64,000 nucleotides of DNA from a virus (lineage: Duplodnaviria > Caudoviricetes), in IMG/VR virus record IMGVR_UViG_3300027845_000349, positions 1 to 64,000 of that record. One strand, 5' to 3'. The first letter of the stretch is position 1, and each line of letters begins with the position of its first letter. A program made the position numbers and the translations under genes. This document shows, one piece after another, positions 1-64,000 of this stretch. The notes beneath the pieces were generated by a model that made no database searches, had not been told where the DNA came from, and was given only the letters and a program-made list of their open reading frames with translations.

Positions 1-99
1 GAAGTTAAGCCAGAAGTTAAGCCAGAAGTTAAGCCAGAAGTTAAGCCAGAAGTTAAGCCAGAAGTTAAGCCAGAAGTTAAGCCAGAAGTTAAGCCAGAA
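1..99 (+). repeat. Perfect 12-bp tandem repeat GAAGTTAAGCCA, at least 8 copies
   Basis: Read directly from the sequence; truncated at the window edge. Confidence 0.98.
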
Positions 100-102
100 T
101 AA
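1..102 (+). CDS. 3' end of a truncated CDS ending in (EVKP)x8-E-stop
   Basis: Frame 1 reads GAA GTT AAG CCA eight times, then GAA TAA at 97-102. The start lies outside the window. Confidence 0.7.
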   Translation, partial: EVKPEVKPEVKPEVKPEVKPEVKPEVKPEVKPE

Positions 103-179
103 AAGGCAAAACACTCCCCTTATTAATGGTGAGTGTTATGTCTCTAGATCGAATAGATAGGATTTTGAGAGATTATTAA

Positions 180-875
180 ATGAATATATTGACTGAAGAC
201 AATATTCCAAAGATAATAAGGTTTATATCTGAACTAGGAGGATGTCTTGTGGATTGGTTAGGTGACGTAAATGAAATGGTAAAACTTGTCGGAGTCCCTG
301 GAGTTGTTGTCGTTTTGTGGGCGGTAATGCCGTTAGTATTAACAGCTCTTCTTATTACGATAATAAGTATAGGGGCGAAGCAATCCCGGGATAATAATCA
401 GGCATTTACAAAACAGATGGAAAGCTTAACAATAGCTATAAGTAATTTATCAGATAAAGTTTTAGATCCTCCAATGAATCTTGCAGATTCTCTTGAGTAT
501 TTTTATCTTGTAATGAATGAGCATGTTGGTAAAAAATTGTCATATCTTGGAGAAATTCTTCGTAAAAATTCAATAAATAATAGAAAATCAAAAATCCAGA
601 AAAATATAGAGAATGAATTTAGATCAATAACTACAAAAGAAGCTAATAAGTTAAGCCGTAAAAAGTCGGTTTGTGGTGATATGGGGAAAGTCCTTCAAGA
701 AAGTATTGATTGGAAACCATTTCTTAATGAAGTTTATTCTGCATTTTTTGTGGAAAGAAAAGAAAATTCCAATAAAGATTTTGATTATTTTAAAATTCAA
801 GATGTAAAATCAATAATGTATGGAACGGTTGATAAGATAGCAAAAAAATTAGAAGATGACGGAGTTCGTAATTAA
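180..875 (+). CDS. Hypothetical membrane protein (N-terminal hydrophobic segment followed by a soluble domain)
   Basis: 231-aa ORF with hydrophobic stretch LVGVPGVVVVLWAVMPLVLTALLITIISIG; no family recognised. Confidence 0.55.
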   Translation: MNILTEDNIPKIIRFISELGGCLVDWLGDVNEMVKLVGVPGVVVVLWAVMPLVLTALLITIISIGAKQSRDNNQAFTKQMESLTIAISNLSDKVLDPPMNLADSLEYFYLVMNEHVGKKLSYLGEILRKNSINNRKSKIQKNIENEFRSITTKEANKLSRKKSVCGDMGKVLQESIDWKPFLNEVYSAFFVERKENSNKDFDYFKIQDVKSIMYGTVDKIAKKLEDDGVRN

Positions 876-876
876 C

Positions 877-905
877 TTGATAATAAAGAGTTAAAATAGT
901 AAAAT
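877..905 (+). promoter_or_regulatory. sigma70-like promoter TTGATA-N17-TAAAAT
   Basis: Hexamers at 877-882 and 900-905, upstream of the ORF at 924 (SD GAGGTG). Confidence 0.6.
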
Positions 906-923
906 CACCTAAAGAGGTGAAAA

Positions 924-3437
924 ATGTTAAATCTTCCTGTTTTTAAAATAACCCCACTTATAGAATCATATTACATAGAACAAATCGGGAATAAGAAAAT
1001 TTCTATAAAAACCTATCAGAAAACAAAAAAATCAATTAAAAGATTAAAAAAGAGTTCTTCAGGTCCATTGAAGTGGGTATTTATACAGAATGAATCAGGG
1101 GAAACACCTGTACTGTTAAAAAAATCAGGGAATGATAATATTTTTGTAACCGGATCTCTTCGATTAAAAAAAGCCAAAACAGAAAAAGACCTTGAGTACT
1201 GGAAGAAAAAACTTCTGGATGTACTGAGAGTAGAAAAGTCTCTTGAAGATATTCTATTCCCGGGAATCCTTTCAAAAGCTCTTCCCGATGATGTTCAAAG
1301 CCTTTTAATTAAAGCAAGAGGATATCCTGTAGGAACTAAACGGACATGGAGTGGAAAAGAATATAAAAAAGTTGCTGGTGGTGCTTCGGGAAAAGGTAAA
1401 TGGGTAAGAACCTACACTGAGACCGAATCTCGTGGAGCGAAACAGGCCGTAAGAAATGTCCAGAGAAAAATAATGGATGCATCTTCTATGGAAGAGCTCC
1501 TTGAAATAGTCAAACAAAATTCTTCAAGATTCCAGGATAAAGATGGGAAAATGCTTCCTATAGTCAAAGAGTTTATTACAGCAGCTAGAGGAACAGAAGA
1601 AGGTAAGAAAGAAAAACCTAAAGTAAAAGAGACTGTTAAACCTGATGTAAAGGAATCACAATTAGAAAAAAAGCGTCAATTTGCTGATGGAACATTTGAA
1701 ATTGAGTCAGAAGAAGCAGAAGAATTAGTTGATTCTCTTAATAAAGATCTTAAAAGTGATAAAGTTGAGTTTTCTCTATATGAAGAGGATGGATTTACTA
1801 CATTTTATGCTGAAATAGAACGGGAAAACTTTACTGAAAATATTGTTATAGACCCATATAATAGGGATGAAATAAAAGATCTCGCTGGAAGAGGTCCAGA
1901 TAAAAAGCAAAGAAAAAGAAGAGCATCAACTCAAACAATTCCAGAGAATGAAGGAACAAAAGAAGTTGAAAAAATAGAAGAGACTACAGAAGATATAAAA
2001 GTAATGGAGCCAGTTAAAAAAGAACCTATTAAAGATCCTGAAAAAATAAATGAATCTATCGAAAAAGCTTCACCAGATAACAGAAATGAAGTTCAAGCAG
2101 ATCTATTCGGAGCTTCGGGAGAAGATCCACCAGAGGGAAAGTATAATTTTGAACCTAAGTCTGTAAAATTAGCAGGACAGACCGTCCTTGATTACAGGCC
2201 TGTAATCCCCAAGAAAATAGAAGTTCCTACAGAGGCAAATATACTTGATAGAGAATTCCCTTCATGGATGCCTCCTGTTACAAATAGAGAAATGGCACAA
2301 GTTTCTTTTCTTCCGACTTCAGTTTCTGTTGGTGAAAATGAGCTTTTAGTAAATATTGGTGAAACGCCATATGTTATGAGCATGGATGTATATGCTGGTA
2401 TGGTTCAGTATCATGTAAATTACTATAAGTCATTTGAGAAAAAAGCAATGAGTTTGAGAATTGAAGAGGGGGTTAAAGAAGCTAGAGAGAAAATAAAAGA
2501 ATTTGAAGGCCAAGAAGGTCGTTTAGCAGAAATGGAAGTAAGATATTACGGAAGAATAATTGAAGCTTATGAGTCTAAGGATAAAAAAACTTTAAATCGA
2601 TTATACAAAAAAAGACGGCCAAAAAGATTAATGCCTACAAATAAAATGTCATATCCTCAGCTTAACACCTATAATAAAATCTCCGGTAATAGAACTGAGT
2701 CTTGGAAAATGTATAATAAATTCCGAGAGGATCTAGCTTACAAAATGGCAGATATGAAGTTTCAATATGAAGATAATCTCAACTCATATTCTAAAGGGAA
2801 AGAGACTTCTTATGGAAATAGTGGAACTAAAGACACCTTACTTAAGGATTATGGTGTTAAGATAAAACGACAGAATGGCGATGAGATAACTCCAGAAGAA
2901 ACAAATCAGTTAAAAAAGGCTCTTGATGATATGTATTCAGTCTATGGAGATAGAAGTGATATGAGTCGTAAGTTTGGTCTTAAAATTTCTCATTCTGGAG
3001 AAAAAAGACAACATGCAAGTAAGTATATTGGTCTTTACTATCCTGCTTACAAAGCTATTGGGGTAGGATTCACATCTCAAGAACAGGGAGGCCTAACTCT
3101 ATCTCATGAATATTCTCATTTCTTTGATAATTATCTTGGTAAAGATGAATACCACTATTCATCAGATCAAACAGGATCCATCTCAAATGATATAGCCAAA
3201 AAATTTAGATCTAATATGACAAAAGGATCTAAGATAGATGGGTATTGGGGAAGAACATGTGAGTGCTTCGCTAGAGCTTTTGAACAATATTATGATATTG
3301 AAACAGGAACAAATAGTTTTGATGGAGAAAAACAGTATATGAGTGCTGAACAATACAACAAAGAAATAAAACCTCTTGTAGAGAAATTTTTTAAAGAAAA
3401 TGACAGTCTACTTAAATCTATAGACATTATATGGTAA
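924..3437 (+). CDS. Large polyvalent-type virion/internal head protein with C-terminal LPD1-like zincin domain
   Basis: 837 aa. C-terminal HEYSH (HExxH) and GYWGRTCECFARAFEQY resemble LPD1. Basic motifs GYPVGTKRTW..GKEYKK and GRGPDKKQRKRR. Located in the head module. Confidence 0.6.
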   Translation: MLNLPVFKITPLIESYYIEQIGNKKISIKTYQKTKKSIKRLKKSSSGPLKWVFIQNESGETPVLLKKSGNDNIFVTGSLRLKKAKTEKDLEYWKKKLLDVLRVEKSLEDILFPGILSKALPDDVQSLLIKARGYPVGTKRTWSGKEYKKVAGGASGKGKWVRTYTETESRGAKQAVRNVQRKIMDASSMEELLEIVKQNSSRFQDKDGKMLPIVKEFITAARGTEEGKKEKPKVKETVKPDVKESQLEKKRQFADGTFEIESEEAEELVDSLNKDLKSDKVEFSLYEEDGFTTFYAEIERENFTENIVIDPYNRDEIKDLAGRGPDKKQRKRRASTQTIPENEGTKEVEKIEETTEDIKVMEPVKKEPIKDPEKINESIEKASPDNRNEVQADLFGASGEDPPEGKYNFEPKSVKLAGQTVLDYRPVIPKKIEVPTEANILDREFPSWMPPVTNREMAQVSFLPTSVSVGENELLVNIGETPYVMSMDVYAGMVQYHVNYYKSFEKKAMSLRIEEGVKEAREKIKEFEGQEGRLAEMEVRYYGRIIEAYESKDKKTLNRLYKKRRPKRLMPTNKMSYPQLNTYNKISGNRTESWKMYNKFREDLAYKMADMKFQYEDNLNSYSKGKETSYGNSGTKDTLLKDYGVKIKRQNGDEITPEETNQLKKALDDMYSVYGDRSDMSRKFGLKISHSGEKRQHASKYIGLYYPAYKAIGVGFTSQEQGGLTLSHEYSHFFDNYLGKDEYHYSSDQTGSISNDIAKKFRSNMTKGSKIDGYWGRTCECFARAFEQYYDIETGTNSFDGEKQYMSAEQYNKEIKPLVEKFFKENDSLLKSIDIIW

Positions 3438-3452
3438 TTAATTTAATTCCCC

Positions 3453-3481
3453 TTGACACGTTATCTAAACAGGTATATATT
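3453..3481 (+). promoter_or_regulatory. sigma70-like promoter TTGACA-N17-TATATT
   Basis: Consensus -35 with 17-nt spacer; drives the small operon containing def. Confidence 0.8.
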
Positions 3482-3504
3482 TAGGTATATTCAAGGGGGA
3501 ATAT

Positions 3505-3579
3505 ATGAAAAATAAAAAGAAAGACAAGAAATTCCGTAAGAACCGAAAAGCAACAAGATCTTTAAGGGGGAAGTCATGA
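3505..3579 (+). CDS. Small basic peptide MKNKKKDKKFRKNRKATRSLRGKS (24 aa)
   Basis: SD AGGGGG, ATG at 3505, and a TGA overlapping the next ATG (ATGA); below the ORF-track cutoff. Confidence 0.5.
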   Translation: MKNKKKDKKFRKNRKATRSLRGKS

Positions 3580-3791
3580 TAAAAACTTCAATGGCAAAAA
3601 TCTGGGAAAAGAAAATAGACAAAGTTTCTTATATGATAAGTTTGGTTCAGGAAGTTATTAATGGAACTCCAGAAGATAATATAGAATTATTATCTGGCCT
3701 TCTTGAATATAGATCAGATCTAAAGGAAATAAACAAAAAGTTTATAACAGCATATATAAGTGTAGTAAATTATGAATCTAGTATCACCTGA
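3576..3791 (+). CDS. Hypothetical protein
   Basis: 71-aa ORF, translationally coupled on both sides. Confidence 0.55.
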   Translation: MIKTSMAKIWEKKIDKVSYMISLVQEVINGTPEDNIELLSGLLEYRSDLKEINKKFITAYISVVNYESSIT

Positions 3792-4209
3792 TAAAGTAGA
3801 AGGCTGTAAGTGCAAAGAAGTAAATCTTGATAATATAGATTCTATTCTTGAAATAGCCTTAGAAATGGCTGAGATTATGATAACAAAAAGAGGTATTGGG
3901 CTTGCAGCTCCTCAAGTTGGGATCTATAAAAGATTTTTTGTTATGAAAAATTTCAGGGGAAACGGATATGTAACAATAATAAATCCTGAGATTATAAAAG
4001 TTTCAGATAAAATAGGTACTTTTAATGAGGGATGTTTAACTTATCCCTGGAATTATAGGGTTAATGTAAAACGACCTAAACAGATAAAAGCTTCATGGAT
4101 ATCTGATAACGGGGATTGGATATCAATGAAATTAACCGGTAGAGAATCACAATGTTTTCTTCATGAATTTGACCATCTGGATGGAATCTGTATTAGAAAT
4201 AAGGATTAG
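3772..4209 (+). CDS. def: Peptide deformylase
   Basis: All three PDF motifs are present: GIGLAAPQVG, EGCLT, HEFDHLDG. Confidence 0.95.
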   Translation: MNLVSPDKVEGCKCKEVNLDNIDSILEIALEMAEIMITKRGIGLAAPQVGIYKRFFVMKNFRGNGYVTIINPEIIKVSDKIGTFNEGCLTYPWNYRVNVKRPKQIKASWISDNGDWISMKLTGRESQCFLHEFDHLDGICIRNKD

Positions 4210-4211
4210 AA

Positions 4212-4553
4212 ATGAATATTATTAACGGGATAAAAAAATATAAAAAAACTGAGGAGGAGTTGTTTAATAAAAATAAAAAGATAGTTCCGATTTACGTAAG
4301 AGGAGATTTCAGATCTTGGGGTAGTACTATAAACTTTTCATGTGATGGAAAGGCAAGCGTTTACGGGTGGTTGAAAAGAATCCCCCGAAAAGGAGAATAT
4401 CTAATAGATAATGTTAATATAGAACTAGATTTATTCCCAGTCTATAGGTTTGACTATATTGAAAAGAGTAAAAATCCTACTGATATGTTCTTTGCTAATG
4501 TTGTTAAAGTCGGTGAGTGTGATAAGGATAAGAATCTGATACAAACAGGATGA
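4212..4553 (+). CDS. Hypothetical protein
   Basis: 113-aa ORF following def. Confidence 0.55.
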   Translation: MNIINGIKKYKKTEEELFNKNKKIVPIYVRGDFRSWGSTINFSCDGKASVYGWLKRIPRKGEYLIDNVNIELDLFPVYRFDYIEKSKNPTDMFFANVVKVGECDKDKNLIQTG

Positions 4554-4556
4554 TTC

Positions 4557-4585
4557 TTGACTTTTACTTTAAGTGGTAGTATCCT
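4557..4585 (+). promoter_or_regulatory. sigma70-like promoter TTGACT-N17-TATCCT
   Basis: Hexamers at 4557-4562 and 4580-4585, at the start of a ~490-nt non-coding region. Confidence 0.65.
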
Positions 4586-4721
4586 ATGTATATCTGAATT
4601 TAAACCACTCAGATATACATAGACACTACCTTTTAAGAGATTTTAATTAGTCCCTTCATGCAATTATGTAGTGTCGTTGTATTTAGGGTGGTTCCTAGAG
4701 GGACTAATTAAGGTCTTTTTT
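4586..4721 (+). ncRNA. Structured RNA with C4/CI-antisense-like architecture
   Basis: 12-bp hairpin 4586-4620; ~21-bp stem 4635-4655/4699-4719 followed by a T-tract. Loops GTAGTGTC and GTGGTT are complementary to upstream GACACTAC and AACCAC. Confidence 0.55.
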
Positions 4722-4727
4722 ACGTTC

Positions 4728-4945
4728 AGGTCGTTTTGAGTAAGAACTTGAGCGTATCAACGGAAACAGGTAACTGTAAAATCAAAAGCCTATCTAATAT
4801 TAGAGAATTTTGTTGATACTTATGTCATGATGAAAGAGGGACCTCATTAGACTCAAAACCCTCCTTTTGCTGATCCTAACTTGGGTGTTTAGGTGAACAG
4901 ATGCAGATACTGTCTAAAGTATATTGCAACTTGTGTTATGACTTA
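4728..4945 (+). ncRNA. Candidate multi-stem structured RNA of unknown class
   Basis: Pairings 4733-4741/4851-4859, 4754-4761/4812-4819, 4766-4777 (GTAA tetraloop), 4875-4879/4889-4893 and 4847-4852/4912-4917. Confidence 0.45.
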
Positions 4946-4993
4946 CAGGGTTATAATATTTAGGCTCAAATAATACCATAAAAGCAAACATAG

Positions 4994-5022
4994 TTGACAA
5001 ATAAAATATAAAGTACTATTCT
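4994..5022 (+). promoter_or_regulatory. sigma70-like promoter TTGACA-N17-TATTCT
   Basis: Consensus -35 with 17-nt spacer, upstream of the protease/capsid operon. Confidence 0.75.
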
Positions 5023-5049
5023 AAAAGCAATAAACAGGAGTTTGATAAC

Positions 5050-5088
5050 AAGACCTGTCCCATTAAGTTGGGACAGGTCTTTTTTTTT
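5050..5088 (+). terminator. Intrinsic terminator
   Basis: AAGACCTGTCCCA / TGGGACAGGTCTT stem followed by a T9 run. Confidence 0.85.
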
Positions 5089-5092
5089 GCGT

Positions 5093-6583
5093 ATGAATAC
5101 AGACTTTATATATACAGAAGCCAGGATCTCAAAAAGTATTGTTGGCGAACAATGGGAAGCCGATGATGCCGGAAATCCTATAATTATAATTGAAGCTTCA
5201 AACGAAAATCTTGACTTTGAGGGTGAGAAAGTTCTCAGGTCAGCTCTTCTAAATTCTAAAGATTATTTTCTCCAAAATGGTGTTATTTCTTATGATCATA
5301 AACATATACCATCTGCAGATAATTTTGAATGGGATCCTGAATGGAACGCTGAAAAATATGTTCTTGGAAAACCAATGGATGCATGGGAAGGAAAAGATGA
5401 TAACGGAGAAAAAGTTGTTAAAGTAAAGGCAGTTCTTTCCAGGTCAAATGCAATAGCAAAAGAGATAATAGGAAAGCTTAAAGATGGAATAGAGACTGTC
5501 AAAGCTTCTGTTGGTGGTCGTAAGGTAAAAAAAGCCATTAAAATGGATACTTCTACTTATAAAGATGTTCCTACTATTGTGGGTGTTAATTGGGACGAAG
5601 TAGCTTTAACATATAAGCCTGTAAACCAGACTCTTGGAGCGACAACTTTATGTCCTAAAGATTTTGTAAAATCTCTAACTGCTGGATCAGAAAGTAACCC
5701 TTCTAAAATGACCGGTGGAAATACTCTTCAAATGCAATCAATAGAAGGATCTCCAATAAGAGCTCTTTTGACAAAATTAAGAAATAAAAAAATTAAAAAA
5801 GAATGTGATGCAATTACTCATCTTGTGAAGTCCGGTTATTCTGAGGAAAAAGCCGGGAGAGTCCTCAAGGTGATAATAAAAAAATATTTAGGAGATATTA
5901 TTATGGAAGACAACAATAATGTTGATGACCTGATTGAATCCTCCACCGATGAGCTTGAGAAGGCTATGAAAGACCTTGAGGGCGGTGGTGAGAATCTTGT
6001 TAAAGGACTTAGCAAGATGAAAAAAGATGGAATGTACAAAGTAAGAAATGGTTGTGCATACATGAAAAAAGCCGATGGATCTTATGAGAAGATGGATGAA
6101 GATTCTCCAGATTACAACGGCGAAGATGACGAAGAAGAAAAAGAAGAAAAAGCAGTGAAAAAATCAATTGATTTAGACGATGACTTTGTTGATGCAACAG
6201 AAGCTATTGAAGGTCTGGAAAAATCCGTTTCATCTCTAACCAAAATGGTTAAGTCTCTTTCTGAAACTGTTGAAAAACAGAGTGGACTTATGAAATCTAT
6301 CGGTACTGTTACTCTTGAAGACTCTAAATTGTTAAAATCAATTTCAGGTGCTCCTCAACCGAGACAGACAACCAATGGGATTAAAACAGAACCAAGGTTT
6401 GAAAAATCACATGTTGATAAACTAAGAGGCATTACTGCTGGATCGTTGGTTAAATCAATGTCAGATGCGAATGTAGACGGAAACACAATGGCTCTTGCCA
6501 ATCTAGCATTCAGAAAGGGTGGAATTCAGGCTGTTGTCAAAGAAGTCCCACAGATCGCTGAACTGTTGGTAAAGGAGAATTAA
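5093..6583 (+). CDS. Prohead protease-scaffold fusion protein
   Basis: N-terminal IEASNENLDFEGE, SYDH and ASVGG motifs typical of prohead proteases; acidic/coiled C-terminal scaffold; directly upstream of the MCP. ATG 5093 preferred over the track's TTG 5042. Confidence 0.8.
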   Translation: MNTDFIYTEARISKSIVGEQWEADDAGNPIIIIEASNENLDFEGEKVLRSALLNSKDYFLQNGVISYDHKHIPSADNFEWDPEWNAEKYVLGKPMDAWEGKDDNGEKVVKVKAVLSRSNAIAKEIIGKLKDGIETVKASVGGRKVKKAIKMDTSTYKDVPTIVGVNWDEVALTYKPVNQTLGATTLCPKDFVKSLTAGSESNPSKMTGGNTLQMQSIEGSPIRALLTKLRNKKIKKECDAITHLVKSGYSEEKAGRVLKVIIKKYLGDIIMEDNNNVDDLIESSTDELEKAMKDLEGGGENLVKGLSKMKKDGMYKVRNGCAYMKKADGSYEKMDEDSPDYNGEDDEEEKEEKAVKKSIDLDDDFVDATEAIEGLEKSVSSLTKMVKSLSETVEKQSGLMKSIGTVTLEDSKLLKSISGAPQPRQTTNGIKTEPRFEKSHVDKLRGITAGSLVKSMSDANVDGNTMALANLAFRKGGIQAVVKEVPQIAELLVKEN

Positions 6584-6584
6584 G

Positions 6585-8018
6585 ATGGATGCATACAATA
6601 ATTCATTAGTAAATTACGGATTTGGTGGTGGTATGGCAGTCGGCAATGTTGATGCGGAAGCATTATCAAAAGCTTTGACTGCTGGTGATTCTGCTAATCC
6701 TGCAGCTATGGGAACCGGCGGTAATACGTTACAGTTCGAATCACTTGAGCCTCAGCTCATTTCAGCTCTTGCAGAAAGAGTTGAAGACTTTAAATTAATG
6801 AAACTACAGCCGAAAAATTCTGTAGGTTCAACTGTTCATCAGTATACTCAAGCTACAAACTCAGGGGAGTATGAAGGTATTGGTACTGCAGAACTTGGAG
6901 ATCCTATTGAATCAACTTCTGCATTTGCAAGAATTACTCGTAATGTAAAGTATTTTCAGACAAAAAGAGAAGTTTCTATTCAGGCTCAGTCTTTGAATCC
7001 TACCATTGGTGGTGCTGCAGAAGCAACTGAAGAAAGACTTGGAACTCACGTTATGCTGAAAGGTACTGAGTATTACTGTTTTCATGGTGATGAAGCCGTA
7101 ACACCAAACCTACCTTCTGGTTATCCAGCTCAGATAAGATCTGAAGCTCCAGCCAACGTATTTGATATGGCCGGACTTAAAGTTTCTGATACTGGTGGAG
7201 AAGCAAAAATTGAAGAAGCTATAGGTTCTATTTATGAACTTGGTGGAGAAGTATCTGATATGTTTTTTCCTCCTTCTATTGCTCAGGATTGGCAGAACCT
7301 TCTTAAAGATCGTTACAGATATAACGATGCAAGTCGTATTGCCGGTTCAAAATTGACTACTTATCAGTCAATGTATGGTCGAGATATCTGGATTTCTGGT
7401 AGAGCTGGTATAGATAAGATGTATAAGATTAAAACAACTCCGGTTGCTTCATCTCTTACTACTTTAAGACCTACAGCTCCAACTTTCGCTCTTCTTGCTC
7501 AGACACTTTCTGTAGTAGGAGGAACAGGCTTTACAACAACTACCGCCGGTACATACAGATATCAGGTATTTGCTATTGATGGATCTGGATTAATTTCTGT
7601 AGCTTCAACTGCTGCAAATGTTGCAGTTGCTGATGGTCAGGAAGTTAGAATTACTATTACTCCTGGAATTGCTCCTCTTGCTACTGGCTATATTGTATGT
7701 CGTGGTAAGGTAGGTGTTACCACTGGAGATGACCAGAGAGAAATGTTTAGAGTTGCGGATAGCGGTGCTGCAACTACTGTTACTCATGATACTAATGATG
7801 AGTATCCAGGAACTGCAGAAATGCTACTTCTTTCTTCTGAAGGTGTTGAACCAACTTATCAATGGGATTCTTTCCTTGATCTTAGAAGATTCAATCTTGG
7901 ACCTACAAGAGCATCTATACCGTTCTTAATGATATGGTATGGAACTCCAGACTTGAAGATCGCCAACTTTAACGGGATCATAAAAAATGTCGGTCATGCC
8001 GGTATTGACTGGTTCTAA
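6585..8018 (+). CDS. Major capsid protein (SPO1/Herelleviridae-like)
   Basis: N-terminal SKALTAG...LQFESL, inserted beta-rich AGTYRYQV domain, C-terminal LMIWYGTP; 477 aa; follows the scaffold and is followed by a terminator. Confidence 0.88.
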   Translation: MDAYNNSLVNYGFGGGMAVGNVDAEALSKALTAGDSANPAAMGTGGNTLQFESLEPQLISALAERVEDFKLMKLQPKNSVGSTVHQYTQATNSGEYEGIGTAELGDPIESTSAFARITRNVKYFQTKREVSIQAQSLNPTIGGAAEATEERLGTHVMLKGTEYYCFHGDEAVTPNLPSGYPAQIRSEAPANVFDMAGLKVSDTGGEAKIEEAIGSIYELGGEVSDMFFPPSIAQDWQNLLKDRYRYNDASRIAGSKLTTYQSMYGRDIWISGRAGIDKMYKIKTTPVASSLTTLRPTAPTFALLAQTLSVVGGTGFTTTTAGTYRYQVFAIDGSGLISVASTAANVAVADGQEVRITITPGIAPLATGYIVCRGKVGVTTGDDQREMFRVADSGAATTVTHDTNDEYPGTAEMLLLSSEGVEPTYQWDSFLDLRRFNLGPTRASIPFLMIWYGTPDLKIANFNGIIKNVGHAGIDWF

Positions 8019-8025
8019 AAAAACA

Positions 8026-8051
8026 AGGGAGTCCTTCGGGACTCTCTTTTA
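8026..8051 (+). terminator. Intrinsic terminator with UUCG loop after the MCP
   Basis: AGGGAGTCC-TTCG-GGACTCTCT followed by Ts. Confidence 0.9.
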
Positions 8052-8061
8052 GGAGAAAACA

Positions 8062-8352
8062 ATGGGTGTAAACGATATAAAAAACAGAATTATACAGTCA
8101 ATTCCAGCTCTTGGAGATTTGCTTAAAGTACAGACTCTTATGGGTGAAGAAATAGTATCTGGTGCTATTGCTGGTGATATTGCTGTTCCTGGAATAAAAC
8201 TCGGTGATAATCTATCTAGTGTAATAGATTTGACTACTCCAGCAGATGTAACTAGCAATTTCACTATTACAAGTGATGGAGTGATAACTGGAGCAGCGAC
8301 AACTGCTGGTCTAGATTTAAAAGTTCTATATGAAAAATGGATATTAAGATAA
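8062..8352 (+). CDS. Small virion protein (possible head decoration)
   Basis: 96 aa, G/T/A-rich beta-type composition, directly after the MCP. Confidence 0.5.
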   Translation: MGVNDIKNRIIQSIPALGDLLKVQTLMGEEIVSGAIAGDIAVPGIKLGDNLSSVIDLTTPADVTSNFTITSDGVITGAATTAGLDLKVLYEKWILR

Positions 8353-8362
8353 GGGGGAAATA

Positions 8363-8725
8363 ATGGATCTTAGTGTATTGACTTTTGAAGAATTAAAGGT
8401 ATTAGCCAAAGAAAGTGAGGGTTTTAAATTTCATCCAAGTATAGGAGAAGATAAGCTTAGAGCTAACTTAACACTATACATAGAAGAAAATCCCGGATGT
8501 CTTGATGATACTGAAAAAGAACCTAAAGTCAAACCGGAAATTAAGCCGGAAATTAAGCCGGAAGAAAAACCGGTAAAAGGTATGGTAAAAATTAAATCAA
8601 TCCATAGAGGTGAAATAGCCTCTTCTGTTGGTGTTGTTGATTTTGGAGAAGACGGAATTGTTGAAGTTACAGCAGAACAAGCTGAATTATTTTTAAGCAT
8701 TCCAGAAGGATATGAGAAGTGCTAA
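8363..8725 (+). CDS. Head-module protein with HeH/Rho-N-like N-terminus and KPEI repeats
   Basis: LTFEELKVLAKE...IGEDKLRANL; linker KPEIKPEIKPEEKP. Confidence 0.5.
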   Translation: MDLSVLTFEELKVLAKESEGFKFHPSIGEDKLRANLTLYIEENPGCLDDTEKEPKVKPEIKPEIKPEEKPVKGMVKIKSIHRGEIASSVGVVDFGEDGIVEVTAEQAELFLSIPEGYEKC

Positions 8726-9783
8726 TAGCAACCGGAAGTGGAAGCAATATAATATTAAATATCTCTACAACCGATTCCTATACTCTATCTCGGAAATTAA
8801 ACACCGATGATTGGCAATATTGGGGTGGCTCCAGTTGGGGAGGTGTCCCAGTATTACTTTCTGACACAAATTTTACTGACTATGATCTTTCAGACGGAGT
8901 ATATCAATATAGATATGAGAATGACGAAACCGTTTATTCAAACTGCGTTGTTATAGGATCAGAAAAAGTTGGTTGGACTTTCGATAATTATACAGTTCCT
9001 GATGGACTGTTTGGAGAAGTTTTAACAGCCGATGATATTAAGTACTCATTTATGTGGGGCCAAGATTTCTTAGCTTCAAATGGTGAAGTATGGACAGAAG
9101 AACAAACCAAAAAAATGGTTGAATGGGCAGTAGCTCAAATTGAAAAGAAATTAAATATCGATATTTACTGGAGAGATAATTTTTGTGATGATACAACAAA
9201 TGAAGATATCGAAGAAGAAAAATATGTAAGAAAAGAATTTCCTTATCCTAACAGGAGATCAAGAAGATATACTATAAGATCACGATGGAGACCTATTAGA
9301 GAAGTAACAAGGTTAGATTTCTTCTCTCCAACTGATACTAAAATACTAGATATGTTGCCTTGGTTACGAATAGATAGAAGAAATGGAAAATTTAGAATAT
9401 ATCCAAGACAGGGAGAAATACAAAGTTTTACATCATATTCATATCCTTGGATTAGGATTCTTGATTTATACGATTATCCTGATGCATTTCATATTGATTA
9501 TACAACTGGTTTTAAAAATGCTGAACTTGTCCCAGAAGATTTAAGAGATATTATTGGAAAGATAGCAACTTTAAAAATGTTAAACGTAATAGGTGATGGT
9601 CTTTTGGCTGGATTTTCATCATCTTCTTTATCTTTAGATGGGATGAGTGAATCTTTTAGTTCAACTCAAAGTGCTACTTCTGCCTATTACGGAGCCAGAA
9701 TTAAAGTATACCAAGATGAAATAAATGCCTACATAGAAGAAAACCGTAATAAATACGGAAATTTTAGGATAGGGAGCTTTTAA
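8719..9783 (+). CDS. Head-tail adaptor / neck protein
   Basis: C-terminal SSSSLSLDGMSESFSST..YYGARI motif typical of myovirus adaptors; position. Confidence 0.7.
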   Translation: MLIATGSGSNIILNISTTDSYTLSRKLNTDDWQYWGGSSWGGVPVLLSDTNFTDYDLSDGVYQYRYENDETVYSNCVVIGSEKVGWTFDNYTVPDGLFGEVLTADDIKYSFMWGQDFLASNGEVWTEEQTKKMVEWAVAQIEKKLNIDIYWRDNFCDDTTNEDIEEEKYVRKEFPYPNRRSRRYTIRSRWRPIREVTRLDFFSPTDTKILDMLPWLRIDRRNGKFRIYPRQGEIQSFTSYSYPWIRILDLYDYPDAFHIDYTTGFKNAELVPEDLRDIIGKIATLKMLNVIGDGLLAGFSSSSLSLDGMSESFSSTQSATSAYYGARIKVYQDEINAYIEENRNKYGNFRIGSF

Positions 9784-9829
9784 TGAAGATATTTATTAAT
9801 AGAAACCATATCCGGAAAGCAGGTTAATC

Positions 9830-10906
9830 ATGCCTGGATTAGGAGAAATAACACCTGTAAAGCTTCAACTATCACGGGAAAATTTTAATGCTCTCATAGG
9901 AAGGCATTCTCAGCCTGTAAGATGGCTTGTAGCTGAAAACTGTCCCTGTATAGGATCAAATTTAAAAGTTGATGAAAACTGTTCATTATGTGGTGGTAAA
10001 TCGGTTACTTACTCAAATCCAACACAATCTTTCAGAATTGAAACATTTACAGCTCCCATTGATGGAGTTATTGATCAAGTAAATATAGTATGGGTTAGAG
10101 ATTTTAAAGGAAATGTATATACTGTAACATCTCAAGATTGTGTTTCTTTTGTAACTGGAGTTATAAAAGGGTATCAGTACCAGGTTAAATATATAGAAGA
10201 TTTAACAGAATCAGGATCCGGTACTGCGGAATATGTTGCAGATAAATTTTATAGAATAGATATTCCTACTACAATAGATTTTGGAGAAGTACAGGGGAAT
10301 TTGATCTCTGTTACTGCTTCAACTTCAACAACAGAGTTGATAGTTACAGAAATATTTAGAAATTGTTTTTATATATCAGATACTATTTCTTCTTCAGATA
10401 CTGTAAATGTTGAATATACTTATACAAATCCTTTTGAATTTGCTCTTATACACAATAATTTTTCTAAAGATGATCAGAAATTCTTAACTGATGTAAGTGG
10501 TGATGGCCTAATGGTTTTCCCTCAAAGATGGGAAGTTTACACAGATGATGTGATAATAGCTTTAAATGAAACTCAAGTACAAAAGACAACTTATAGATCT
10601 ACAGGATCTATCGATACTTTACCATCATTTTATCTCAATGAACTTAAGAGTGCTTATTCAATAAGAGATAATGCTAAATATACTTTTACTCCAGAGACAG
10701 ATTTTGTGATATTAAAAGGAAATCAGATCCAATGGATAAATAATACTCCTGATGAGAAAGAACAAATTAGTATGACTTATTCATACAATGTAGCCTATAA
10801 GGTTTTGCAAGATGTTCCAGATCCCAGAACAAGTGAAAGCAATAGATTTCCTAGAAAAGTAGCAATAAAGAAAATTTCCGGATATAACAGCAGAGAGGGA
10901 TTTTAA
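9830..10906 (+). CDS. Neck / head-closure protein
   Basis: CPC...C..CGG motif at the N-terminus; neck position. Confidence 0.6.
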   Translation: MPGLGEITPVKLQLSRENFNALIGRHSQPVRWLVAENCPCIGSNLKVDENCSLCGGKSVTYSNPTQSFRIETFTAPIDGVIDQVNIVWVRDFKGNVYTVTSQDCVSFVTGVIKGYQYQVKYIEDLTESGSGTAEYVADKFYRIDIPTTIDFGEVQGNLISVTASTSTTELIVTEIFRNCFYISDTISSSDTVNVEYTYTNPFEFALIHNNFSKDDQKFLTDVSGDGLMVFPQRWEVYTDDVIIALNETQVQKTTYRSTGSIDTLPSFYLNELKSAYSIRDNAKYTFTPETDFVILKGNQIQWINNTPDEKEQISMTYSYNVAYKVLQDVPDPRTSESNRFPRKVAIKKISGYNSREGF

Positions 10907-10907
10907 T

Positions 10908-11750
10908 ATGATGACATTAAATATAGTTCCTTCAGATCCGGCTTTAGTTGAATTAATTGGTTCTTTAAACTCTATAGGTTCAGGTACTGGGTTAAGAAAT
11001 ACAGAAAGAGCTTTATCCGCAATATCCGGAGCTGTAGCTAGAGGATGGCAAAATTCTGTTGGATCAAATCACAGAATAGAAAGAAAAAAATTGAATCCTT
11101 TTACTCAATCTGTATTTTCTAAAGATGAAGTTGTTCATTGGTTAGAATATGGTTTAGAACCTTATGATATGAAAACAACACATACAAAAGGTAGAAAATC
11201 AAGAATTGTAAAACCCAGAAAAGATAAAAATGGAAGATTTAAAATGTCTTGGACTCAAAAAAGAAAAGATGGTTCAAAATATACAGTAAGAGCCGGGGAT
11301 CCTTATTTAATAATACCATTTAGACATAAAACACAAGGTGGGAAAAAACAGGAAGGTAAAAAATCTCTATCTGATTTATATCCAGAAGTAAAAAGACAGA
11401 TGGGTGGAGAAGATTTTTCAAGAAGTACCGTTAAAAAATCTCCGGAAGTAAGCGGAAAAGTATCTCCAAATTACTGGAGAGAACAAATTGGTAGAGCAAC
11501 ATATTCCTGGGGTTCAAAGTTTGTATTTCCTGATAAGGATGAATTTAAAAACCTTCAGGGTATGGTGGCAATGGGACCTCCAAGTCAAAGCCAATTTATG
11601 ACATTTAGAGTTGTATCTGTAAACTCTCCTCAAGGGTCATGGATGCATCCTGGAATAAAAGCAAGACATTATTTAGAAAATATACTCGATAGAGGGCAAG
11701 AACAGATTAAAGATGCTATAGACTCAGCATTAAAGAGGGATTTAGGATGA
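10908..11750 (+). CDS. Tail-completion / neck protein
   Basis: Basic protein ending in WMHPGIKARH, as in HK97 gp10-like neck proteins. Confidence 0.55.
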   Translation: MMTLNIVPSDPALVELIGSLNSIGSGTGLRNTERALSAISGAVARGWQNSVGSNHRIERKKLNPFTQSVFSKDEVVHWLEYGLEPYDMKTTHTKGRKSRIVKPRKDKNGRFKMSWTQKRKDGSKYTVRAGDPYLIIPFRHKTQGGKKQEGKKSLSDLYPEVKRQMGGEDFSRSTVKKSPEVSGKVSPNYWREQIGRATYSWGSKFVFPDKDEFKNLQGMVAMGPPSQSQFMTFRVVSVNSPQGSWMHPGIKARHYLENILDRGQEQIKDAIDSALKRDLG

Positions 11751-12499
11751 CAATTGCATATAGTTATATTCCAGTAGTGGAAGAAATACTTATTGAAAAA
11801 TTAACTGAATATCTTATGTCTGAATGTAAGTGGGCAGATCAATTCCCTAATTTTCCTCAAGTAAGAATAAATAATGAATTTCCTCTTGTTCCTTTTATGG
11901 CAGCAGAAGAATATTTTACTGATGGATGGTTAGATCTTAATAAAGTATCAGAGACACTTTTTCCATCAGTTACTATAGTTACAAGTCAGGATTCAAAATC
12001 GCCTACACTTTTTGTAAAAATGGCAAGACAAAGATTAAATAAGACCGAATTAGCTGATTTTATTACTCAATCTGAAAGTGAAGGTTATTTGCTGGCACCT
12101 GAAGGACTCACAGAGATTGAAACTTATTTTGAGACAAATGATATCCTTTATGGTTTAAACATCGTATATCAAAGAAGAGATACTGTTAATATAGATATAA
12201 CAACTGATGATCAAACAAATATTAAAAATAGACTTTATGATTTAGTAAGTCTATTCCTTGTAGGCCATGGGAACATTTCTCTTAAAACTGATTCTGATAA
12301 CATGATGGAAATTGTAGAAAGCTCTATAACCGGTAGTAGATCCGGAGTATATAATATTGAATTTGGAAGAGTTTTAAGAGGTGCATCTATTCAGTTTGAA
12401 GTTGATTATAAAATATCTCAAGTTTTCTATAATACAGATGTAGATGTAATAAATGATATTATAATAGATCATACAGTTTCAGTTAAAGGAGTAGATTAA
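11747..12499 (+). CDS. Putative tail terminator
   Basis: 250 aa, immediately before the sheath; assigned by synteny. Confidence 0.5.
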   Translation: MTIAYSYIPVVEEILIEKLTEYLMSECKWADQFPNFPQVRINNEFPLVPFMAAEEYFTDGWLDLNKVSETLFPSVTIVTSQDSKSPTLFVKMARQRLNKTELADFITQSESEGYLLAPEGLTEIETYFETNDILYGLNIVYQRRDTVNIDITTDDQTNIKNRLYDLVSLFLVGHGNISLKTDSDNMMEIVESSITGSRSGVYNIEFGRVLRGASIQFEVDYKISQVFYNTDVDVINDIIIDHTVSVKGVD

Positions 12500-12663
12500 T
12501 GATTAAAGAAAAAGATAGAAAGTTTTCTATTGGTTATTATCTAAAAGATAAAAATCATAAAGTACAGATTAAAAGAATGATGAAGGATCTCTTCAAAGGA
12601 AAACATAAAACTTTGAAAGAGTGGGAAAGAATAGATGAAACAATTAATAAAAGGAGTGTCTAA
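12499..12663 (+). CDS. Small hypothetical protein (54 aa)
   Basis: ATG at 12499 overlaps the previous stop and its TAA overlaps the sheath ATG; SD AAGGAG. Confidence 0.65.
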   Translation: MIKEKDRKFSIGYYLKDKNHKVQIKRMMKDLFKGKHKTLKEWERIDETINKRSV

Positions 12664-14375
12664 TGGGCGTTAATCCTGCTACGTTTTCAAGTGCTGGACA
12701 AATATCACAGCACTATATTCCCGGGGCATATTCTCGAAGGAATTTTATTTCAAATGAAGGTGGTGGAGTATCTTCTGGTAATGTATGTATTCTTGGTCCA
12801 GCAGATCAAGGAGAACCACAAACTCTAATAGTTTTTGATTCTGCTAATGATGCAAGAAGCGAGCTATTAAGTGGAAATGGTCTAGAGGCTATAATTCAAG
12901 CTTTTGCTCCTGGTAATGACCTTACTCCTCAGCAGATAGGTTTTATAAGAGTAAACAACGGTGCTCAGTCTTCAAGGGTATTGCAGTTAAGTGCAGTTGA
13001 CGTTTTTACTCTAACTTCTTTTTCATGGGGAGTTCCTATGAATCAGGTTAGATTAAAATATTCTGCCGGAACTACTGCCGGAACATATAAAATAGAGACT
13101 GAATTCAAAGGTGAAGAATACGAAATTGATAATGTAGAAAAGAAATCATTTGATATTCAGTATACTGGAACTGGTACAGCAGCAGTAATGACTATTGATG
13201 CAACTACTCTTACAACAACAATAACTGCTGGTCCTGGAGGGGAAGACCTTTCAATAACTCTTGCAGATTATCCAACTATAAGTGAGTTAGTTCAATTCAT
13301 TGATAATAATGCTGTGTATGATGCTAATGTATTAACAAGTGTTATAACAGAGTTGTCCGTAGAAATAGATTTTTCAACAGCTCAGGATATACTTGCAGCT
13401 CCTTTTACTGTTAAATCTGATTATCAGGCTATTTATGATGCAATTTCTGCTGCAGATTTTGTTGGTACAGTTACAAAAGATGGAACAATAAGAACAGTTC
13501 CCGATGTTGATGCTGATTTCATATATTTTACAGGTGGTACATCTGGAACAACTACAACCACAGATTATACTAATTCTTTAGAAGTTCTTGAAGAAGAAGA
13601 TTTACAGCTTTTATCAAGTTCTTCAGAAGATGCAGCCGTTCATACTTTGATTAAAAACCATTGTGTTGATATGAACTCTGTTGAAGGCAAAAGAGAAAGA
13701 CAGTTTTATGTTGGTGGAGCAATAGGAGAGAGCGTTTCTGCCACAACTGCAGCAGCAGCAGTTTTAAATTCATCATTTGGTTCTCTTTGTTCCCCTGGGT
13801 ATTATCAATTTAATGATGATGGAGTTGAAACACTTTATTCATCTGCCTATTTAGCTTGTAAACAAGTAGGTATGGTATCAGCTTTAGCTCTTAATAATCC
13901 AACTACATCTAAAACTATGAATATTATTAAATGGGAAACTGATTATAAAAGATCAGAGAAAAATGAACTTATTCAGGGTGGTGTTTTAGTCGGAGCAAAG
14001 GATCAAGATGGAGCTCTAATAACAGTAAGATCATTGACTACATATCAAGGAGCCCTACTTCAGCAGAATGAAGCTTCTATAATGAGAGAGTCTTTATACC
14101 AGAGTGCAGATTTAAGATTAAGAATGGAAAGAGCTCTTATTGGAACTCCAAATCTAGGAGAAGGACAGCTTGCAACAGTTGATGCTATTTTTGAAAGAAC
14201 AATTGCTGACTGGAATGGACTTGGAATTATTGTAGCAAATAATGGGGTTCTTTATACCGGATATACAAGACAAATTGTAGGTGATCAAATTGTAATAGAA
14301 TATAATACATGGAATACAGCACCAACAAACTTTGTATTTATCACACATAATATATCTGTCTTAGTGCAGTCGTAA
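12663..14375 (+). CDS. Tail sheath protein
   Basis: 570 aa; N-terminal HYIPGAYSR and C-terminal APTNFVFIT typical of sheaths; followed by the tube. Confidence 0.9.
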   Translation: MGVNPATFSSAGQISQHYIPGAYSRRNFISNEGGGVSSGNVCILGPADQGEPQTLIVFDSANDARSELLSGNGLEAIIQAFAPGNDLTPQQIGFIRVNNGAQSSRVLQLSAVDVFTLTSFSWGVPMNQVRLKYSAGTTAGTYKIETEFKGEEYEIDNVEKKSFDIQYTGTGTAAVMTIDATTLTTTITAGPGGEDLSITLADYPTISELVQFIDNNAVYDANVLTSVITELSVEIDFSTAQDILAAPFTVKSDYQAIYDAISAADFVGTVTKDGTIRTVPDVDADFIYFTGGTSGTTTTTDYTNSLEVLEEEDLQLLSSSSEDAAVHTLIKNHCVDMNSVEGKRERQFYVGGAIGESVSATTAAAAVLNSSFGSLCSPGYYQFNDDGVETLYSSAYLACKQVGMVSALALNNPTTSKTMNIIKWETDYKRSEKNELIQGGVLVGAKDQDGALITVRSLTTYQGALLQQNEASIMRESLYQSADLRLRMERALIGTPNLGEGQLATVDAIFERTIADWNGLGIIVANNGVLYTGYTRQIVGDQIVIEYNTWNTAPTNFVFITHNISVLVQS

Positions 14376-14388
14376 AGGAGGTTTATAG

Positions 14389-14874
14389 ATGCCACTACCT
14401 AATGCAACCGAACGAATTATACAGCAGGGGTCTTTTTGTAATGTCGTTATTTACGATGAAACAAGTAATAGACAGACTCTTGGACTTGTTCAAAATGCTT
14501 CATACAATGAAGATTTTAATGTTGTTTCAGCATTGGTTATAGGATTTTTTGGTCCTGTATCTAATGATTCACAGAATTATTCTTGTACTCTTTCAATTGG
14601 TACATATGTTCCTCTAGATCCAAGAGAAGACATAACTGTTCCTTATCTTGATGGAGGTGAAACAACAATACAGCAATTGTTAAAAACAAGATCTCAGATT
14701 TCTTTAACAGGAAAAGGTACTGTTTTAAGCCAGATAGACTTTATTGATCTTCAGGCAGGTACAGTATATAATTCCTTTAATCAATGTACAATTTCTACAA
14801 ATGGTGTTTCTATAGGTGCAGCAGCATACGTAACATCAAATATACAAATGATGTGTATTGAAAGAACAATGTAA
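14389..14874 (+). CDS. Tail tube protein
   Basis: 161 aa beta-rich protein (GLVQNASYNEDF) directly after the sheath. Confidence 0.8.
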   Translation: MPLPNATERIIQQGSFCNVVIYDETSNRQTLGLVQNASYNEDFNVVSALVIGFFGPVSNDSQNYSCTLSIGTYVPLDPREDITVPYLDGGETTIQQLLKTRSQISLTGKGTVLSQIDFIDLQAGTVYNSFNQCTISTNGVSIGAAAYVTSNIQMMCIERTM

Positions 14875-14883
14875 GGAGTTTAA

Positions 14884-15258
14884 ATGCTAGGGGAAAATAC
14901 TATTATTAGTAAAATAGCAAAAGGTGAATATCCAGAAAAAGAAGTCGAAACAAAATATGGTAAGTTTACTATAAAATTTCCATCTGGAAGAGACTTTCAA
15001 AAAATAGCTGTTAAGAAAGCAGCTATGTTTGGTGGAATGCCAATGGAGTCATTTGATATTGTTTTTGCAAGGGTAGCAGAAAGAGATTCTGCACTAAGTA
15101 TTATAATAACAAAATATCCAAAAGATTTACCTATCGAATTTCAAGGAGATGATATTATTGATTTCCCTGATGAGGAGGTGAAGAACTCGTTATTTAAAGA
15201 GTTCAATATATTTTACAAAACGACTCAGGACAAAATATCAGGAAAATCTACTAAGTGA
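14884..15258 (+). CDS. Tail assembly chaperone
   Basis: Position between tube and tape measure; 124 aa. Confidence 0.65.
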   Translation: MLGENTIISKIAKGEYPEKEVETKYGKFTIKFPSGRDFQKIAVKKAAMFGGMPMESFDIVFARVAERDSALSIIITKYPKDLPIEFQGDDIIDFPDEEVKNSLFKEFNIFYKTTQDKISGKSTK

Positions 15259-15283
15259 AGTAGAAGAAGATTATGAGTTAGAG

Positions 15284-15556
15284 GTGAGAATGTGGTATTT
15301 GGACAGATTTTCACTGACTCCTTATGATGATAGATATTTAAAACTTTCATTTGAATGGATGGAATATTCTTATCATAGATATATGAATAATATTGACTAT
15401 GGAACAATAAGGAATTTTCATATCAAAAGTAAGATAGAAAAAAGAAAAAAAGATAGTGAGAAAAAAGAGCTTGAGACTCAATTATCAACTTATGGTAATT
15501 TTTCTCCAGTAGAGATGAAAGATGTTTTAAAAGCCTTTGAGGAAGCTAAGAAATGA
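15284..15556 (+). CDS. Second tail assembly chaperone segment (possibly expressed by frameshift)
   Basis: Its frame is open from 15182, overlapping the upstream gene; ATGA overlap with the TMP. Confidence 0.55.
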   Translation: MRMWYLDRFSLTPYDDRYLKLSFEWMEYSYHRYMNNIDYGTIRNFHIKSKIEKRKKDSEKKELETQLSTYGNFSPVEMKDVLKAFEEAKK

Positions 15557-17310
15557 TTGAAACTGGTGTAAATTTATCACTACAAGATAACATGAGTGCA
15601 AGCTCAAGAAGAATATCAGATGAATTGGATGGAATTGCCAGAAGTGCAGATGGTGTAAACTCGGCGTTCGATTCAAGGATTCTTGATGAATATGATAAAA
15701 AATTAACCCAGATCGGTGAATCATACTCAAAATTAAATAATCAAGTCGGAAGACAAGAGCAAGCTCAATCTGCCAGATCACGACAAATTGTAGGACTTAC
15801 TAATGCTGCTGGAACCTCAATTACCTCAGCAGGAAGAGGAGATGTAGCAGGTGCCGGGTTAGCTGCAGGTAAAGGTCTTTCTACCCTTTTAGGTGGTCCT
15901 GCTGCTTTAGTTACCGGAATTGGTCTTGCCGGTGGAGTTGCAACCAACGCTTTAGCAAATCAATATGAAGAAAGAGCAGGTTATTCTAATAAAATAGCTG
16001 CTATGCAGGATAAGTATTTCACAGATATAGATGAGAATACAGAGGCTCTTAGAGGCACAATGCAACAGACTACCGATGCTGTTGCTAAATACGGTAAAAC
16101 ATTTGAAGAAGGTTCAAGGGCTCAAGAACAGTTTATACGAGCTGGAGGAACTGATTTTTCAGGAAGTAGAGCCGGAGCTTATTCTATGGCTTATGGTGCT
16201 GATTTTTCTAATCTTGCTCAATTTGCCGGTACCACTCAGAGATATGGACAGACAGGTGGCCTAGATGTAACAAGAGCCCTAATGAGATCTCAGGGAATAG
16301 CACCTGGACAATTTGAAGAAGTAATGGGAGGAATCCAGGATACATTTTCAGCCTCTCTTTCTAGGGGTATAGTAAGAAGTGTTCAGGATATAGCCAGATC
16401 ACAGGAATTCTTTTCAAGAGCCGGGGTAACTTTTCAGGGAGGACTTGGAGCACAAAGACTTCAGGGTATGAATCAAGCTGTTTCCGGAGCTGCCGGATTA
16501 AATAATCAAAGTGATTTATTTTTATATAGAGCTGCTGCCGGAATTTCTGGTGGTGGACTTCTTGAGACAAGAAAGCTTATGGAACAAGGATTAACTCCTG
16601 AATTGTTTCAAGGATTAATGGGAGAGTTTGATAGATTCGGATATGGGAAAACAGAATCTGTAATGCAATTGTCAAAAATGTTTGGTATTTCTACAACATC
16701 AGCAGAAGAAATGTATAATTTAAGAGGTCAGACTGGATCAAATCAGGCTTTAGAGCAAATGATGGCTGGAGGTATGGCTGAAGGTGTTGGAGCTACAAGA
16801 GAATCTGAATATGTAAGAAATGTTCAAAATATAAAACAAGCTCTTGGTGGAGAACTCGGAGGAAAGGCTTTTGATGTAAGAGCTGGAGCTGTAGGAGTTG
16901 GGGCAGATCTTATTAAAGGATTTCAAAATATGTTTACAAATGTAGATTCTATGAATGTAGATATATTAAAGATAGCCGGTGTAGAAGGAAGAACAAGAGG
17001 TATTGGTCTTGAAAGAGCAGTAACGTTTGAAGATCTAGAATCATCTTTAACCAGGAAACAACGTGGAGTTTCTATAAAATCACCTTTATTAAAACAAATT
17101 GAAGAAGCAATGAGTGGTGGTGTCTCCCAAGAGGCTATAATGAATGCCATGGGAGGTTCTTTACTTGAATTTACAGAAGGTTCAAGTGAAACTGGAAGTA
17201 AAATATCAGGTTCTGAGAGAGCAGTATTAGCTAGATTGTTAGAAGAATTATTAGAAGCAACAAAAAAACAGACAGACGCAATCCTAGAGCCTATAGAGGT
17301 TGAACAGTGA
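15553..17310 (+). CDS. Tape measure protein
   Basis: 585 aa, A/G-rich and helical with a hydrophobic GGPAALVTGIGLAGGVA segment; position. Confidence 0.8.
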   Translation: MIETGVNLSLQDNMSASSRRISDELDGIARSADGVNSAFDSRILDEYDKKLTQIGESYSKLNNQVGRQEQAQSARSRQIVGLTNAAGTSITSAGRGDVAGAGLAAGKGLSTLLGGPAALVTGIGLAGGVATNALANQYEERAGYSNKIAAMQDKYFTDIDENTEALRGTMQQTTDAVAKYGKTFEEGSRAQEQFIRAGGTDFSGSRAGAYSMAYGADFSNLAQFAGTTQRYGQTGGLDVTRALMRSQGIAPGQFEEVMGGIQDTFSASLSRGIVRSVQDIARSQEFFSRAGVTFQGGLGAQRLQGMNQAVSGAAGLNNQSDLFLYRAAAGISGGGLLETRKLMEQGLTPELFQGLMGEFDRFGYGKTESVMQLSKMFGISTTSAEEMYNLRGQTGSNQALEQMMAGGMAEGVGATRESEYVRNVQNIKQALGGELGGKAFDVRAGAVGVGADLIKGFQNMFTNVDSMNVDILKIAGVEGRTRGIGLERAVTFEDLESSLTRKQRGVSIKSPLLKQIEEAMSGGVSQEAIMNAMGGSLLEFTEGSSETGSKISGSERAVLARLLEELLEATKKQTDAILEPIEVEQ

Positions 17311-18776
17311 ATACCTATGTCAGACGGCCACAATGGACTGTAACAATACGAAGGCCAGATTATACTAAATCTACACTTTCATACAAAACAGTACCAGAGT
17401 GGGCTGTTATTGGAGCTCCTGTTAATAGGATTGAGTTCGTATCCAGTAAAGAAAGAGAAAATACTCTTTATGGGTCTACGGATTTAATAGGATATGAATA
17501 TGATAATTCAATCCGTGATATATCTAATCCATTTTCTTTAACCTTAACTCCAATACAGGATAGAAACGGTTTATCCTGGAAAGATAAAATACAGGCAAGA
17601 GATATTGTTTTTATATCTGAGTTCGGAAAAATAAGATATCTAGGTATTGTAAAGAATACCGGATACTCAATGAGTTTAAGTAATGAAAAGCCTACCAGAT
17701 CTGTGGTTATCTCCGGAGAATCTATTGGAGGATTGTTAGAAAGTTTCAATTTGCCAATGAATGCATATCTTTGGTTTGATAAGGGAGCAAATGCAGCAGC
17801 AGAGAATGATAAGTTTATAAGTGCATTGAATTCCAAAGTAAATGAAGACCAAACTTTAGATGGAATTTTTACATCTATAAAGGACGGATTTATAAGTGTA
17901 GCTTTTGGAGCAAATGCAACCGGATTCTCAGCAATATTGAACTCTTTTTTTGATCTTAATACATCCGGCTTAACAGCTTTTTACCCGTTAAATCTAAAAC
18001 CTTATCAAGAGAATTCAAATACATTATGGTCAATATATAGACAAATACTTCCAGATCCAGTATATGAACTATTTGGAATATATAAAGATGGGAAATATAA
18101 TCTTATTGCAAGGGAAACTCCTTTTGATAAAGCCGATTGGAATAGTCTTAATATAACAGATCTTAATCCTTTATATTTGCTAAGTCAAAATATTAACGAT
18201 TCTGATGGAGAAGTATTTACACATTATTATTCTCAGATGCCAAATTCCGCATTATCAGAAAATGAGGTATATGCAAATAACTCTCTTAGCGAAGTTTCAG
18301 TATTTGATGAAGATAAATTACCTATTTATGGATATAGACAGCTTTCAGCTAGTTTCCCTTTCTTTGATATGGATGTAGGAAAAACGTTTACTTCTATAGA
18401 ATTTCTAAAGAACAATTCTATAAGGTTATATACTTGGTATAAAAATAATGTTGAATTCCAGTCTGGAAAAATAACACTAATGACTGTTCCTGATGAAGAA
18501 AATGAATATATAAATGTTGGTGAAAGAATACGATATTTACAGGGAGCAAATAATTCTATTGAATTTTACGTTGAAGGTGTTAAAAGAAAAATGACTTATT
18601 TCCCGGGAATAATGACATCTGAATATTCTGTAACAAGGGGATATGAATACGGAAATGGAAGTGTTACAATAGAAGGAGTTACGGTTGCGACTCCACAAGT
18701 TAAGAAAATTTCACAACTTGGAAGAAAGTTCTTCCAGGTAGAAAAAGATGTATTCCAAGAAGGTGGGAAAGTTTGA
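17307..18776 (+). CDS. Baseplate hub protein
   Basis: 489 aa beta-rich protein after the TMP; synteny. Confidence 0.65.
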   Translation: MNTYVRRPQWTVTIRRPDYTKSTLSYKTVPEWAVIGAPVNRIEFVSSKERENTLYGSTDLIGYEYDNSIRDISNPFSLTLTPIQDRNGLSWKDKIQARDIVFISEFGKIRYLGIVKNTGYSMSLSNEKPTRSVVISGESIGGLLESFNLPMNAYLWFDKGANAAAENDKFISALNSKVNEDQTLDGIFTSIKDGFISVAFGANATGFSAILNSFFDLNTSGLTAFYPLNLKPYQENSNTLWSIYRQILPDPVYELFGIYKDGKYNLIARETPFDKADWNSLNITDLNPLYLLSQNINDSDGEVFTHYYSQMPNSALSENEVYANNSLSEVSVFDEDKLPIYGYRQLSASFPFFDMDVGKTFTSIEFLKNNSIRLYTWYKNNVEFQSGKITLMTVPDEENEYINVGERIRYLQGANNSIEFYVEGVKRKMTYFPGIMTSEYSVTRGYEYGNGSVTIEGVTVATPQVKKISQLGRKFFQVEKDVFQEGGKV

Positions 18777-19522
18777 GAAAAATGATAATTAATAAGAAAC
18801 CGGCTGCAGTAAAGCAAACAAATGCTGTATCTTCTCTTTATCATACATCTCTTTCAATTACCTACGGGACTGTAGAAAGTAATAATACCGATTCAACTTG
18901 CAATATTTTATCTGTGAAAGGATTTTTAGTAGAAAATGTTAGACTTCTATCAACTGTTTTTCCCTCAAAAGATCCAACAATAGGAGGGGTTAAATACCCT
19001 CCTATAGGAGCTCAAGTAATAATTTTATATCCTGATAAGGATTTAAATTCTGGATTTATAATTCCCGGAGGTCTTGATTTTAGAAATGATACAGTAACAT
19101 CAGACCTTTTAGATCAGGGAGACAAAGAACTTCTTCAGGGTGGATGGGAAACAACATTCGATCCTGAACTTGGAATTAAAACATTTATAAATGGAACTTT
19201 TGAACTTGTGGTTGACCCTAATGCTGAAATATTTTCTTTAACAGATTTTAAAGGAAATACATTTAAGAATAATGATACAGTATGGGAAATAAATGGTAAT
19301 GCTGATTTTGCTGTAAGGTTTGGAGCATTGGAGACCGCATATAATCAATTAAAATCTGATTTCGATACATTTGTTACAACATATAATTCTCATATTCATA
19401 TAACTACTGCAACTGTTGGACCAACGGCTGTACCTGGAGTCATTTCTCCTACAGTATCTACAGGATCTCCATCAACTGGAGATATATCTGGTGCAAAAGT
19501 TGATAATATAAAGGTTTCGTAA
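18773..19522 (+). CDS. Baseplate central spike (gpV/gp5-like)
   Basis: N-terminal OB-fold-like YPPIGAQVIIL and C-terminal HIH metal-binding motif. Confidence 0.75.
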   Translation: MRKMIINKKPAAVKQTNAVSSLYHTSLSITYGTVESNNTDSTCNILSVKGFLVENVRLLSTVFPSKDPTIGGVKYPPIGAQVIILYPDKDLNSGFIIPGGLDFRNDTVTSDLLDQGDKELLQGGWETTFDPELGIKTFINGTFELVVDPNAEIFSLTDFKGNTFKNNDTVWEINGNADFAVRFGALETAYNQLKSDFDTFVTTYNSHIHITTATVGPTAVPGVISPTVSTGSPSTGDISGAKVDNIKVS

Positions 19523-19531
19523 GGAGTATTA

Positions 19532-21220
19532 ATGGCATTTCCTGATTTATATAAAAAGTCAATATTCTTTGAAATAATATCTCTAGATACTAAAGGTAGT
19601 CCTCAAACTATATTAGAATCTATGGCATTAACGCTTCCCCCTTCTAGTATAGAAATAGTTCAAACTCAGAGACAAACAGCAACTCCAACTCCAGGAGGAT
19701 TTTTTGTTGATAATTATGGTCTTGGTAGTGCTAAAATAACTATAAGCGGAGAAACCGGTAACGATGAAGCTAGATTAACTATTTTAGGAGCTGGAAAGAC
19801 TCCAAGATCTTTAACAGGCCAAGAAGTATATTTTGAATTTAGAGATAGAATAGCAAGATATTCACTTAATAATGAAAATTATACTATGAGGTTTTACGAT
19901 TTAACCCATAAAGGAAATATAAATTTATTCCAGAGAACTGTAACCGATAGAGTTTCAAGATATACGGAAGCCTGGGAAGTAGTTTTAGATGAATCAGCTC
20001 TCAGGAGAACTTCAGCAAAACCATTTTTCTATCCTTATTCAATAAATCTTACCGGGTTACGACCATTAGGAACATTTAACCCTAGAAAAGCAGATACAGC
20101 TCTTGGATTTATTAGTGATATTAGAGATCTTATTGATACTGTAACTGTGGCAGTAGGAAGTTTCACATCAGAAGTACAATTATTCTTAGATACAAATTTT
20201 GAATATTTAAACGAAATAACAGGGATCTTTTCTTCTGTTACTGCTTTTACGGCACAAATTACAAGTTTCCAAGATTCAATAATTGAATATGAACAAAAAT
20301 TAGGTGGATTATTCGGAGAAGTATTATCAGAGACAGAAGCTACATTGACTGCCGGATTTCAGATTATTTCCTTTCCTTATGATTCCCTTGATACAGCAAG
20401 AGAACAATTACTTGACATAAGATCTCAAACAGAAAGTCTTTTAGTTAATATTCAAGCAGACGGTAAAGCCGTTCTGGATAAATATAATTGGAATGTAACC
20501 TCGGACCCTGCTTCAGAAATAAGCCAATTGACTACAGATATAGAAGAACCATTTAATAGTATAATGCTTACAGCAAAACAAGATTCCTCTTATGAACCTG
20601 TTGGTGCTATATCAGTAAACGGAGTTGTAACAGAAGTTTATGGATTTTCAACTTTTATTGTACAGGAAAATACCAGATTAGATAAATTGGCAAGAGATCT
20701 TTATGGAGACCCGGATTTTAAAGATATAATATCCGGAATAAATAATATTTATTCAAACGATGAACTTGAGGTTGCTACTATTTTAAGAGTTCCTTTATTA
20801 CAGCCTAATGTTAGATATTCAAATAATGCTGTATATAATATTCCTGATGAGAGAGATGATATTATAGGCCGTGATGCATCCATTAATGAATCTGGGATAT
20901 TTGTTGTAAATTCAGGAGATTATTCTTTTGTTTCAAATGATGATAATATGCTTCAATCAGTCGCTTTTAAATTAAATGAGAAAAAAGGAAGACAAATAAG
21001 AGATGGATCTTATGGAATAGTAGCCCAGATAGGTTCAGCTTTAAGTGGTGATTCTCCTTTTGAATATTTAAGTGTTTCTCTTTCTGAGACTCTTATCCAG
21101 GACCCAAGAATCACTTCTGTTTATGGATTGAATTTTTTAGGAGATGGTGATAAAATTTACCAGGAATTTAAATTTGATACAATTACTAAACCGGCAATAG
21201 TGTATAAGGAAGGAATATGA
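19532..21220 (+). CDS. Fused tail-tube initiator / LysM-like / gp25-like baseplate protein
   Basis: N-terminal LPPSSIE..QTQR..TPGG...ITISG; central TRLDKLARDLYGD...LRVP (LysM-like); C-terminal GQIRDGSYG...QDPRI (gp25/W-like). Confidence 0.6.
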   Translation: MAFPDLYKKSIFFEIISLDTKGSPQTILESMALTLPPSSIEIVQTQRQTATPTPGGFFVDNYGLGSAKITISGETGNDEARLTILGAGKTPRSLTGQEVYFEFRDRIARYSLNNENYTMRFYDLTHKGNINLFQRTVTDRVSRYTEAWEVVLDESALRRTSAKPFFYPYSINLTGLRPLGTFNPRKADTALGFISDIRDLIDTVTVAVGSFTSEVQLFLDTNFEYLNEITGIFSSVTAFTAQITSFQDSIIEYEQKLGGLFGEVLSETEATLTAGFQIISFPYDSLDTAREQLLDIRSQTESLLVNIQADGKAVLDKYNWNVTSDPASEISQLTTDIEEPFNSIMLTAKQDSSYEPVGAISVNGVVTEVYGFSTFIVQENTRLDKLARDLYGDPDFKDIISGINNIYSNDELEVATILRVPLLQPNVRYSNNAVYNIPDERDDIIGRDASINESGIFVVNSGDYSFVSNDDNMLQSVAFKLNEKKGRQIRDGSYGIVAQIGSALSGDSPFEYLSVSLSETLIQDPRITSVYGLNFLGDGDKIYQEFKFDTITKPAIVYKEGI

Positions 21221-22311
21221 GTTTAACGATAATAACTCAAAGAGAGTTCTATGAGAGTATGAAAGCATACCTCATTGCAAATCAGACTAAAATAACCGAC
21301 CTTAATTCTGGTTCTGCTTTAGATACCCAGTTAAATGCAATGGCAACTCAGTTAAATCAGTCTATGACAAAAGCATCCGGTGGATTTAAATCTCAATTTG
21401 AGCAAATAGCTTATAATGTTTTTGATTTTCAAAGAAAAGATGAATCATTTTCTTCTGGAACTGTTGTTTTTTCAAGACAAAATGCAGATCTTGTTCAAAT
21501 TGATATTCCAATAGGAACAATAGTTAGTACCACAACAGGGATAACTTATACAACTCAGAATCAAGTTTCTATACTTTCAGGTGCTACAGATTCCTCTGCT
21601 GCAAATATTACCGCAGATGAAGCAGGTGTAACTTCAAATGTTCTAGTTGGAGAAATAAGTGTTATTAATTCATCTGTAGATGGAATAAATTCTGTAACAA
21701 ACAATACTGCTACTTCAGGTGGAGCAGACGTAGAAAGTAATTCTGAATATTTTACAAGATTTACAAATTATATTTTAGGACTTGCTGGATCTAATGGAAA
21801 CGGAGTTCTAACAGCAGCTACTACCGTTGCCACTATAATATCAGGGTTTGTAGAAGACCATTTCCCTCCAGAGTCTGGATTGTATAATTTTACAATATAT
21901 GTTGACGATGGATCTGGAAGTGTACCACAGGATACGCTAGATGAAATAGAATTAAAATTAAGAGGTAATAATACTTCTGATTATCCCGGATATGTTGCAG
22001 CAGGTATAAACTTTAGAGTAATGTCTGCCGGATTAGTGCCTATTGCAGTAGAATACACAGCTCAGATTGATCCTCTTAATACAAATGCAATTGATATAAA
22101 ACCAATATTGGAGACCGTAATTAAGAATTATGTAGATAATTTATGGGTTGGAAAATCTGTAATAAGAGCAGAATTGATACGATTAGTTCAAGGAACAGGA
22201 GGAGTAGTAAATGTTACAGTGATGGACTTAAATGGATCTGATACAGATGTTATTATAACATCTTCACAGGTTGCCCGGGTTAGCACTATAACACCTACGA
22301 TAACTACATGA
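21217..22311 (+). CDS. Baseplate wedge J-like protein
   Basis: GTVVFSR, A.EAG..SNV, GGADVESNSEYFTRF motifs. Confidence 0.88.
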   Translation: MSLTIITQREFYESMKAYLIANQTKITDLNSGSALDTQLNAMATQLNQSMTKASGGFKSQFEQIAYNVFDFQRKDESFSSGTVVFSRQNADLVQIDIPIGTIVSTTTGITYTTQNQVSILSGATDSSAANITADEAGVTSNVLVGEISVINSSVDGINSVTNNTATSGGADVESNSEYFTRFTNYILGLAGSNGNGVLTAATTVATIISGFVEDHFPPESGLYNFTIYVDDGSGSVPQDTLDEIELKLRGNNTSDYPGYVAAGINFRVMSAGLVPIAVEYTAQIDPLNTNAIDIKPILETVIKNYVDNLWVGKSVIRAELIRLVQGTGGVVNVTVMDLNGSDTDVIITSSQVARVSTITPTITT

Positions 22312-23498
22312 GTCAAATATCTGAAATAAACGATCAAATTATAGAGTATATTCTCAAAACTGATGAATTTTATGAAGCTTTATGGGGAAAAGAAGATTTT
22401 GTACCAGAATCAACAATAACAGAGCCAAATGATTTTAATTGTGGTGCTATCGCTAATGCTTTGGAATATGTTTATCAATTTATAGAAGAAATTACAGAAC
22501 CTGATATTAGCCTATTAGATGATCCTTATCTTGATATTGTTGTTTTCTTTTTTACAGGATTAACCAGATTTTTTGGGGAATCAAATGTTGATCTTATAAC
22601 GAGAATGTCTTCCCTTTTAGTTAGAGAAGACATCTGGAGATCAGAAAAACTTGGAACTCCATGGGATATAATAAATGTTTTATCATATTATTTGCCTAGA
22701 GAGTTTATGTATTACATCCCTAATACAGTATTAACAGACCTTATGGTAAATGGAAATTTTGAAGTGCCAATAGGTGCAGAATGGACAATTTTACCAGCAA
22801 CAGAAGATCGTACTGATAGAAATGCTTTTTCAGGAGATTATAAAATTTCATTTACAACAATAGATAGTATTTCTCAGACAATATCGGTAACAGCAGGATC
22901 ATTCATATTAAATAGTTTTGCCAGACCAGCATTTACATTTACTGGAGATACTGCAGATCTGTTTAATTTACAAATACAAAGAGATTCAGATAGTTTTTAT
23001 TATGATGTAGATGCAGAAACATGGGGAGCTTCTATTGTTGATAATACCTATACAACAGAATCCCAAGATTATGCATTAGCAGAATTCTTTATAATAGTTG
23101 ATGGATCATATGATATAACATTAACCTTTACAAAAATTATCGATTCTTTTATTGACAGAATAGAATTCGGAGAAAAATTATATCCTGCTTTCCAGATTTT
23201 ATATATAGATATTGGAGGCCTTGAAGGATTTGGTTCTCTTTGGGATACTGCAGAAACAAACTATGATGACGCATCATACTTAGATCAGGATTATATGTTT
23301 GATACAGCAACAAGTAGTTATTCTGATACATATTATCAATCATTAATTGATATAACAAAAGCTGCAGGTGTATTAGGGGAGTTTATTTCTGAAATAAGGG
23401 CAGTTGATCCAGATATTATAACAGGAGTATTGGCAACAAGTGACGGATTACAAGTTGTAACAAGTGATAGTCTTAACATAGAAGTTAATACTTTATAG
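22308..23498 (+). CDS. Baseplate I-like / tail protein with carbohydrate-binding-like insert
   Basis: Follows J; GTPWDI motif, NGNFE segment, ends with the ITKAAGV pattern. Confidence 0.55.
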   Translation: MSQISEINDQIIEYILKTDEFYEALWGKEDFVPESTITEPNDFNCGAIANALEYVYQFIEEITEPDISLLDDPYLDIVVFFFTGLTRFFGESNVDLITRMSSLLVREDIWRSEKLGTPWDIINVLSYYLPREFMYYIPNTVLTDLMVNGNFEVPIGAEWTILPATEDRTDRNAFSGDYKISFTTIDSISQTISVTAGSFILNSFARPAFTFTGDTADLFNLQIQRDSDSFYYDVDAETWGASIVDNTYTTESQDYALAEFFIIVDGSYDITLTFTKIIDSFIDRIEFGEKLYPAFQILYIDIGGLEGFGSLWDTAETNYDDASYLDQDYMFDTATSSYSDTYYQSLIDITKAAGVLGEFISEIRAVDPDIITGVLATSDGLQVVTSDSLNIEVNTL

Positions 23499-23507
23499 GA
23501 GATAATT

Positions 23508-24197
23508 ATGTCAGATATAGTAATTAGTAGTTTAGAAGACAATGAAGCACTTGCTGATGGGCAATACTTAATAATAGAACAACCTACAGCAGGAGGAGAC
23601 AGGCTTGAAAAAAAGCTAAATATTAATGATGTAATACCGGAGCCAATTATTTACGATATTTCTTCAGCTAATCAAAATCCTATACTTCCAGAAGTAAACG
23701 GATCGCTACAGGAAGTATTAATATTTTGGAGTGGTGGAGATGGAACATATACTTTGACTTTGGGTGTTACCAGTGGTGAGACAGTTGGAGGAATAACCGC
23801 AAGCACTTGGACTGGTGAAGGTGAAGGGTTAATTGGGGTTGTTTCTGACGGTACAAATTGGAATGTTGTAAATTATTATGATTCAGGTGAATTCAGTAGT
23901 ATAAGATGGATTAAAGAAATAAATGGAGATCTATTTTTTTCTGGAAGAGACTCAATATCACCTGCTGCTGTAAGTGAAATTTCTGCAAGTATAACATTAC
24001 CCATAACAATGAATGATTATACTGTTTTAATCGGTACAGCTACTCTAGAGGCTCTTGTAAACAGTGTACCTTGGTTTTTGTATATATCAATAGGAACTTC
24101 ATCAACAGGAGCAACATTTAGTTTTGCTGATAGAGATGGCACAGCAAGAACAGATACAGTTGATTTCAATTGGAGCATACAACAAAAATGGAGATAA
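23508..24197 (+). CDS. Tail fibre-associated protein
   Basis: DGTNWNVV and gp53-like C-terminal beta region; position. Confidence 0.55.
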   Translation: MSDIVISSLEDNEALADGQYLIIEQPTAGGDRLEKKLNINDVIPEPIIYDISSANQNPILPEVNGSLQEVLIFWSGGDGTYTLTLGVTSGETVGGITASTWTGEGEGLIGVVSDGTNWNVVNYYDSGEFSSIRWIKEINGDLFFSGRDSISPAAVSEISASITLPITMNDYTVLIGTATLEALVNSVPWFLYISIGTSSTGATFSFADRDGTARTDTVDFNWSIQQKWR

Positions 24198-24216
24198 CAA
24201 TTAATAGGAGATTAAA

Positions 24217-25845
24217 ATGAGTTTATTTAGATCAAGATTTGAAGGCAATGAAATAATATTAACTGATGATCAGAATAATAATGGAGATCTTCTTGTTACA
24301 AACTTTGATGAACTATCAAACATAATAGGAGATACAACAATAATTACCGGTATGGATGTAACACAAACTCTTACTCCATCCATGGGAGTAGCTATTTCTG
24401 CAGGAGTAACAAGAGATGGAACTCTATCACAAATGTTATCAGGACCTGATTTTGCAAATGTAACAATAACTGCTTCAGATCCTATTCTTGATCGTTATGA
24501 TATTATTGAAATAAGAAGACTTGAAGATCCAATAACTCCAGAGACAAGGCAGTTTAAAAATCCTACAACAGGAGCAATTACATCATCTTTAATTGATACA
24601 GAAGTAGAGTATACAATCGAAGTAAATGTTCTAGCTGGAACACCTGGAGGGATAGCTCCGTCTACAACTTCAGGATATGTTAAAATAGCTGAAATTCTTG
24701 TTCCTAATGCAGCAATAACAATAGTAAACGCAGATATATTTAATGTTGATGCTATAAAAGAAGGGGTATCAAATACAGGATGGACTGCAGATCAACAGTC
24801 AATATATCGTAATGGAACAATAAGTGAAATGAAAACACTTATTGTTGAAAACGAAGAATTGATAGATGATATTATACAGGGTACTCAACATTTAGTTTCT
24901 GTTAATACGGATACAATAAATGAATCAACGACTGGTGCAGGAGTTACAGTTGATAGTGTATTACTTAAAGATGAGAATGTTTCATGTAAATATATTAATT
25001 TAAAAGATCCAAATGAATTTTCTTTAGAGGGTTCTGGTCTATCTATTTCTGGAATAGGTATTCCTGCATTAGCTGCATTAAATTCTACAGATGTAGCTTT
25101 TGTAGATACTTCTAATGATGATCTTAGAACTTATAGATTTGATGGTTCAATTTGGTCTTTATTAGGTTCTGAATTATCTATTTCTGGTATATCTAGTCCT
25201 GCATTAACTAGATTAAATTCTACAGATATAGCTTTTGTAGATGGTGGTTTTGGTCAATTAAGAACTTATAGATTTGATGGTTCAACTTGGTCTTTAGTAG
25301 GTTCTGGTTTAGCTATTACAATAGTTTCTCCTACAATATCTGCATTAAGTTCTACAGATATAGCTCTTATAGATACTAACAATGATGAATTAAGAACTTA
25401 TAGATTTGATGGTTCAACTTGGTCTTTAGTAGGTTCTGGTTTAGCTATTACAGTGGCCGATCCTGCATTAACTGCATTATCTGCACTAACTGTGGCTCTT
25501 ATAGATAGTAATAATAATTCATTAAGAACTTATAGATTTGATGGTTCAACTTGGGCTTTAATAGGTTCTGGTTTATCTATTACAGTAGCTAGTCCAACAA
25601 TATCTACATTAAGTTCTACAGATATAGCTCTTATAGATACTAACAATGATGAATTAAGAACTTATAGATTTGATGGTTCAACTTGGGCTTTAATAGGTTC
25701 TGGTTTATCTATTCCTAGTATAGCCGATCCTACAATATCTGCATTAAGTTCTACAAATATATCTTTTATAGATAGTAATTCTGGACAATTAAGAAACTAT
25801 AATTTATCTTTTGTAGATTTTCCACCTTCAGCAGCATTTGGTTAA
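24217..25845 (+). CDS. Tail fibre / receptor-binding protein with C-terminal 44-45-aa repeats
   Basis: N-terminal DPILDRYDII..IAEILVP fibre-attachment motif; six repeats of LRTYRFDGSTWSLVGSGL. Confidence 0.75.
   Translation: MSLFRSRFEGNEIILTDDQNNNGDLLVTNFDELSNIIGDTTIITGMDVTQTLTPSMGVAISAGVTRDGTLSQMLSGPDFANVTITASDPILDRYDIIEIRRLEDPITPETRQFKNPTTGAITSSLIDTEVEYTIEVNVLAGTPGGIAPSTTSGYVKIAEILVPNAAITIVNADIFNVDAIKEGVSNTGWTADQQSIYRNGTISEMKTLIVENEELIDDIIQGTQHLVSVNTDTINESTTGAGVTVDSVLLKDENVSCKYINLKDPNEFSLEGSGLSISGIGIPALAALNSTDVAFVDTSNDDLRTYRFDGSIWSLLGSELSISGISSPALTRLNSTDIAFVDGGFGQLRTYRFDGSTWSLVGSGLAITIVSPTISALSSTDIALIDTNNDELRTYRFDGSTWSLVGSGLAITVADPALTALSALTVALIDSNNNSLRTYRFDGSTWALIGSGLSITVASPTISTLSSTDIALIDTNNDELRTYRFDGSTWALIGSGLSIPSIADPTISALSSTNISFIDSNSGQLRNYNLSFVDFPPSAAFG
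25020..25810 (+). repeat. Six 132-135-bp tandem coding repeats
   Basis: AGAACTTATAGATTTGATGGTTCAA-type cores at 25126, 25261, 25393, 25525, 25657 and (degenerate) 25792. Confidence 0.92.
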
Positions 25846-25878
25846 TAAAAAAGTTATATATCTGTATTACAAGAGTTG

Positions 25879-26439
25879 TCAATTATTAAAAACCTCATCA
25901 AATTTATACAAATATCCTATTTTGGTATTTGTATAAATAAATGCATCTTGTGGATCTAACAAAACGCCGTCTAAGTGACATATTGCATGAGATGGAACCC
26001 CTCCCTCAATAACTGTTCTTTCATCCTTGTAGGTATCATCAAGTACTGCTATATCCCATTTTTCCCCTAAAACAAAATAAGCAGTATTAGAAAATAGTAT
26101 TGCAAAATCATCACAATCACCTTTACCTCTTTTTATTATATCTTCAGGTTCATTCCACTCATCAATAAAGTCATCTTCAAAATCAATAACAGAATTACAA
26201 TATTGAACTATCCATGAAGGTTTATAATACCTATATTCATACTTTTCAAAGAAATCTTCTTTTGAAAGTTTCTCATTATTTTTCCTATTATAAATATAGT
26301 CATCATAAATGTCTTTATTATCATATAAATCCATATCTGTAGCCTGGTTCTTTAAGTACAAATCAATTGCCGGATATACAATAGAATCACAGGATGTTAA
26401 AGATATTATTACAAGCCCCAAAAGTATTATTTTTTTCAT
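25879..26439 (-). CDS. Lipoprotein with transglutaminase-like (Cys-His-Asp) domain
   Basis: MKKIILLGLVIISLTSC lipobox; GDCDDFA, SHAICH and DPQ motifs; SD AAGGGG before ATG 26439. Confidence 0.75.
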   Translation of the reverse strand: MKKIILLGLVIISLTSCDSIVYPAIDLYLKNQATDMDLYDNKDIYDDYIYNRKNNEKLSKEDFFEKYEYRYYKPSWIVQYCNSVIDFEDDFIDEWNEPEDIIKRGKGDCDDFAILFSNTAYFVLGEKWDIAVLDDTYKDERTVIEGGVPSHAICHLDGVLLDPQDAFIYTNTKIGYLYKFDEVFNN

Positions 26440-26460
26440 ATATTCCCCTTTATGTCTTCT

Positions 26461-26488
26461 ATTATACATCCGTTTAGATAATTGTCAA
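26461..26488 (-). promoter_or_regulatory. sigma70-like promoter TTGACA-N16-TATAAT with extended -10 TG
   Basis: Perfect hexamers on the minus strand upstream of the lipoprotein gene. Confidence 0.8.
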
Positions 26489-26493
26489 GTATA

Positions 26494-27222
26494 TTATAAT
26501 ATCTCTAAAATTTCTTTCTCTTCTATAACAGGATCAAAATTAAGTTCTATTATTTCCGGTTCTGTTACTTGTACAATCTCTTCCGGAATTTCTTCATCCT
26601 CTTCTATCCCGGCCATGTCTTTAACAATCTGAACAGCAAGTGCAAGCCTGGCTCTCATCATATAAAAATCTTCTTTTGATACTTCAAAATCATGGATAGC
26701 CAGTCTTTTATTAACATCCAAGAATCTTGGATCATAAGAGATTATAGTACCTTTATTTATCCCGGTGAATAAACATTCTCCCTTACATTGCCATGGATAT
26801 TCGTTAAATAACTCTTCTGGATCAAGAAGGTATCTTAAGTGTTGTTTTGATTCTGGACATTTAACCTCAAGAGTACGTTCCATATTTCCTATTATCCGAT
26901 CAGGACTACTTCCAAGAAAATCACCATCTACAAATATTCCACATTCTCTAGCTACAACCATGAATCTATCTTCATATTCGGAGCAAGCAAAAGGCTCTTG
27001 TGTATTCCCCCATTCCATAGATCTTGATTGATACGAAGATTCTCTTTCTCCAGTCAGTATCTCAGCAGCAACCTTTCTTAGATATGATAGTTGTGTTTTA
27101 TTCCAATTATTAATACTTTGTTTGGCTGTAGGCATAAGATCATCAAAATGGGAACCTGTTATCCGGCCAGTTCTGATTTCAAACCAAACATCTGAACCTT
27201 GAATTACATCTATCTCCTTCAT
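26494..27222 (-). CDS. YqaJ / lambda-exonuclease family recombination nuclease
   Basis: QGSDVWFEIRTGRITGS, MEWGNTQEP, SSPDRII, LEVKCP. Confidence 0.92.
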   Translation of the reverse strand: MKEIDVIQGSDVWFEIRTGRITGSHFDDLMPTAKQSINNWNKTQLSYLRKVAAEILTGERESSYQSRSMEWGNTQEPFACSEYEDRFMVVARECGIFVDGDFLGSSPDRIIGNMERTLEVKCPESKQHLRYLLDPEELFNEYPWQCKGECLFTGINKGTIISYDPRFLDVNKRLAIHDFEVSKEDFYMMRARLALAVQIVKDMAGIEEDEEIPEEIVQVTEPEIIELNFDPVIEEKEILEIL

Positions 27223-27854
27223 TTCTTATCCTTCAGACCAATTTTTGCTTTTTCACAATCTTTAATTCTTTCTTCAGCTTGTTCTTTAGTTAATCCCTGG
27301 CCTATCTTTTTCTTAACCCAGTCTGAAGTTTGAGGACTTGAAACTTCAAAATCTTTGATATATCTGTTTAATATTTTCATCTGTTCAGGAGTTACCATTT
27401 CTTTTTCAACAAAAGACTCAATTCCTGAATAATCAGCACCATCGAATTTCCCCATAAATACATCTGCAGAAAATCCAAGTTTAGACAGACCTTTTGTTAA
27501 AGCATCTGTTGAAGCTTTCTTTGCATAATCTTTATTTTCTACATATCCATTCTTTGTTTTAGAATTTATTCTTGCATCTGAATTTATAGGGAATTCACCT
27601 TCTGGATAATAAAGAACCGCAGTATATATTATGGAAGCAACTGATTTATCACCGGTCATTATAGGTGTAAACTTTTCATCCTTAATACCCCATTTATTCC
27701 CAAGAGGTCCCCATTCAGTTGTTGCTTTAAGTATCTGATAATGTGCATCTATGGCCGTATATTTATAAGTTCCAATTTCTACACGCTTTGTATATTTAGG
27801 ATCAGTTTGTTCTACCTTTTCCCATAATTCAATATTCTTATTTTCTTCGCTCAT
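27219..27854 (-). CDS. Sak/Rad52-like single-strand annealing protein
   Basis: YTAIDAHYQI..WGPLG..WG and KKASTDALTKGLSKLGFSADVFMGKFD; adjacent to the exonuclease. Confidence 0.75.
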   Translation of the reverse strand: MSEENKNIELWEKVEQTDPKYTKRVEIGTYKYTAIDAHYQILKATTEWGPLGNKWGIKDEKFTPIMTGDKSVASIIYTAVLYYPEGEFPINSDARINSKTKNGYVENKDYAKKASTDALTKGLSKLGFSADVFMGKFDGADYSGIESFVEKEMVTPEQMKILNRYIKDFEVSSPQTSDWVKKKIGQGLTKEQAEERIKDCEKAKIGLKDKK

Positions 27855-29478
27855 TATTCCCCCTTCTTTAGATAGTTATTATATTTTATAGATCCAATTA
27901 TTATACAAAATAACCCTATAACAACAAATACCAAATCAATAAAATCATTATCTGGTTTATCTCTTATTAAGAAAGCTCCTAAAAGTAATACCAAATAATA
28001 AACAATATTTATTAATATATCTTTTAATGTATTTCTCATATATTATTCCTCCTGTTAATTTATATAGCCTACTATAACTATTTGTTACCAAGTCCTGAAA
28101 GATCAATACTACCAACAACTTTAAGAAAGCCATCTCTAATCTGATCAGTTCTATAAAATCTTAATTCCATACCATCTACGCCAAGACAATATATATTGTA
28201 CTTATCTGACCTAAGATACATCATTCTTTTATTTGGGTTTACATCTCCAGCAGATTCATTTTCAATAATATCTCCCATTTTAAAAGCATTCATTCTCTAC
28301 CACCTTAATATTTATTAGATACTACTTGTTTAAAATTTAAAAAACTCTTTTCTCATCCCATGTGGGAGGTCTAAAAATTTATCATCTCTTGAAGCTGGAA
28401 ATTGTTTAATAAAACTATTCAGTGACATAATATCTTTCTGTGGAAGTTTAACAAATCTTACATATTCCATTTTGCCACCAATACAGAACACAGCCCAACT
28501 ATCCCCATGAGGATGTACATCTACTCCCAACTGGAAATGATCAACTAAATTTTCAATATTCATTCTTGTTTGGCTTAAATCGCTAATGGTTTTATTAATG
28601 TTTTCTATATTCTCTTGAGGTAATTTACACGCTTTCACTTTTCTCTCAAGTTTTTGCATTCTTTCTTTCATTAAGAATATCGATGAATAATTTTGTCCAT
28701 GTAAATTATAGTTCTCCTTAACTCCAAGCCATTTTCTAAGTTTGCTTCTTAACCATTCTTTCATTTCTTACCACCTTAATTAAGATATTACCTATTTGTC
28801 TAATTGTCTTAAAAGGCGACTAAGCCCTCTACCGTCTTTTATTGAACTACCAGAAGCCCATCCAGAATATGGAAAATATAGAACAGACTTGCCATTGAAT
28901 ATAAAATCTATCCTTGTTTCATCATGGGATACTTCAAAACCCCTCTTTTCTAATTCTTTTACAGCTTTATCCATTCTTAACGGCTGAAGTTTATCTTCTC
29001 TTTCCTGATTTATCCTATTACTCATGATGCTCCACCTGAATAGGCTAATTTTACAATTCCTGATTTTTTAAATACTGCCAGAACTTCAAACAATTCAACA
29101 GCACAAGAATGATCTTCTCTATCAATAGCAATTATTTCACCTTTCTTGAGATCCGGGTTTAATTTTTTCTGAAGATCTCTTAAAATCTGTTTCGATTTTG
29201 GATTATTTATATCTTCTTTAATCCATGATGTTTCCCAGTCATAACCAAGTATATTTGCTTTCAATATACCCTCCCTAAGAAATACATATCTGATTAGATT
29301 GTCTTGGATTTATATTAATCCTAGAATTATCATCAGAATATTCTTTTGTTATTTCCATGAATCCTTCTTTATCTTCTCTAATAAAATAGACATAACCGTT
29401 ATTCATTTTAATCTCAAGACTTCGATTTACAATAATCTTTTTCTTGTTTGTTCCAACTTCTTTATTTAGAACTTCCAT
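27854..29478 (-). other. Leftward operon of small hypothetical CDSs (27854-28039 membrane, 28078-28293, 28330-28764, 28792-29025, 29022-29264, 29275-29478)
   Basis: ORF track; clear SD sites and close packing; no families recognised. Confidence 0.6.
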
Positions 29479-29504
29479 ATATCCCCCTATTCTTGATATT
29501 TCTA

Positions 29505-29533
29505 AGAATATATTAAATAAAACAAATAGTCAA
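29505..29533 (-). promoter_or_regulatory. Leftward promoter TTGACT-N17-TATTCT
   Basis: Minus-strand hexamers; divergent from the Rha promoter. Confidence 0.7.
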
Positions 29534-29541
29534 TAAAAACC

Positions 29542-29570
29542 TTGATAAGTTTTTACTACTGTGCGATAAT
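29542..29570 (+). promoter_or_regulatory. Rightward promoter TTGATA-N17-GATAAT with extended -10 TG
   Basis: The -10 ends 7 nt before the Rha ATG, suggesting a leaderless transcript. Confidence 0.65.
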
Positions 29571-29577
29571 ACTTTTC

Positions 29578-30291
29578 ATGGATAGTATTGTTAAGATTAA
29601 AAAAAACAGATGTTTTATCGATTCTGAAGGAATTGCTTATTTGTCAGAGAATGAACACAGGGCTGTAACTAAGCTAATCAGGACTTACAAGTCTGATTTG
29701 GAAGAGTTCGGGGTTTTAACACTTGTAGTGTCTAAACCTACAAGTAAAGGAGGTAGACCTAAACATACATGGGAGATGAACGAAGAACAAGCAACTCTTC
29801 TTACTACATTTATGGGCAACAGTAAGAAAGTAAGGGAATTTAAAGTTAAACTTGTAGAAGAGTTTTACAAAATGAAGAGTTCTCTTATAGAGATGTCAAC
29901 TAATAAGAGAAACCAGGAATGGTTAACAAACAGAGAAGATGGAAAGCTTCAGAGAAAATCCACTACGGATGTAATTCATAAATTTGTTGATTATGCAGTA
30001 TCTCAGGGTAGTGGATCCGCAAAAATGTATTACATGAACATCTCAAAGCTTGAGAATAAGTCATTGTTTTTTGTTCAGGAAAAATTCCCCAATCTTCGGG
30101 AAGTAATGAATAATAGACAATTATCCTTCATTAAATCTGCTGACATTATTGTGGAAGAGGCAATTATTGAAGGGCTAGAAAAAGAAATGTTTTACAAAGA
30201 CATTTATCAACTTTGTAGAAAAAGGGTAGAGGCTTTTTCAGATCTTATACCCAAAACAAATATACCAATGATGATAAAGGATAACAAATGA
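29578..30291 (+). CDS. rha: Rha family phage regulatory protein
   Basis: HRAVTKLIR, GGRPK..WEMNEEQATLL, VREFKVKLVEEF; ATG 29578 preferred over the track start. Confidence 0.85.
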   Translation: MDSIVKIKKNRCFIDSEGIAYLSENEHRAVTKLIRTYKSDLEEFGVLTLVVSKPTSKGGRPKHTWEMNEEQATLLTTFMGNSKKVREFKVKLVEEFYKMKSSLIEMSTNKRNQEWLTNREDGKLQRKSTTDVIHKFVDYAVSQGSGSAKMYYMNISKLENKSLFFVQEKFPNLREVMNNRQLSFIKSADIIVEEAIIEGLEKEMFYKDIYQLCRKRVEAFSDLIPKTNIPMMIKDNK

Positions 30292-30893
30292 AAACTAAAC
30301 TAATTTTAATAATGGCAGCTTTAATCTTAACGGGGTCTTTATTCGCAGATGAAATTACAATCTTTGAAGGTTCATGTTATAGATGGAATAAAACTCTTAA
30401 AAGTTTAAATGGCCATGAATACTGGATAAGGTATGAAACAGAAACTAATAAATTCTATCTTAAAACATATGATTTTATAAATACAATTTGGGTAGAACTT
30501 GATCATTCAGACATTGAAAAAATGAGAGAGACATTTACTAAATACTTAGAGTGGGAGAGTAAAGCAGTAAGTGAACAGGTTAAAATAGAGAAAGAAATAC
30601 CAGAATCAAACATAAGAACTATATCTATGTGGAAATCTTCAAAATATCATCAATCTAATAGTGCTGAGTTAGCATTTTTATTCTTTTCTCAGACTAAAAA
30701 TTGGCATCAATTAGTAATATTTTCAAATAAGATGATATCAAAAGACAATGAATATATAGATTGTGAAATAGAAGGATTGTATATAGACAAAGAAGATGTT
30801 GAGCTTTTATTAAATGGTATTTCCGAAGAAAATATTAAAATTAAGATGGATGAATATAACGAGCTTCAGAAAAAAGAAGATATGTTTAACTAG
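30288..30893 (+). CDS. Secreted hypothetical protein
   Basis: Signal peptide MKTKLILIMAALILTGSLFA. Confidence 0.6.
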   Translation: MKTKLILIMAALILTGSLFADEITIFEGSCYRWNKTLKSLNGHEYWIRYETETNKFYLKTYDFINTIWVELDHSDIEKMRETFTKYLEWESKAVSEQVKIEKEIPESNIRTISMWKSSKYHQSNSAELAFLFFSQTKNWHQLVIFSNKMISKDNEYIDCEIEGLYIDKEDVELLLNGISEENIKIKMDEYNELQKKEDMFN

Positions 30894-30903
30894 GTAAATA
30901 TAA

Positions 30904-31119
30904 ATGATAGAAATACCTAATCTAAAAGAATATAACAGATTTATAAATGGTAATGATTGTTTGAGAATATCATCTATTAAAAGCTTTATTGATAATCTTC
31001 CAGAGCTACCAGAATATAGCAACGAGTGCTTAATTGTAGTTCGTGGAACAGATGGAATTGATTACAAATCAACAATAAAAGATTTGGTTTTATATTTAAA
31101 TGGGATAGAGGGGGAATAA
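30904..31119 (+). CDS. Hypothetical protein
   Basis: 71-aa ORF in the operon. Confidence 0.5.
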   Translation: MIEIPNLKEYNRFINGNDCLRISSIKSFIDNLPELPEYSNECLIVVRGTDGIDYKSTIKDLVLYLNGIEGE

Positions 31120-32435
31120 TGGAAGAAATAATGAATCAAGAAGAAAAACAGGTCATTGTTAGACCTAAAGTAAATCAAGCTCTAATTGGTATAGCAGAAG
31201 ATAAAGCAACTCAATTGAGAAGAGTATTTATCCCTATGTTAGATACTCTTGATGGTTTTGAAGAGGATTATAATAAAATCCTTGAAATGGAAATAAATGA
31301 GGATACTTGTAAAGTTGCAAAACGGTTGAGATTAGACATTGCTAAAATACGAACAGGTGCCAAAAAAGCTAAAACAGAACAGAAAGCGGAATTTATCAGA
31401 GCTGGAAAAGCTGTTGATGGTCTATTTCATATCGTTGAATATGCCGTTGTTAGTAAAGAAGATAAATTAAAAGAGATTGAAACTTATCATGAGCGTATTG
31501 AAACTGAGCGAAAAGAGAAACTTGCTACTGAAAGAATTGAAGAGCTTAAAAAGTATGAATGTGATGGTGAAAATTTAGGTCTTGGAGAAATGAACGAGAC
31601 TGTCTGGAAAAACTTTCTCTCAGGAACTAAAACAAACTATGAGACTGTTAAAGCAGCCGAGGAAAAAGCTGAAGCAGATCGGATTGAAAGAGATCGTAAA
31701 GAGAAGCTAAATACAGCCCGTAGACTGCAATGTTCAAGATTAGTAGACTTTATACCTGATTTCGCCACAAGAGACTTGTCTGATCTCTCAGATGCAGAAT
31801 ACAAGGCATTAACCGATGAGGCCATTAAGTTAAGAACGTCTAAAGAAAAAGAACAGGAAAAGATTAGGCTTGAAAATGTAAAACTTAAAGAAGAGGCTGA
31901 CAAAAAGGAAAAACTTAGATTAAAAGAGAAGGTTGAAAGAGAATCTAAAGAAAAAAAAGAACAGGATGCTAGAGAAGCTGAACAGGAACTTATCATAAAA
32001 GAGAATCAGAAAAAACTTGACGAAGAGAAAAGAATTTCTGATGAAAAGTTAGAAAAAGAGCGTAAAGAAAAAGCTAAACTTCAGAAAAAGATTGATGATG
32101 AAAAAGCTGTTCAGAAAAAACTTAAACTTGAAGAAGAAAAGCGTATTAGGGATGCTAAACTCGCACCTGATAAAGAAAAGCTTAGGAAAATTCTGATTCA
32201 GTTTGATGGATTAAGAGGCCAATTAGCTTCTAATATAGCGGAAAAAGCTATGGACTCTTCATATAAAATTATAGAAAATGCTATAAAAGAACTGGAAGGA
32301 AAACCTGCATGGATATCTATAAAATGTCCAAGATGTGGTCGTGTAGGAAATTATCTCCCTTCTATATCGGGAACTGAAACCTGTAGTGGTCCAAGGTGCC
32401 GTTATGAAATAGAAGTTGGTAAAAAAAATGGATAG
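31119..32435 (+). CDS. Long coiled-coil protein with C-terminal Cys cluster
   Basis: E/K-rich heptads; CPRCG...CSGPRC at the C-terminus. Confidence 0.65.
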   Translation: MEEIMNQEEKQVIVRPKVNQALIGIAEDKATQLRRVFIPMLDTLDGFEEDYNKILEMEINEDTCKVAKRLRLDIAKIRTGAKKAKTEQKAEFIRAGKAVDGLFHIVEYAVVSKEDKLKEIETYHERIETERKEKLATERIEELKKYECDGENLGLGEMNETVWKNFLSGTKTNYETVKAAEEKAEADRIERDRKEKLNTARRLQCSRLVDFIPDFATRDLSDLSDAEYKALTDEAIKLRTSKEKEQEKIRLENVKLKEEADKKEKLRLKEKVERESKEKKEQDAREAEQELIIKENQKKLDEEKRISDEKLEKERKEKAKLQKKIDDEKAVQKKLKLEEEKRIRDAKLAPDKEKLRKILIQFDGLRGQLASNIAEKAMDSSYKIIENAIKELEGKPAWISIKCPRCGRVGNYLPSISGTETCSGPRCRYEIEVGKKNG

Positions 32436-32847
32436 AAGAATATGTGAAGTTGAAGGCTGTAATAATATACATTTAGCTCAAGGTCTTTGCAGGAAACATT
32501 ATGATTATGTAAACAGACCAGAAGCTATTAAAAAAGTAAGAACTATTAGGGAATCATATTTAGAAAAGTCAAAAGAGCTTTTCATAATAAATGGATATAC
32601 AAAAACTTCATTGCGTATGATTGCTAAATCTGTTGGATACAGTGTGGGTAACATTTATGCATACTGGAAGACTAAAGAAGAGCTTTTTAATGAAATAACA
32701 TCTTGCGTAAAAGGTATGGATTTAAGGTGTGCATGTGATTATCCTACAGAATATGCTATGGTAGTTGAAAAGATGTTGTCTGAAAAAGGAATTCTGATTA
32801 AGAAATTATCAGAGTTAAGCCCTGAACTATTAGTAGCAATGCTTTAA
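32416..32847 (+). CDS. TetR/AcrR-type HTH regulator with N-terminal Cys/His motif
   Basis: ELFIINGYTKTSLRMIAKSVGYSVGNIYAYWKTKEELF is a TetR HTH; preceded by CEVEGC...GLCRKHY. Confidence 0.8.
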   Translation: MVKKMDRRICEVEGCNNIHLAQGLCRKHYDYVNRPEAIKKVRTIRESYLEKSKELFIINGYTKTSLRMIAKSVGYSVGNIYAYWKTKEELFNEITSCVKGMDLRCACDYPTEYAMVVEKMLSEKGILIKKLSELSPELLVAML

Positions 32848-32849
32848 AA

Positions 32850-32870
32850 ATGGGGAGCTTAGGCTCCCAT
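32850..32870. terminator. Hairpin GGGAGC-TTAG-GCTCCC (possible terminator)
   Basis: GC-rich stem after the TetR gene; the A-run is on the 5' side, so it may act on the minus strand. Confidence 0.4.
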
Positions 32871-32884
32871 CATAAGAGGAACAC

Positions 32885-33649
32885 ATGAAAGAAAAAACAT
32901 CTAATGCTCCTATTTTTTACATAGGATTGTCTTTGCTGGTTATTTTATTTTTTACCTTATTTATGATCCAGGGGGAACATTTAGAATCTGTTGAATTAAT
33001 TGTTTCAGAAAGAAATATAACAATCTCAGAAAATGTAATTTTAATTGAATCTTTAAATAAAACAATAGAAGATAAAAATCAGATAATTAAGAACAAAGAT
33101 ATTGAAATACAAACTATTATTGATAATGCTGAAATTATGGTTGCTTTAAGTCCATTAAAAGATCTTATTTCAGATGATGAAATAGATGAATTGATTAGCC
33201 TTATACCCCGGGGTAATCCTTATAGAAATGCTTTTCAAGTAACTGCAGGATTTGGTGAATCTGTAGGATACCATGGAGAACCTAGAACTAACCATAAAGG
33301 ATTTGACTCCATACCCGTTAACCCTGGAACTGCTGATTGGTCAATAACACCTATAGGTAAAGGAATTATAAAGAATTATGGGTATGATGCTGTTTTTGGG
33401 AAATATATAACTATTAGACATAGTGAAAGAGTTGAAACTTTTTATGGACATCTTGATAAGATTTTTTATTCTGGGACTACCGGAAAAGAAGTTGGTCCTG
33501 ATACTAAAATAGGAATAATGGGTGGAACAGGCCTTGTTTCATCTGACAGAAAAGATGGTGGAGGAAAACACTTACATGCTGAATTAAGAGTTTGGGTATC
33601 AGATAGATGGGTTCATATTAATCTTTTACCTTTTATAGAAAGATATTGA
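32885..33649 (+). CDS. M23 family metallo-endopeptidase with N-terminal membrane anchor (candidate endolysin)
   Basis: HKGFD (HxxxD), YGHL and HLH motifs; N-terminal TM plus coiled coil. Confidence 0.85.
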   Translation: MKEKTSNAPIFYIGLSLLVILFFTLFMIQGEHLESVELIVSERNITISENVILIESLNKTIEDKNQIIKNKDIEIQTIIDNAEIMVALSPLKDLISDDEIDELISLIPRGNPYRNAFQVTAGFGESVGYHGEPRTNHKGFDSIPVNPGTADWSITPIGKGIIKNYGYDAVFGKYITIRHSERVETFYGHLDKIFYSGTTGKEVGPDTKIGIMGGTGLVSSDRKDGGGKHLHAELRVWVSDRWVHINLLPFIERY

Positions 33650-33662
33650 ATGGAGGAATATT

Positions 33663-33782
33663 ATGAGAAAAGTTAAATTTCTGCAAGATTATGAGAAATG
33701 GAAAAAAGGTGACATAATCAAGATGGATCGTGATAAAGCAAATAAGCTCATGATTGCCGGAATAGTAACGTATTATATATGA
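33663..33782 (+). CDS. 39-aa protein resembling the ribosomal protein L9 N-terminal fold
   Basis: MRKVKFLQDYEKWKKGDIIKMDRDKANKLMIAGIV; SD GGAGG; ATGA overlap with the next gene. Confidence 0.55.
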   Translation: MRKVKFLQDYEKWKKGDIIKMDRDKANKLMIAGIVTYYI

Positions 33783-34297
33783 GTAGTATTAAAGGCTTAT
33801 GTATTGGTTCTTCAGAAGGTGTGTATGAGTTCTCTTTTGAAGGTGAAGAACCGGAAGAAGGGAAAAGTTATCTTCTTGAAGATTCTATTAATGGCAGCCT
33901 TGCCCAGAACGGTTTGTTTCATTCACTGGTTTTAGAATATTGGAAATCAGGTAAAAGCTCAAGAAAAGATCTTGAATATGATGATTTTAGAGATAGAATA
34001 AAAAGATGGCTTGGCAAAGGGTTTGATGGTTTCTGGTATTTTGAAGTAGTAGAAAGAAATGGTAAATATTTTCCTAAGAAGACCTTTGTCAAAAAGAAGG
34101 AAGAAATACCAGAAGAAATTAGAAATGATCCTGATCATTCAGAATTCATTTATGGAAGATTGAAGTCCTGGTCTTCATATACTCTAACCCAGAGAAGAAA
34201 GACAATAGATAATCTTATAATAGAAATGCTAAAAGTTGGAGTAAATTCCAAGAAATTTAATGATATTTTAAAAGGAATAAATTACGAAATAGTTTAA
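33779..34297 (+). CDS. NinB/Orf-like recombination protein
   Basis: SLAQNGLFHSLV resembles the NinB motif; a NinG-like gene lies nearby. Confidence 0.5.
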   Translation: MSSIKGLCIGSSEGVYEFSFEGEEPEEGKSYLLEDSINGSLAQNGLFHSLVLEYWKSGKSSRKDLEYDDFRDRIKRWLGKGFDGFWYFEVVERNGKYFPKKTFVKKKEEIPEEIRNDPDHSEFIYGRLKSWSSYTLTQRRKTIDNLIIEMLKVGVNSKKFNDILKGINYEIV

Positions 34298-34307
34298 GGG
34301 GGAATAA

Positions 34308-34841
34308 TTGAACAAAGTAGAAGTATTTAAAATGACTGAGTATGCAGATGATAGAATGCGTGAAATATCATTCTGTGATCCTATTAATCCATTTGGATCT
34401 CCAGACAGAGGGTTGTCCAGAGATATGGATATCTCTACATACAAAGTAAGGACTATTCATAAAAGTATGGGTATTTCTAATCTGGCTCCAAAAGAATATC
34501 AGGATGCAGAAATGAAAAGACTTACCATGAAAGGTTTCTCTTTTTATAGTTCTGATCCTTTTATGATTACTATGGTTAAGGAAAAGAAATTTATTATTGC
34601 TGATGAAATGATAGATTCTGCTTTTAATGATATCGAAAAAAATAATAATTCAGAGGATAAAACCAGATCAGATTTAAATCAGTTGCTTATTACTATGACT
34701 TGTGAATCAAATAAATTAAAACATGAATTGAAATCCACAAATGTTATTTTAGATGAATATAAAAATCAATTAAAATGGAGAAAATCTTTTACTCTGTTTC
34801 AAAGAATATTCCAATGGAAAAGCTTGAGGAGAAATAATTGA
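34308..34841 (+). CDS. Hypothetical protein
   Basis: 177-aa ORF with SD GGGGG. Confidence 0.55.
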   Translation: MNKVEVFKMTEYADDRMREISFCDPINPFGSPDRGLSRDMDISTYKVRTIHKSMGISNLAPKEYQDAEMKRLTMKGFSFYSSDPFMITMVKEKKFIIADEMIDSAFNDIEKNNNSEDKTRSDLNQLLITMTCESNKLKHELKSTNVILDEYKNQLKWRKSFTLFQRIFQWKSLRRNN

Positions 34842-35236
34842 AACCAAACGAAAAGAAAGCTAAAGAGCAATTTTCCAGGTATGTAAGGCTTAGAGACTGC
34901 ATTAAAACAACAGGATCAACAGATTACGGTAAATGTATAACCTGTGGAGAGATTGTCCCATTTGAAAATTCTCATTGTGGTCATTTTATTTCAGGAAGAG
35001 GGAATTCTTTATTCTTCGAAGAAACCAACTCTCATTTGCAGTGTCCTAGTTGTAATACATCTCTAGGTGGAAATCCTGAAGTATACCGGATGAAAATGAT
35101 TAAAAAATACGGACTTAAAGAGGTTGAACGACTTGAATCTTTAAGACATGTTCCAGTAAAAATAAGAGAAGGTGAATTTGAAGGTAAATTTAACTTTTAC
35201 AAATCTAAATTTAATGATATGATTTCAAACAATTAA
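34838..35236 (+). CDS. ninG: NinG/Rap-like recombination endonuclease
   Basis: FSRYVRLRD, CITCG, CGHF, HLQCPSCN. Confidence 0.85.
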   Translation: MKPNEKKAKEQFSRYVRLRDCIKTTGSTDYGKCITCGEIVPFENSHCGHFISGRGNSLFFEETNSHLQCPSCNTSLGGNPEVYRMKMIKKYGLKEVERLESLRHVPVKIREGEFEGKFNFYKSKFNDMISNN

Positions 35237-35245
35237 GGGGGAATT

Positions 35246-35875
35246 TTGAAATATTATTTATTATCTATTAAATGGACTTATAGAGGAGATTTTGCTCTTA
35301 AATGGTGGGGTAAAAATAGTTCAGGTTATTCAATTTTTAAAAATAATGCTGGTCTATACGAAAAGGAAAAAGCATTTTCAATAAGTAAAGGATGTCATTG
35401 GTCATCTTTCCCTATACCTCAAAAAGTTGTTGATGATTTATGGACAGAAGTCATTTATGAGCCAAAATATAGCCCTCAAGAGGGAAAAATTGTAATAAAC
35501 AATAGACATACTAGAGGATTATTAAGAATTGATCCTTTTATTATGGAAGATGAATGTAGAATTGATCATACATGTTTTATAATAAAAAGTGATTGCCTAT
35601 GGTTGAATACGTTCCAAGAGGAATATTCTATAGTTAAAACAGATGTGTGGGATATTATAATAAAAGAACCAGTTGAGCCATGTGAATTTTCTTCTATGGG
35701 AGAGGTAAAAGGTAAAAATTACAGAGAAGCAAGAAAAAATGCTTTTAAAGAAATTGATTATATTTATTCTGATATGGATTTTATTAAAACTATGAGTCGC
35801 TTTAAAGTTGTAAGACAAAAAAAGAAAGTATTGGTAAATCCAATATGTCCTAAATCTTGGGAGGATTATAAATGA
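35246..35875 (+). CDS. Hypothetical protein
   Basis: 209 aa; WWGKNSSGYS...AGLY motif; no function assigned. Confidence 0.55.
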   Translation: MKYYLLSIKWTYRGDFALKWWGKNSSGYSIFKNNAGLYEKEKAFSISKGCHWSSFPIPQKVVDDLWTEVIYEPKYSPQEGKIVINNRHTRGLLRIDPFIMEDECRIDHTCFIIKSDCLWLNTFQEEYSIVKTDVWDIIIKEPVEPCEFSSMGEVKGKNYREARKNAFKEIDYIYSDMDFIKTMSRFKVVRQKKKVLVNPICPKSWEDYK

Positions 35876-36612
35876 ATGCTATAGGAACAAGCCGAAACCG
35901 ATATTTTGACAATACCAAGAATCACACAATATTTACACCACCACCAGTATGTAAATGGTTATCTGAAATTCTAAAAGATGAAATTACCGAGGGAGGTATG
36001 ATATTTGATCCTTCTGTAGGCTCCGGAAATTTACTTGATTCATTTGAAAATGTTATAAAACTTGGTGCTGATATTGAAGATTTTAGCCCAAATATTGATA
36101 GTTTCTTTCTAGGAGATTTTCTGGATTGGGAAAAGGGTGATTATCCATCTCCTGATTTAACAATGGCAAATCCACCATATAACCATACTGTAGAATCAAG
36201 AAAGAAATGGGGTAGAAGTACATTATTACCTGAATTGTTTGCTTCTCACTGTTTTAACATATTCGGGAAAAATTCAAAGATGGTTCTATTTACTCCAATG
36301 GGGTTAAGATTGAATACCAGGTGCTATACATCAAAGCAGGGAGATAGATATCGGAATATAAGAGATAATTGGGGTGATATTACATCTATAGTATCTTTAC
36401 CTCTCGATGTGTTCCCAAACCCAGATTATGACAATTCAATAGATGAGGTCCGGAGAAATCCCAGGAAAGGTATATTAAAATCAAATATCAAAAGGAAAGA
36501 AACACAGCAGGAGATTTTATTTTTCAATATGCCTAATCTTAAACCTCATTATTGTTTACCGGATTCTGTAATTGAAGAGCTAAGAGTAATGGATAAAGAG
36601 GCATGGAGTTGA
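35872..36612 (+). CDS. Orphan N6-adenine DNA methyltransferase
   Basis: Motif I FDPSVGSGNL and motif IV NPPY. Confidence 0.88.
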   Translation: MNAIGTSRNRYFDNTKNHTIFTPPPVCKWLSEILKDEITEGGMIFDPSVGSGNLLDSFENVIKLGADIEDFSPNIDSFFLGDFLDWEKGDYPSPDLTMANPPYNHTVESRKKWGRSTLLPELFASHCFNIFGKNSKMVLFTPMGLRLNTRCYTSKQGDRYRNIRDNWGDITSIVSLPLDVFPNPDYDNSIDEVRRNPRKGILKSNIKRKETQQEILFFNMPNLKPHYCLPDSVIEELRVMDKEAWS

Positions 36613-36678
36613 TAGAATATACAATATCAGAATATTGGAAAACCATATCAACTGAAGCTTTTAAAGCTGGAGAGGAAA

Positions 36679-37311
36679 ATGACAGTAGAAATATACATGA
36701 AGATTCCAAAGGAGAAATTATCTACCTACAAAACAAACCTGATAGAAGCATATTTGAGCCCTACAGGTGATCCTATAGGACAGGTTGTAAAGGTAAAGGA
36801 TGAGGCTGTAGAGGGTGTTTATAGATGTGATGTCCTTATCTACCATAATCATGGGAAAGAAGTTCTTGAAGCTATGAGTGCTGAATCAACACGGCTTTCT
36901 AATGGAGGTTAAACTTGAAATTAGAATTCCTCCAGAAATAACATGGGTAAATATGATCTCTGTAGTAATGGATGATGAAGACATAGGTCATATTAACCAT
37001 GTAGTGAAACATATAGACGGAGATTTATTTCTATGTTCTGTTGATGTGTTTGAAAGCAAGAAGGAATTTGTCCAGGAAACAATTAAATAAGGAGAAAAGT
37101 AATGGTAATATTTGTACAGATAGTAGGAAGCTTATTCTTGATAATGTTAACTCTTGGATTTGCAGTAGGAATTTTTAAGGGCCTTATAGAGCTTTATTAT
37201 GAAATAAAAAAAGGTAGGATACAGATAAAACTACTAAAAAGAAAGCATAGAAGAGAATTAAAACTGTGGACTGAGAAATATAAACAGGAGTTGGATAAAC
37301 ACAAAGCATAA
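36679..37311 (+). other. Three small hypothetical CDSs (36679-36912, ~36878-37090, 37102-37311 membrane-anchored)
   Basis: ORF track, with SD sites. Confidence 0.5.
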
Positions 37312-37315
37312 CAAC

Positions 37316-37342
37316 AGACCGCCTTTATAGACGGTCTTTTTT
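37316..37342 (+). terminator. Intrinsic terminator between convergent operons
   Basis: AGACCG...CGGTCT followed by a T-run. Confidence 0.75.
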
Positions 37343-39672
37343 AATCTGCTTCTAGGCATTTCTTAGAGCACCAAGCTCCATCAGCTCCTCCAAAAGTTAT
37401 AGAATGCATTACATACCCTCTCTTAAATGTAACCTTATCACCACATTTATTACAGAATGTATAAGGTAATATTGATTCTAACATTTCCTTTTCTTCATAA
37501 AACGCACTTTTAGGATCTCCGAACGATTCTTTTATATTTACAGGGAATATGCTCATATCTTCTCCTTTCAACTACCTTCAGTATAAAGCCTATTTAATTG
37601 GTGGCTCTGGTAATGGTTGCCAGTGTGTTATATTATCAGTATGTAACCCATCTTCTCCATCGGAATCTATTGAATAAAACCCGTTAGAATAATATTCTCT
37701 TATTCCTATCCTTTCTGATATATCATCATAAACAAGATAATTTTCTGGCTCTCTGGGTAATCTATCTTTCACACTTATCCATTCCATTCTTTACCACCTT
37801 TAATATTAGTCTATTATATTTTCTTATCTGGAACCGTTAGCCATTCACCACAAACAGGGCAGAAGTTTATTTTAATCTTTTCCCCATGATCCAGACATTG
37901 ATTATCTCCATCTTGAGAAAGTCTCAAATAGCCTCTATCAATATGTACAGAATATGATTCTTCGTGTTTTAATGCTTCATTACCAGTTATTGTACCTTCT
38001 CCCAACATTGCAAATATTGAGAAACATATAAATTCTTGCGACAATAAGTAATGATCGGTATTATTACAGTATTTACAACTCATCTCTTACCACCTTGTTT
38101 AATATACTTTATAGTTAATTTATTTAAAATATTGTGGATAATCTTTCTTCCATTTCCTCATCCACTTCTTAACTTTTTTACCATCAATTAACATCGATCC
38201 TAAAGACATCCCATGAAAACCATTTAAAATAATTTTTCTGAAATATTCCTCTTCTGGTAATTCGACATCAATAGAAATCCTATCTTCATGTATTTCATCT
38301 GAAGCATCTTGTATTTTTGCCTTTGGGAATAATTTAATAATATCTTTTTTATATTCATTCCCGCCATAAATCAAATCATTCATATCTTTACCACCTTTAA
38401 CTATCCTTTGCTGAATTATTATTTAATTGCTTCCAGAAATAAAGCCCTCGTCATGTGTAATGCCTTTGCTTCGTCTTCGTGCTCAATATCTACCGTAGCA
38501 GGAAGCCATAAAGATTCTATGGCTAAAGCTCTTTTAATTGTGTCTTTTAAATTATCAATTTTATTATTAGCTTTAATAGTGAGTTTCTTATATTCTTCTA
38601 AAATGTCGTCTTTTGAGTACTCAAGACCAGTACCGTTACAAGCTCCACATTTCCCGGAGCAATAACACCCAGAACCAGAGCAAGCACTACAAACTTTGTT
38701 TTCCATCTTTTTTAATATATCCATTCTTTACCACCTTGTTTAATATTAGTAATAAGTAACTTTTCTTTCATAGTATTCATTATGGCAATTATCAATATAA
38801 ATAATATATATTCCTTTTAGCCATAATCTAATTTGCAATTCTTCTAGATTCAAAGCGTCAAATTTATGGGTATATTCCATCTTAATATTATTTTCATCGA
38901 ACACAGCAATTATATCGTTAGGCATATATTGATATTCACATTCATCCATTTCTTTTATTTCATCTTTTACAATTTGAATATGTTCTTTTTTTTCTACAAA
39001 GATTCTACCGTACCCTTTTCTTGTAAATGTCATTCTTTACCACCTTTAATATTAGTCTATTATATGCTGGGTTACTAATAATTAAACTTCCACCCATAAA
39101 GCAGGTGTCTTTTATACGCTCTTTTAATTATGCTTCTTTTAATTATTCCTCTCATTTTTAATCTATCAAGTTTATCAGGTACAAGGGCAATAACTTCTTG
39201 TTCTATTTTTTTGCAAATTATCATACATTCCCAATATTCTCCATATTTCTTTTTTGATAGATATATTTCATCACGTTGTTTTTTTAATGCTCTATATTTA
39301 TCAGTTCTACAATATGCAAGATGCTTATCTTTTCTTTTATCTCTGTTTCTCTTAGATGTTGATTTGCCTAATTCCGTCTGATAATAAGTTTTTTTATTTT
39401 TCTTTATTATCTCTTTATGCATACGTCTGTACTCAATATCATACAGACGTTTTTTTTCTTTGTTACTTAGCATAATCAATTAATTCTGAAGTTATTCCCT
39501 CTTTAGCCTGAGAAAGAATTGATTGCTGAGTTTTAATTACTCTTACAATTTCTCTTGATTGCTGAGCTATTGCATCGGCTGTACCAACGTCAATATTGTT
39601 ACTTTCAAGTTTTTGCAATGTTTCCCATAATACTGTTTTCATTGCTTTTGCTGATAATTTATTATCTTCCAT
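37341..39672 (-). other. Leftward cassette-like run of small hypothetical CDSs (37341-37571, 37590-37787 DUF551-like, 37814-38083, 38120-38383, 38419-38724, 38746-39033, 39075-39479, 39463-39672)
   Basis: ORF track; most are preceded by the same AAGGTGGT SD element; MEWISVKDRLP...WQPLPEPP is DUF551-like. Confidence 0.65.
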
Positions 39673-39745
39673 TTATTTCTCCTTGATTAAAAGTAATAGT
39701 AGTTATACTATATACGTGAATAAGAAAATAAACAAGAGGATAAAA

Positions 39746-39922
39746 ATGATAATAGTAAAGATAAAGAAGAAAGATTTCATAAAAGATTATGAAGCAATGT
39801 CAGTTGATGCACTAAAGAAAAAATATTCACTAAATAACAGATCATTCTATAAGGTTGTAGATGAGTTGGAACTCGATAGAAAGAGGGGAAGCTCAGAACA
39901 TAAAAAAATAGTATTGATTTAA
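39746..39922 (+). CDS. Small putative DNA-binding protein (Cro-like position)
   Basis: MIIVKIKKKDF... start at ATG 39746 with SD GAGG; first gene of the rightward replication operon. Confidence 0.45.
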   Translation: MIIVKIKKKDFIKDYEAMSVDALKKKYSLNNRSFYKVVDELELDRKRGSSEHKKIVLI

Positions 39923-39931
39923 GGAAAGTGG

Positions 39932-40660
39932 ATGTCTGAAAATAAGAGATATTATTGGTTGCAGCTTAAGAAAGATTTCTTCAAAACAAGAGCTATGAAA
40001 AAGCTAAGATCTATTGCCGGTGGAGATACATACACAATTATTTATCTAAAAATGCAATTATTAAGCCTTGAAAATGGTGGTTTACTTTTCCATGAAGGTG
40101 TTGAAGATGACATGCTAGAAGAGGTTGCATTAGATATTGATGAGAGCATAGATAATGTAAGAATAACATTTAATTTTCTTGAAAAATGCAATCTTATAGA
40201 GCTAAAAGATGATGAAATGTATCTTCCAGAAGTAAATGAGAATGTTGGATCAGAAACAGCCTCAGCTCAACGTGTAAGGCGATTTAGAGCTAGGAGAGAT
40301 GAAAAAGCGTTACCTAGTAACGATGGTGTAACATCCGGTAACGTAGAGTTAGAGAAAGAGTTATATAATAAGAGTAAGAGTAAGAGTTATAAAGAAGTAA
40401 GGCATAAATACGGAGAATACAAAAATTGTTTTTTAACTGATGATCAATATTCCAACTTAATAAAAGAATTTGGAGAAAGTGAATGTTTATCAATGATAAA
40501 GAATTTTGATAATTATGTTGAAAGTACTGGTAAGAAATATAAGAACCATTTACAGACTATGAAGAATTGGAAATCAAAAGATAAAACTAGCAATAAAAAA
40601 GATAAGAAAAGTAATTTTGATAGAGGAGAAGTTAATTTTGAACTCAAAGTCACCGAGTGA
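39932..40660 (+). CDS. Phage replisome organiser / replication initiator
   Basis: KRYYWLQLKKDFF...GGDTYTIIYLKMQLLSL N-terminal motif; followed by a DnaC-like gene. Confidence 0.9.
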   Translation: MSENKRYYWLQLKKDFFKTRAMKKLRSIAGGDTYTIIYLKMQLLSLENGGLLFHEGVEDDMLEEVALDIDESIDNVRITFNFLEKCNLIELKDDEMYLPEVNENVGSETASAQRVRRFRARRDEKALPSNDGVTSGNVELEKELYNKSKSKSYKEVRHKYGEYKNCFLTDDQYSNLIKEFGESECLSMIKNFDNYVESTGKKYKNHLQTMKNWKSKDKTSNKKDKKSNFDRGEVNFELKVTE

Positions 40661-41456
40661 AGACAGAATAAATATTCTTAAAGAACCAGAAAAGGATTAT
40701 GAAGCAGGGAAAGACTCTTTCAAAAAGTGGCATGAAAAACTTAAGAGTAATAGGGAAGTCAAAGAATCTGATATGGCTAATGAACTGGAAGAAAGAGGAG
40801 TTGAAAAACTATTAAAATGCTCTACTTGTGGAAGAGAGGTTTATCAAGATGAAATAGTTCTTCCTGAAAATAGAATTGTATATGATATGTGTTCTGTTTG
40901 CTCAGATAAGAAAGCAGAAATGATCGATAAACAGACAAGAGAATTAAGATCTAATTATTTTGATTCAATTATACCTCCAAGATATTTGTCGGTTGGAGTG
41001 AAAGATTCTTCTAATAGCAAAATATTAAATTCAGACGGATGTATTTTATTTGGCGGATATGGCACTGGCAAGACCTGGAACTCATATTCTGTTGCAAAAA
41101 AACTTTATATTGACGGTACTATAGAGGAATTTAAAATAATAACTGAAATTGGAATGATTAACGAATTAAAATCAGGATTCAACGACCAAACATTTGATTC
41201 TAAGATTTCTAACTTTAAAAGTGTTGATCTTTTGGTTGTAGATGAAATGGGAAAATCTAACGATACCGATTTTAATAAAGCTCAATTATTTGAAATTTTA
41301 AATCATAGATATGACTGGATGAAAAGAACTATTTTAATATGCAATGCAAAAGAGATTTCAGAACTTCATGAAATACTATCTCCAGCCATACTTGATAGAT
41401 TTAGAGAGTGTATAATTGAGATGTCTGGAGAGTCAAAGAGGTATCATAAAACATAA
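40617..41456 (+). CDS. DnaC/IstB-like ATPase helicase loader
   Basis: Walker A GGYGTGKT, Walker B LLVVDEMG, LDRF; CxxC pair upstream. Confidence 0.9.
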   Translation: MIEEKLILNSKSPSEDRINILKEPEKDYEAGKDSFKKWHEKLKSNREVKESDMANELEERGVEKLLKCSTCGREVYQDEIVLPENRIVYDMCSVCSDKKAEMIDKQTRELRSNYFDSIIPPRYLSVGVKDSSNSKILNSDGCILFGGYGTGKTWNSYSVAKKLYIDGTIEEFKIITEIGMINELKSGFNDQTFDSKISNFKSVDLLVVDEMGKSNDTDFNKAQLFEILNHRYDWMKRTILICNAKEISELHEILSPAILDRFRECIIEMSGESKRYHKT

Positions 41457-41467
41457 AGGATAATAGG

Positions 41468-42347
41468 GTGAAAGATATTCCAGAAGTAAATAAAACGTAT
41501 AAATATTTTGATGACGGTAAAATTAGATTGTCTAGAATGGATAATGCTAGAATAAAAGAGGTTATCCCATTCAATGAAATAGACGATGAAACTTTAAAAG
41601 AATGGAAAAAAGAAGTTATTCAATGTGACTGGCTTTATTCTCCTAAAACTGATTTTTTTATCAAGGCATTTTTAGAAAGAAGCGAAGATAATGTTATATT
41701 TGTCAGAACTAAAGATCAATGTTGGTTTAGTTTGGGGTGGTGGGCTGGTGTATTGGACATTGACGGAACTTTGGAAAAGTCAATGTTTTAGGCTGTATAA
41801 GTTTAAGTAACTATAAGAGGGTAGAAGAATGATAATACTGTTAAATATATTAATGATCCTGTTTTTTACGATAGGGTTCTTTTTAATAAGAATGAAAATA
41901 GCTCTGTCTATAAATAATAAATTTGCGATATGGGCCGTTGAAGAGTTGGATAAAAGGATAGGTACTAAAGACATAGATTACCCAGGAAATGTATACCTGC
42001 AATTTAGCCCAGAAGAATTTATTTTTAGGAAAATAAATTGTTGGGATTTTAAATCAGTCCTGGAATATTGTAAACAAAAAAAAATACTTATGGAGGTTTA
42101 AATGATCCGAGCAAAAGAAGCAGCAAATAAAATAGGATGTACAGTAACAACACTATACAGATACGCCAAACTATACAATTTAGGAAAAACTGCAGGAAAC
42201 TGTAATAACGGTCTTGTTAAATTGCAATTTGATAAAGAGGACATAGTTTTTATTAAGAATATGATGAAAGATCCATCTTTTAAGAAAATTAAACAATGTT
42301 CCTATTACAACGATGTAACCGGTAGTTACCATAGTTTAACGATGTAG
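41468..42347 (+). other. Small hypothetical CDSs (41468-41791, 41829-42101 membrane, 42102-42347 HTH-like)
   Basis: ORF track; the last has AKEAANKIGCTVTTLYRY (HTH-like). Confidence 0.55.
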
Positions 42348-42700
42348 GATGAAAGATGAATAATAAACTATACTCCATGGAAGAGATATTAAGAGCTCTG
42401 GATGTTTCCGGTATAAAATTGGTATCAACCAGGAAGAAATTCTTTGATGCTCTTATCTCTGAAGAAAAAAAGATAACAGAAGAAGAGCAGCAGATTATAA
42501 GATGTTTAAGTGATGGATATTGATAACTAAAAAGGGGGGAATATGAAATATGATAGGTTCCACGTAGGGATAATTTGTGGTGCTTGCTATTCCTGGTCAA
42601 TAAGTTTTATTAGAAATTCAGATTGGAGAGGTGCAGTATTTATGGTAGTAGGAACAATACTTCTTGTTTTAGGAACAAGAAACATGCATGAAGAAAATGA

Positions 42701-43012
42701 ATGATAAAAATATATATAAGTGGTGGAATGTCTGGAATTCCAAACCTTAACAGAGAATCTTTCAAAACAGCATACTTAAAATTAATTGAACCAGATGTAA
42801 AAGTAATCAATCCGCATGATATAGGAGATTTCCTACATATCCCTGAGTGGATGCCGTCAAAAATATCATGGTGGATGTACATAATTGTCGATGTGCTGGC
42901 ACTTCTCACCTGTAATGAGGTTTATATGCTGAGAGGGTGGGAAAGCTCAAAGGGAGCCAATGCCGAGCTTAAAGTGGCAAAATTTCTGAAGTATAAAGTA
43001 ATATTTGAATAA
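42701..43012 (+). CDS. DUF4406 / nucleoside 2-deoxyribosyltransferase-like protein
   Basis: KIYISGGMSG, INPHD, MLRGWESSKGANAE. Confidence 0.85.
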   Translation: MIKIYISGGMSGIPNLNRESFKTAYLKLIEPDVKVINPHDIGDFLHIPEWMPSKISWWMYIIVDVLALLTCNEVYMLRGWESSKGANAELKVAKFLKYKVIFE

Positions 43013-43024
43013 TTAAAAATATTC

Positions 43025-43053
43025 TTGATTTATAATATTTATTGCATTATATT
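43025..43053 (+). promoter_or_regulatory. sigma70-like promoter TTGATT-N17-TATATT
   Basis: Hexamers at 43025-43030 and 43048-43053, before a structured leader. Confidence 0.6.
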
Positions 43054-43059
43054 TATTAT

Positions 43060-43204
43060 ATCAGATTGGATCCTGATCAGAACTAACAATAATCTTTACT
43101 GATTATGAGACTTGTAATAGTTTTTTGAGAAGTAATACGACATCCTTTTGTTAGTAGGTAGTATTGCTTGATCCAACTCGGAAACTATTACTGGTCTTTT
43201 TTTT
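43060..43204 (+). ncRNA. Structured leader with CI/C4-antisense-like architecture ending in a terminator-like stem
   Basis: Stem 43107-43123/43182-43198 followed by a T8 run; TTGTTAGT and GATCCAA are complementary to upstream ACTAACAA and TTGGATC. Confidence 0.6.
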
Positions 43205-43220
43205 ATTTCTGGGAGGGAAT

Positions 43221-43868
43221 ATGACAATTAAAGAATTATCAATATTCACTGGAAAAACAGTAAGAACTATAAGAACATGGATTTCTAAGTGTGATTCTAT
43301 ACCCTATGACAAAACTTCACAGGGTAGTGAAGAAACTTCACAGGGTATTCCAATAGATTATTCTATCGATGAAGTTGAGTCTATCCTTAACTCAGGTTCA
43401 ATGTCAAAAGATGCCGTTAAAATACTAATGGAAAATGCTAGGAATAAAAATATTCCTGTTGTCCCAGAAGGTGTAAACAGCAATACTGCTATGGTTTTAA
43501 TGTTTATGGAAAAGTTGCAAGAACAAAACCAGCAATTTATTAATACGATGTTTGAAAGATTTATAGGTGATTATAAATCAGAAATAAAACCAATAAGAGA
43601 AATAGAGTATGTTCCTGAACCTTCTCCCAGAAGAATATTTGTTAATAAGGTAGCTCAATACGCTGGTGTATCAAAAAAGAACTATTCCAATGCGTATAAG
43701 TCTGTTTATGATGAAATAGGAATGTGTTTAGGTATTAGAGTTTCTGCAAGAGCCAAAACTAGAAAAGTGAAAGGAATTGATGTTCTGGAGCAAGACGGGT
43801 ATCTCCTCAAATCCATTGTTGTGATTGACCGTATGATAACTTCAGAAAGAGGTATAAGAAATGAATGA
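43221..43868 (+). CDS. Antirepressor-like protein (N-terminal HTH, C-terminal ORF6C-like domain)
   Basis: MTIKELSIFTGKTVRTIRTW HTH; C-terminal YSNAYKSVYDEIGMCLGIRV..IDVLEQDG; SD GGGAGG before ATG 43221. Confidence 0.6.
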   Translation: MTIKELSIFTGKTVRTIRTWISKCDSIPYDKTSQGSEETSQGIPIDYSIDEVESILNSGSMSKDAVKILMENARNKNIPVVPEGVNSNTAMVLMFMEKLQEQNQQFINTMFERFIGDYKSEIKPIREIEYVPEPSPRRIFVNKVAQYAGVSKKNYSNAYKSVYDEIGMCLGIRVSARAKTRKVKGIDVLEQDGYLLKSIVVIDRMITSERGIRNE

Positions 43869-44262
43869 TATAGATATTAAATTTATTAAATGGATGCTTG
43901 GTAAAGATTCTCTTAATAGATGGAAGATATTCGAGAATGAATCTAAACAGACACATGGCCTTATGTACATACCAAAAGAAGAAGAGACCATGTATTCTTC
44001 TGAGTTTTACAAGAATGGATCTGGATTCAAATATGGGATAACTGTTTATCATATTCTTCTCCAGAGAGCTATGGATGGCATAAATAAAGAATCATACTTT
44101 GGTTCTAGCCAAATAGAAATTGTTTCTCATAGATGGGGAATCAAAATAAAAGATTATAGTACCGACAATCATGATAAAAAACATTTTAGATTTGAAAGTT
44201 ATGAAAATTACAAAGAATCAGCACTTAAATATATCTATGAACAGGAGACAAAAGATTCTTAA
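43861..44262 (+). CDS. Hypothetical protein
   Basis: 133-aa ORF overlapping the previous stop. Confidence 0.55.
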   Translation: MNDIDIKFIKWMLGKDSLNRWKIFENESKQTHGLMYIPKEEETMYSSEFYKNGSGFKYGITVYHILLQRAMDGINKESYFGSSQIEIVSHRWGIKIKDYSTDNHDKKHFRFESYENYKESALKYIYEQETKDS

Positions 44263-44280
44263 TTCAATAAGGGGGAATTT

Positions 44281-44367
44281 ATGAAATATTTTATATTTAC
44301 AGCAATAATAATTATACTTATGTTTTTATTTAATTTATTGTCAAAAGATGTAAACAAAGATGAATAG
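44281..44367 (+). CDS. Small hydrophobic peptide (28 aa)
   Basis: MKYFIFTAIIIILMFLFNLLSKDVNKDE; SD GGGGG. Confidence 0.5.
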   Translation: MKYFIFTAIIIILMFLFNLLSKDVNKDE

Positions 44368-44376
44368 TGAAAAATC

Positions 44377-44475
44377 GGGGATATGGCAGAATGGAGCCTT
44401 TCGAGGCGAATGCACAATTAGTCAATAATTGATCCATGGTGACACATGGTGGAGGAACAATACCTTCTATCTCCA
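44377..44475 (+). tRNA. Atypical tRNA-like RNA (central UCA triplet, D-loop hairpin insertion, non-canonical T-loop)
   Basis: Acceptor GGGGATA/TATCTCC, D-stem GCA/TGC, anticodon stem CAATT/AATTG, V-arm CCATG/CATGG, T-stem GGAGG/CCTTC. Confidence 0.6.
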
Positions 44476-44563
44476 ATAGCCCTTGTGGGTGAATAATTTT
44501 TTTTTAGTTTTTTCATTACATCTGAATTATTTAACAGATGGGTGATAGAACTCTTATGCTTTT

Positions 44564-44602
44564 AGCCGGGAATAGAAGAGGCCTTTGGTTCTCGGCTTTT
44601 TT
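44564..44602 (+). terminator. Intrinsic terminator
   Basis: AGCCGGGA...TCTCGGCT followed by a T-run. Confidence 0.65.
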
Positions 44603-44614
44603 ATCGGGGGATAA

Positions 44615-45695
44615 ATGGAATGTAGTAAATGTGAGAATATGAAAGATACCTGCTCTGTAGAGAATCTTTATGCTATAGGATATCTAAAAGCATGCCCTAA
44701 TATAAAAGAGCCAGTACTGAACGAATATGGATGGCTGCTTAATCCTATGAGTGAGAAATACCAATTATCTAATGGCCATATCTTTTTAATTCCTGAAGAA
44801 ATAAACCAAAAATGGATCATGACTTGGATGATTACTAAAAACGGATCCGGAAGTTGTGGAAAAACAAAACCAGATTTATATATTTTCTCATATAAAAAAG
44901 CAATTGAAGAAATTTTAAAGCACTACAGATTAAACGAATTAGACATAACCGAAATAAAATATATTTTTGAAAATAAGTTTGATAGTAGAAGAATTTTCAT
45001 GGAAAAAGAAATAGATGAAGTTGAAGAAAAACCCGAAGAAATATATGTAAGTCCTTTTGAACATATAGAGTATGGAAATATTGGCGATCAGTTAGATTTA
45101 TTCTAAATAAGTTAATAAAGTAATAAAAATAACTATTGATCAAAAGATTAAATGGCTATATTATTGATAATAACAATAATTATAGGAGAACTAAAATGTT
45201 CACACAAGTTAAATGTACAGGAGAGGTAGAGAAGCTTCTGAAAGAGCATAAAGAAAAACACTTTTCTCATCTTAAATCATGGGCTGCGTATTTTATAGAA
45301 ATGTCCAGACAAAGAGCTGAAGAAGATAATAAGGGGGGAGGTAAATGAAGAAATTAAGTCTAATAGTTATTTTTGTAGTTGCTATGTTATCAAATATAAG
45401 TGCATCAGAAATATCAGAATTAAATTATGATTTTTGGGGGAATATTATATATAAGGCACAATTAGGATATGTAATAGGTTTTATAGCTTCTGCAGAGACT
45501 CATTATGAATGGTTATTAGAAAAAGATTATAATATCCCAAAAGAGGATTATATTGAAATATTTGATTATCCTGTATTAGCTGGTGAACTTTCTGATGCGA
45601 TAGATCGTTATTACATAAACAATCCAGACAAGAGAAGTGATCCAGTTAATTACGTTATTTTATGGATAATGCAAAAAGATTACTGGAATAAATAA
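44615..45695 (+). other. Hypothetical CDSs (44615-45106, ~45136-45348, 45345-45695 with signal peptide)
   Basis: ORF track. Confidence 0.55.
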
Positions 45696-45705
45696 GGGGG
45701 AATAA

Positions 45706-46470
45706 ATGAATCAAGATCAATTAAAACTAAAATTAGATGAGTATACAGATCATAAAGAATTTTCTGTAATATTTTCAGGGAAGCATTCAAAAAAAGTAGA
45801 TGGACTATATCATCCGGAAAAACAGGAAATTATAATACATAATAAAAATTTCACTACTGATGATCAAATGATGTATACAGCTCTTCATGAATTGTCTCAT
45901 CATATCGATTTTACAGATAATCGGGGAAAGACTACTCGGAATGCTCACGGGGGGGAATTCCGGTCAATATTTCACTCTCTTTTAGAAAAAGCAGTAGAGA
46001 ACGGAGATTATAAAGAGTTTTCGGATCCTTTTCTTGATGAAGTAGTTCAAATAAATAAAGATCACACAGTTTTCCTTAAGAAATTCGGGAAAGCTTTAAT
46101 TGCTCTTCTGGATAAATGCCAGCAGGAACACTACTCTTTTGAAGATGTAGTTGAAAGGAAATTGTCATTAAAACCAGGTTGGGCAAAAGATATCATGAGA
46201 GTATACGTTATGGATGTATCAGAAGAAGTGGGCGGTGAATTTTCCAAAAAGGTAGCGAAAATAAAAGATCCTACCCAGAGAGCAGAAGCTGAAAAAATGG
46301 GAGAAATACCGGTAAAGACAAAACCTATTTCAGGCCCTGAAGATGAAAGAGCAGAAGCTGAAAAGAATCTCAGAAGAATTGAGAAGCAAATCGAAAAACT
46401 AGAACAGAAAAGAGCAATCTATGAAGAGCAGATCCAGGGATATGAAGATTCAGAGGCTTTAAATGGCTGA
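45706..46470 (+). CDS. SprT-like zinc metalloprotease domain protein
   Basis: ALHELSHH (HExxH) followed by AHGGEF. Confidence 0.75.
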   Translation: MNQDQLKLKLDEYTDHKEFSVIFSGKHSKKVDGLYHPEKQEIIIHNKNFTTDDQMMYTALHELSHHIDFTDNRGKTTRNAHGGEFRSIFHSLLEKAVENGDYKEFSDPFLDEVVQINKDHTVFLKKFGKALIALLDKCQQEHYSFEDVVERKLSLKPGWAKDIMRVYVMDVSEEVGGEFSKKVAKIKDPTQRAEAEKMGEIPVKTKPISGPEDERAEAEKNLRRIEKQIEKLEQKRAIYEEQIQGYEDSEALNG

Positions 46471-48819
46471 ATGGAAAGAATTAAAGATAGATAATTTACC
46501 ACCCGATATATTAACAGGGGGCTATGAATTTATGCGTAAGTATAATCATAAAGATACATGGAGCGCATACTGGCCTTGTGATTTATCAATAATAGAAATA
46601 TTTAAAATATTATATAACGAAAATTCTAACATAGGTTTTAAATACCGAAAACTAGAACCAAAAGTATCAACACATGAAGAGATAATGAAGCCAAATAGAT
46701 ATTGGAGAGGACTAGATGAAGAATTTCAAATGGTATGGGAGAAAGCAGATATGTATAGGGAAAATGACAATAAATACTTAATTCATGATGATTGGAGAGA
46801 TAGAGCCTATTTTTCTGGTCGAAGATTCAAAGATGGTATACCACCGGAGGAAAAATGAAAGACTTAAAATATTATGAAGAAAAGAATAGAAAACTTCTCG
46901 AAGAAAATATAAAACTAGATCTTAAATTAAAACCAGTTAAAATAACAGTAGATTGTACAATATACAAAGAAGAAGATTTAGAAAAATCATTTGTTAAATA
47001 TACTCTTAGAAAAACATGGAGAAGAGCTGCACGTGTAGAATTTGAGAAAGCAAAAGTTCCAACACATAGATTTTTAAAATGTTCTCCAGGTGCAAAACTT
47101 AACGGAATTAAACTCGATGATGGAATAATAATACCTATATTTGCACCTGAAGTCCTTGATGATAGTGAATTAACTTCAAATATGATGCGAGAAGGGCTCA
47201 TTTTGTCATTACAGAATAAATATGACACTTATTATCATAAACTCTTATTATCGTTTGATCTTAGCGATTTACCAGAACAAATCCAGGATAAAATAAAAGA
47301 ATGGGGTATTAATCATGGGCAATGAAAAAGATAAGGGCAAAGATGCTTGTCTGCATATAACGGAATTACCTGTAGGAGATCTTATTATTGTTAAAAATAA
47401 TATAAATTGGAAATATTCTCCAAAAGAAGACATAACTCCATTAGAAGTTGCACTAATGTTTCCGATGTTTATGAGCTACCATACAACCGGTTATTTAACT
47501 CAGTATGATTATTTAGGATATATCATAGAAAATAATCTAGAAAGACATTTTTGTAAGGATACAAATAATGAAAACAATATGTGATAGTTGTAAAAATAAA
47601 TCAACTTGCAACGCTGCTAAAAATATTGATCCTGGGCATGTGAGCTGTTCTGGATGGACTCCATACGAATATACAAATGCTAACGATACAGGAGCTAACA
47701 AATGACAGATCTTGATAATTTTATAGAGATCTATAAATCTTTAGATATTGAACTAAAAGTGTTTGAGACAAATGAAGGTAAAGCATTTAAAATAGGAGAA
47801 GGATCATATCAAGAGCAAGATATTACTATAAGTAGTAAATTTGGAGGGTATGGGGGTTTTTATTCTATCGTTAGATTCAGTAGATCAGGTGAATTTTTAG
47901 GACAAGATTTTTTTGAGTAAGGAGATTGATATGAGTGATAAGAAAAGAGAGCCTTTAAGTGGAACGTATGAAACTTCTACATTCAGAGAAATGATATTCT
48001 TTGAGTCACAAGTCAGAGAACTAGAAGCATACACAACACAACTTGAAGAAAAGCTGAAGATATATGAGAACGCATTAAAAGACATTAGAGATAATTATGA
48101 TTGTGATGAGGATGCACATAAATACAATACTACATGTCGTTGCTGTTTAGCAGACGAAGCACTAAAAGAAATCAATGGTAACAGTAATGAAAAAACATAA
48201 AGACAAGCGTAATCCTAATAAAACATCAATCAAGTTTTATACATGGCATTCAGACGGTACTAAAACATTAGTTCTTGAAATACCAAATAAAATATACCGG
48301 TCTAAATATTCAGATAGCAGAATGGAGGGTTATAGATGAAGTGTCCTAAGTGTGGAAGTACCACTATAGATTATGTTGCTTGTGGTTGTTATTGCATAAT
48401 TTGTGATTACAATACAGGCAAACAGCCAGAAGAGAAAGACTGTTATACATGTATCAATTTTAATAAATGTGCTCCAGATCCAAAATTACAACTAAGAATA
48501 GAATGTTGTGGAAATGATAGTTATTGTAACTACATAACCAAAAATGGAGAATCATGATGAAAGATAAACAATGAATGATAAGAAATGTGAAACGTGTTAT
48601 TACGATACAGATAGAATACTCTCGGATTGTTCAAACAACCCAATCGATAGACAAGAAATAGCATGTGATCAATGTGGAGATGAATTGTCTCATTACAGAG
48701 AATTAACAGGCATAGAACCACAAGAGAAGACGGGATTAGATGAACTAAGAAACTTATGTACTATTTACGATAGCATTTCAAGCACTACTATTTTGAAATT
48801 GCTAAAGGAACAGGAGTAA
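46463..48819 (+). other. Run of small hypothetical CDSs (46463-46858, 46855-47325, 47315-47584, 47702-47920, 47913-48200, 48336-48557, 48571-48819), several Cys-rich
   Basis: ORF track; overlapping start/stop codons. Confidence 0.55.
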
Positions 48820-48823
48820 ATGA

Positions 48824-49252
48824 ATGAATGATAAATTGAGAGAATGTCCTATATGTGGCAATAAAGAATTGATAATCAAGGATTATGGCCCACAAGACAA
48901 CGAAGTGTATAAATATTTCAGTAGAAGATATTCTATACTCTGTGTTTATACAGGCAATGGGGTAGGATGTGGCCTTGAATCAGGACATTACAAAACACCT
49001 GAAGAAGCTATCGATATCTGGAAGACTAGACACCAACCCAACCATGAAACAGTACAAGAGAAGAAAATAAAAGTAAAAAAGGGAGATAAGGTTATTGATG
49101 AATTCGGGAATATTGGAATTGTTAAAAAAGCAAAGGATATACACAATATACTTGTTAAACGAATTGGAGGGGGAAAGGGTTTTTATTGTTTAGATGAGGA
49201 TTGTTATATGTTTAGGGATTTGAATATTTTCGAAGATGAGCAAAACAAATGA
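48824..49252 (+). CDS. Lar-like (restriction alleviation) zinc-ribbon protein with C-terminal KOW-like domain
   Basis: KLRECPICG...GCG...AIDIWKTR followed by VKKGDKVID. Confidence 0.6.
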   Translation: MNDKLRECPICGNKELIIKDYGPQDNEVYKYFSRRYSILCVYTGNGVGCGLESGHYKTPEEAIDIWKTRHQPNHETVQEKKIKVKKGDKVIDEFGNIGIVKKAKDIHNILVKRIGGGKGFYCLDEDCYMFRDLNIFEDEQNK

Positions 49253-50299
49253 CAGAAGATAGAATAAATGAATTGGTACCTGATGTTAAATGTGTAGGTA
49301 GAAGTGGCTCAGGAATGGGATTGTACTATCATAATAAAGTTAAAAAACAAACAGAGGATTTAAGAAAAGCTGTTGATATAATTAAAAGTTTACTTGAAGA
49401 TGCTGAATACCTATATCAGTACTACCCTAATAATTATAGGAAGAAGGCAGAAGGATATTTTAATGAAGCTTATAGTTTTATTAAAGAAATAACGGAGAGT
49501 AGAGAATGAGAGAATATACAGAAAATGAATTAGAAATAATTGAAAATAAATTTATGGATCTAATTGATAATGAATTAAAAGATATTATTAATAAAGAAGA
49601 TCTTATTTGCATGCTTATAGATTCTTTAGAATTGAGGAGTAGAGAATGAAGAAGATAGAAAGGTTTATATCATATAGCGGACAACCTGAAAGAACAATTG
49701 TAAACAAAAAAGAATTAGATGAGTTAGAATCCAAACTAGATATAGCTATAGGCATCAATGAACTTTCTTTCAAAGCAGTAGATTATAGGAAAAGACATCA
49801 GCATAAATTGATATATGAAGAAATTGAAATTCTTAAAGCACTCTCTCAACTAAAAGAAATCAATGGAGGGGATGATGATAATTAAAGAACAAGACATAAA
49901 AGAATTTGCGGAGCAATGTAATTATGATAGAACTAAAACAGTTAAACATATAGCAAAAAAATGGGGTTATTCTTGGGCTGCTGCAGGTAAATATTTTACA
50001 AAGAATTTTGTATTGAAATATTCAGAAATAACGGAGAGTAGAGAATGAAGAAGATAGAAGAGTTTGAAAAAGAAACAACAATCCCAGAAGATTACGATCC
50101 AGATGGAGATAGAGAAACAGGATATTATTCAAGAGCTTATATTAGAAAATATGCAGAATGGATAGAAAACAAACTAGATATAGCTGTAGAGGGGGTTGAG
50201 GATGCTTTAAATCAACTATGGATACTAGATCAAGAGAATACAATAAAATATAAAAAGCTTAAAAAAATACTCTCTCAGCTCAAAGACAAAACTAAATAA
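49249..50299 (+). other. Small hypothetical CDSs (49249-49509, 49646-49885, 49863-50048, 50045-50299); 49646 and 50045 are paralogous
   Basis: Both read MKKIE...KLDIA...LSQLK and share DNA segments. Confidence 0.55.
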
Positions 50300-50318
50300 A
50301 AAAAGAAGGATCTTTTAC

Positions 50319-50347
50319 TTGACCATTACGCTAAATGCGTATATATT
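50319..50347 (+). promoter_or_regulatory. Promoter TTGACC-N17-TATATT with palindrome ACGC-N5-GCGT in the spacer
   Basis: Read directly from the sequence. Confidence 0.6.
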
Positions 50348-50378
50348 TAAAGTAGATCAAGAGTAAAGAGGTATTGAG

Positions 50379-50597
50379 ATGGAAATAGTAAAAATGAAAA
50401 ACAATGTAAACATTGGAGGTCTTAGCTATTACAAAAATACTATTGTGATAATCGCTGACAATGAAATTATGATTCTTAACGACGATTCGGCAATATCGTC
50501 AAAAAGGTTATCTATTGATTGTTTGAAGACTAAAAAAGATGTTCCAGCTAAACGGATAATACGAGAAAATTCAAATCCGTTTGTATTTTGTAGATAA
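50379..50597 (+). CDS. Hypothetical protein
   Basis: 72-aa ORF after the promoter. Confidence 0.5.
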   Translation: MEIVKMKNNVNIGGLSYYKNTIVIIADNEIMILNDDSAISSKRLSIDCLKTKKDVPAKRIIRENSNPFVFCR

Positions 50598-50630
50598 TAA
50601 ACAGCCTCTTCGGAGGCTATAGGAGCAAAT

Positions 50631-50795
50631 ATGACACCGGAACAAATAAAACATCTTCGTGGAGATATGACAACTAAAGAGTTTGCAGAAATATTCATGG
50701 TTTCTCATCGTACTGTTGAAGGATGGGAACAGGGAAGATCTATAAGAGCTCCTGTAAAAAAGAGACTAGAACAGATGTGGGAAGAAAAGGAATAA
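50631..50795 (+). CDS. XRE-family HTH protein (54 aa)
   Basis: MTPEQIKHLRGDMTTKEFAEIFMVSHRTVEGWEQGRS; SD AGGAG; not in the ORF track. Confidence 0.8.
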   Translation: MTPEQIKHLRGDMTTKEFAEIFMVSHRTVEGWEQGRSIRAPVKKRLEQMWEEKE

Positions 50796-50839
50796 TAAAA
50801 CACGCAATGCGTATATAAAGTAGTTAAGCGAAATAAAAA

Positions 50840-51040
50840 ATGGAGGTTATTATGCACAAGGTTACAATAGATCATTTGAGAGAGATGGCTATTCAGCAAG
50901 GGTATGTTCCTGCAACATGTACATTAGCAGGTCAAATAGTTATGGGCTTAATGAATAAAGGTGAAGATCCTTGTATCGGTTGCAACGCAAACAGAGGGAT
51001 TTGCAAGGGTCGGCCATTTTTGAAATCGCCTAACAACTAA
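50840..51040 (+). CDS. Small Cys-rich protein (in putative gene cassette 1)
   Basis: 66 aa; its stop codon lies inside the attC-like site. Confidence 0.55.
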   Translation: MEVIMHKVTIDHLREMAIQQGYVPATCTLAGQIVMGLMNKGEDPCIGCNANRGICKGRPFLKSPNN

Positions 51041-51106
51041 TATATAGTTCGCTTCGCTCTCCCAAATTGAGCAAGCTCAACTTTATATATTAGACAAACG
51101 TTATAT
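51028..51106 (+). mobile_element. attC-like integron recombination site 1
   Basis: R'' GCCTAAC, CTAATATATA/TATATATTAG inverted boxes, inner GCTT-CGCTC/GAGC-AAGC stem, R' GTTATAT. Confidence 0.6.
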
Positions 51107-51129
51107 TCAATTTTACAAAGGGGGTTATA

Positions 51130-51318
51130 GTGTTTGTATGTAAAAAATGCAAAAAAGTATTTAGTTTTATGAGCGACAGGGACTTGCATCAAAGCATTTG
51201 CAAAACTAAATATAACATTGAATATATGAAATGTAGGTACAATATGGACTCTTGTATAAACGAAGGGACGGTAGAATGTGAAGACTGTGTCCCTAAGTAT
51301 TATGCCAGTACATATTGA
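51130..51318 (+). CDS. Small Cys-rich ORF (in putative gene cassette 2)
   Basis: CKKC..H...C; the ORF runs into the attC-like site 2. Confidence 0.4.
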   Translation: MFVCKKCKKVFSFMSDRDLHQSICKTKYNIEYMKCRYNMDSCINEGTVECEDCVPKYYASTY

Positions 51319-51346
51319 CACTGCATATATTCGCAGAACGTTAGAT
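51210..51346 (+). mobile_element. attC-like integron recombination site 2
   Basis: R'' ATATAAC (exact complement of the preceding GTTATAT), GAATATATG/CATATATTC, CAATATG/CATATTG, AGGGAC/GTCCCT, R' GTTAGAT. Confidence 0.6.
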
Positions 51347-51368
51347 AGAAAGACAAGGAAGATAAACA

Positions 51369-51683
51369 ATGATTACAGATAAACAGGCTGATGATTTTGT
51401 GAAAGTTATTCATTCCGCAGCAATAAAAACAACCAAACTGCTTGAAGAAGCAGGTATAGAACCACAAGAGAAGATAGAATTATTACCTTGTCCTTTTTGT
51501 GGAGGAACTGAAATTAACACAGGGGCATTTAGTTACTGCCCAGATTGTTTTATTAAGTGTGAAACCTGTGGTGCAAACTTTGAGCTAGAAGTCCCATGGG
51601 AAGATATGGACGAAAAAGAGCATGATAAAAAATGCTATGAGTTGTTAAAAGAAAAATGGAACACAAGGATAAACAATGAATGA
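51369..51683 (+). CDS. Lar family restriction alleviation protein
   Basis: ELLPCPFCGG...CETCGA...WNTR. Confidence 0.75.
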   Translation: MITDKQADDFVKVIHSAAIKTTKLLEEAGIEPQEKIELLPCPFCGGTEINTGAFSYCPDCFIKCETCGANFELEVPWEDMDEKEHDKKCYELLKEKWNTRINNE

Positions 51684-53369
51684 TAGGAAGTGTGAATATT
51701 GCATAAAAGAAGATGTGTGTATGATTAAGGGAAGTGATAAAAAAGTGATAGGATGTGGTCATTTTACAGGCATAGAACCACAAGGGAAGACAGGAGATAA
51801 ATATATTCACGAAAAATGTAAAACATGTAGAAATTGCAGATGTTTTGATTGGTGTGGGGATGAGGGAAAAATAGGTAGAACAATACATTGCGATAAATGG
51901 GAAGCAGATAATCAACAGTCTACCAGTGAATATGATATAAAAAAAGATATTGAATACTTAAGCATATTCTTTCAGGGAGTGGATGATTTAAAAGCACATC
52001 AATCATATTTAAGAGTTATTGCCAAAATAATTGAAAACAAAGCAGCTCTCCAGAAATCCCAGGAGGATATAAGAATTGATATGAACTCAATAATTAAACA
52101 GAACGAAGAATATAATAAAATGACTCATTTTTCTGCGTTTTACGATGGCGAAGATATTTCTTTTAGAGCTGATATATTTGAAAATAGATTCAAAGATGCC
52201 ATAGATTTAGCATACAAATCAGCTCTCCAGAAATCACAGAAAGAGAGAGAATCCCTTGAGGAATATTGTGATACATGTGGGGGAACCTCAAAAATAGAGA
52301 ACTGCGATCCTATTCCACATGAAGATCCATGTCATAATGAATATTGTAGAAACGGGAGAGTGCCATTAGGTGTAAATGACCTATTATCAAAGAATTGTGA
52401 TTTAGAAGATAAAGCCAAACAACTAGAGCAACAAATATTAGAAGAAAGAGAAATCCAACAAGTTAAGAAAGCTAAATTTTATGACAAGCTTCAAACTAAG
52501 AATAATCAAATAGAACTAATGAAATACTGCATTAACTGTAAAGATCACATGGTAGAGTCAAACAACTGTCTGCATAATACCAAAGATGGTGAATGTTGCG
52601 GCAATTGGACACTAAGGATAACAATTGAAAGATAAAGTTTTACATCTGTCTGAATGTGGCTGTTATAGAATGGTTGCTATAGATGACAAAATTCAATCAC
52701 AGAAGCTTGTTAACTCAGAATGGGAAACTAATTATCTAGAAATGCCAGTAGGTTTAATCCCTATAGGTGAATTAACTACCTGGGATGGGAGAACTTCTCT
52801 AAGTCTTGGAGAAGATACGCCTAAAGAAAACTGTAGAAACTGTGGAAGCTCTAAAAAAAGTCATAGAGGTAATTGTGCTTATTGTGGAACATAGGAGATA
52901 TAATTGACTGATAAAAATATCATTTGTAATGATTGCAAAAAAAGAGTAAAATATATTAACACTAGACTCGGGGGAACAGTTAAGTGTGATCCCAATTCTG
53001 TAAAAGCATATCAAGAATCTGGAAGGATAGTAGAGGTATATTTAATTCATGAGTGTAGTAACAATAGATCATCTGATGAAACACTTATCAAAGAAGCTCA
53101 AGAAAGGAAATTATGGACAGGTCCTGATACACATTAAGGATGGTGAAGTTACCGGAGTAACAGATAAAATAGATTTTAATTCTGCAGCATTTGTTGATCA
53201 TGTTGCAAGATCAACAACTCGTTATGTAGTAAAGAATAAAAAGACTACTGAAGAAGAAAATAATAAACAAATTGCAGATAATTGCAATAATAGTGAAAAA
53301 AGTGTAATAATAGTGAACAATCCTGTCAGTACAGTATTAGAGGAAAATAAAGAGAAGAGTAAGGAGTGA
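51676..53369 (+). other. Hypothetical CDSs (51676-52635 mosaic Cys-rich, 52625-52894, 52904-53137, ~53049-53369)
   Basis: ORF track. Confidence 0.55.
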
Positions 53370-53421
53370 ATATCATTCTAATGCCGATATACTCCTTTAA
53401 AAGGGGGGAAGAGTAGTTATT

Positions 53422-54129
53422 ATGCATAAGGGATATTGTACAGTTTGCAAGCATGAGAAATTTGAGGAAATAAATAAAATGTTGCTCAATAATGCAACTC
53501 TTGCGTCAATAAGTAAAACATATGGGATTAGCTATAGAACTATCAAAAAACATCAAGATAAGTGCTTTTCACGGGTACTAGAGTCTAATAAAAAGGCAAA
53601 AGACTCCTTTGTATCAAATATTCTTCTTAAAAATGTAGAAGAAAAATTAGCCTTATTAGACAAAATTATATATGGATGTAGCGATTATCTTACAGATCCT
53701 GCAGATTCAGAGAAATTCTTTATGGGGGCCAGGAGTACAGAGGTTGATATTGTCTATCAGGAAAAAAATGAAAGAAGCGGTAAACTTGGTGCTTTCCAGA
53801 AAAAAGCGACACTTCAATCTTTATTGAACACTGTTGAATCTACAGACCGGTTTGTTATAAGCAATGTACAGATAAAACATTCAGATCCTAGAGATTTATT
53901 AATAAAAGGAGTAAGTGAGCTTAAACAGGTGGTAAAAATGTTAATTGATACCACTCAGGTTGTTGTTGAAAATGAATATAAAAGCAAAGCCCTTGATAAA
54001 GCCACAAAAGAGGGTGGATCTATCTCATTCGAAAAAGAAATTGCTACAATAACAGAAAGGGTTACAATTGCATTAAAAGAATCAAACACAGAAGAATTAT
54101 CCATTCTTGCTGAACTGCCAGAACTATAA
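53422..54129 (+). CDS. terS: Probable terminase small subunit
   Basis: N-terminal CTVCKH..EINKML..TLASISKTYGISYRTIKKH HTH pattern seen in TerS proteins, followed by helical domain; SD GGGGG. Confidence 0.55.
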   Translation: MHKGYCTVCKHEKFEEINKMLLNNATLASISKTYGISYRTIKKHQDKCFSRVLESNKKAKDSFVSNILLKNVEEKLALLDKIIYGCSDYLTDPADSEKFFMGARSTEVDIVYQEKNERSGKLGAFQKKATLQSLLNTVESTDRFVISNVQIKHSDPRDLLIKGVSELKQVVKMLIDTTQVVVENEYKSKALDKATKEGGSISFEKEIATITERVTIALKESNTEELSILAELPEL

Positions 54130-54158
54130 TTGCAAATATAAATTAATTATGCTATTCT
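54130..54158 (+). promoter_or_regulatory. Promoter TTGCAA-N17-TATTCT with extended -10 TG
   Basis: Read directly from the sequence, upstream of the second structural cluster. Confidence 0.6.
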
Positions 54159-54191
54159 TGTTTTAATATATAGGATTTTAAAGGGAATTAT

Positions 54192-56387
54192 ATGGCAACA
54201 GGCGATATATTATCATGTTCAGTAAACGCTAATGGTTGGACTATTGATATCACTATAGAAGGTCAGGGAATAAGCGGAACTTATGATCCTGGTCTTGGTG
54301 TTAATAACGACCCAACAAATTCCAAAATAAAGATTTATTGCACAGAACCTGGATTTACTGATATTGGAGGGATTACAACAGTTTCAAAAACTGTTTATTG
54401 TACAGGATCATTAAGAAAACCATATCCTGATGAGTCTACAAAACAAGAGATAGTAAGTGGATCAGATATAATATTAACGGTTAAATTATCTGATTTTATA
54501 GGTTCCGGTGCTACATTAATAACTGCCGATGTTTTATCAGGATTCTATACAGATACTGTTTCAAATAACCAAGTATTAGGTTTAAGTGTAACAAATAATT
54601 CAACAGCTACATATGGAAAGGTGATAGCAAATTGGTCTTATCCAGGTAATAGCCAAATAGTTGATTCTCTCCAGCTAAAAGCAGTTGCATTTCATAGATC
54701 TGCTACAGAAGGGGACTCTGTAAAAGCAGTTAAGTTCATATTGACTGATGAATCTTTAAATACTGTTACAAAAATAATCACTACAACAACTCCAACTATT
54801 GAATCTGTAACAGGAATATGTATTGAAGAATATATTGCTAATTTTGATAGTGTTGAATTGTCAACATTAACAGCAGAAGAAGATATTTCTTGTGATTTCA
54901 TAGCCTATCCTATTGTTGGGAATTCATCTTCTATATTGGATACATCAGATTTGGCTCATACAAGTGCTGATTGGAGATACAAGACCCAAATTAATTATTA
55001 TGATCCTTTGGAAGCGTATGATAAAATTTATGCAGTGGTAGACCCAATAAGTGGTAACGATTTAACCGGAGTTGCCAGTTCTACGTTTTCAACAGCAGAT
55101 TCTAATAGATTTGCAACTATATTTACATCTATAAGAGAAATTAGAGATGTAAACAACGGTAATGGAAGAAATAATGCTTCTAATGGAGTAGTTTATCTCG
55201 TTGATGGAGAACATGAATGGGCTGGGGGTAATGTTTTTACTCCAACAGATAACCTTGAAAAAGTGTGGTTGAATATAATTCCATATCCAGGAGAGAGTAA
55301 AAGTACTGTTTCAGCAGTACCTAGTTCAGATTCAGGTGATAGATATACTGTGAGTAAATATGTAAAAGTTAGTGATATATCCTTCTCAAGATCAATAAGT
55401 GCTTATTGGTTTCGAAATAACATAACCGATGGAGAAATATGGGTAGAGGACTGCGATATAGACACATCAGGAGCTAATTATTTTGCGTGGCAATTAGGAT
55501 ATGATGTGAGATCTATAACAAATTGTTCATGGGTACTTACAGAAGCTTTAGTTATAGGAGCTGATCTTCTTAGAGGATCAAGTTTTACAGGAGCTGGAGA
55601 TATAGAATATGCAACTAATTTCCTAGGGAATTCTTTTAGCTGTGGAGTATCTGAAGAATCTAACCAAATAACCGATTCAACTAATTCTGGAGATTCTGTA
55701 GATGGAGCCATAATTGCCTTCAACAAATTCCTTAATCAAAACAATACCATTATATCGATAGGCCAATACGCTCTTACTCATGGGATGGCTATTATTCAAA
55801 ATATACTTGAAAGAGCAATAGAAGGTACTGGGACCTATCCAGCTATGATCTTTTATGCGAGTAACCCAGTTGGAATACCAAATATTCTTAAATGGTATAA
55901 TACAGTAGCCGGACAACGAGAAAATATGTCATATAACTCTACTGGAACAGTATCTGTAGATTTTGTTAACTGGTCAGAGCGTGGAAACATAGATTTATAT
56001 AGAGCATATAAGAGTGATTTATTTGCACCAGCTAGCGGGAATAGAATTGGTAACTGGCCATGTGGTTTTCAAGTTAGCGGTTATGGTAATCTAGTCCAGG
56101 ATTCAGCTTTCCCTGTTGAATTTGCGGGAATCAACAGTATATTGAAAGCAGGTGTTATTTGGGGCTATGTAAATGATGCCAGTATTACAGGGACAGGATT
56201 GGGTGATGGAGATTATCATTTAGAATCAAATAGCGAAGCTTTAGGTCTTATGGTAGGAAATTCAATGATGCTATCATATGATTTAGATGGGAATAATAGA
56301 TTAAGTGGTGGAGCAGCAGGAGCATATGAATATATTTTTGGGGCTAATATACCAGTATTTATGAATAGTTACAGGAGAAGAATATGA
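54192..56387 (+). CDS. Large virion fibre/spike protein with parallel beta-helix (pectate-lyase-like) region
   Basis: 731 aa; VVYLVDGEH start and C-terminal GDYHLESNSEA..YDLDGNNR..AAGAYE typical of right-handed beta-helix proteins. Confidence 0.65.
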   Translation: MATGDILSCSVNANGWTIDITIEGQGISGTYDPGLGVNNDPTNSKIKIYCTEPGFTDIGGITTVSKTVYCTGSLRKPYPDESTKQEIVSGSDIILTVKLSDFIGSGATLITADVLSGFYTDTVSNNQVLGLSVTNNSTATYGKVIANWSYPGNSQIVDSLQLKAVAFHRSATEGDSVKAVKFILTDESLNTVTKIITTTTPTIESVTGICIEEYIANFDSVELSTLTAEEDISCDFIAYPIVGNSSSILDTSDLAHTSADWRYKTQINYYDPLEAYDKIYAVVDPISGNDLTGVASSTFSTADSNRFATIFTSIREIRDVNNGNGRNNASNGVVYLVDGEHEWAGGNVFTPTDNLEKVWLNIIPYPGESKSTVSAVPSSDSGDRYTVSKYVKVSDISFSRSISAYWFRNNITDGEIWVEDCDIDTSGANYFAWQLGYDVRSITNCSWVLTEALVIGADLLRGSSFTGAGDIEYATNFLGNSFSCGVSEESNQITDSTNSGDSVDGAIIAFNKFLNQNNTIISIGQYALTHGMAIIQNILERAIEGTGTYPAMIFYASNPVGIPNILKWYNTVAGQRENMSYNSTGTVSVDFVNWSERGNIDLYRAYKSDLFAPASGNRIGNWPCGFQVSGYGNLVQDSAFPVEFAGINSILKAGVIWGYVNDASITGTGLGDGDYHLESNSEALGLMVGNSMMLSYDLDGNNRLSGGAAGAYEYIFGANIPVFMNSYRRRI

Positions 56388-57052
56388 TAAATATAAAACA
56401 AAATACGGCTGTTACATTACTAATAGGTCCATTCCTTGATGAAACAGATGGTGTAACTCCTGAAACCGGTTTAACAATAGCTCAAGCAGATATTAGATTA
56501 TCTAAAAACGGTGGTAATATGGCTCAGAAAAATGATGCTACAAGTTGTATCCATGATGAGCTTGGTTATTATACTTGTCCTTTAGATGCTACAGATTCAA
56601 ATACATTAGGAATATTAAAACTTTCTGTTGCTCCTTCAGGATCTTTACCAGTTTGGGTAGATATAATGGTATTAACTGCGGAAGCTTATGACACATTGTA
56701 TGGAACTGATAATTTTACTGTTGATCTATCCGCTACAGCTTTAACTAATGTTAATTCAGAAGTCGATACAGCTTTAACCGATTATGATGGTCCTACCAAT
56801 ACAGAGATGGAAGCTAGAACCGTTGTATCTGCTAATTATGCTCTTGAAACTTCTGTTCAGACATCTATTGCTAATATAGCAGCTTTACAAGTTGATATAA
56901 CTGAAATTCTTGATTATGAAGCTGGAGATTGGGAAATAGTAAGTGATCAGATGATATTTAAAACAAAAGGTGGCTCAACTTTAGCAACTTATGATTTAAC
57001 CAAAGATGGAATACCAGATTCAAGTGCTCCTGATAAGAGAGAAAAAGTATGA
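56384..57052 (+). CDS. Virion structural protein (fibre/decoration-associated)
   Basis: GPFLDETDGVTPETGLTIAQADIRLSKNGG; T/D-rich composition. Confidence 0.55.
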   Translation: MINIKQNTAVTLLIGPFLDETDGVTPETGLTIAQADIRLSKNGGNMAQKNDATSCIHDELGYYTCPLDATDSNTLGILKLSVAPSGSLPVWVDIMVLTAEAYDTLYGTDNFTVDLSATALTNVNSEVDTALTDYDGPTNTEMEARTVVSANYALETSVQTSIANIAALQVDITEILDYEAGDWEIVSDQMIFKTKGGSTLATYDLTKDGIPDSSAPDKREKV

Positions 57053-57228
57053 GTCAAATAATTACAAAGGGATATAACTCTGGGAAAATAATAATTTTGG
57101 GATATGTAGGAAGCACAAGAGCCCCTATAAAACCTGATGATATTGTGACTCCAGGAGTCATACAACGGAATTTGTCAACTTCTGGATATATCCAAAGAAC
57201 CTTAACAACTTCAGGAGATTTATCATGA
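57049..57228 (+). CDS. Small structural-type protein (59 aa)
   Basis: ATGA overlaps at both ends; MSQIITKGYNSG...; not in the ORF track. Confidence 0.6.
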   Translation: MSQIITKGYNSGKIIILGYVGSTRAPIKPDDIVTPGVIQRNLSTSGYIQRTLTTSGDLS

Positions 57229-57536
57229 TTTTTACAAACCAACCTATTACACTTTCTACAGCATTTACCGATGATGACGGAATAGTCGATTTAACAGGTG
57301 CTACAATAAGATATGATTATTGGTATCCTGCCAACACCACAAGTACTCCAACAGGATCAGTAGATGGTATTGTTGTTAATGAATCTTTGGGTCTTGCTTC
57401 TGGTGTAATCCCTGCCAGTATAAATATATGGGCAGCTACTACTTGGAGAGTCCAGGGAGTTGCTATCATATCAGGAGATGAATATGCAGAATGTACAACT
57501 ACATTTGAAGTATCTTCAAGAGGAGATAGTTGCTAA
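57225..57536 (+). CDS. BppU-N-like / Ig-like structural protein
   Basis: VDLTGATIRYDY...WRVQGVA..TTTFEV. Confidence 0.55.
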   Translation: MIFTNQPITLSTAFTDDDGIVDLTGATIRYDYWYPANTTSTPTGSVDGIVVNESLGLASGVIPASINIWAATTWRVQGVAIISGDEYAECTTTFEVSSRGDSC

Positions 57537-57552
57537 ATTAATAACAATATGC

Positions 57553-57581
57553 TTGATTTAATATATAAACAGGTGTATTGT
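57553..57581 (+). promoter_or_regulatory. Promoter TTGATT-N17-TATTGT with extended -10 TG
   Basis: Read directly; shares the TAAACAGG spacer motif with the 3453 promoter. Confidence 0.5.
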
Positions 57582-60078
57582 TGTTAACAGGGGGAATAAT
57601 GATAAAAAATGAATCAAGAGATCCGTATAATCTAAACAAAATACTTCCGGAATTTTCTATAAAAGAAATAGAAAATATAATAAACCCAATTACCGGGATC
57701 CACAAGAAAGGTATAGTAATAAGATCAAAGCTTGGATATTGCCTGATAAATACCGGTAATGTGACAATACACTCTTCAAATGGTAAATACATCATTGATG
57801 ACGGAGTTACTATCGATACAATACCTGTTGAAGAATTAGAATCTTATGAGGTTATGTAGTGAATGAAAAATGCAACTATCAAACCATGAAAATGTGTGAT
57901 AGAGCTAAAGACAGTGGAATTATTAGTTTCGGACAGGCTATTAGTGAAGGGTTTAGAGCAACTATAATAGGCTCAGGATTAATAATAGATTTCTGTCCTT
58001 ATTGTGGCGAATCACTAAAAGAGATTGAAATCAGAATGATAAACATAAGTGAATATGGAGAAAGTCCTATTGTAGGTTGGTTAAAAAAACAAAATTTAAG
58101 AGCTCCTATTATTCCTATTTCTGCCGGAAAAGTTGATTTAGACTATAAGCCTAATAGAAATCTTTTTATTGACTCGTATTTTGCAAATTATAAATATTCT
58201 ATGGAAATGGCAAAATTCCAAGAGCATATAAATGATTTAAAATCAGATAGAGACAAGTTGCCAGGATATGCACAAGATTCTCTTGATGCAATTGTAAACA
58301 TATCAATATTTGGGGGTACTTCATGAATTTATCAGAATTAACTATGAGACAATTAATGAAATTAGGTAGAGAACATAATCTTGAAATCTTTAAAAGAACA
58401 TGGTTTATATATGCCGGAATATTGGTTATAGCCGGATTAATATTTCTTTATGATCACATTAATAGTAAAGGGAAGTAATTATGAACCATAGGTGTATGTC
58501 ATATATTAAAAAAACCGGGAAATGTAATTCAATAAAAGGTTCATGTCCTAATAAAAATTTAAATAACTTAGAATGTAAAACATTTGGTATTTATATAGAT
58601 GGGCATAAGCCTCATGATTATTTTCATAATAGAGTTGGAGGAAATGGACAGATATGAGAAAGCAAAAAGCAGATTTTAAAAGTTCTTTAAACAATAGGGC
58701 TTATAATAGCCTAACAATAAAGGTTGAAGACTATGATCTAGAAGTAACTAGAAAACCTACCGTATATTGGAATAGCGGACAAGGAAAAAGAAAACTAGAC
58801 AGCCTAATTCTTAAGGGTTCTGGACATTTATCTGTAAGTCTTCCTAATGGTAATGAGATTATATTATACAATTCTCCCGAAGGATTAAAAGTTAAATAAT
58901 GGAAGAAGAAACCAGAATCACAGAAATTGAAAGAAAAGAGCTTCATGAATTATTGGATATTTCTCTTGAAAAATTGAATACTCCTAAGAATATAAAAAAG
59001 GTTCACTGGTCAAAGCTAAGTATATTACAATTACAGAAGATGTTAATGGTTGAGTCATTTGAATTAGATTTAGCTGTTTGTAATAATTATGGAATAGAAA
59101 GTGAATGTGACGATATAATTAATATTGCATTATTTATAAAACATAATTTATCTAAACACGGGAAGACTAAATGGAAAAAGAAATAATTGTAGAATATGAT
59201 GAAAAAGAATATTCAATAAAATTAGAGGTAGTTAAATATCTTGGAGAATTAACTTATGGACGATATATTCCAGAAGAGAAAAAAATAATAATTGTTGAAA
59301 ATTGCCACATATCTACCATATACCATGAATCTATCCATGCAGCTATCGATATGTTTAGAAGCACAAATGAAAACTTTTCTGAAATATTTGATATTAAATG
59401 TAAATATGGAGAAGAGGCATTTTGTCATTATGTATGTGAAATAGCAAATGGAATCATAGAGGAGATCAAATGAATATAATTAATAAATTAGGAAAAATAC
59501 TTAATAAAACATTTTATGATGATAAAATTAAGGATTTTTTATTTAAAACACTTTTAGTATTAACTTTGATATTTTCACCATTATTCTTTCTATGTTATGG
59601 GATAAAGATATTATTTACTAAATCATGGAAAGAGATAAAGAAAATATTATGAATAAGAAGCAATTAATATTAAATACTGTTAAAGAGCTTGTATCTGGAT
59701 TTTTATATTATGATAGAAAAGAGGACGAAGACCTTCTTCTTGGAGATATCGAAGATCATGTAAAAAATACGGATTTACAGATTGAAGACATGGTAGAAGT
59801 TTTCAGAAATTCTTTAATTAAAGGGATCCACAAAAAATAAAACAATATTATAATAGATTTTAGGGGGAATAATGATTTTTAAGAGACAATATTTAGTATC
59901 ATGTAGATGTTTAAAAGATAATGTAGCTTCATACTTTTCACAGCATTTAATAATAAGTGGTTGGACTCCATTTAATTTATATGTAGATGAGATAGAAGCA
60001 AGAAGATCAATTCATAATTTACATTATTATGATTCAGTATTTATTGTGAGTATATCAAGAATTAAATTAACTAAGTAA
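57578..60078 (+). other. Run of small hypothetical CDSs (57578-57859, 57859-58326, 58654-58899, 58899-59186, 59171-59473 with HExxH, 59470-59652, ~59625-59840, 59872-60078)
   Basis: ORF track; YHESIH in 59171-59473. Confidence 0.55.
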
Positions 60079-60280
60079 TTATTTTTAGGGGGAATAGATG
60101 CATCCAGAAACATATGGTGAAAAATTAGAAACAATACAAGAGGCTAATGAATCCGGGAATTTAGATATTAATGACTGGGAGGTTACATTCTTAGATAGTG
60201 TATATTTTAAAACTGGTCCTGAGCTTTCGCATAAGCAAAAAGTAGCAATTGACAGAATATATAATAAAATAGGGTGATTT

Positions 60281-60787
60281 ATGAATATGCAAAAAGAAAT
60301 ATTAAATCTTCTGAAAAAAGAACCAATGAACCGGTTATCTATAATTAAACATTTATGGAGTCATGATCTTGAGGATGTAAAAGCAAGCTTAAATGCTCTT
60401 ATCATAGAAGGTAAACTTACATACGATGGTCATGATTTCTCTGTAGCCAAGAAGAAGAGTAAAATGGGGAATGTAATAACCGAAGTTGATGGAATAAAGT
60501 TTAGATCTGGGAAAGAGGCTAATCGATATTGTGAACTTAAGATATTATTAAAAGCCGGAGAAATTTCCGATCTACAGCTACAAGTTAAGTTTGAGGCTGC
60601 TCCAGAAGTACAGTGGAACGGAAAGAAGATAAAACCTATCTATTACTATGCTGATTTCGTTTACAAAGACACTGGTACAGGGAAAAAGGTTATAGAAGAT
60701 TGTAAAGGAAGATGTCTTCCACTCTATTTGCTGAAGAGGTCCCATGTAATATTAAATAACCCAGATTGCTGGTTTAAGGAGAGTTAA
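60281..60787 (+). CDS. DUF1064 family PD-(D/E)XK endonuclease with N-terminal winged-helix-like segment
   Basis: KMGNVITEVDGIKFRSGKEANRY, YYADFVY, VIEDCKG. Confidence 0.85.
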   Translation: MNMQKEILNLLKKEPMNRLSIIKHLWSHDLEDVKASLNALIIEGKLTYDGHDFSVAKKKSKMGNVITEVDGIKFRSGKEANRYCELKILLKAGEISDLQLQVKFEAAPEVQWNGKKIKPIYYYADFVYKDTGTGKKVIEDCKGRCLPLYLLKRSHVILNNPDCWFKES

Positions 60788-61418
60788 ATGGAAGAGGATA
60801 AACTAATTTTTAATTGTCCTGAATGTGGGAAAGAATATTCTACAAGTATAGATTCAACCGGTGATATGTGGAGATGTATTTGTGGGCAAAGATTTTCATG
60901 GAGAAAATTCTCTATTCCAAAGGAATCTTATATTAGATTGACTTCTGAACAGATTGAAGAAATTCATTATAGATATCTTACTGATAAGAGTCTACAGATA
61001 TTTAATTCAAGAATTGTAATGATAATGTCAATGGCTATACCATCATATAGGAAAAATAAAACCGGTAATCTTGAAGTTATATATTCTACTGAAGATATGC
61101 GAGAAATTAAAGGAATAGAGAAATTAAGAGATGATTATATTAAAGATCATTATCCAGAATTAATATATATTGGAGAAATAGATGCCATTAACAAATGATA
61201 ATTCAAGGATACATTTCTGTAGATATTGTGGGAAAACTTTAGAAACAAAAAGAGTGGTAATTGGATTCTTTACAAAGACAGTTGAAAAAGCATGCAATTG
61301 CTCTGATTTTGTATTAAATATAGAGATAACAAAGAATATAGACTCCTTGGAAAAGTCAAGACCGAAAGATAAATTTGAAATACGAGAATCTTATTCAATA
61401 GAAGAGATAAAGAATTAA
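60788..61418 (+). other. Two small Cys-containing hypothetical CDSs (60788-61198, 61182-61418)
   Basis: ORF track. Confidence 0.55.
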
Positions 61419-61486
61419 TTTGACATATTAAAATAAATGAGATAATCTTTATTTTTTATATTCTATTTATTATTTACAATTTTCCT

Positions 61487-61516
61487 AAAAGCCCTGGTAT
61501 AAATCAGGGCTTTTTT
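61487..61516 (+). terminator. Intrinsic (possibly bidirectional) terminator isolating the tRNA operon
   Basis: AAAAGCCCTGGT-ATAA-ATCAGGGCTTTT followed by more Ts. Confidence 0.85.
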
Positions 61517-61517
61517 A

Positions 61518-61546
61518 TTGACATAATTATAATATTAAAATAAGGT
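61518..61546 (+). promoter_or_regulatory. Promoter for the leader-tRNA operon (TTGACA-N17-TAAGGT)
   Basis: Perfect -35 at 61518-61523. The -10 assignment is less certain, and TAAGGT could instead serve as the SD of the leader. Confidence 0.6.
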
Positions 61547-61553
61547 AATAAAT

Positions 61554-61607
61554 ATGAACAAGAAAAATCTATACAGTTTATATCTCTCGTTGGTAATGCC
61601 TGAGTGA
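61554..61607 (+). CDS. Attenuator leader peptide MNKKNLYSLYLSLVMPE
   Basis: Eight consecutive Leu/Tyr/Ser codons at 61569-61592; tandem stops TGA TAG; overlaps the antiterminator strand. Confidence 0.8.
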   Translation: MNKKNLYSLYLSLVMPE

Positions 61608-61658
61608 TAGAACTATTTTCTTTATTATTCAGGCCATCCATTGTGGGTGGTTTTTTTT
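61581..61658 (+). promoter_or_regulatory. Transcription attenuator (1:2, 2:3 antiterminator, 3:4 terminator)
   Basis: 61581-61588/61602-61609; 61598-61611/61621-61634 (14 bp); 61633-61640/61644-61651 followed by a T8 run. Confidence 0.8.
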
Positions 61659-61660
61659 AT

Positions 61661-61734
61661 GCTCCGGTAGCCCAACTGGTAGAGGCATGGGACTTAAAAT
61701 CCTTGTGTTGACAGTTCGACTCTGTCTCGGAGTA
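61661..61734 (+). tRNA. tRNA-Leu(TAA), short variable loop
   Basis: Cloverleaf; loop CT-TAA-AA; TTCGACT T-loop; A73; no encoded CCA. Confidence 0.88.
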
Positions 61735-61740
61735 ATTCAA

Positions 61741-61814
61741 GCCTTGGTGGCCTAATTGGTATAGGCGCTGGTCTTAGGAACCAGACTTTGAGAGTTCGAG
61801 TCTCTCCCGAGGTA
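61741..61814 (+). tRNA. tRNA-Leu(TAG), short variable loop
   Basis: CTGGT-CTTAGGA-ACCAG anticodon arm; TTCGAGT T-loop; A73. Confidence 0.9.
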
Positions 61815-61820
61815 ATACAT

Positions 61821-61905
61821 AGAAGAGTATGTTAGCGGCTATACACGCAGTCTTGAAAACTGTTTACACTTAACGGTGTCGTGGGTTCGAGTCCCACCTC
61901 TTCTG
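61821..61905 (+). tRNA. tRNA-Ser(TGA)
   Basis: AGAAGAG/CTCTTCT acceptor stem; loop CT-TGA-AA; long V-arm; G73. Confidence 0.92.
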
Positions 61906-61909
61906 TTAT

Positions 61910-61993
61910 GGACAAATGCGATAATCGGTATTCGGCTTGATTGCTAATCAAGTGATCTGAAAGGGTTTATAGGTTCGAGTCCTATTTTGTCCG
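61910..61993 (+). tRNA. tRNA-Ser(GCT)
   Basis: GGACAAA/TTTGTCC acceptor stem; CTTGA-TTGCTAA-TCAAG; long V-arm; G73. Confidence 0.92.
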
Positions 61994-61997
61994 ACAT

Positions 61998-62081
61998 GGG
62001 TAGGTATGCAAACTGGTGAAGCAAACGGTCTGTAAAACCGTGACGTAAGATACATTGTGAGTTCGAATCTCACCTTACCCA
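61998..62081 (+). tRNA. tRNA-Tyr(GTA)
   Basis: GGGTAGG/CTTACCC acceptor stem; ACGGT-CTGTAAA-ACCGT; long V-region; A73. Confidence 0.92.
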
Positions 62082-62089
62082 CTTCTTCA

Positions 62090-62114
62090 AGTTCTAAATT
62101 CTGGGGCTTTTTTT
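62090..62114 (+). terminator. Probable terminator closing the tRNA operon
   Basis: AGTTCTA/TGGGGCT (G-U-rich stem) followed by a T-run. Confidence 0.55.
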
Positions 62115-62142
62115 ATTTGTTAAATATGTATATAATACTATC

Positions 62143-63744
62143 ATGTGGACAAATGAAGAAAAGAAAGTTATAGCTACAACTGCATTAACAAACATGAGGC
62201 CGGGAGCTCATTTAGATTTCTGGCAGGAATGGTATCTATGTCAGAATGTTCGTTTCGGTCATTTGTTGAAATCCAGAAGAATCGGATTCAGCTTTATAAA
62301 CTCAATTAAGATGGTATCGGAAGCTATTTATCCAGGAATAAATAGATACCAAAAAGTAGTACTCTCGTATTCTTTAAATGAGGCCATGGGCAAAATAAAA
62401 GACGCTAGAGAAGCACTTATGAATCTTCCAGAAGGATGGACAAAGGAATTAAAAACAGACTCAAAGACAGCTCTAGAATTTTGGGATGTTGGTAAAAAAA
62501 GCGTTTCGCAAATTATTTCGATACCTGCTAAGTCTGCAAGGGGATTTGGAACAGATAACGATTACGGAGGAGCTATTGCTGATGAAGCAGCCGAAATAAA
62601 AGAGTTTCGTCCCATATATACATCTATTCTTCCTACTCTATCACGAGGTGGTACATTCTGGATGGGTGGAACTCCTAAAGGGAAAGATGATTTATTTTAT
62701 GATGTTCACGCCAATAAGGAAAAATATAAATCGTATACAAGAATAGAAATACCGTGGTGGCAAAGTTCTGCGAATTGCACTGACATAAAATCAGCTATAA
62801 GATATGCAAAAGAAATGGCTACTCATGATAGAGTTGAAAAATATGGCAATGAGATATTACATGAAATATTCAATAATATGGGACTTAAGCAATTCCAGCA
62901 GGAGTACGAATTAACATTCCAGGATGAAAATGATTCGTTCATTACATTAGAAATGATTATGTCCTGTACCCCTCAAGAAGTAGAACAATACGAATATAAA
63001 AATATATCAGAAATTCTAAAGGGTGTCATTATCCCTGAAATATGCACAGGATTTGATAAAGACGGTCAACCAGTATTTGAATCGGTAACAGCTCCAGCTT
63101 ATGATCCGGAAATACATGGAGCTCTTTACGCCGGTTGGGATATGGGAAGAACAAAAGATGCTTCTATATTTACACTTATCGGAGTAAAAGACGGTAAAAA
63201 ACATGTGTGGATGTCATATGAATTAAAAAACACTCCATTTGATGAACAGAAAGCATTTGCTGAACTGGCTTTATCGGTTCTACCTATCCAGCAATTTTTA
63301 ATTGATAAAAACGGATTAGGTATGGATTTTGCGGAATGGGCAGAAAAGAAATTTCCTACAGTTGCCCATGGTGTACAGTTTTCCAATGAAACTAAAGAAA
63401 CTATGGCTAATAAAGTATACTTAGGATTTGAAAGATTTGAATATGTTCTCCCTATGAATAGAAAACTTCATGCAGACATTCATTGTATAAGAAAAACATT
63501 AACAGCAATGAAGTTTAATAAATATGATGGATCCACAAAAGATTCTCATGCTGACCGGTTCTGGAGTCTTGCCCTGGCCACAATAGCTATAACTGATGGA
63601 GATGCAAATGTTTCAAGATTTTATCAAGGGTACAGAAGAAATAAGGATATTCAGATATCTTCAACTAAGAAAATTAAAAGTTCAGGAAATGCAGATTTAG
63701 ACCGGATAAGAAGAATGGCTAGAAGGGGTAAAAGGCGTGGTTAA
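62143..63744 (+). CDS. terL: Terminase large subunit
   Basis: Walker A variant KSRRIGFS, Walker B AIADEAA, nuclease GWDMGRTKD, C-terminal HADRFWSLALA. Confidence 0.92.
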   Translation: MWTNEEKKVIATTALTNMRPGAHLDFWQEWYLCQNVRFGHLLKSRRIGFSFINSIKMVSEAIYPGINRYQKVVLSYSLNEAMGKIKDAREALMNLPEGWTKELKTDSKTALEFWDVGKKSVSQIISIPAKSARGFGTDNDYGGAIADEAAEIKEFRPIYTSILPTLSRGGTFWMGGTPKGKDDLFYDVHANKEKYKSYTRIEIPWWQSSANCTDIKSAIRYAKEMATHDRVEKYGNEILHEIFNNMGLKQFQQEYELTFQDENDSFITLEMIMSCTPQEVEQYEYKNISEILKGVIIPEICTGFDKDGQPVFESVTAPAYDPEIHGALYAGWDMGRTKDASIFTLIGVKDGKKHVWMSYELKNTPFDEQKAFAELALSVLPIQQFLIDKNGLGMDFAEWAEKKFPTVAHGVQFSNETKETMANKVYLGFERFEYVLPMNRKLHADIHCIRKTLTAMKFNKYDGSTKDSHADRFWSLALATIAITDGDANVSRFYQGYRRNKDIQISSTKKIKSSGNADLDRIRRMARRGKRRG

Positions 63745-64000
63745 TAGAGAAGAATTCCAAAAAGCTTTAAACAAAGCAAAAACTAAACAGAATAGAGATG
63801 AGAAATTTACATCAAAACTTATCGATCCGAGATATAGAGGATATCAAAGAGGTATTCTTAATCCTCAACAACATTATTCAATGGAGTTATTCCGTAGAAT
63901 TGCAGAAAAAGCCTGGTTAATAAATGTGGTTATTGGCCATATAATAGATAAAACAATTCCATATATGAATCCTTTAACAGATAAAGGTAGAAGGGGATTT
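63737..64000 (+). CDS. Portal protein, N-terminal part (truncated by the window)
   Basis: GTG at 63737 overlapping the terL end; open to the window end; LFRRIAEKAWLINVVI..GF resembles portal N-termini; position after terL. Confidence 0.7.
   Translation, partial: MVNREEFQKALNKAKTKQNRDEKFTSKLIDPRYRGYQRGILNPQQHYSMELFRRIAEKAWLINVVIGHIIDKTIPYMNPLTDKGRRGF

Follow-up and report, generated by a model that had tools for sequence, protein, structure and literature searches.

Does a phage produce its tRNAs at all times, or might it produce them only when the corresponding codons are being read slowly? Phage tRNA genes are usually seen as constitutive helpers of codon usage or as spares against tRNA-cleaving defences. 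The question is raised by a locus in a window of 64,000 nucleotides that constitutes the first 64 kb of the 87.8-kb genome (33% GC) of an uncultured phage, where a short reading frame with a run of Leu, Ser and Tyr codons stands upstream of five genes for Leu, Ser and Tyr tRNAs. An initial annotation of this sequence had interpreted the arrangement as a ribosome-mediated attenuator. Judging from sequence comparison and predicted folding, we consider it moderately probable that the region represents a ribosome-mediated (leader-peptide) transcription attenuator gating a self-contained mobile tRNA cassette; the phage would then probably make the five tRNAs only when ribosomes read Leu, Ser and Tyr codons slowly. 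The coordinates and codons of the initial annotation were correct, with the exception of the overlap between antiterminator and terminator and of the downstream terminator, both of which are treated below.

Borders, tRNA content and distribution of the cassette

The borders of the cassette and its tRNA genes are as follows:

61487..61516, plus strand: upstream intrinsic terminator (12-bp stem and T6; −16.8 kcal/mol; 0 of 200 shuffles equally stable)
61660..62082, plus strand: five tRNA genes with anticodons UAA, UAG, UGA, GCU and GUA (ARAGORN and Rfam)
62089..62114, plus strand: right border, where a weak hairpin is followed by GGGGCTTTTTTTAT, repeating the tail of the left terminator

The upstream terminator closes the preceding short transcription unit and is the left border of the cassette. 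It had been proposed in the initial annotation and turned out to be strong, with the TTGACA hexamer of a putative promoter (61518-61523) placed directly after it; in relatives without the cassette, homologous terminators precede the terminase gene. A similar promoter-to-terminator mini-unit lies directly upstream (61420-61516) and is conserved in relatives. A downstream terminator had been claimed as well, and a hairpin (62089-62109) followed by T7 is indeed present there; however, it contains many G.U pairs and is weak (−5.5 kcal/mol, z −0.9), folding no better than shuffled sequence. The tail of the right border also precedes the terminase promoter in cassette-free relatives. Repeated terminator tails, GGGCTTTTTT(T)AT, flank the cassette.

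The five tRNA genes agree in number and in anticodons with the initial annotation and are the sole tRNA genes of the 87.8-kb genome. Those with anticodons UAA and UAG are 74-76 nt long and have a short variable arm, and those with UGA, GCU and GUA measure 85-87 nt. Every Leu, Ser and Tyr codon could be served by these five tRNAs, provided that U34 pairs with each of the four bases.

Retrieval guided by the terminase extended to IMG/VR (8 close and 72 distant loci) and GTDB (29 loci), with 10 look-ups in addition, and yielded one further carrier, L012, and one relic, L023. The former is a JGI contig of 86.5 kb, with a terminase 70% identical to that of the window phage; it possesses the same five tRNAs, the two ‘Leu’ genes being in swapped order, and an HNH endonuclease gene adjoins. 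In L023 (terminase 53% identical), a decayed leader relic, consisting of TATATCTCTCATTTGTATT and a U-rich GATAG block, lies inside an unrelated 83-codon ORF and is followed by one tRNA-Ser, with no terminator. Terminase relatives (53-80% identity) are mostly without tRNAs at the site of the cassette. In L010 and L148, nearest to the window phage, the conserved upstream terminator is joined directly to the terminase promoter, and L147 and L011, nearest to L012, have no cassette. Since the closest relatives of each carrier are thus without the whole unit, it is gained or lost as one piece.

Pattern scans of IMG/VR with a tRNA-Ser probe, a leader probe, the T-run/tRNA junction and the stop-motif-to-terminator segment gave zero matches, and IMG/VR scans for Leu-Leu anticodon arms and for a Phe-like tRNA(UAA) arm led to unrelated phages only, with no comparable leader upstream. 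A metagenome scan matched only two unrelated tRNA arrays. BLAST searches with the cassette returned host tRNAs only from 401 Spirochaetota genomes and tRNAs only from a phage collection, and a covariance model of the leader, run against 151 Spirochaetota genomes and 27 loci, detected ordinary terminators only. In a test for codon-matched leaders, the unrelated phage tRNA arrays of L008 and Bacillus phage TsarBomba were both negative. The initial annotation had suggested that related tRNA clusters should carry leaders whose codons correspond to the anticodons: L012 retains both the leader and the codon-anticodon match, L023 has only a relic, and the two unrelated arrays have no such leader.

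The match between the leader and the tRNAs might also be due to chance. The cassette would then be a mobile tRNA unit (a phage ‘moron’), its terminators being leftovers of an insertion beside terminators already present, its ORF and helices accidents of AT-rich sequence, and its tRNAs the product of constitutive partial read-through. The repeated terminator tails at the borders and the relatives without the cassette fit this explanation; we nevertheless regard it as quite improbable, in view of the features of the leader described in the following sections.

The leader reading frame, its codon run and its putative promoter

Upstream of the tRNA genes, the following elements were recognised:

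61518..61546, plus strand: putative sigma-70-type promoter identified by motif match, with −35 TTGACA (61518-23), a 17-nt spacer and −10-like TAAGGT (61541-46)
61554..61610, plus strand: leader ORF of 17 codons, MNKKNLYSLYLSLVMPE, read from the sequence, with tandem stops TGA (61605-07) and TAG (61608-10)
61569..61592, plus strand: putative regulatory codon run CTA TAC AGT TTA TAT CTC TCG TTG (LYSLYLSL), with a cognate codon for each of the five tRNAs

The agreement between the run and the tRNA set goes far beyond chance. The 17-codon ORF and its codons 6-13 are exactly as initially described, and the claim that every tRNA has a cognate codon in the run holds for all five. Among 1044 ATG ORFs of 10-35 codons genome-wide, the leader ORF alone contains a run of at least seven Leu/Ser/Tyr codons, and Leu/Ser/Tyr ranks first among 1140 amino-acid triples by longest run in both leaders, those of the window and of L012. 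Runs of at least eight such codons were encountered 4 times in 175,600 six-frame codon positions. All five tRNAs are covered in 6% of random eight-codon Leu/Ser/Tyr draws that follow the phage's own codon usage. Furthermore, the run is rich in codons that are rare in the phage, CTC and TTG making up 3% and 9% of its Leu codons and TCG 2% of its Ser codons. It had also been stated that seven of the eight codons are readable under standard wobble; this was upheld, although the expectation is 69%, so that over and above the match in amino acids there is only weak enrichment at the level of codons.

An unrelated run of ten Leu/Ser/Tyr residues is present on the opposite strand, ~230 nt away (61315-61344), from which it follows that such runs do arise accidentally in AT-rich phage DNA, as a chance match would require. 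It should also be considered that the finding is a selection out of a very large scan, in which some accidental matches are to be expected; our low estimate for a chance match allows for that.

The homologous leader of L012, MKRTNLSSLYLSLVLPER with its stop, differs from that of the window by 11 substitutions in 57 nt (19%), with no indel and no new stop. L012 keeps the promoter, its 30-nt spacing from the ATG, the ATG itself, the frame, the stop, the run, the U-rich spacer and the terminator abutting tRNA 1. Its run reads LSSLYLSL, the changes from the window being CTA to TTA, TAC to TCC (Tyr to Ser) and TTA to CTA. The first two remain in the Leu/Ser/Tyr set, the chance of which is ~0.1 for two codons; the third is half of a compensatory pair in hairpin 1:2, described below, and thus provides no independent evidence for coding.

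As to the promoter, the −10-like TAAGGT of the window matches in only 3 of 6 positions and was not flagged by the promoter scan, and the promoter of L012, TTGACA-18-TATATT, matches in 11 of 12. The spacing between TTGACA and ATG is exactly 30 nt in the window and in L012, with 11 of the 30 intervening bases identical, and from promoter geometry the transcription start is predicted at the ATG or at most 2 nt from it in both phages. No Shine-Dalgarno sequence common to the window and L012 was found at the leader ORF, so that its translation would have to be leaderless; downstream of other promoters of the phage there are 5' leaders of 15-20 nt that contain AAGGAG-like sites. The conservation of the 30-nt distance across a diverged spacer would fit a leaderless mRNA, and the translation of the leader ORF as envisaged here presupposes a leaderless start.

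The nucleotide conservation in TATATCTCTCGTTGGTA spans synonymous sites, which indicates a constraint at the RNA level. This leads to the main rival of the attenuator reading, according to which the leader would function as RNA only, either as a small RNA of ~105 nt or as a structured leader responding to a protein or RNA factor; the terminator would be leaky or overridden by a phage factor, with read-through giving the tRNAs, and the ORF would be incidental. A promoter, ~105 nt and a strong terminator are the anatomy of a small-RNA gene, the substitutions obey pairing rules as well as sparing synonymous sites, the two phages share no Shine-Dalgarno sequence, and the similar conserved mini-unit is located just upstream. 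On the other hand, an RNA-only leader would leave unexplained why the sole long Leu/Ser/Tyr run among 1044 small ORFs precedes Leu, Ser and Tyr tRNAs, why ATG, frame and stop have survived a divergence of 19%, and why the antiterminators of both phages, described below, start at the stop codon; moreover, the leader gave no meaningful Rfam match at E up to 1. We consider an RNA-only leader unlikely, although it deserves to be taken seriously.

It may also be asked whether the ORF encodes a small hydrophobic peptide with a function of its own, or the relic N-terminus of a signal peptide, on an mRNA that simply ends at the terminator. From a reading of the sequence, MNKK or MKRT followed by LxSLYLSLV does resemble a signal peptide, with its basic start and its hydrophobic core. 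However, 17-18 residues do not suffice for crossing a membrane, cores rich in Tyr are atypical, and such a peptide would account neither for the hairpins over the coding sequence nor for a terminator that abuts the tRNAs, all of which renders a functional peptide very improbable in our view.

Hairpins of the leader and folding under ribosome occupancy

The attenuator reading is concerned with three overlapping hairpins of the leader, predicted in the window as follows:

61575..61614, plus strand: hairpin 1:2 (pause-type; 61575-61589/61601-61614 and a 3-bp tip; −11.0 kcal/mol)
61598..61634, plus strand: hairpin 2:3 (candidate antiterminator; 61598-61611/61621-61634, 14 bp including 3 G.U; −16.8 kcal/mol; 0 of 200 shuffles)
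61631..61658, plus strand: hairpin 3:4 and T8 (attenuator terminator; stem 61631-61653, −11.5 kcal/mol), ending 1 base before tRNA 1

Hairpin 1:2 had been described as a helix of 61581-61588/61602-61609, and this helix is real but longer than was thought. Its 5' strand is formed by the distal half of the codon run, its 3' strand lies over the stop codons, and a U-rich stretch comes after it. The 14-bp helix 2:3 was confirmed with its position, and in the window the free leader adopts it at minimum energy; the helix is incompatible with 1:2 and with the bottom 3-4 pairs of the terminator. The terminator, stem and T8, was also correctly recognised. By contrast, the assertion that the antiterminator takes the 5' strand of the terminator has to be withdrawn: only 61631-61634 are common to the two, not the whole strand, and a 6-bp hairpin with a U tract can still form beside 2:3.

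In L012, hairpin 1:2 has the same shape (−15.7 kcal/mol), with 16 of 16 pairs holding in both phages and with a compensatory change of U61578-A61611 to C-G. The terminator of L012 consists of a 10-bp stem and T7 (−16.1 kcal/mol), where four one-sided changes occur and pairing is kept via G.U. Taking 1:2 and the terminator together, 25 of 25 pairs hold in both phages, with 1 compensatory and 5 one-sided pairing-preserving changes; this covariation is thin, since there are only two independent carriers. Across the window and L012, the terminators end 1-2 nt before tRNA 1. The 2:3 helix of L012, AGGACUGUUUUU/AGAAGCCGUCCU (2580-91/2603-14; −9.8 kcal/mol; 0 of 200 shuffles), is non-homologous to that of the window, whose 14-bp antiterminator is not conserved. 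Both 2:3 helices start on the stop codon or immediately behind it; they are in competition with 1:2 and reach into the 5' strand of the terminator. The energies of the three helices in both phages presumably resemble those of the E. coli trp leader.

Co-transcriptional states were represented by masked folds, for which the transcript was cut at the terminator loop and the ribosome footprint was masked. With the ribosome stalled in the run, the 5' strand of the terminator was paired at 0.87 in L012 and at 0.58 in the window; these figures fell to 0.27 and 0.17, respectively, once the ribosome was placed at the stop. The stretch paired upon stalling comprised nearly the whole strand in L012 and 61631-34 in the window, to which 61638-40 were added for early stalls. 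Spacer-only shuffles matched or exceeded the observed stall-minus-stop contrast in 9-10% of trials in each phage. Folding under ribosome constraints, which had been put forward in the initial annotation as a check, was accordingly favourable in part: in both phages the stall sequesters and the stop frees the 5' strand of the terminator, but the overlap in the window is 3-4 nt, the spacer-shuffle p is ~0.1, and L012 always arrives at the terminator at equilibrium. In equilibrium folds of the full-length leader, the latter phage forms the terminator in every ribosome state, so that the switch model depends on co-transcriptional kinetics; an equilibrium switch in L012 found no support in the full-leader folds and was dismissed.

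The marginal outcome of the spacer-shuffle controls is in line with a chance match. However, chance would have to bring together the codon run, a cognate codon for each of the five tRNAs, the position of the stop codon, three significant hairpins and the conserved promoter-to-ATG distance, and these rare features persist in L012 despite a fully diverged promoter spacer and a rebuilt antiterminator.

Proposed course of regulation and its relation to known attenuators

The attenuator reading thus draws on the codon match, the recurrence of the leader in L012, the terminator abutting tRNA 1 and the masked folds, and it is weakened by the 14-bp antiterminator that is not conserved, by the minimal overlap with the terminator and by the lack of a common Shine-Dalgarno sequence. 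In both phages, the terminator abuts tRNA 1 and leaves no room for a separate promoter, and the synthesis of the tRNAs therefore needs read-through. Under this model, transcription would start from the TTGACA promoter at or beside the ATG, and a ribosome would translate the leader of 17 codons, with RNA polymerase meanwhile lingering at hairpin 1:2 and the U-rich tail. If the eight Leu/Ser/Tyr codons were read fast, the ribosome would arrive at the stops and cover the 5' strand of the antiterminator; the terminator would then form, and transcription would end one base before tRNA 1. If decoding were slow, the ribosome would stall in the run and break 1:2, so that region 2 could pair with region 3; the 2:3 pairing would weaken or block the terminator, and the five tRNAs would be transcribed.

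The net effect would be a demand-driven and self-limiting supply of tRNAs for the codons of the run, with read-through responding to the tRNA supply. The host is presumed to be a spirochaete, and the model presupposes that transcription and translation are coupled there. As for the purpose of such a device, regulation of the phage's own tRNA supply by negative feedback is no less likely than the sensing of a defence. Taken a step further, the cassette may be a portable ‘tRNA-on-demand’ module, in which a leaderless mini-gene, composed of codons for its own five tRNAs, permits autoregulation of their transcription by attenuation, and promoter, sensor, terminator and tRNAs move between phages as one cassette; to this proposal we give about as much credence as doubt.

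The closest parallels are the enterobacterial leaders of ilvGMEDA and ilvBN (Ile/Leu/Val) and thrL (Thr/Ile). These leaders likewise have a short ORF with a contiguous codon run for several amino acids, and three overlapping hairpins (1:2, 2:3 and 3:4) with an intrinsic terminator; their stop is so placed that the finished ribosome blocks the antiterminator, as is proposed for the phage leader. They differ in that they regulate biosynthetic enzymes, whereas the phage cassette would regulate tRNAs, and its signal would consequently feed back on decoding capacity itself. In addition, the phage element is phage-borne, has a likely leaderless start and an antiterminator which in the window overlaps the terminator only minimally, and no sequence or Rfam homology with these leaders was found. 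In the pheST attenuator of E. coli, with its Phe-rich leader peptide pheM, the expression of a component of the translation machinery likewise depends on how fast the ribosome passes cognate codons. This system differs from the phage cassette, which targets tRNA genes, in having a synthetase as its target, in sensing one amino acid and in being chromosomal.

T-box riboswitches are also transcription attenuators that report the balance of charged and uncharged tRNA via an antiterminator and a terminator, but they bind tRNA directly, need no translation, measure 200-300 nt and contain conserved Stem I and T-box motifs. An Rfam cmscan of 61000-62400 at E up to 1 returned the five tRNAs and three sub-threshold matches, with no T-box and no amino-acid leader family among them; the only sub-threshold match overlapping the leader was anti-hemB, whose 19.5 bits fall short of the gathering score of 49.5. 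With no Rfam match to back it, a T-box reading was rejected. It may be added that rnTrpL of Sinorhizobium meliloti is reportedly a small RNA derived from an attenuator. Similarly, the terminated leader of the phage, a stable-looking RNA of ~105 nt with a terminator hairpin, could act in trans.

The mechanism of attenuation itself is known, and it is the control of tRNA genes by leader-peptide attenuation that would be new. A full-text literature search retrieved no description of leader-peptide control of tRNA genes, in agreement with the statement in the initial annotation that no attenuator of a phage tRNA operon had been described. The element is small (~140 nt) and exists in a natural second version with a rebuilt antiterminator, and it is therefore directly testable by reporter fusions. 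If the attenuator reading is true, phages would gauge decoding speed directly and dose their tRNAs to match, and a textbook mechanism would be extended from amino-acid operons to the decoding machinery; a ‘tRNA-on-demand’ module would, if true, be the first case of an attenuator that yields the same molecule that it senses.

Surroundings of the cassette

The tRNA cassette of the window phage (promoter, leader ORF with its Leu/Ser/Tyr codon run, hairpins with terminator, and five tRNA genes) is immediately preceded by a separate small transcription unit, and its borders carry a repeat:

Window 61420-61516: promoter-to-terminator mini-unit, immediately 5' of the cassette
L148 68-170; L010; L002; L012 2389-2484: counterparts of the mini-unit
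Window 61505-61520 and 62101-62116: direct repeats of the terminator tail, GGGCTTTTTT(T)AT, flanking the cassette

The mini-unit consists of a promoter, TTGACA-17-TAATCT, followed by approximately 65 nt of AT-rich RNA and a strong terminator, and is a candidate small RNA; comparison with Rfam returned PsrR1 as a weak match, below threshold (26 bits; gathering score 42). In the cassette-less relatives, its counterpart sits before the terminase gene. The terminator-tail repeats could allow gain or loss of the cassette via recombination. In L012, the second cassette-carrying phage, an HNH homing-endonuclease gene (PHROG E-value 2e-38; region 3055-3963) separates the cassette from the terminase gene. 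It should be added that a stretch rich in GC and with the potential to form structure (acggggataggg...tttccccgt) is located at L012 3095-3160, flanked by the promoter on one side and the HNH gene on the other.

Leader relic, chance codon runs and other phages

A decayed form of the leader was revealed in a further locus, L023, with terminase 53% identical:

L023 150-430: decayed leader relic

The relic lacks both the terminator and the 3' strand of hairpin 1:2 (in the intact leader, the strand over the stop codons, paired with the distal half of the codon run), and is merged with the end portion of an 83-codon ORF, for which no relatives were found among the loci compared. It is followed by a single tRNA-Ser(UGA) gene of different sequence. 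Leu/Ser/Tyr runs can also come about by chance in the AT-rich genome of the window phage, a reminder of which is SLYSLLSLYL, a run of 10 such residues on the minus strand (window 61315-61344), its frame running antisense to that of the 61182-61418 gene.

In a cultured phage, Bacillus phage TsarBomba, a tRNA block is likewise directly adjoined by an element resembling a terminator, as a hairpin (CTCCTTC...GAAGGAG) with T6 lies at approximately 2955-2993 of the compared locus (L157), immediately 5' of its tRNA-Tyr/Ile/Leu/Leu sub-block; no convincing codon-matched ORF was found alongside this hairpin. In the region 545-3300, the related phage L017 (terminase 61% identical) encodes GroEL- and GroES-like proteins (Cpn60, Cpn10) and, 5' of its terminase gene, has 670 nt devoid of genes, in which two odd tRNA-like calls were made.

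Short-armed 'Leu' tRNAs and the presumed host

Window 61661-61814; L012 2635-2788; L127 1504-1576: 'Leu' tRNAs (UAA, UAG)

The 'Leu' tRNAs UAA and UAG measure 74-76 nt each and have a short variable arm. From anticodon arm to T arm, tRNA(UAA) hardly differs from Spirochaetota tRNA-Phe(GAA) beyond G34>U. It looks like a tRNA-Phe derivative with an altered anticodon. Short-armed tRNA(UAA) genes with an identical anticodon arm occur in unrelated phages, too. This likeness of tRNA(UAA) to Spirochaetota tRNA-Phe, together with the binning of related phage contigs in Spirochaetales MAGs, points to a spirochaete host.

Follow-up and report, generated by a model that had tools for sequence, protein, structure and literature searches.

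The five tRNA genes of this phage probably constitute a demand-gated supply block for Leu, Ser and Tyr, made up of a promoter, a leader ORF, an attenuator and the tRNAs themselves. As the origin of the demand, we lean towards host tRNAs in general running short in the infected cell. Our literature search found no paper on leader-peptide attenuation of tRNA genes. With one promoter, a 17-codon leader, a terminator and five tRNAs, this small complete phage would offer a minimal natural test bed for the attenuation of a tRNA operon and, if the switching is true, its feedback loop measures decoding capacity itself.

The window analysed is a stretch of 64,000 nucleotides, positions 1 to 64,000 of IMG/VR record IMGVR_UViG_3300027845_000349, and all coordinates refer to it. 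The record is a single sequence of 87,804 bp with direct terminal repeats and is rated 100% complete. Exactly five tRNA genes are found by ARAGORN and Rfam (RF00005, 49-60 bits against a gathering score of 29), all on the plus strand and in a tight array, and a scan of the whole 87,804 bp genome with ARAGORN gave no tRNA gene beyond this array:

61661-61734, plus strand: tRNA-Leu(UAA), type I, variable loop GTGTT, G1.U72, A73 (ARAGORN, Rfam)
61741-61814, plus strand: tRNA-Leu(UAG), type I, variable loop ACTTT, A73 (ARAGORN, Rfam)
61821-61905, plus strand: tRNA-Ser(UGA), long variable arm, G73 (ARAGORN, Rfam)
61910-61993, plus strand: tRNA-Ser(GCU), long variable arm, G73 (ARAGORN, Rfam)
61998-62081, plus strand: tRNA-Tyr(GUA), long variable arm, A73 (ARAGORN, Rfam)

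The preliminary description of this locus had reported a set limited to two Leu, two Ser and one Tyr tRNA, short variable loops in both Leu tRNAs next to long arms in the others, and genes that lack an encoded CCA end. All three observations are confirmed. The two programs agree on the gene content, and the ARAGORN structures give Leu genes of 74 nt with 5 nt variable loops (Rfam scores 49 and 60 bits) and long arms in Ser and Tyr, which are of type II by this arm and by their discriminator bases (G73 in Ser, A73 in Tyr). The triplets directly following the discriminator are, in gene order, ATT, ATA, TTA, ACA and CTT, so that CCA is encoded by none of the five. In the same structures all five anticodon loops are canonical. 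Among sampled phage tRNAs, Tyr genes measure 81-93 nt, with one call of 72 nt, and Ser genes 82-95 nt, with one call of 73 nt. By BLAST, tRNA-Tyr(GUA) shares 88-91% identity with its counterparts in Bacillus and Enterococcus phages. This similarity to Firmicutes phages and the Shine-Dalgarno usage of the phage are hints only of a Firmicutes-like host.

No two of the five anticodons are redundant, and together they serve each of the five codon boxes of Leu, Ser and Tyr. The cassette would supply the phage with a minimal set of its own for decoding the 14 codons of these amino acids, the UAA, UAG and UGA anticodons reading with U34 and GCU and GUA with G34. Leu, Ser and Tyr together account for 17% of 2,290 sampled phage tRNA genes, and five out of five would arise by chance at about 1.4e-4, a suggestive value that is low for one phage and reachable when a very large number of windows is scanned. 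We consider the set to be one functional unit because the leader peptide upstream matches it. Plain filling of codon gaps was considered as an explanation and fits poorly, since ATA makes up 52% of the Ile codons and AGA 69% of the Arg codons of the phage while no Ile or Arg tRNA is carried.

The cassette is flanked by two features:

61491-61516, plus strand: intrinsic terminator of the upstream unit and left boundary of the cassette, a GC hairpin (GCCCTG...CAGGGC) followed by a T-run
62143-63744, plus strand: gene of the large terminase subunit (TerL), the right neighbour, identified by PHROG terminase matches

In the closest relative, the tRNA-less L005, a matching terminator ataaatcagggcttttttt is located directly 5' of terL, and this shared terminator abuts the terminase promoter region. 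No tRNA gene is present in six TerL relatives at 57-66% identity, among them an 81 kb genome that is 92% complete. By this comparison the five tRNA genes are an accessory cassette with its insertion point right after the shared terminator. No close relative of the cassette was picked up in metagenome scans with the Tyr arms or with the Leu D-arm plus variable loop, nor in viral contigs with a 26-mer of Leu(UAA). Families of CCA-adding enzymes, RNA ligases and AAA_33 kinases are absent from the phage genome.

Between the shared terminator and the first tRNA gene, the following elements are observed:

61518-61546, plus strand: promoter-like sequence TTGACA-N17-TAAGGT, read by eye and not listed by the consensus scan, with a presumed transcription start
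61554-61607, plus strand: leader ORF of 17 codons and a stop, MNKKNLYSLYLSLVMPE, translated as MNKKN-LYSLYLSL-VMPE
61569-61592, plus strand: codon run CTA TAC AGT TTA TAT CTC TCG TTG, encoding LYSLYLSL
61598-61635, plus strand: hairpin over the leader stop codon with a 14 bp stem (-16.8 kcal/mol), a candidate antiterminator
61631-61659, plus strand: intrinsic terminator with a 10 bp stem, a 3 nt loop and U8, ending one base before tRNA-Leu (terminator scan)

The second hexamer of the promoter-like sequence (61541-61546) doubles as a Shine-Dalgarno-like AAGG located 7 nt 5' of the leader ATG (7-12 nt upstream of 61554). Other genes of the phage have AAGGAG or AAGGTGG sites. A perfect TATAAT is also present at 61528-61533. 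The LYSLYLSL segment is the longest run of Leu, Ser and Tyr in any plus-strand frame of the 87.8 kb genome, with an expectation of 8e-4 per 150 nt, and the leader ORF ranks first in length of such a run among 550 small plus-strand ORFs starting with ATG. The run lies within 70 nt of the tRNA array. All eight of its codons are distinct, for which we calculated by hand a chance of about 0.02 under the codon usage of the phage, and those that the phage uses least for Leu and Ser are among them. With these codons the run tests all five tRNAs, and CTC requires four-way reading by U34.

The hairpin at 61598-61635 overlaps the terminator by about 5 nt, at the start of its 5' arm. In the ribosome-free fold this hairpin extends to 61584-61647 and both arms of the terminator are sequestered. 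When the sequence is folded with ribosome-sized masks, the terminator is complete only with 61598-61611 masked, as it would be by a ribosome at the stop codon. The full terminator results when the mask covers the stop codon or the final codons of the leader, while with a mask on the early Leu, Tyr or Ser codons the competing hairpin stays and only a 6 bp remnant of the terminator is left.

We propose that fast reading of LYSLYLSL would bring the ribosome to the stop codon, where it would mask 61598-61611; the 10 bp terminator would then fold and transcription would end one base before tRNA-Leu. Stalling on the early Leu, Tyr or Ser codons would keep the ribosome off 61598-61611, which could then pair with 61621-61635. 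This pairing would strip the terminator of its 5' arm and allow RNA polymerase to continue into the tRNAs. Because the overlap between antiterminator and terminator is partial (about 5 nt), we infer the antiterminator step, and with a 6 bp hairpin plus U-run still able to form, the switch is less clean than in two of the analogous loci described below, L287 and L471. Were the ribosome to stall on the final two codons of the run, it would cover the antiterminator.

The arrangement resembles that of the thrL, ilvGMEDA, hisL and trpL leaders, which likewise combine a short ORF containing a run of regulatory codons, a stop codon within the segment that forms the antiterminator (in the phage a candidate one) and an intrinsic terminator downstream. 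These multivalent leaders of amino-acid operons control biosynthetic enzymes, whereas the genes that follow here are the tRNAs that read the test codons. The loop in the phage would for this reason sense decoding capacity directly. The phage run also differs in that it samples a new codon at each position.

A simpler reading is that the cassette is a plain constitutive tRNA supplement. The ORF would then be a frame that arose by chance, the hairpins would serve only as a leaky terminator or for processing, and the composition would depend on which array fragment happened to be captured. We think this unlikely. Both the partial antiterminator overlap and the possibility of reaching a five-out-of-five set by chance across very many windows are compatible with it; the position and length of the run, its eight distinct codons, and a start codon preceded by a Shine-Dalgarno-like site argue against a chance frame. 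The remaining evidence on this point comes from other contigs.

We screened the regions upstream of all fetched arrays for small ORFs with residues matching the downstream tRNAs. Five regions score at least 5, whereas 200 permutations of the isotype sets gave 0.51 such regions on average and never more than 3. With a stricter definition of a block, two regions score at least 5 against a permutation mean of 0.31, and the enrichment is modest. In L287, the leader MKT-LFSSYLLSLSLLS-QGT precedes three Ser, four Leu, two Phe and one Tyr tRNA, and its 13 codons touch all ten of them. The RNA of this locus can adopt textbook 1:2, 2:3 and 3:4 pairings (z = -9.6) with an antiterminator of -24 kcal/mol. 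L088 contains two leaders, each with its own terminator and each matching its own block. The first, CYLQSLSLLPSPLDC, stands before Pro, Leu-UAA, Leu-UAG, Ser-UGA, Ser-GCU and Cys, with the Leu and Ser genes in the same order as in the phage cassette, and the second, IFIQWQNFTNTFEM, stands before Glu, Thr, Asn, Trp, Phe, Met/Ile and Gln.

A related organization is seen in L471/L472, which we located with the D-arm and variable loop of the phage Leu(UAA). It is a multi-block array of which the last block, Leu-UAG, Leu-UAA and Ser-UGA, comes after a leader MNN-SYLYLSSLLSL-... and a terminator. Beyond this block come sequences resembling Ser-GCU and Tyr-GUA that neither program recognizes as tRNAs. 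The leader of the block contains a copy of the 3' arm of the terminator, and the switch is clear-cut in L471, as it is in L287. In a neighbouring block of L471 the leader QNHQWDNCEQNH precedes Trp, Cys, Glu, Gln, His, Asn and Asp. L295 and L061 also show the leader arrangement with a composition matched to the block. The analogue loci range in GC content from 38% to 54%, and apart from one weak match of 42 amino acids no protein homology was found between them and the phage.

These block-matched leaders in L287, L088, L471, L295 and L061, which exceed the permutation controls, are difficult to reconcile with a constitutive supplement. Such a supplement would agree better with L077 and L080, where no leader was found upstream of sets restricted to Leu, Ser and Tyr, and with the tRNA region of phage T5, where no leaders were found either. 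For the demand-gated block the analogues suggest a wider context: the cassette appears to be the lone Leu/Ser/Tyr block of a modular architecture of phage tRNA arrays whose blocks each come with a leader matched in codons.

The short variable loops of the two Leu tRNAs are not peculiar to this phage. The short-arm Leu(UAA) pattern is present in at least 120 viral contigs, in arrays of every composition. In 80 loci fetched from among the matches listed, 102 of the 105 Leu genes, irrespective of anticodon, are 80 nt or shorter (101 of 73-80 nt and one 50 nt fragment); the Ser genes of the same loci, again among the matches listed, are long, and so are the Tyr genes except for one call. An independent sample of 70 loci anchored on Tyr contains 53 Leu genes, 18 of which, or about one third, are short. 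The T-arm variant of the short phage Leu(UAG) occurs in 104 viral contigs, and in the sample anchored on it short and long Leu genes are found together in 36 of 80 arrays. The exact 26-mer of the phage Leu(UAA) has no match among the viral contigs, and in E. coli genomes BLAST found no counterpart of either Leu gene.

In bacterial genomes the same pattern finds solitary Leu(UAA) genes on the chromosomes of many Actinomycetota and some Planctomycetota; they measure 73-78 nt, the majority 74-77 nt. The phage Leu(UAA) is 80-84% identical both to actinobacterial chromosomal Leu(UAA) and to other phage copies. By BLAST, homologues of the short Leu genes are found in isolated phages, namely in T5-like Serratia phages, in Vibrio phages and in Streptomyces phages; Leu(UAG) of phage T5 is of the long-arm type. 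Homologous short-arm Leu(UAA) and Leu(UAG) genes are present in Serratia phage Slocum, Vibrio phage vB_ValS_X1 and Streptomyces phages Elmer, Wofford and StarPlatinum, and Slocum shares with the phage Leu(UAA) the anticodon arm and the GTGTT loop. These phages differ from ours in having large mixed arrays in which CCA is mostly encoded.

A tRNA-Leu(TAG) with a short variable loop has been published from mycobacterial tRNA gene clusters (PMC6582537). This tRNA and the type I tRNA-Leu(CAA) of Streptomyces coelicolor (PMC6614811) resemble the phage genes in combining a Leu anticodon with a 5 nt variable loop, U8-A14 and a preserved D/T elbow, and in coexisting with type II Ser and Tyr tRNAs; the mycobacterial gene in addition sits in a mobile tRNA cluster. 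They belong to cellular Actinobacteria, whereas in our low-GC phage the readers of both UUR and CUN are of type I and are the sole Leu tRNAs. On the basis of these sequence comparisons, both phage Leu tRNAs are ordinary members of an old and widespread type I tRNA-Leu family. Type I tRNA-Leu, regarded as rare in bacteria (PMC6614811), is here common in phage arrays, including those of Vibrio and Serratia phages, and on actinomycetotal chromosomes.

Members of this family appear to be functional. Both phage Leu tRNAs have a 3 bp D stem, an 11 nt D loop, U8-A14, A15:U48, G18G19 and A73, as seen from the sequence and from ARAGORN. We assembled 152 distinct Leu(UAA) genes of the short-arm type, of which 77 are viral, 74 are bacterial and one is the copy of this phage. 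All 20 stem pairs are paired in 92-100% of the genes, and 19 of the 20 in at least 97%. The 17 stem pairs outside the fixed positions of the search pattern each occur as 3-6 types of base pair, a covariation that holds for the family and not for a single copy. The variable loop is always 5 nt long and U8 and A14 are invariant (A14 in 152 of 152), while G18G19 and A73 are each found in 151 of 152 genes and A15:U48 in 137 of 152. Judged by this pattern, short-arm Leu(UAA) is a functional family under selection.

From these features we infer that the two phage tRNAs most likely accept leucine. The preliminary description had assumed that bacterial LeuRS relies largely on A73 and on the D/T architecture. 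The Leu-specific core is indeed kept in both genes, but such a recognition mode is not general: LeuRS of S. coelicolor charges its type I tRNA-Leu(CAA), and E. coli LeuRS, which is reported to charge type II tRNA-Leu only, failed on the same tRNA (PMC6614811). This failure, and the assignment of identity from the anticodon alone, would fit a reading in which the short-arm tRNAs are charged by another synthetase and either recode UUR/CUN or have a non-translational role. We consider this highly improbable given the intact core (3 bp D stem, 11 nt D loop, A14, A15:U48, G18G19, A73) and the charging of a type I tRNA-Leu in S. coelicolor. Recoding of Leu codons was rejected separately on the basis of TerL: its TTA and CTN codons stand opposite Leu of a tRNA-less relative at 26 of 34 positions, with an overall identity of 66%, which likewise speaks against that reading. 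With E. coli LeuRS reportedly restricted to type II tRNA-Leu (PMC6614811), charging in Vibrio- and Serratia-type hosts becomes a direct question of LeuRS recognition.

The preliminary description had further suggested that the set counters a host nuclease that recognizes the type II shape, the Leu tRNAs escaping it through loss of the arm. What stands of this proposal is that the set is non-random and forms one unit tied to Leu, Ser and Tyr decoding, with five non-redundant anticodons and the LYSLYLSL leader and terminator upstream. The escape part is not supported: since type I tRNA-Leu is widespread in phage arrays (in at least 120 viral contigs; 18 of the 53 Leu genes sampled around tRNA-Tyr; beside long-arm Leu in 36 of 80 arrays) and native in Actinomycetota, the arm was not lost within this phage, which inherited members of an old family. 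We found no change in shape or sequence that is specific to phages under such pressure, the anticodon loops being canonical and armless Leu being generic.

We know of no bacterial nuclease with a preference for the type II shape, the nearest precedents being the nucleotidyltransferase toxins MenT3 and AbiEii. MenT3, AbiEii (DUF1814) and human SLFN11 have in common that their choice of substrate depends on the class II long variable arm, so that enzymes of this kind could conceivably cause Leu, Ser and Tyr tRNAs to run short. Being proteins that act on tRNA, they lie outside the phage locus, and no gene for such an enzyme is linked to the phage; MenT3 prefers Ser over Leu, and SLFN11 is eukaryotic. 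MenT3 requires the long loop of tRNA-Ser (PMC11541572), and for AbiEii, an abortive-infection toxin of S. agalactiae, a preference for class II tRNAs is likely (bioRxiv 10.64898/2026.01.19.700257).

In its broadest form, the counter-defence reading holds that a host immunity enzyme reads the type II shape, that the cassette makes up for the Leu, Ser and Tyr tRNAs lost to it, that armless Leu is immune and that the leader is a sensor of the attack. The AbiEii precedent fits such a scenario, and a Firmicutes-like host, in which AbiE occurs, would agree with the low GC of the phage and its strong use of Shine-Dalgarno sites. It would also account for a set that is both complete and limited to Leu, Ser and Tyr, and for a leader that senses exactly these codons; codon bias alone does not explain the recurrence of Leu/Ser/Tyr blocks at GC contents from 38% to 54%. 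We nevertheless assign it a low probability. Short-arm Leu is generic, occurring in arrays of all compositions, together with long-arm Leu in 36 of 80 and natively in Actinomycetota, and the Ser and Tyr tRNAs have kept their arms and would still be vulnerable to a shape-reading enzyme. The canonical anticodon loops, the absence of tRNA repair genes from the phage and the blocks of type I tRNAs under the same leader logic also disagree with it. Clustering of type II tRNAs as a general feature of phage arrays was looked for and not found: adjacency is no more than chance (56 adjacent type II pairs against 48 expected, with pairs of different isotypes below expectation), a further argument against counter-defence.

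A more specific version is quite doubtful in our view: a sensor-coupled countermeasure against an AbiEii- or MenT-like abortive-infection enzyme that picks class II tRNAs, in which the leader would detect the stall and turn on the replacements, and the spread of armless Leu would reflect long-term selection for escape where aminoacylation permits it. Phage tRNAs of T5 and of mycobacteriophages reportedly replace host tRNAs lost to anticodon nucleases. These are likewise phage-borne substitutes for depleted host species, but their resistance comes from changes in the anticodon loop, whereas the loops in our cassette are canonical. The presence of Leu/Ser/Tyr blocks in unrelated phages makes a shared class II vulnerability or supply problem testable, for example with toxins of the AbiEii or MenT type.

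In bacteria, short-arm tRNA-Leu(UAA), with its 5-nt variable loop, is encoded by solitary chromosomal genes. Such genes are spread across the Actinomycetota, Nocardia, Mycobacterium, Arthrobacter, Rothia and Corynebacterium among others, and also turn up in some Planctomycetota (bacterial genome contigs L131–L210). Because of these genes, the frequency of bacterial type I tRNA-Leu implied by the Streptomyces coelicolor paper (PMC6614811) is far exceeded. In our alignment of 152 short-arm Leu(UAA) genes, the first acceptor pair is G·U in 48 of the 77 viral copies, whereas it is G–C in 57 of the 74 bacterial ones. The Leu(UAA) of this phage likewise carries G·U.

Over the whole phage genome, 52% of the Ile codons are ATA, which makes up 4.4% of codons overall, and 69% of the Arg codons are AGA. 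Despite this usage, both Ile and Arg tRNA genes are absent from the phage.

Two features are located in the DNA just upstream of the cassette of leader ORF and five tRNAs:

Window 61421–61516: promoter-like TTGACA-N17-TAATCT, followed about 40 nt downstream by a strong terminator.
Window 61315–61344, minus strand: Leu/Ser/Tyr run SLYSLLSLYL.

The promoter-like site and terminator would form a tiny transcription unit immediately 5′ of the cassette. In the tRNA-less relative L005 (3815–3905), the large terminase subunit gene terL is preceded by a comparable arrangement of promoter, short spacer and terminator. The SLYSLLSLYL run is the longest Leu/Ser/Tyr run in the genome with all frames counted. 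It is antisense to the ORF at 61182–61418, at a distance of about 210 nt on the upstream side of the cassette, and probably mirrors a coding stretch rich in Lys, Glu and Arg. Its placement near the cassette is curious.

Two tRNA-like genes in other contigs were missed by ARAGORN:

L088, reverse strand, between tRNA-Cys and tRNA-Glu: Tyr(GUA)-like gene whose long arm is odd.
L077, 10745–10826: Ser(UGA)-like gene with damaged T and acceptor stems.

Once these genes are counted, both L088 and L077 become Leu/Ser/Tyr sets.

A codon-matched leader is also found in the unrelated viral contig L471:

L471, about 10567–10870, minus strand: leader MKTFS-QNHQWDNCEQNH-FSG, upstream of tRNA-Trp.

The block that follows encodes Trp, Cys, Glu, Gln, His, Asn and Asp tRNAs, and the 12-residue run of the leader is composed of exactly these amino acids, with all seven present. 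A further candidate for such a leader is a small ORF that is conserved, as MMFMVVHVLFSKQLVISKVHVT or variants of it, among several related contigs (L376, L390, L415, L427, L436 and L368). A His-Val-Phe(-Leu-Thr) tRNA block follows this ORF at a distance of 93 nt, or of 82 nt in L368.

Another viral contig with such a leader, L287, contains an additional tRNA-Phe:

L287, 1806–1880: tRNA-Phe with anticodon AAA, neighbouring a normal Phe(GAA).

An A34 tRNA of this kind is unusual for a phage array.
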